DNA of 14,707 bases from a virus: the IMG/VR virus record IMGVR_UViG_3300009470_000034, one strand, 5' to 3'. This document shows, one piece after another, positions 1-14,707 of this stretch (its first letter is position 1; each line of letters starts with the position of its first letter). Position numbers and translations under genes: made by a program. The notes below the pieces were generated by a model. The model worked only from the letters and a program-made list of their open reading frames with translations, searched no databases and was not told the origin of the DNA.

Positions 1-99
1 GATCCTCTCAGCCGTTCGCCTGCCTATGGGCGATGGTGGCTGGATTATAGGACGGCGCGCGTCTCAGACCACAGTCTGTGCGGCTGTGGCCACCGCCTT
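1..99. repeat. 99-nt terminal overlap, identical to 14609..14707; a circular-assembly closure rather than a biological repeat
   Basis: Base-by-base comparison: 1..99 (gatcctctcagccgttcgcc...gtggccaccgcctt) equals 14609..14707. The overlap lies inside the terminase reading frame and joins it in frame. Confidence 0.9.
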
Positions 100-154
100 A
101 GTTACAAATTATGCGACACGCCCAGAGACGGAGATAGACATTCTGGTCGTGTAG
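2..154 (+). CDS. terL: terminase large subunit, C-terminal end (continuation of 13260..14707 across the circular junction; 2..99 duplicates 14610..14707)
   Basis: The frame entering from 14609/1 stays open. It reads ILSAVRLPMGDGGWIIGRRASQTTVCAAVATALVTNYATRPETEIDILVV, then stop TAG at 152..154. Confidence 0.85.
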   Translation: MLSAVRLPMGDGGWIIGRRASQTTVCAAVATALVTNYATRPETEIDILVV

Positions 155-183
155 GTGTAGAGGACAGGTCTAGACTCTACGGC

Positions 184-1302
184 ATGGCGCTCAAGGACTT
201 ATTTATCACAAAATCCGAGCCGGTTAAATCTGGCGCGGATGTAGAGGCATCTCTGGCTCCAATCTCGACGCTTGATTCAATGTTTAATATAAGCGGAAGC
301 TACACGGCAACACGCGCAGAAGCGATGAGCGTTCCCACAGTCGCAAGATCTAGAGGAATCATAACTTCATCGATCGCTTCAATTCCGCTACAGGTTCGCA
401 CAAAGAGAGATGGCGCAAGGGTTGAGGACGCGCCTAAAGTTATCAATCAGCCGGATCCACGCATTCCCGGATCTGCTACTTACGCATTTCTCGCCGAGGA
501 TTTATTATTCTATGGCTATGCTTATCTCAGGATTACAGATATTTATGCCGACACTTACCGGATTAGATCAGCCGAGCGAATAAATCCAGTTCGCGTCGGT
601 GTGATTACTAATTCAAAGGGAACCGAGATCGATGGTTACACAATCGACGGAAGTAGAATTCCCAATGAAGGGATCGGCGCTCTCGCAGTATTCTATGGAA
701 ATGATGAAGGCTTACTTCTCAGAGCTGGTCGAACAATAAGAGCCGGCGCAGAGTTGGAACGCGCGGCGGCGATGTACGCAAGAGAGCCAGTCCCATCGAT
801 GGTCTTAAAATCAAATGGCGCGGCGCTTCCGGCAGATCGCATCTCTAAATTACTGGAGAGCTGGTCTGTGAGCAGGCGAAATCGCTCAACGGCTTTTCTC
901 AATGCGGACATCGACATGGTATCTGTGGGATTCGATCCGGAGAAGCTTCAACTGAACCAAGCCAGATCCTATGTCGCGACCGAGTTAGCTCGCGCAACGG
1001 GAATCCCAGCATATTATGTGGACGCAGACTCCGGATCGAGTATGACTTATTCGAACGCAACAACGGCGAAGGAATCGCTAGTCAATTTCTCGCTTCGTCC
1101 ACTAATGACAAGTATTGAGGAACGGCTATCGATGACTGGAATGCCAAACGATTTCGTTCCATCATCTCAAGAAGTTAAATTCAATCTTGATGACTACTTA
1201 CGCGGATCAGCTCTAGAGCGCGCGCAGGTTTATGAAATTATGACTCGCGTCGGAGCACTAACGCCCGATGAAATACGAATGGAAGAGGACATGATCAGAT
1301 GA
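184..1302 (+). CDS. portal protein (HK97-type size class)
   Basis: 372-aa ORF immediately after terL and immediately before the protease-capsid gene. Its stop overlaps the next start (ATGA at 1299..1302). Size and position are typical of portals; no motif check was possible by eye. Confidence 0.75.
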   Translation: MALKDLFITKSEPVKSGADVEASLAPISTLDSMFNISGSYTATRAEAMSVPTVARSRGIITSSIASIPLQVRTKRDGARVEDAPKVINQPDPRIPGSATYAFLAEDLLFYGYAYLRITDIYADTYRIRSAERINPVRVGVITNSKGTEIDGYTIDGSRIPNEGIGALAVFYGNDEGLLLRAGRTIRAGAELERAAAMYAREPVPSMVLKSNGAALPADRISKLLESWSVSRRNRSTAFLNADIDMVSVGFDPEKLQLNQARSYVATELARATGIPAYYVDADSGSSMTYSNATTAKESLVNFSLRPLMTSIEERLSMTGMPNDFVPSSQEVKFNLDDYLRGSALERAQVYEIMTRVGALTPDEIRMEEDMIR

Positions 1303-2870
1303 AAATAACAAATAATCCGATGGATCTAACCTTCTCAATCAAGGTGGCGGCTACCGACTTTCCAAAGCGAGAGATCTCCGGTCGCATAGTGACATGGAAT
1401 GAGACAGGAACAACTAGCGCCGGATCTACTGTATTTCTTGAGGATTCGATCACCTTCGGCGCTACTACCAAGCTTCTACTTGAACACCGCCGGGACAGTC
1501 CAATCGGATTCCTAAAGAGCTACACAAACACGCCAGAGGGAATCGATGCCGTGTTCTCTGTCGCTCAAACTAACGCCGGGAATGACGCGCTAGTCGAGGC
1601 GAGCACACAGCTTCGCGACGGCTTCTCTGTCGGGGTTCTAGCTGATAAATATAAGAATGTTGATGGCGTTTTAAATATCAGCGCGAGTAAATTAAAAGAA
1701 GTCTCGCTTGTAACAGATCCAGCCATCGCCAGCGCAAAGGTCGCTATTGCGGCAAGTGATAATTCTGAATCCGAATCGGGAGCTACGGATACAGATTCAA
1801 CAAATCCAACTACAGAAGGAGAAAACGAAGTGGAAAACACTCCGACCGTTACAGAGGCTCCAACCGAAGCGGTTGAAGCTGTCCCACAGAGCATGGCCGC
1901 CGCTCCGCGTCCGGTTATGTTCACAGAACCACGATCTCCGATCATCTCGGGCGGCTCTTACCTAGAGCACACAATCAAGGCAAAGTTAGGGAACGAGGAT
2001 TCCCGTCAATATGTTATGGCGGCAGATGATAGCTTCACAACAAACCCAGCCTTCTCGCCGATCGCTTATGTTCGCGATGTCGCAACTAACACCACCGGCA
2101 TTCGTCCAACTATCGATGCATGCGGTGGAACTCGCGCTCTAGCGCCGTTTGGAATGCAGGTCTCGATTCCTAAGATCACCGCGAATTCAACTGTCGCAAC
2201 TGTGGCAGAAGGCGGCGATCCAACTGGAACGACGGCAATAACCTCAGCTTTCGTCAATGCGACTGTCATTAAAAAAATGGGTTTCCAACGCTACAGCGTC
2301 GAGCTTCTAGAACGCTCGGATCCGAGCTTCTATGAAATCATGCTTCAAAATTTAAGGGAAGGCTACGCTCAAGCAACTGATGAGTATGTCATCGCTCAAA
2401 TCGTCGCAGGTGGAACACAGGCCACGGCAACGGCGGCAACAAGCGCAGGAATCATCTCCTATGTATCGACTGAATCTCCAGCCGCCTATAACGCAACAAA
2501 GCGGATGGCGCGAGCTTATGTAGCTGGAACTTCGCAGTGGTCGCTCTTGATGGGCGCAACAGATACGACCGGAAGGCCAATCTACAACGCTCAACCATCG
2601 ACACAGAATGCCGGCGGATCAGCGACTCCAACTTCACTTCGCGGAAATGTATTAGGACTTGATCTCTATGTCGATTCCAATATGGTTTCAACAACTATCG
2701 ATGAATCTGCATTTATCATCGAGCCACGCTCTATCGAAATTTTCGAATCTCCAACGCTGACACTTTCCACGAATGTGCCAACAACCGGAGAGATCGAGCT
2801 GGCACTTTATGGATTCATCGCGGCTGGCGTAACTCAGGCCGGCGGCCTTCGTCGCTTTAACCTAACCTAA
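1299..2870 (+). CDS. prohead (capsid maturation) protease fused to HK97-fold major capsid protein
   Basis: The N-terminal ~150 aa carry HK97 prohead protease (S78/U35) hallmarks: LLEHRRDSPIG (His), DGFSVGV (Ser) and LKEVSLVTDPAIASAKV. An acidic, Thr/Glu-rich linker follows (SDNSESESGATDTDSTNPTTEGENEVENTPTVTEAPTEAVEAV). The remaining ~330 aa resemble a major capsid protein (IKKMGFQRYSVELLERSDPSF...). Confidence 0.8.
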   Translation: MKITNNPMDLTFSIKVAATDFPKREISGRIVTWNETGTTSAGSTVFLEDSITFGATTKLLLEHRRDSPIGFLKSYTNTPEGIDAVFSVAQTNAGNDALVEASTQLRDGFSVGVLADKYKNVDGVLNISASKLKEVSLVTDPAIASAKVAIAASDNSESESGATDTDSTNPTTEGENEVENTPTVTEAPTEAVEAVPQSMAAAPRPVMFTEPRSPIISGGSYLEHTIKAKLGNEDSRQYVMAADDSFTTNPAFSPIAYVRDVATNTTGIRPTIDACGGTRALAPFGMQVSIPKITANSTVATVAEGGDPTGTTAITSAFVNATVIKKMGFQRYSVELLERSDPSFYEIMLQNLREGYAQATDEYVIAQIVAGGTQATATAATSAGIISYVSTESPAAYNATKRMARAYVAGTSQWSLLMGATDTTGRPIYNAQPSTQNAGGSATPTSLRGNVLGLDLYVDSNMVSTTIDESAFIIEPRSIEIFESPTLTLSTNVPTTGEIELALYGFIAAGVTQAGGLRRFNLT

Positions 2871-2883
2871 GTAAAAATAATCA

Positions 2884-2914
2884 TCGGCTAGGTGCGCTCC
2901 CGTATTTAGCCGAG
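2884..2914 (+). promoter_or_regulatory. intergenic stem-loop/motif copy A (TCGGCTA-N16-TAGCCGA; contains TAGGTGCG)
   Basis: 7-bp inverted repeat at 2884..2890 / 2907..2913 in the 64-nt spacer after the capsid gene. There is no downstream T-run. It shares TCGGC..TAGGTGCG..CCC..TATT..GAG with 10920..10948. Confidence 0.3.
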
Positions 2915-2934
2915 TCGAACGAGAGGATGAGCTC

Positions 2935-3579
2935 ATGCCAGCAATAGTTACCGCCGCAGAATTGCGGACTGTTCTTGGAGTGAGCTCATCTCTTTATTCA
3001 GATGCTTATCTGGAAGGCATTATCGATTCGGCTGAGGGCGTGGTTTTGCCAATGCTTACGGCCTACCAGAGCGCAATCGCTGGCGTTTATCTTTCCAACA
3101 ATGTCGCCTATTACTTGACACAGCGACCAAATCAATTCGTCGAAGGTCAGAGCGTGGTAGTTACGGGATGCGTTCCGGATCTATTTAATGGAACGATCAC
3201 AATAACTAGCAACGCATCGAATCTCTATCCGCCATTTTCTTACGCTCCGCCATTCTCTTATTCTGAATTCTATTATTCTCCGCTCTATGTATTCTCAGCC
3301 GCGTTAGTCAATGCCGATGTCGAATTAAGAAATGTAATTCCTGCCGGAGTCGCTGTCCTATCCGGGGCAAGCGCGGCGACTCTCTACGCTGACAACGCGC
3401 CAGTCGAATCGGCGATTTTGGTCGTTAGCGTAGAAATCTTTCAATCCATCACAGCTCCCGGCGGTCAGATCGAGGGCGTAGATTTCGCTCCATCGCCATT
3501 CCGGATGGGTCGCAGTCTCCAGAACAGGGTCATCGGATTATTGAGCCCGTTCGTTGAAGTAGAGACAATCTGTCAATGA
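2935..3579 (+). CDS. head-tail connector/adaptor (gp6-like N-terminus) with extended C-terminal region
   Basis: GAGAGGA RBS before the ATG. The N-terminus MPAIVTAAELRTVLGVSS..DAYLEGIIDSAEGVV matches the pattern typical of gp6-like head-tail connectors. It is the first gene after the capsid gene. At 214 aa it is about twice the usual size. Confidence 0.55.
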   Translation: MPAIVTAAELRTVLGVSSSLYSDAYLEGIIDSAEGVVLPMLTAYQSAIAGVYLSNNVAYYLTQRPNQFVEGQSVVVTGCVPDLFNGTITITSNASNLYPPFSYAPPFSYSEFYYSPLYVFSAALVNADVELRNVIPAGVAVLSGASAATLYADNAPVESAILVVSVEIFQSITAPGGQIEGVDFAPSPFRMGRSLQNRVIGLLSPFVEVETICQ

Positions 3580-3956
3580 GCACGATCTTAGATACTGTCA
3601 GAGATCCGCTTCGGACTGCTCTACTTGGAGTGGCGGCTTCGGTCTATTCATCCGTTCCGGAAGCCGTCATTCCGCCAGCTTGCGTGGTGGTCTATGACTC
3701 TCCAATGATGGAGAGCACACTCATCGGAAATGGCGCCGTCAAAGTAAAGCTCAACTTCGTCGTTACTGCCGCTGTCGCCTATAACTCGAACGCCGGATCT
3801 CTAGACAATCTGGAGAAGTTACTCATCCAAATTCTCGGAGCTATACCTTCGGGATATGTGGTCGGAGATGTCCAAGCTCCATCCATTACATCAGTCGGAG
3901 CGAGTAATCTATTAGTCGCGGATTTATCCATCTCGACCTATTACACACAAACCTAA
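3576..3956 (+). CDS. neck / tail-terminator-like protein (DUF3168/SPP1 gp17-like pattern); function tentative
   Basis: ATGA overlap with the upstream gene. 126 aa, lying between the adaptor and the major tail gene. The N-terminal pattern LRTALLGVAASVYSSVPEAVIPPACVVV resembles tail-completion proteins. Confidence 0.45.
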   Translation: MSTILDTVRDPLRTALLGVAASVYSSVPEAVIPPACVVVYDSPMMESTLIGNGAVKVKLNFVVTAAVAYNSNAGSLDNLEKLLIQILGAIPSGYVVGDVQAPSITSVGASNLLVADLSISTYYTQT

Positions 3957-3967
3957 AGGAGCAAGAA

Positions 3968-4369
3968 ATGCCAACAACAATCATCACCGGTCGCGATATA
4001 ACTCTCACGCTCGCGTCCGGTGCTTACGATATTCAAACCACTAGCGCGGTTCTCTCGAACTCGCCAACGATTTCAACTTATCAGACACTCGATGGAAAAG
4101 CTTACAAGCACATCGATGATCAATGGACTTTAGATCTTGAACTTCTAGCAGATTATGGAGCTTCTGGCTCACTATTCGAGGCGATGTGGACAGCCTTTAC
4201 AAGTGCTCCTAATACTCCTCTTGCCGTTACTCTAGTCGCGGCTACTGGCGCTTCATGGGCGTTTAATGTATTCCCGGTCGCTCCGTCGGCTGGCGGCGCG
4301 GCTCCAGATGCTCAGACCGACTCATGGTCGATGCTGGTCTCTGATACGCCTGTCCTTACAATCTCTTAA
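3968..4369 (+). CDS. major tail protein (small, 133 aa)
   Basis: AGGAG RBS. It lies directly upstream of the frameshifting chaperone gene pair, the canonical position for a siphovirus major tail protein. Confidence 0.55.
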   Translation: MPTTIITGRDITLTLASGAYDIQTTSAVLSNSPTISTYQTLDGKAYKHIDDQWTLDLELLADYGASGSLFEAMWTAFTSAPNTPLAVTLVAATGASWAFNVFPVAPSAGGAAPDAQTDSWSMLVSDTPVLTIS

Positions 4370-4390
4370 CCAAAAGAATCGGGAGCAAAA

Positions 4391-4669
4391 ATGAAACTAG
4401 CAATAGAGATCACTTATCAGTCCGGCGAGCTTGCGACCTACATCGCGGCTCCACCGGAATGGATGAAGTGGGAGCAGAAAACAGGATTCACGATTCAACA
4501 GGCAAGCGACAAGATAGGGATCTCGGATCTCCTATTTCTAGCCTATAACTCGATGAAGCGTGAAGCCGCTGGCAAGCCAGTCAAAGGCTACGAAGTATGG
4601 TGTGAGACTGTCGCAGATATTGAGGCAGGGAATACCGATAGCCCAAAAGCTACGCCGCCGGAAGCATAA
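4391..4669 (+). CDS. tail assembly chaperone (G-like, zero-frame product, 92 aa)
   Basis: GGGAG RBS. It sits between the major tail and tape measure genes and contains the slippery heptamer C CCA AAA near its 3' end. Confidence 0.75.
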   Translation: MKLAIEITYQSGELATYIAAPPEWMKWEQKTGFTIQQASDKIGISDLLFLAYNSMKREAAGKPVKGYEVWCETVADIEAGNTDSPKATPPEA

Positions 4670-4782
4670 ATCGAACTCTCGTTGAGCTAGCAATAGCCAC
4701 AGGGATTCCGATGAAAGAGTGGGACACGGCGGAAGCAATACTCACAGCGATAGAGATTCTGGAGAAGCGAGATGGCAAGTAA
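4391..4782 (+). CDS. tail assembly chaperone, -1 frameshifted long form (GT-like; 4391..4648 joined to 4648..4782, ~130 aa)
   Basis: After a -1 slip at 4642..4648 the frame is open for 44 codons (SYAAGSINRTLVELAIATGIPMKEWDTAEAILTAIEILEKRDGK). It ends at TAA 4780..4782. Confidence 0.7.
4642..4648 (+). promoter_or_regulatory. -1 programmed ribosomal frameshift slippery site CCCAAAA (X XXY YYZ in the chaperone frame)
   Basis: Zero-frame codons are agc CCA AAA gct, so C CCA AAA fits the tandem-slip rule. It lies 7 codons before the G stop, and the -1 frame downstream is open. Confidence 0.7.
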
Positions 4783-5311
4783 GAGCGGAAGCGGTGTCTA
4801 TGCGATTACCATTGAACCGCTTGCGCTTAAAAGTCTCATCGGATTATTAAACGCGTTAGATAAAGAGACAGCGAACAAAGTCCGAGACGCGGCTCAGCCG
4901 TTGTCTAAAAGACTCGCTGGCCAGCTCTACCAATTCGGAGAGAAATCTCCAACGCCACAGACTCGGCTAGTCATGGAATCTATTTCCACGCCGCGCGATC
5001 GCTTGGTTCGGGTTGATATTGGCGGAGCTAAAAAAGTCGGGCGCAAGTATGGCGGCAGAGCTAGCAAGAGCGGAAAAGGTAACAGGGTCTCACAATCTGC
5101 CGCGCCTGCCGGAGCTCTCTTATGGGGCTCAGAATTTGGATCACAGCCTGGAGTCGATTCGATAGGCCGCTCCTACACAAACAGATTCAAAGCGCCTTAC
5201 AAGAAATCCGGTTATTGGATCGCGCCAGCCGTCGATTTCTACATTCCAATTTTGGCCAAAGAATATACCGAGATGATTCAGGCCGTAATTAAAGAGAGCA
5301 GGCTCAACTAA
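4772..5311 (+). CDS. HK97 gp10-like head-tail joining / tail-completion family protein (tentative)
   Basis: GGAGAAG RBS. The motifs LLWGSEFGS and YWIAPAVD resemble the (V)EFGT and PFL.PA motifs of the HK97 gp10 family. The position between chaperone and tape measure is unusual. Confidence 0.45.
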   Translation: MASKSGSGVYAITIEPLALKSLIGLLNALDKETANKVRDAAQPLSKRLAGQLYQFGEKSPTPQTRLVMESISTPRDRLVRVDIGGAKKVGRKYGGRASKSGKGNRVSQSAAPAGALLWGSEFGSQPGVDSIGRSYTNRFKAPYKKSGYWIAPAVDFYIPILAKEYTEMIQAVIKESRLN

Positions 5312-6942
5312 TGGCTGGCATTCCTAAGGTACGAGTCCAATTCGATGCAGACTTTGACCAATTAAAAAAGGGCGTTAAAGGCGCGACTAATGAGGTTGAG
5401 AGCTTTGGATCAAAGGTTGGAGATTTCTCAAAGAAGGCTGGACAGGCTTTCGCTCTTGTAGGAGCCGCCGCCGCCGTTATGGCAGTCAAAATCGGCATCG
5501 ATTCAATCAAGGCCGCTTCCGACTTAGGCGAGACGATTTCAAAGGTCGGTGTGCTCTTTGGAGATAGCGCGAAAGAAATCGAGAAGTTTGCCGATGGAGC
5601 CGCGCAAAGTCTCGGACAGACAAAACAGCAGGCGTTAGATGCCGCCGCTAATTTCGCGATCTTTGGTTCATCCGCCGGATTAGCTGGAGAGGATCTAGTC
5701 AAATTCTCGACCGACTTCGTCTCGCTCGCTGGCGATCTAGCTTCATTTAATAATGTCTCGCAAGATGAGGCCATCAATGCAATCGGCTCAGCTCTAAGAG
5801 GCGAAGCGGAACCACTAAGAAGGTTCGGAGTATTACTAGACGCGGCAACACTTGAAGCCGCCGCATTTAGTCTCGGGATCTATGACGGCTCTGGAGCTCT
5901 AACAGCTCAACAAAAAGTCCTAGCCGCGCAACAAGTAATCTTTGAACAGACTACTACCGCACAAGGCGACTTCGCTCGGACTTCCGACGGGCTGGCCAAT
6001 AAGACTAAGATCCTAACGGCAGAGCTGGAAAACACTAAGCTAATCATCGGCGAGGCTTTACTTCCGATTGTCTTAGATCTTGCCACCGCATTCTCTCAAA
6101 AGGTCGTTCCGTTAATTAAAGAATTCGCTCAAGGATTAGCAGGCAAGGAAGGATTAAATGAGGGATTAGAGAAATCTAATTCCGCCGCATTCGAGTGGGG
6201 TCAGCGAATTAACAAGGTGATTAAAATCGTCGCCAGTTTTAAGGATGAGATCGTTATTCTAATCGCGACTCTAGCCACGCTCTTTACAGTCTCTGCTATC
6301 TCGGGCTGGGTTATTGCCACAGTCGCAGGAATTAGAACTCTGATCACCGCCTATAACGCTCTCAAGGCTTCGGCAATCGTGGCAGGTATCGCGACGGCCT
6401 TCGCGCTAAATCCGCTCTTAGGAGTCGGAGCCGTGGCGCTTGCGGCAACAGTCTTATCGGCTGGCGTTGCGCTCTCTAATAAATACTCAAGCAACCTTCC
6501 CGGCGGCTTAGAGGAATCGATGAGCGGAGCCAATAATCGGATCCGGGAGCAGTTAAATAATGGATCATCAATCTCTCCTATCGTGGCGAGTACCGGGGCA
6601 AGTGCAGGCGGCGGCGGCGTTATCACGACTCAAGGCGGAACGACAGGCGGTGGCACAATCGGCGAAGCAGTCGCGAAGGGAGTCTCATCGGCTCTACCTA
6701 AAAATCTTAAGTATGATCCGCTTCCTAGCATGACTCCATCCGAATCTTTATTTTCAGATCTCACCGGAACTAAAGGCAATTTTCCCGGCTCCGGAGTTAG
6801 CCCATTCCTAGCTCAGTCTCCTAATATAAGCATCACAGTAAATGGAGCAATCGATAAGGAAGGCACAGCTCGCCAGATCGTCGAGATTCTAAATGACTCT
6901 TATTATCGCGGAACTTCGGGCGCTGGTGCGCTGGTTACATAA
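5311..6942 (+). CDS. tape measure protein
   Basis: 543 aa, Ala/Gly-rich and predicted helical in the N-terminal half. It has hydrophobic segments (IVILIATLATLFTVSAISGWVIATVAGI; AIVAGIATAFALNPLLGVGAVALAATVLSAGVAL) and a Gly-rich tract. It follows the chaperone genes. TAATG overlaps occur at both ends. Confidence 0.85.
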   Translation: MAGIPKVRVQFDADFDQLKKGVKGATNEVESFGSKVGDFSKKAGQAFALVGAAAAVMAVKIGIDSIKAASDLGETISKVGVLFGDSAKEIEKFADGAAQSLGQTKQQALDAAANFAIFGSSAGLAGEDLVKFSTDFVSLAGDLASFNNVSQDEAINAIGSALRGEAEPLRRFGVLLDAATLEAAAFSLGIYDGSGALTAQQKVLAAQQVIFEQTTTAQGDFARTSDGLANKTKILTAELENTKLIIGEALLPIVLDLATAFSQKVVPLIKEFAQGLAGKEGLNEGLEKSNSAAFEWGQRINKVIKIVASFKDEIVILIATLATLFTVSAISGWVIATVAGIRTLITAYNALKASAIVAGIATAFALNPLLGVGAVALAATVLSAGVALSNKYSSNLPGGLEESMSGANNRIREQLNNGSSISPIVASTGASAGGGGVITTQGGTTGGGTIGEAVAKGVSSALPKNLKYDPLPSMTPSESLFSDLTGTKGNFPGSGVSPFLAQSPNISITVNGAIDKEGTARQIVEILNDSYYRGTSGAGALVT

Positions 6943-8189
6943 TGACTCAATGGAGCCCAGTCTGGCAGATTAAAATTAACTCGGTTGAATATACGACCAC
7001 GACTTTATCGAATCTCACCATCTCAAGTGGTCGAACCAATATCTATGAGCAAGCTCGGGCAGGTTATGCGAACCTAACTCTGATCAATCTCAATCAAGCC
7101 AGCGTCCCAATCCAGATAAACGATTCAATCTCAATTCAAGTAAAAGACTCAAGCGGAACTTTCGTCCCGATATTCGGCGGATCTGTGGTGGATGTGGGAA
7201 TCGAAGTCTCAGAGGCCGGGTCTAGTGCCTACACGCAGACCATCACCATCATCGCTCTCGGAGCTTTGGCAAGGCTTCCGAAGGCTCTCACCGATGGAGT
7301 GTTATCGCAAGACTTCGACGGGAATCAAATCGAGACAATCCTTCGCGAAGTGCTACTGACTCAATGGCAGAGCGTTCCAGCCGCGCTTACATGGGCGACC
7401 TATAATGCGACCACTACATGGGCAACAGTTGCGAATTTAGGACTTGGAGAAATTGACACTCCGGGAAATTATGAACTAGCCAATCGGACTTCCGAGCGAA
7501 CAGACATCTATTCTTTGGTAAGTGCGCTGGCGACTTCCGGGCTCGGTATCCTCTACGAGGATGCTCAAGGCTTGATTTCCTATGCTGATTCTACTCATCG
7601 AACAGTTTATCTATCCGCCAATGGCTATGTCGAACTCTCGGCAAATGAAGCTCTAGCGCGTGGGATCAAAATTCAGACAAGGGCTGGAGATGTTAGAAAT
7701 GACATCACGATCAAATATGGCGCAACTTCATCGAGTGAAGTATCGGCTACGGATGCGGCTTCAATAGCCTTATACGGCGATCTGGCTCAAATTATCACGA
7801 CCACGATTAAACACTCAGCCGATGCCACGGATCAAGCCGATTTTTATCTAAGTCTGCGAGCCAATCCAGAGCCTAATTTTAACTCCATCACTTACGCGCT
7901 CACTAATCCAGAGCTAGATGATGGCGATCGGGATGCGCTGATCAATATCTTTATGGGGCTCCCGGTATCGATTATCGATCTCCCGTTAAATATGAGCTCC
8001 GGGGCTTATCAGGGATTCGTCGAGGGCTGGAGCTTTGCCGCAAGCTATAACGAGCTCTCGATTACCTTCCTAGCTTCTCCGCTCGCCTATTCTCTCCAAG
8101 CTATGCGGTGGAATGATGTGCCTGTCGTTGAATTATGGAATACAGTCTCAGCTATACTCACATGGGAAAACGCCACGATCGTGGCATAA
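6942..8189 (+). CDS. minor tail protein (distal tail / tail-tip position)
   Basis: 415-aa ORF directly after the tape measure. It is the only gene between the tape measure and the fibre-like genes. Confidence 0.55.
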   Translation: MTQWSPVWQIKINSVEYTTTTLSNLTISSGRTNIYEQARAGYANLTLINLNQASVPIQINDSISIQVKDSSGTFVPIFGGSVVDVGIEVSEAGSSAYTQTITIIALGALARLPKALTDGVLSQDFDGNQIETILREVLLTQWQSVPAALTWATYNATTTWATVANLGLGEIDTPGNYELANRTSERTDIYSLVSALATSGLGILYEDAQGLISYADSTHRTVYLSANGYVELSANEALARGIKIQTRAGDVRNDITIKYGATSSSEVSATDAASIALYGDLAQIITTTIKHSADATDQADFYLSLRANPEPNFNSITYALTNPELDDGDRDALINIFMGLPVSIIDLPLNMSSGAYQGFVEGWSFAASYNELSITFLASPLAYSLQAMRWNDVPVVELWNTVSAILTWENATIVA

Positions 8190-8200
8190 AGGAGAAAAGA

Positions 8201-8710
8201 ATGGCAAATCCAACAACGAACTTCGGCTGGGTCATGCCGGCTGCGACGGACTTGGTTACGGATCTCCCGGCGGATTTCGATGTCTTTGGTCAGGCCGTAG
8301 ACACCGATTTCGTCGGACTCTTAGGCGGTACGACCGGGCAGGTTCTCTCTAAGACTTCGGGAACAGATTTAGATTTTACATGGATCGAACAGGATGACAC
8401 GACGCTATCCTTCAACGCTCAAACCGGAACGACTTATACTTTAGTCGCCGCAGATTTAGGCAAGCTTGTAACTACCTCAAATGCTTCGGCCGTAACAGTA
8501 ACCATTCCACCATCAATCTTCGCGGCAGGAAATCAAATAAATATCCAATCTATCGGAGCAGGTCTTACGACTTTCGCCGCCGGAGCAGGTGTAACTATTA
8601 CCTCAACAGGCGCGGCTTCGGCAGCTCCTATTCTTAGAGCACAGTATTCGGCCTGCACAGTTATCTGTACCGCTTCCAATGTCTTTACAGTTATCGGAGA
8701 CATTTCGTAA
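8201..8710 (+). CDS. minor tail protein / tail fibre
   Basis: I prefer ATG 8201 (AGGAG at 8190..8194) to the track start at 8135, which lies inside the upstream gene. The N-terminus MANPTTNFGWVMPAATDLV and the GQVLSKTSGTDLDFTW motif recur in actinophage minor tail/fibre proteins as I recall them. Confidence 0.6.
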   Translation: MANPTTNFGWVMPAATDLVTDLPADFDVFGQAVDTDFVGLLGGTTGQVLSKTSGTDLDFTWIEQDDTTLSFNAQTGTTYTLVAADLGKLVTTSNASAVTVTIPPSIFAAGNQINIQSIGAGLTTFAAGAGVTITSTGAASAAPILRAQYSACTVICTASNVFTVIGDIS

Positions 8711-9723
8711 TGAGTCCAATTCTAGGAATTATTGCCAGCAGTAAAAAAGGATTCACTCAAACTGGCGATATTTTCGTTGCGATGGACAACTCTCCATATA
8801 TTCAAGCCTACCAATTTGGAGCGGGCTTTGGCACGAAATATACTAATCCTGCAACTCTTCCCACAGGCGTAGTCCATGAGATAGCTTTAAATGCGACAAA
8901 TACAAATGTCGCGGTTTCGATGACTTCTTCTCCGGGCGTTCAGGTTTATCCGTGGTCAGCAGGTTTTGGCACTAAATACGCTAACCCTGCCACCCTACCA
9001 ACAGTCGAATGTCGATGTGTTGCGTGGAATCCCGCAGGAACGGCTATTTCCGTGGGTGATGATGGCGGGGCAAACCAATCAACTTATGCGTGGTCAGCAG
9101 GTTTTGGAAGTAAATACAGTAACCCACCTTCTTATCCTGGAAATAAAACTTACGGAGTAACTTGGAATCCTGCTGGAACAGTTTGGGCTATGGCAACACA
9201 TCTAAGCCCTAGAATTCAAGCTTATGCGTGGTCTTCTGGTTTCGGAACTAAATACGCCAATCCTGCGACCCTGCCCACGAATGCGACTTACAGCGTTGAA
9301 TTTAATCCAGCAGGAACAGTCATCGCTTGCACAGAGGATCCTTCGCCTTATGTTTTGACTTATCCGTGGTCATCGGGCTTTGGCACGAAATACGCAAACC
9401 CAGCGACGCTACCTGCTTCAACGGGAAACGATGTAACTTTCAGTCCTGACGGAACGACAATCGCAATAGCCCATCAAGGATCGCCATATGTAAGTGCTTA
9501 TCCGTTTTCATCAGGCTTCGGAACTAAATACGCTGATCCTGCGACGCTACCAAGCACCAACGCGCTTTCCATCGATTTCGATTCTTTGGGAACAAGTGTC
9601 GCCGTCGCTCACACCGCGACGCCTTATGTAACAGTCTATCCGTGGTCATCGGGCTTCGGGACAAAGTATGCCAATCCAGATACTCTACCAACTGGCGTAA
9701 GCCGCTCGGTAGTCTTAACTTAA
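8710..9723 (+). CDS. seven-bladed beta-propeller repeat protein, probable receptor-binding tail protein
   Basis: Seven 46-aa repeats share the core (W/F)(S/G)(S/A)GFG(T/S)KY(A/T/S)(N/D)P..LP and blade-like segments (VTFSPDGTTIAIAH, VEFNPAGTVIACT). The N-terminal GDIFVAMDN aligns with the missing last strand of the C-terminal partial repeat. It is the last gene of the tail module. Confidence 0.7.
   Translation: MSPILGIIASSKKGFTQTGDIFVAMDNSPYIQAYQFGAGFGTKYTNPATLPTGVVHEIALNATNTNVAVSMTSSPGVQVYPWSAGFGTKYANPATLPTVECRCVAWNPAGTAISVGDDGGANQSTYAWSAGFGSKYSNPPSYPGNKTYGVTWNPAGTVWAMATHLSPRIQAYAWSSGFGTKYANPATLPTNATYSVEFNPAGTVIACTEDPSPYVLTYPWSSGFGTKYANPATLPASTGNDVTFSPDGTTIAIAHQGSPYVSAYPFSSGFGTKYADPATLPSTNALSIDFDSLGTSVAVAHTATPYVTVYPWSSGFGTKYANPDTLPTGVSRSVVLT
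8791..9723 (+). repeat. in-frame tandem coding repeat, 6.8 units of exactly 138 bp
   Basis: The conserved W/F codon of the core sits at 8815, 8953, 9091, 9229, 9367, 9505 and 9643, every interval exactly 138 nt. Copies differ at many synonymous positions. Confidence 0.85.
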
Positions 9724-9739
9724 AAAGAAAAGGAAAAAA

Positions 9740-10030
9740 ATGCCAAATGAAATTCAATTAACGCCAAAAGAAATTCGCCAACTCGAGGTAGATACTTATT
9801 CGTTGAATGTTGCTAATTATGAAGCATTATTGGCAACACTTGACGGCAACTGGGATAAAGACTTAATACACTTGAAAGGTGTCGAAGGTCAGGAAGCCGC
9901 TCGCCAATGCCCTATGGATCGTTTAGAGCGGCTCGCAGTTTTACAACAGTTCGACCAAGTAACTAATCTTCTAAAAACCGAAATTGTGGAACGCGCAAAA
10001 GCGGCGGCAATTCTAAACATCTTAAAATAA
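9740..10030 (+). CDS. hypothetical protein (96 aa, helical; low-GC orphan)
   Basis: A-rich RBS region (aaaaggaaaaaaATG). The ORF fills the gap between the tail and lysis genes. It is visibly more AT-rich than its neighbours. No motif recognised. Confidence 0.5.
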   Translation: MPNEIQLTPKEIRQLEVDTYSLNVANYEALLATLDGNWDKDLIHLKGVEGQEAARQCPMDRLERLAVLQQFDQVTNLLKTEIVERAKAAAILNILK

Positions 10031-10527
10031 TGATTAAAGACAATCTGATCGCTCTAGCACTAGATGAAGTCGGATACACCGAAGGCCGTCGCAACGATAA
10101 CAAGTTTGCAGAGATGGCTGGCCACGCTAACCATCAGCCGTGGTGCATGACTTATCTGGTCGCGATGTTTAAGGCGGCCGGAATAGGTAAGGCGATTCCT
10201 AATTCTGCCAGCGTCGAATTCGTCGAACGGTGGGCTGTTAAAAATAAGCGGATCCGGCCAACGCTAAAGGCTAAGAAGGGCGATCTCATAGTCATGGACT
10301 TTGATAATTCAGGCAAAGGCCAGCACATCGGACTTGCGATCCATAAGCTAAATGTCGAGCGGAAAGTAATCCACACCATCGAGGGAAATACTGGCAACGG
10401 ATCAGAGACCAACGGCGATAGCGTAGCGCTAAAGACTAGATCGACCACAATCATTCGGTGCGTTATTCGGCCGAAGTATCCAAAACAACCGGGAGCAGAA
10501 ACCGAGGCAACAAATGGAAAAACTTAA
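10030..10527 (+). CDS. CHAP-domain peptidoglycan hydrolase (endolysin)
   Basis: CHAP-like triad context: NHQPWCMTYLV (Cys), GDLIVMDF..GQHIGLA (His) and HTIEGNTG (Asn/Glu). It sits directly upstream of a holin-like gene. Confidence 0.8.
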   Translation: MIKDNLIALALDEVGYTEGRRNDNKFAEMAGHANHQPWCMTYLVAMFKAAGIGKAIPNSASVEFVERWAVKNKRIRPTLKAKKGDLIVMDFDNSGKGQHIGLAIHKLNVERKVIHTIEGNTGNGSETNGDSVALKTRSTTIIRCVIRPKYPKQPGAETEATNGKT

Positions 10528-10696
10528 ACCACTACTGGCATCATGGGGCAGATCATTCTTAGCCGCTTCCATCGCCTGCTACCTAGCCGGAGTTACAGAT
10601 CCAAAGGCTCTACTGACTGCCGGGATAGCCGCCGTCTTGCCTGTGATCCTTCGCTGGCTAAATCCTAAAGATTCAGCATTTGGGATAAATAAGTAA
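10514..10696 (+). CDS. holin (two predicted transmembrane helices)
   Basis: 60 aa with hydrophobic segments SFLAASIACYLAGV and LLTAGIAAVLPVILRWL and a charged C-terminus. It overlaps the endolysin 3' end. Confidence 0.6.
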   Translation: MEKLKPLLASWGRSFLAASIACYLAGVTDPKALLTAGIAAVLPVILRWLNPKDSAFGINK

Positions 10697-10891
10697 ATGA
10701 ACCAAGCCGAATGGATCGCGCTAATTATCTGCCTAATCGCCGTGACTGGCGCGGTCTATTCGTCCATGCGATTTATGGTCAAAGCCATCATGACAGAGCT
10801 CTCGCCCAACGGCGGATCATCGCTAAAGGATCAGGTTAATCGGATAGAAAACCGAGTCGATCTGATACTGGAGAGCCTTATTAAGAAATAG
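10697..10891 (+). CDS. small membrane protein of the lysis cassette (N-terminal TM helix plus helical tail)
   Basis: 64 aa. Its start abuts the holin stop (TAAATG). TM segment WIALIICLIAVTGAVYS, then PNGGSSLKDQVNRIENRVDLILESL. Confidence 0.5.
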   Translation: MNQAEWIALIICLIAVTGAVYSSMRFMVKAIMTELSPNGGSSLKDQVNRIENRVDLILESLIKK

Positions 10892-10919
10892 ACACGCCGA
10901 AGGCGGTTCTTGACCAATG

Positions 10920-10948
10920 TCGGCGGTAGGTGCGACCCTATTCCTGAG
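10920..10948 (+). promoter_or_regulatory. intergenic motif copy B (TCGGCGGTAGGTGCGACCCTATTCCTGAG)
   Basis: Located in the longest spacer (10892..10978). It shares the exact 8-mer TAGGTGCG plus flanking TCGGC / CCC / TATT / GAG with 2884..2914. As RNA it can fold as GGUAGG-ugcgac-CCUAUU. Confidence 0.3.
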
Positions 10949-10978
10949 AGCACAGACAAGGTTCTCACGGGAGCAAAA

Positions 10979-11134
10979 ATGAGCACTACACTAACAATCC
11001 AGATCCTTATCTACATGGCGATAGTGGCCTTCGGATGCGGCGTTTATGGCTATCGAGGCGGATACAGAGACGGCTATGCCAACGGCAAGCGCGTCGGTCG
11101 CTTTCAATCCTACAAAAATGATGTGAACCAATGA
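10979..11134 (+). CDS. small membrane protein (51 aa) with Gly/Tyr/Arg-rich tail
   Basis: I prefer ATG 10979, preceded by GGGAGCAAAAATG. That RBS-spacer string is identical to the one at 4381..4393. The track start at 10910 is a TTG with no RBS. TM segment ILIYMAIVAFGCGVYGY. Confidence 0.45.
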   Translation: MSTTLTIQILIYMAIVAFGCGVYGYRGGYRDGYANGKRVGRFQSYKNDVNQ

Positions 11135-11703
11135 GCTTCGATCTGTCCAATTATGAGGATGTAAATTCTCGGATCAAACGCTTTAGGGCAGAATTCCCAT
11201 CCGGGCGCTTAATTGCCTACATCGAGGACATCGACATCGTTAAAGGCTACATTCTAATGAAGGCCGAGGCTTATCGGACATCCGAGGATCTAACTCCGGC
11301 CGCCGTAGATTACGCCTTCGAGATCCGAACAGATCGCGGCGTGAACGCTCTTAACTGGGTCGAAAATTGCACTACTTCGGTCTATGGGCGAGTGATCGGC
11401 CTGCTAACTCCGGGCGAGGCTAATCGCGCAACTCGGCAAGATATGGAGAAGGTCGCAGATTCGACTAATGTCATCAAGCCACCGATGTGGTTCCCGAATG
11501 AGGGCGATTTAACAGCTAACTGGGGCGATGAGAGCTCTCCTAGATGCGAGCATGGAAATCGAATGCTCCGAGAAGGTATCAGCGAGAAAACTGGGAAGGC
11601 ATTCCACGGCTGGGTCTGCACAGTTAAGGATCGCGATCAACAATGCAAGGCGATCTGGTATGAGCAGGACATAAACACGGGCAAATGGGAAGCTCCAGAA
11701 TGA
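11131..11703 (+). CDS. putative DNA-binding protein with C-terminal CxH...C...C zinc ribbon
   Basis: 190 aa with an ATGA overlap to the upstream gene. The C-terminus CEHGNRMLREGISEKTGKAFHGWVCTVKDRDQQC looks like a topoisomerase-type zinc ribbon. The N-terminal domain (NYEDVNSRIKRFRAEFPSG...VENCTTSVYGRVIGLL) resembles a conserved phage protein family that I cannot name with certainty. Confidence 0.45.
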   Translation: MSFDLSNYEDVNSRIKRFRAEFPSGRLIAYIEDIDIVKGYILMKAEAYRTSEDLTPAAVDYAFEIRTDRGVNALNWVENCTTSVYGRVIGLLTPGEANRATRQDMEKVADSTNVIKPPMWFPNEGDLTANWGDESSPRCEHGNRMLREGISEKTGKAFHGWVCTVKDRDQQCKAIWYEQDINTGKWEAPE

Positions 11704-11867
11704 GCCACGCGGAAATCTTTCGACCCGATGGCACTTACATGAAGTTTCTAGATAACGGAGTCATCACCGGAAAATGGTCGCATTGTGATAAGTGCCTAAA
11801 GCCTGCTCCTATGGCAGAGCTTCGAGATATTGCCGATCTTATGTGGCTCTGTCAGGAATGCCGATGA
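11700..11867 (+). CDS. small zinc-ribbon protein (55 aa, CxxC-N24-CxxC)
   Basis: ATG 11700 overlaps the upstream stop (ATGA). Sequence MSHAEIFRPDG...HCDKC...LCQEC. Confidence 0.5.
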   Translation: MSHAEIFRPDGTYMKFLDNGVITGKWSHCDKCLKPAPMAELRDIADLMWLCQECR

Positions 11868-12352
11868 TCCTAATTAGCGAGGATGTAGAGATCGACTGCC
11901 ATAAAGCGGCAACACTCAAATTCGCAAGAGCTAATGGCAATCTCGGGCGAACTCCACGCTATAACACCGCGCTAAATATCCATGAGCGAATCAGCGAATA
12001 CGCCGAATCTCTAGCGAGTGAGCTAGTAGTGGCCAGAGAGCTAGGCATCGATTATGATCTTAATTATGACGGATTTAAGCAATTCGCAGATGTCGGATCT
12101 AATATCGAGGTTCGCTGGACTCGCTGGAATCTTGGCCATCTAATCGTTTATCCAACAGATCGCGAGGATGATATTGCCATCTTAGTTTGTGGAAAATCGC
12201 CCAATTATCGCATCGCTGGCTGGATCCCGATCAAGGTCGCACGCTCTAATCGATATAAGCATTCATCCCAGAATTCATGGTGGGTCGATCAATATAATCT
12301 CCATCCATTATCGGAGTTATATGAGAGCTCTCATGGCATCGCGCAAGCATAG
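11864..12352 (+). CDS. putative PD-(D/E)XK-like nuclease-fold protein
   Basis: Start at ATG 11864 (ATGA overlap) or ATG 11858. Motif arrangement: ESLASELVVARELG ... ADVGSNIEVRWT ... DDIAILVCG..YRIAGWI. This gives an E...D-x5-E-x-R/K spacing, but the assignment rests on pattern only. Confidence 0.4.
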   Translation: MILISEDVEIDCHKAATLKFARANGNLGRTPRYNTALNIHERISEYAESLASELVVARELGIDYDLNYDGFKQFADVGSNIEVRWTRWNLGHLIVYPTDREDDIAILVCGKSPNYRIAGWIPIKVARSNRYKHSSQNSWWVDQYNLHPLSELYESSHGIAQA

Positions 12353-12488
12353 ATGCCGGATCTGTAAAGCGGTCATGGAGCACATGATCGTAAAGGTTAC
12401 AGATAACCTGCCGCCGAATGTCGAGGTCTTGGAATGTATGGGATGCGGCGTTCTAGGTGTTGAGCTGATACAGGTAGCTAGTGAGTAA
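12333..12488 (+). CDS. small zinc-ribbon protein (51 aa, CxxC-N22-CxxC)
   Basis: Distal part of track ORF 12189..12488. ATG 12333 (or 12321) gives MASRKHRCRICKAV...ECMGCGV. The upstream part of that ORF overlaps the previous gene out of frame. Confidence 0.45.
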   Translation: MASRKHRCRICKAVMEHMIVKVTDNLPPNVEVLECMGCGVLGVELIQVASE

Positions 12489-12491
12489 TAC

Positions 12492-12513
12492 TTATCCACA
12501 GGAGTTATCCACA
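12492..12513 (+). promoter_or_regulatory. two perfect direct DnaA-box 9-mers TTATCCACA (12492..12500, 12505..12513); candidate replication origin or DnaA-controlled operator
   Basis: Read directly: cTTATCCACAggagTTATCCACAgatagcc, beginning 4 nt after the stop of the preceding gene. Both copies extend to the 10-mer TTATCCACAG. Confidence 0.55.
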
Positions 12514-12567
12514 GATAGCCCTAGCCTGTGGGACTCGCTCAAGGCCACGCTCATCTATTGCCTATCC

Positions 12568-12984
12568 TTGACAGAGCCATTACGATTCACTCTCGCTAGC
12601 GAGCCGCTGGGGCGGATAGCTCGCAGGCGACGATTGATCGCTGTAGGGGCGCTTTATGTAATTAGCATTACATCGGCTCCGATAGCTGAAGCTGTTAATA
12701 AAACTCATCCCGAGATAGCTATTCTCAAGATCTACACACATCAAAGACTCGGTGATCTCAAGCAATTAAACTGCATCGATAAGCTCTGGATGAAAGAATC
12801 TAGGTGGAACTCCAAAGCGAATAACAAGAAATCAACAGCCTTCGGCATTCCGCAGATACTCGGTCTAAAGACTAAGGATCCTTACAAGCAGATCGAACGA
12901 GGGCTTGAATATATAAGCTATCGTTACGGGACTCCATGCAAGGCTTGGAAGTTCTGGAAGGTGGCGATTCCTCATCACTACTAG
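12568..12984 (+). CDS. secreted lytic-transglycosylase-like (SLT / Apf C-terminal-like) cell-wall protein; start uncertain (frame open from GTG 12481; TTG 12568 and CTG 12607 are alternatives)
   Basis: Signal-peptide-like ARRRRLIAVGALYVISITSAPIAEA, then CIDKLWMKESRWNSKANNKKSTAFGIPQ...YISYRYGTPCKAWKFW...HHY. This matches the ES..N...S.A.G..Q ... RYG.PC.AW pattern common in actinobacterial secreted transglycosylase-like proteins. Confidence 0.65.
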   Translation: MTEPLRFTLASEPLGRIARRRRLIAVGALYVISITSAPIAEAVNKTHPEIAILKIYTHQRLGDLKQLNCIDKLWMKESRWNSKANNKKSTAFGIPQILGLKTKDPYKQIERGLEYISYRYGTPCKAWKFWKVAIPHHY

Positions 12985-12991
12985 AGGCAAG

Positions 12992-13267
12992 ATCTATGGC
13001 GGATCGTGGCGCAAGATAAGGCGCTACATCCTTTCTCGCGATGGCTTCACTTGTGCCTACTGCCTAGCGCCTGCCACGACTGTGGATCATATAATTCCGG
13101 TCGCTAAAGGCGGCTCGAATGACTACTCCAACCTCTGTGCCGCCTGTGTATCGTGTAACTCATCTAAACAGGACAAGCCGGGCGGCGTTTTTTGGAAGCC
13201 GCGTTCCACCGCCAGGCTATCCCGCGAAATCCTTTCACCACAAAACGAATCGATAAGTTATGACTAA
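12992..13267 (+). CDS. HNH endonuclease (terminase-associated); 5' end unresolved because no canonical in-frame start precedes the conserved N-terminus
   Basis: The frame reads YGGSWRKIRRYILSRDGFTCAYCLAPATTVDHIIPVAKGGSNDYSNLCAACVSCNSSK, i.e. CxxC...DH...N...CxxC. The track start, GTG 13082, would remove the first CxxC. The stop overlaps the terL start (ATGACTAA). Confidence 0.7.
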   Translation: MYGGSWRKIRRYILSRDGFTCAYCLAPATTVDHIIPVAKGGSNDYSNLCAACVSCNSSKQDKPGGVFWKPRSTARLSREILSPQNESISYD

Positions 13268-14707
13268 GGGCGGACAGGGCTCGACACGGGCTCTCAGGGT
13301 CGTATCAGAGACGGGCATAGACGAACAGGGATTACTCCCGTCTAAATCTCCGCTTATTGGCTCAGTTACGCCTAGAATCCATTCTAAGCTCAATGATCTG
13401 CCATCTAAGGGCTCGGAGATCATAGAATTCGCGACTCGCATCGGGCTCGACTTGATGCCGTGGCAAAGATTCGCGCTAGAGGCGGCTCATAAAGTTAAGC
13501 CGGATCAAAGGTGGGCTCATCCGGAGATAACGATCGTGGGAGCCAGACAGAATGGGAAATCCACGCTTTTGGTTATCCGGGCGCTGGCCGGACTTTTCCT
13601 GTGGAATGAACCGCTTCAGATTGCTAGTGCTCACAGACTCTCGACATCGCTGGAGCTCTTTAGGCAGATTGTTAAAATAATCGAGACCAATGATGAGCTC
13701 AAAGAGCAAGTTCAAGTTATTCGCTGGGCTCACGGATCCGAGGAGATAGTTACAAAAGCTGGCAATCGCTACATGATCAAGGCATCCAACTCGGCGGCGC
13801 GTGGAATTTCCCGGCCAGAGGTGGTCTATATGGATGAGCTCTCCGAGATGCGCGATCTAGACGGGTTCGCCTCTTTGCGCTATACGATGATGGCTTCTCG
13901 AAATCCGCAAGTATGGACATTTTCCACGGCTGGCGACCAGACTTCGGTAGTCTTGAATCAACTCCGGGAGCGAGGCTTAGCGGCGATGGTAGGCGGCGGC
14001 ACAGACCCTATCTGCTATCTTGAATGGTCTGGCGCGACTGATGATATTTATAATCAAGACAACTGGGTCGCAAGTAATCCGGCTCTAGGCCACACGATCC
14101 ATGAGGATAATATCCGGAGCATCCTAAATGATCCGCCGCATGTGGTACAGCAGGAAGTCTTATGTAGATGGATCCACCAAAAAGACGCTGTGATCCCGTC
14201 GGTTCAATGGGCGGAATGTGGGCAGGATGGAATCGAGCTAGATCCCGAGAGGCTGACTTGGTTCGGCCTAGATCTCTCGCCAGATCGCCGGGCTGGAGCC
14301 CTTTGCGCGGCTCAGAGAATCGATGGCGATAATTTCGTGATTAAACTTCTTAGAACATGGGAGAATTCAGTCTCACTCAATGACCTAGCGATGGCCAACG
14401 ACATCGCCGATCATTATCGGAAATACAATGTCCAAGTCATCGCCTATTCAAAGCGAACCGCTACATCGGTGGCCGGGCGCTTGGTTCCAGCCGGGATTCC
14501 CATAATGGACTTTGACGGCCATAATTACGCCACCGCCTGCGATCAGCTTCTCTCAGCCGTTACATCCAAGAGGCTACGCCACGGAAATAATGATGAGCTA
14601 ACTAAACAGATCCTCTCAGCCGTTCGCCTGCCTATGGGCGATGGTGGCTGGATTATAGGACGGCGCGCGTCTCAGACCACAGTCTGTGCGGCTGTGGCCA
14701 CCGCCTT
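13260..14707 (+). CDS. terL: terminase large subunit (runs off the window end; continues at 100..154; 500 aa in total on the circle)
   Basis: I translated this frame codon by codon and found no stop from ATG 13260 to 14707. Walker A is IVGARQNGKST, Walker B is VVYMDE, and the nuclease half includes WFGLDLSPD. The ORF is missing from the supplied track because it has no stop within the window. Confidence 0.9.
   Translation, partial: MTKGGQGSTRALRVVSETGIDEQGLLPSKSPLIGSVTPRIHSKLNDLPSKGSEIIEFATRIGLDLMPWQRFALEAAHKVKPDQRWAHPEITIVGARQNGKSTLLVIRALAGLFLWNEPLQIASAHRLSTSLELFRQIVKIIETNDELKEQVQVIRWAHGSEEIVTKAGNRYMIKASNSAARGISRPEVVYMDELSEMRDLDGFASLRYTMMASRNPQVWTFSTAGDQTSVVLNQLRERGLAAMVGGGTDPICYLEWSGATDDIYNQDNWVASNPALGHTIHEDNIRSILNDPPHVVQQEVLCRWIHQKDAVIPSVQWAECGQDGIELDPERLTWFGLDLSPDRRAGALCAAQRIDGDNFVIKLLRTWENSVSLNDLAMANDIADHYRKYNVQVIAYSKRTATSVAGRLVPAGIPIMDFDGHNYATACDQLLSAVTSKRLRHGNNDELTKQILSAVRLPMGDGGWIIGRRASQTTVCAAVATA
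14609..14707. repeat. 99-nt terminal overlap, identical to 1..99
   Basis: Direct comparison with 1..99. It lies inside terL. Confidence 0.9.

Follow-up and report, generated by a model that had tools for sequence, protein, structure and literature searches.

Two perfect DnaA boxes stand in tandem within the translated leader of a transglycosylase gene in a freshwater phage of 14.6 kb, and comparison with related phages indicates that they are maintained as DNA sites. Host DnaA very probably binds both boxes, to judge from the distribution of the same motif in other phages and in bacteria, and the most likely role that we can offer for them, tentatively and as speculation, is that of an origin or helicase-loading element. 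The window, by which we mean the whole stretch of DNA that was analysed, has 14,707 bases; the genome accounts for 14,608 bp and an assembly overlap of its ends for the other 99 bp, which confirms the 14,608-bp circle assumed in an earlier sequence-only reading of this DNA.

The box pair and the genome that carries it

A sequence scan of the window places box 1 at 12492-12500 and box 2 at 12505-12513, both on the + strand and both perfect copies of TTATCCACA, with starts 13 bp apart or about one helical turn. The sequence-only reading had reported this direct repeat together with an expectation of about 0.1 perfect copies by chance, and both statements hold. The two boxes are the only perfect TTATCCACA copies in the window, dinucleotide-preserving shuffles contain a mean of 0.09 perfect copies, and two copies were reached in 1 of 200 shuffles. 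The actual repeat unit is the 10-mer TTATCCACAG, and the extended repeat, GTTATCCACAG(G), exceeds the 9-mer. The same reading had noted an 8/9 copy on the - strand at 13081-13089, which is present but was dropped as part of the feature; it needs no special explanation because it falls on the HNH catalytic codons T-V-D-H-I-I and because 2.35 one-mismatch box copies are expected by chance. The window itself has just two strong boxes, a point that speaks against an origin role.

Every gene of the window is carried on the + strand. Family matches identify a portal (184-1302) and a protease/major head fusion (1299-2870), a 543-aa ORF at 5311-6942 is a putative tape measure by position and size with no family score, and the tail genes in the ORF list extend up to 9723. 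A tail-fibre-like gene at 8710-9723 is made of seven tandem repeats of 138 nt (46 aa, YPWSSGFGTKYANPATLP...) and has no PHROG match. Searches with Pfam and PHROGs assign an endolysin (10030-10527), an L5-gp49-like protein (11131-11703), an HNH endonuclease (12986-13267, with its catalytic motif, in a frame open from 12917) and the large terminase, which begins at ATG 13260 and runs across the junction; the same searches leave a protein at 11792-12352 without assigned function. A small Cys-rich ORF from the ORF list (12321-12488) and the secreted SLT-like transglycosylase ORF (12481-12984) complete the right part of the map. PHROG transglycosylase families match the latter at 1e-20 to 1e-22, and its Pfam SLT match is weak. 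Pfam and PHROGs searches of the non-structural ORFs revealed no initiator, helicase, primase or polymerase, in agreement with the sequence-only reading.

A total of 155 "miniphage" genomes, tailed phages of ~14-15 kb, has been reported from freshwater metagenomes, and the 14,608-bp genome fits these freshwater miniphages of <15 kb (PMC6802176). Whole-genome megablast against cultured phages gave no match, and the closest cultured terminases are ~30% identical and belong to phages that infect Arthrobacter and Gordonia. The gp49-like core protein is found in all the miniphages compared here. Its structural model (pLDDT 76) has an alpha-beta-beta-beta-alpha domain and a zf-GRF-like zinc ribbon, which suggests that it probably binds nucleic acid; a fold search with the predicted structure gave no significant match.

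Numerous independent viral contigs from different samples start at one and the same base, 36 nt 5' of the terminase ATG, with the shared start sequence G[GT]G..TC.CTTTCACC... This common start base therefore places a physical end near position 13224 of the window and the boxes ~0.72 kb from the right end. It implies that a fixed physical end (cos) sits within the 3' end of the HNH gene, and the window is a circular permutation of the genome having that end. Ahead of GTG 13082, a codon within the catalytic VDH motif, the HNH frame itself contains no ATG, GTG or TTG; ~32 conserved N-terminal codons (GKIYGGSWRKIRRYILSRDGFTCAYC...) are without a canonical start. A non-canonical start, coupling or frameshifting from the transglycosylase ORF (which ends at 12984) or a sequence error are possible explanations.

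Conservation of the boxes and of the leader that holds them

The sequence-only reading had placed the boxes in a short spacer ahead of the start of the next gene. They sit instead in codons 4-11 of a translated leader. The probable start of the transglycosylase ORF, GTG 12481, overlaps the TAA stop of the Cys-rich ORF at 12486-12488, giving GTGAGTAA, and is followed by a leader of ~45 codons that holds the boxes, by a signal peptide (RRRRLIAVGALYVISITSAPIAEA) and by the SLT-like domain. In relatives, 84 of 102 distinct contexts upstream of box 1 have an in-frame start codon 5-14 nt before the box; it is ATG in 70 of those 84 and usually overlaps the stop of the preceding gene. In 74 of 78 unique sequences the transglycosylase frame runs from there to the signal peptide without a stop, while the other two frames have stops in 77 of the 78. 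Additionally, the distance from box 1 to a conserved GAGCCGC is 109, 118 or 121 nt, values that all differ by multiples of three, and it equals 1 mod 3 in 76/78 unique sequences. The conservation of the start codon, of the open frame and of lengths in multiples of three thus indicates, from sequence comparison, that the region holding the boxes is translated. The type represented by locus L011 has a different layout, where the boxes lie inside a separate 42-codon upstream ORF that ends in TAATG on the transglycosylase start. We infer that the leader is probably kept open so that ribosomes stay on the polycistronic mRNA. It offers a clear example of cis-acting DNA sites kept inside a translated leader, which is relevant to gene calling.

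Conservation of the pair at the syntenic site, which had been proposed as a check, was found in relatives selected without reference to the motif. Terminase similarity retrieved 64 viral loci, 13 of which hold upstream DNA, and DnaA boxes, pair variants included, are present at the syntenic site in all 13, located 707-829 nt ahead of the terminase start. The closest four relatives selected by their transglycosylase keep the pair as well, with CAAG or GCAG as spacers. The identical 23-mer was recovered from at least 119 viral contigs, where it usually stands 690-734 nt from a contig end. Our motif-unbiased set comprises 17 distinct pair sites, with a period of 13 bp in 11 sites, 12 bp in five and 11 bp in one. 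All 22 boxes in the 11 sites of 13-bp period are perfect, and the 4-nt spacer in this class varies among GGAG, GAAG, GGCG, CAAG and GCAG. Box 2 in relatives is either TTATCCACA or TTGTCCACA, with A/G variation at box position 3. Some relatives have a single box only and others have up to four, and in two lineages (loci L050 and L308) a strong pair is inverted and lies at the position of the degenerate core that the window carries at 12525-12534. These natural variants (the TTGTCCACA form, the periods of 11, 12 and 13 bp, and the inversion) are exactly those that DnaA tolerates. Similarity between relatives ends immediately left of box 1, and the position of the small Cys-rich ORF is the right edge of the variable early region.

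That the boxes have no function as DNA, and are either a chance match or part of a conserved N-terminal peptide of the transglycosylase, is a reading that translation of the region, the conserved upstream start codon and the open frame would allow. The sequence-only reading had listed it as a refuting case, in which the repeat simply encodes YPQELSTD. The region is indeed translated, yet the peptide changes among relatives while the DNA sites do not. Synonymous positions within the boxes are invariant, whereas the spacer changes a residue among E, K, Q and A, and the peptides across the boxes differ (YPQELST, YPHKLST, YPQQLST and YPHTCPQ). The last of these comes from the variant of 12-bp period, where box 2 is read in another frame; across types the boxes are read in three different frames, inverted variants exist, and the leader peptides of different types are otherwise unrelated. 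Because the 9-mers stay perfect while the 4-nt spacer changes, selection acts on the DNA and not on the peptide. Together with the 0.09 copies expected by chance, the variant frames, inversions and spacer changes refute a chance or coding-only origin within the limits of comparative analysis, and we hold such an origin to be extremely improbable.

The conserved region downstream of the boxes

A conserved cis-acting region of ~140 bp (12492-12624) begins with the boxes and lies between the variable early genes and the conserved transglycosylase/HNH/cos/terminase block. Comparison with relatives identifies an inverted degenerate box core, CCTGTGGGAC, on the - strand at 12525-12534. Most relatives have CCTGTGGAcgacacgc as the inverted core ~10 nt past box 2, and this core is able to pair with box 2 in single-stranded DNA; the corresponding hairpin has a z-score of -1.65 in the window and of -2.9 in the family consensus. 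Most relatives also carry a fourth perfect box ~52 nt further downstream, which the window does not have.

Further along, on the + strand at 12568-12586, is a promoter-like bipartite motif with non-canonical spacing, TTGACA-N7-TACGAT, the single such site in the window. TTGAC is invariant in 78 unique sequences, as are the T, the A and the final T of TAnnnT, and CTCGC is also common to these sequences downstream of the boxes. The TTGAC-N7-TAnnnT motif is read in different frames in different lineages. Relatives that have no boxes keep a TTGAC-N7/8-TACRCT core, read there in another frame, and an ACACGC motif that box-bearing clades have too; because this promoter-like core is kept there, the boxes seem to have been added to an element that is older.

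The + strand at 12599-12624 can form a GC-rich hairpin that has a GATA bulge, GCGAGC-CGC-TGGG-GCG-GATA-GCTCGC, and its sequence is conserved at all three codon positions. The 43-nt stretch around it (12590-12632) has a minimum free energy of -12.7 kcal/mol (z -2.1). RNAalifold, applied to 75 unique sequences, recovered the inner 3-bp stem alone and no covariation, which leaves a reading of the hairpin as an RNA element unsupported, and an Rfam search of 12300-13300 gave nothing relevant. Four copies of GATAGC in 12514-12719 were likewise set aside, as the genome-wide count of 17 against 11.4 expected is not significant. Apart from the box pair, the region 12250-13300 holds no repeat family, and it holds no iterons.

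The position of the boxes and the promoter-like motif behind them raise the possibility of a transcription switch. Bound DnaA, which is able to act as a repressor or roadblock, would block or modulate RNA polymerase at the early/late boundary or would regulate the TTGAC-N7-TAnnnT motif 55 nt downstream, and multiplying phage genomes would titrate DnaA and so release late expression. All genes of the transcription unit that contains the boxes are on the + strand. In favour of a switch, the boxes stand at the very point from which relatives are conserved, where the conserved late-proximal block starts. A promoter-like core that is kept with and without boxes makes the boxes look like a regulatory add-on. 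The L011 layout, with boxes, TTGACA-N8-TACGCT, 22 nt containing GGGAG, and ATG, resembles an operator, promoter, leader and gene, and the fourth box of relatives ends 14 nt ahead of TTGAC. However, TTGAC and TAnnnT are 7-8 nt apart, a spacing that suits no known sigma-70-type promoter, and a scan with sigma-70 promoter and terminator consensus sequences found no match at the site, with counts at chance level. The motif lies inside a translated frame in most lineages, and a transcript beginning at it would be deprived of the start codon and of the charged segment of the signal peptide. Moreover, pair orientation is not fixed, and cultured actinophages have the pair where no promoter is needed, namely between convergent genes or after the last gene. 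We consider such a switch rather unlikely; it is nevertheless the main rival of an origin or helicase-loading role.

The binding protein and the role of the site

The exact 23-mer is also present in at least 120 bacterial genomes. In Thermus and in one Firmicute-like genome it is found in oriC adjoining dnaN, where further boxes and then trios and AT-rich DNA follow, and in Micromonosporaceae it stands beside parS-like GTTTCACGTGAAAC palindromes. In Streptomyces it belongs to a conserved intergenic cluster between pheA and serS and is followed by an inverted TGGGGACAA. Cultured actinophages of Microbacterium, Streptomyces and Gordonia carry tandem boxes that are unannotated. For example, Squash-like Microbacterium phages have a pair at 346-368 of a 676-bp non-coding left genome end, downstream of genes, with an additional site at 666-674 in one of them (L403). 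Streptomyces phages of cluster BE have a direct pair and an inverted box in a 1.3-kb gap between convergent genes (L404, 1501-1545), and Gordonia phages have a pair of 13-bp period in the linker of a RepA-like initiator gene (L405, EdmundFerry gene 51). Motif and period recur in bacterial oriC regions as well as in phages of 14, 55, 62 and 131 kb that are unrelated, and a shared host factor is the simplest explanation.

If the sites merely resemble DnaA boxes, they might be bound by something else, be it a product of the phage or a further host factor. The extended repeat, which is longer than the 9-mer, would suit this; several small early proteins have no assigned function, and binding of nucleic acid is predicted for the conserved gp49-like protein. 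Against this, Pfam and PHROGs detected no DnaA domain IV-like or other helix-turn-helix protein among the ORFs of the window. The recurrence of motif and period in unrelated phages and bacterial oriC points to a shared host factor, natural variants such as TTGTCCACA are known DnaA-box variants, and the extra G flanks boxes also in an oriC-like cluster on another contig, L072. We therefore regard a different binder as improbable. The L072 cluster (IMG/VR 3300043009_000020, 35% GC) holds ~27 DnaA boxes within 500 bp at 12860-13340, mostly perfect TTATCCACAG, on a "viral" contig of 22 kb. It represents a bacterial oriC that was misbinned or else a mobile element with an extreme array of DnaA boxes.

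The Streptomyces locus is an observation in its own right. In loci L184-L303 (for example L192, 3938-3960) the identical AT-rich 23-mer is conserved between the genes for prephenate dehydratase and seryl-tRNA synthetase in many Streptomyces species, and further TCCAC cores follow the inverted TGGGGACAA. This locus may be a chromosomal DnaA-box cluster, possibly the published "D78" cluster.

With DnaA as the probable binder, an origin or helicase-loading role is the reading that we tentatively favour. Two DnaA molecules would bind side by side on high-affinity boxes one helical turn apart, and the bound DnaA would bring the host helicase and replisome onto the phage DNA. DnaA is proposed to recruit the host replisome because the phage encodes no replication protein. 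The site would then act as an origin, or as an auxiliary helicase-loading site, without a classical oriC unwinding module, perhaps assisted by local transcription or by hairpin-forming sequences. In support of an origin role, Gordonia phages link the pair to an initiator gene, and two groups of cultured phages have it at places that require no promoter.

The interpretation offered in the sequence-only reading, a candidate host-DnaA-dependent origin, stood in part, for the DnaA boxes and not for the origin. Boxes of DnaA type under selection were found; DnaA-trios above chance, an AT-rich element and iterons were not, and the skew points elsewhere. The cumulative GC-skew minimum, expected near 12.5 kb, is at 9784, in 10 of 14 genomes a similar minimum precedes the boxes by 2.4-3.5 kb, and cumulative AT skew and DNA stability also do not indicate 12.5 kb. 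As defined for bacterial origins, a basal unwinding system (BUS) has at least three DnaA-trios (NAN) starting no more than 16 bp 3' of a box (PMC8287927). The tandem consensus boxes of a BUS are present in the window, as two perfect copies at 13 bp. The window has a trio run of one after box 2, compared with five in the Thermus oriC control, and behind box 2 or box 4 runs of NAN trios do not exceed the frequency seen in shuffles: relatives reach a run of three in 30/78 and of four in 0/78, and 26% of shuffles reach three or more. No AT-rich unwinding element adjoins the boxes, the 40 nt past box 2 being 44% A+T. A low-stability stretch ~200 bp downstream was rejected as an unwinding element: it encodes the first part of the transglycosylase domain, whose amino-acid composition accounts for the low stability.

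Comparison with known systems places the site among several partial likenesses. Like the oriC core and BUS (PMC8287927), the phage has tandem TTATCCACA boxes in the same orientation about one helical turn apart; unlike them, it is without the GC-spacer-plus-trio layout, trios above chance and an AT-rich unwinding region, and its boxes are two to four in number and lie in translated DNA. A second comparison is with Rep/iteron origins.

P1 oriR and pSC101 are origins with auxiliary DnaA boxes and an initiator of their own. These two, and the RepA-like gene of Gordonia phage EdmundFerry, resemble the present phage in having tandem boxes inside a mobile element, and in the Gordonia gene a pair of 13-bp period is likewise embedded in coding DNA. 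In contrast to these systems, the phage has no Rep-type initiator and no iterons. ColE1/pBR322 origins use host proteins only and are transcript-primed, with a dispensable DnaA box for helicase loading. The phage is similar in that it encodes no replication protein, that its box or boxes are near a promoter-like element and stable hairpins, and that the boxes are dispensable in sister lineages. It differs in that the promoter-like motif is abnormally spaced and that its host is actinobacterium-like and not an enterobacterium. A ColE1-like mechanism that is host-only and transcript-assisted, with a dispensable DnaA box, would reconcile these facts, though it is speculative.

DnaA-box clusters and DnaA-regulated promoters that are not origins are represented by datA, the B. 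subtilis clusters and the dnaA promoter. These are likewise short, and the phage site shares with them two direct boxes and one inverted box; the Streptomyces pheA-serS cluster has the identical 23-mer followed by inverted TGGGGACAA. They are chromosomal and intergenic, whereas the phage site is viral and lies in a translated leader. With two strong boxes in the window and up to four in relatives, the effect of a datA-like titration would depend on copy number.

Titration that stops host initiation is one form of a non-replicative use of DnaA near the first-entering end, the others being anchoring or pausing of the genome and end protection. The distance of ~0.72 kb between the boxes and the right end, fixed by the contig start near 13224, favours an end-related role, as does the Squash-like Microbacterium pair, ~350 bp from the genome end. 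In the injection-stop region of T5, DnaA-box pairs have been proposed to anchor or pause the incoming genome, and the segment of T5-like phages that enters first carries boxes in pairs with 3 bp between them (bioRxiv 10.1101/866236). The likeness extends to paired consensus boxes 3-4 bp apart, to family-wide conservation and to a location near the genome end. Unlike the phage, T5 encodes its own replication proteins and has eight boxes in large inverted repeats within an untranslated terminal repeat; the window holds no large inverted repeat, and its boxes lie in translated DNA. With two to four copies in each genome the boxes would be a weak titrator, the T5 model is itself only a proposal, the first-entering end of the present phage is deduced from lambda-like packaging, and the Gordonia pair is far from any end. 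We give such a non-replicative use little probability.

Returning to the origin or helicase-loading reading, the complete sister miniphages L323, L326 and L358 are of the same size and have no box anywhere, so the boxes are not a general requirement for such phages; most box-less sisters are also without a recognisable initiator. A Prim-Pol gene is found in none of 18 box-bearing near-complete genomes versus two of nine with at most one box, an anti-correlation that follows clade structure and is hence weak evidence. The two Prim-Pol domain proteins (PF09250, E 1e-26) belong to the box-less sisters L358 (6863-7501) and L356. A ~250-aa protein without a Pfam match is carried by most box-less genomes and missing from 17 of the 18 box-bearing ones, an anti-correlation that likewise follows clade structure and is weak evidence.

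A stronger form of the reading has DnaA as the sole initiator of an abundant miniphage family, at a minimal origin unlike oriC that would consist of two to four boxes and a promoter-like/hairpin module hidden in a translated leader, with tandem pairs marking actinobacteriophage origins in general. We think this doubtful. If it is true, tandem DnaA-box pairs would be general and so far unannotated origin marks of actinobacteriophage genomes. No account of DnaA boxes in actinophages or miniphages came up in a literature search, and as far as the searchable literature shows the box module is undescribed and best filed as a variant of the DnaA-box cis-elements of mobile DNA. The conserved module provides a concrete entry point to how miniphages without replication genes replicate, and since the same motif occurs in cultured Microbacterium, Streptomyces and Gordonia phages, the question could be answered first in phages that are tractable in the laboratory. 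The extended form of the box is GTTATCCACAGG, with a period of 11-13 bp.

Elsewhere in the window, the least stable and most AT-rich DNA is found at 9710-9820 and 10009-10038. The first of these stretches coincides with the GC-skew minimum at 9784 and with the junction of the tail and lysis genes, and is a possible alternative origin or promoter region.
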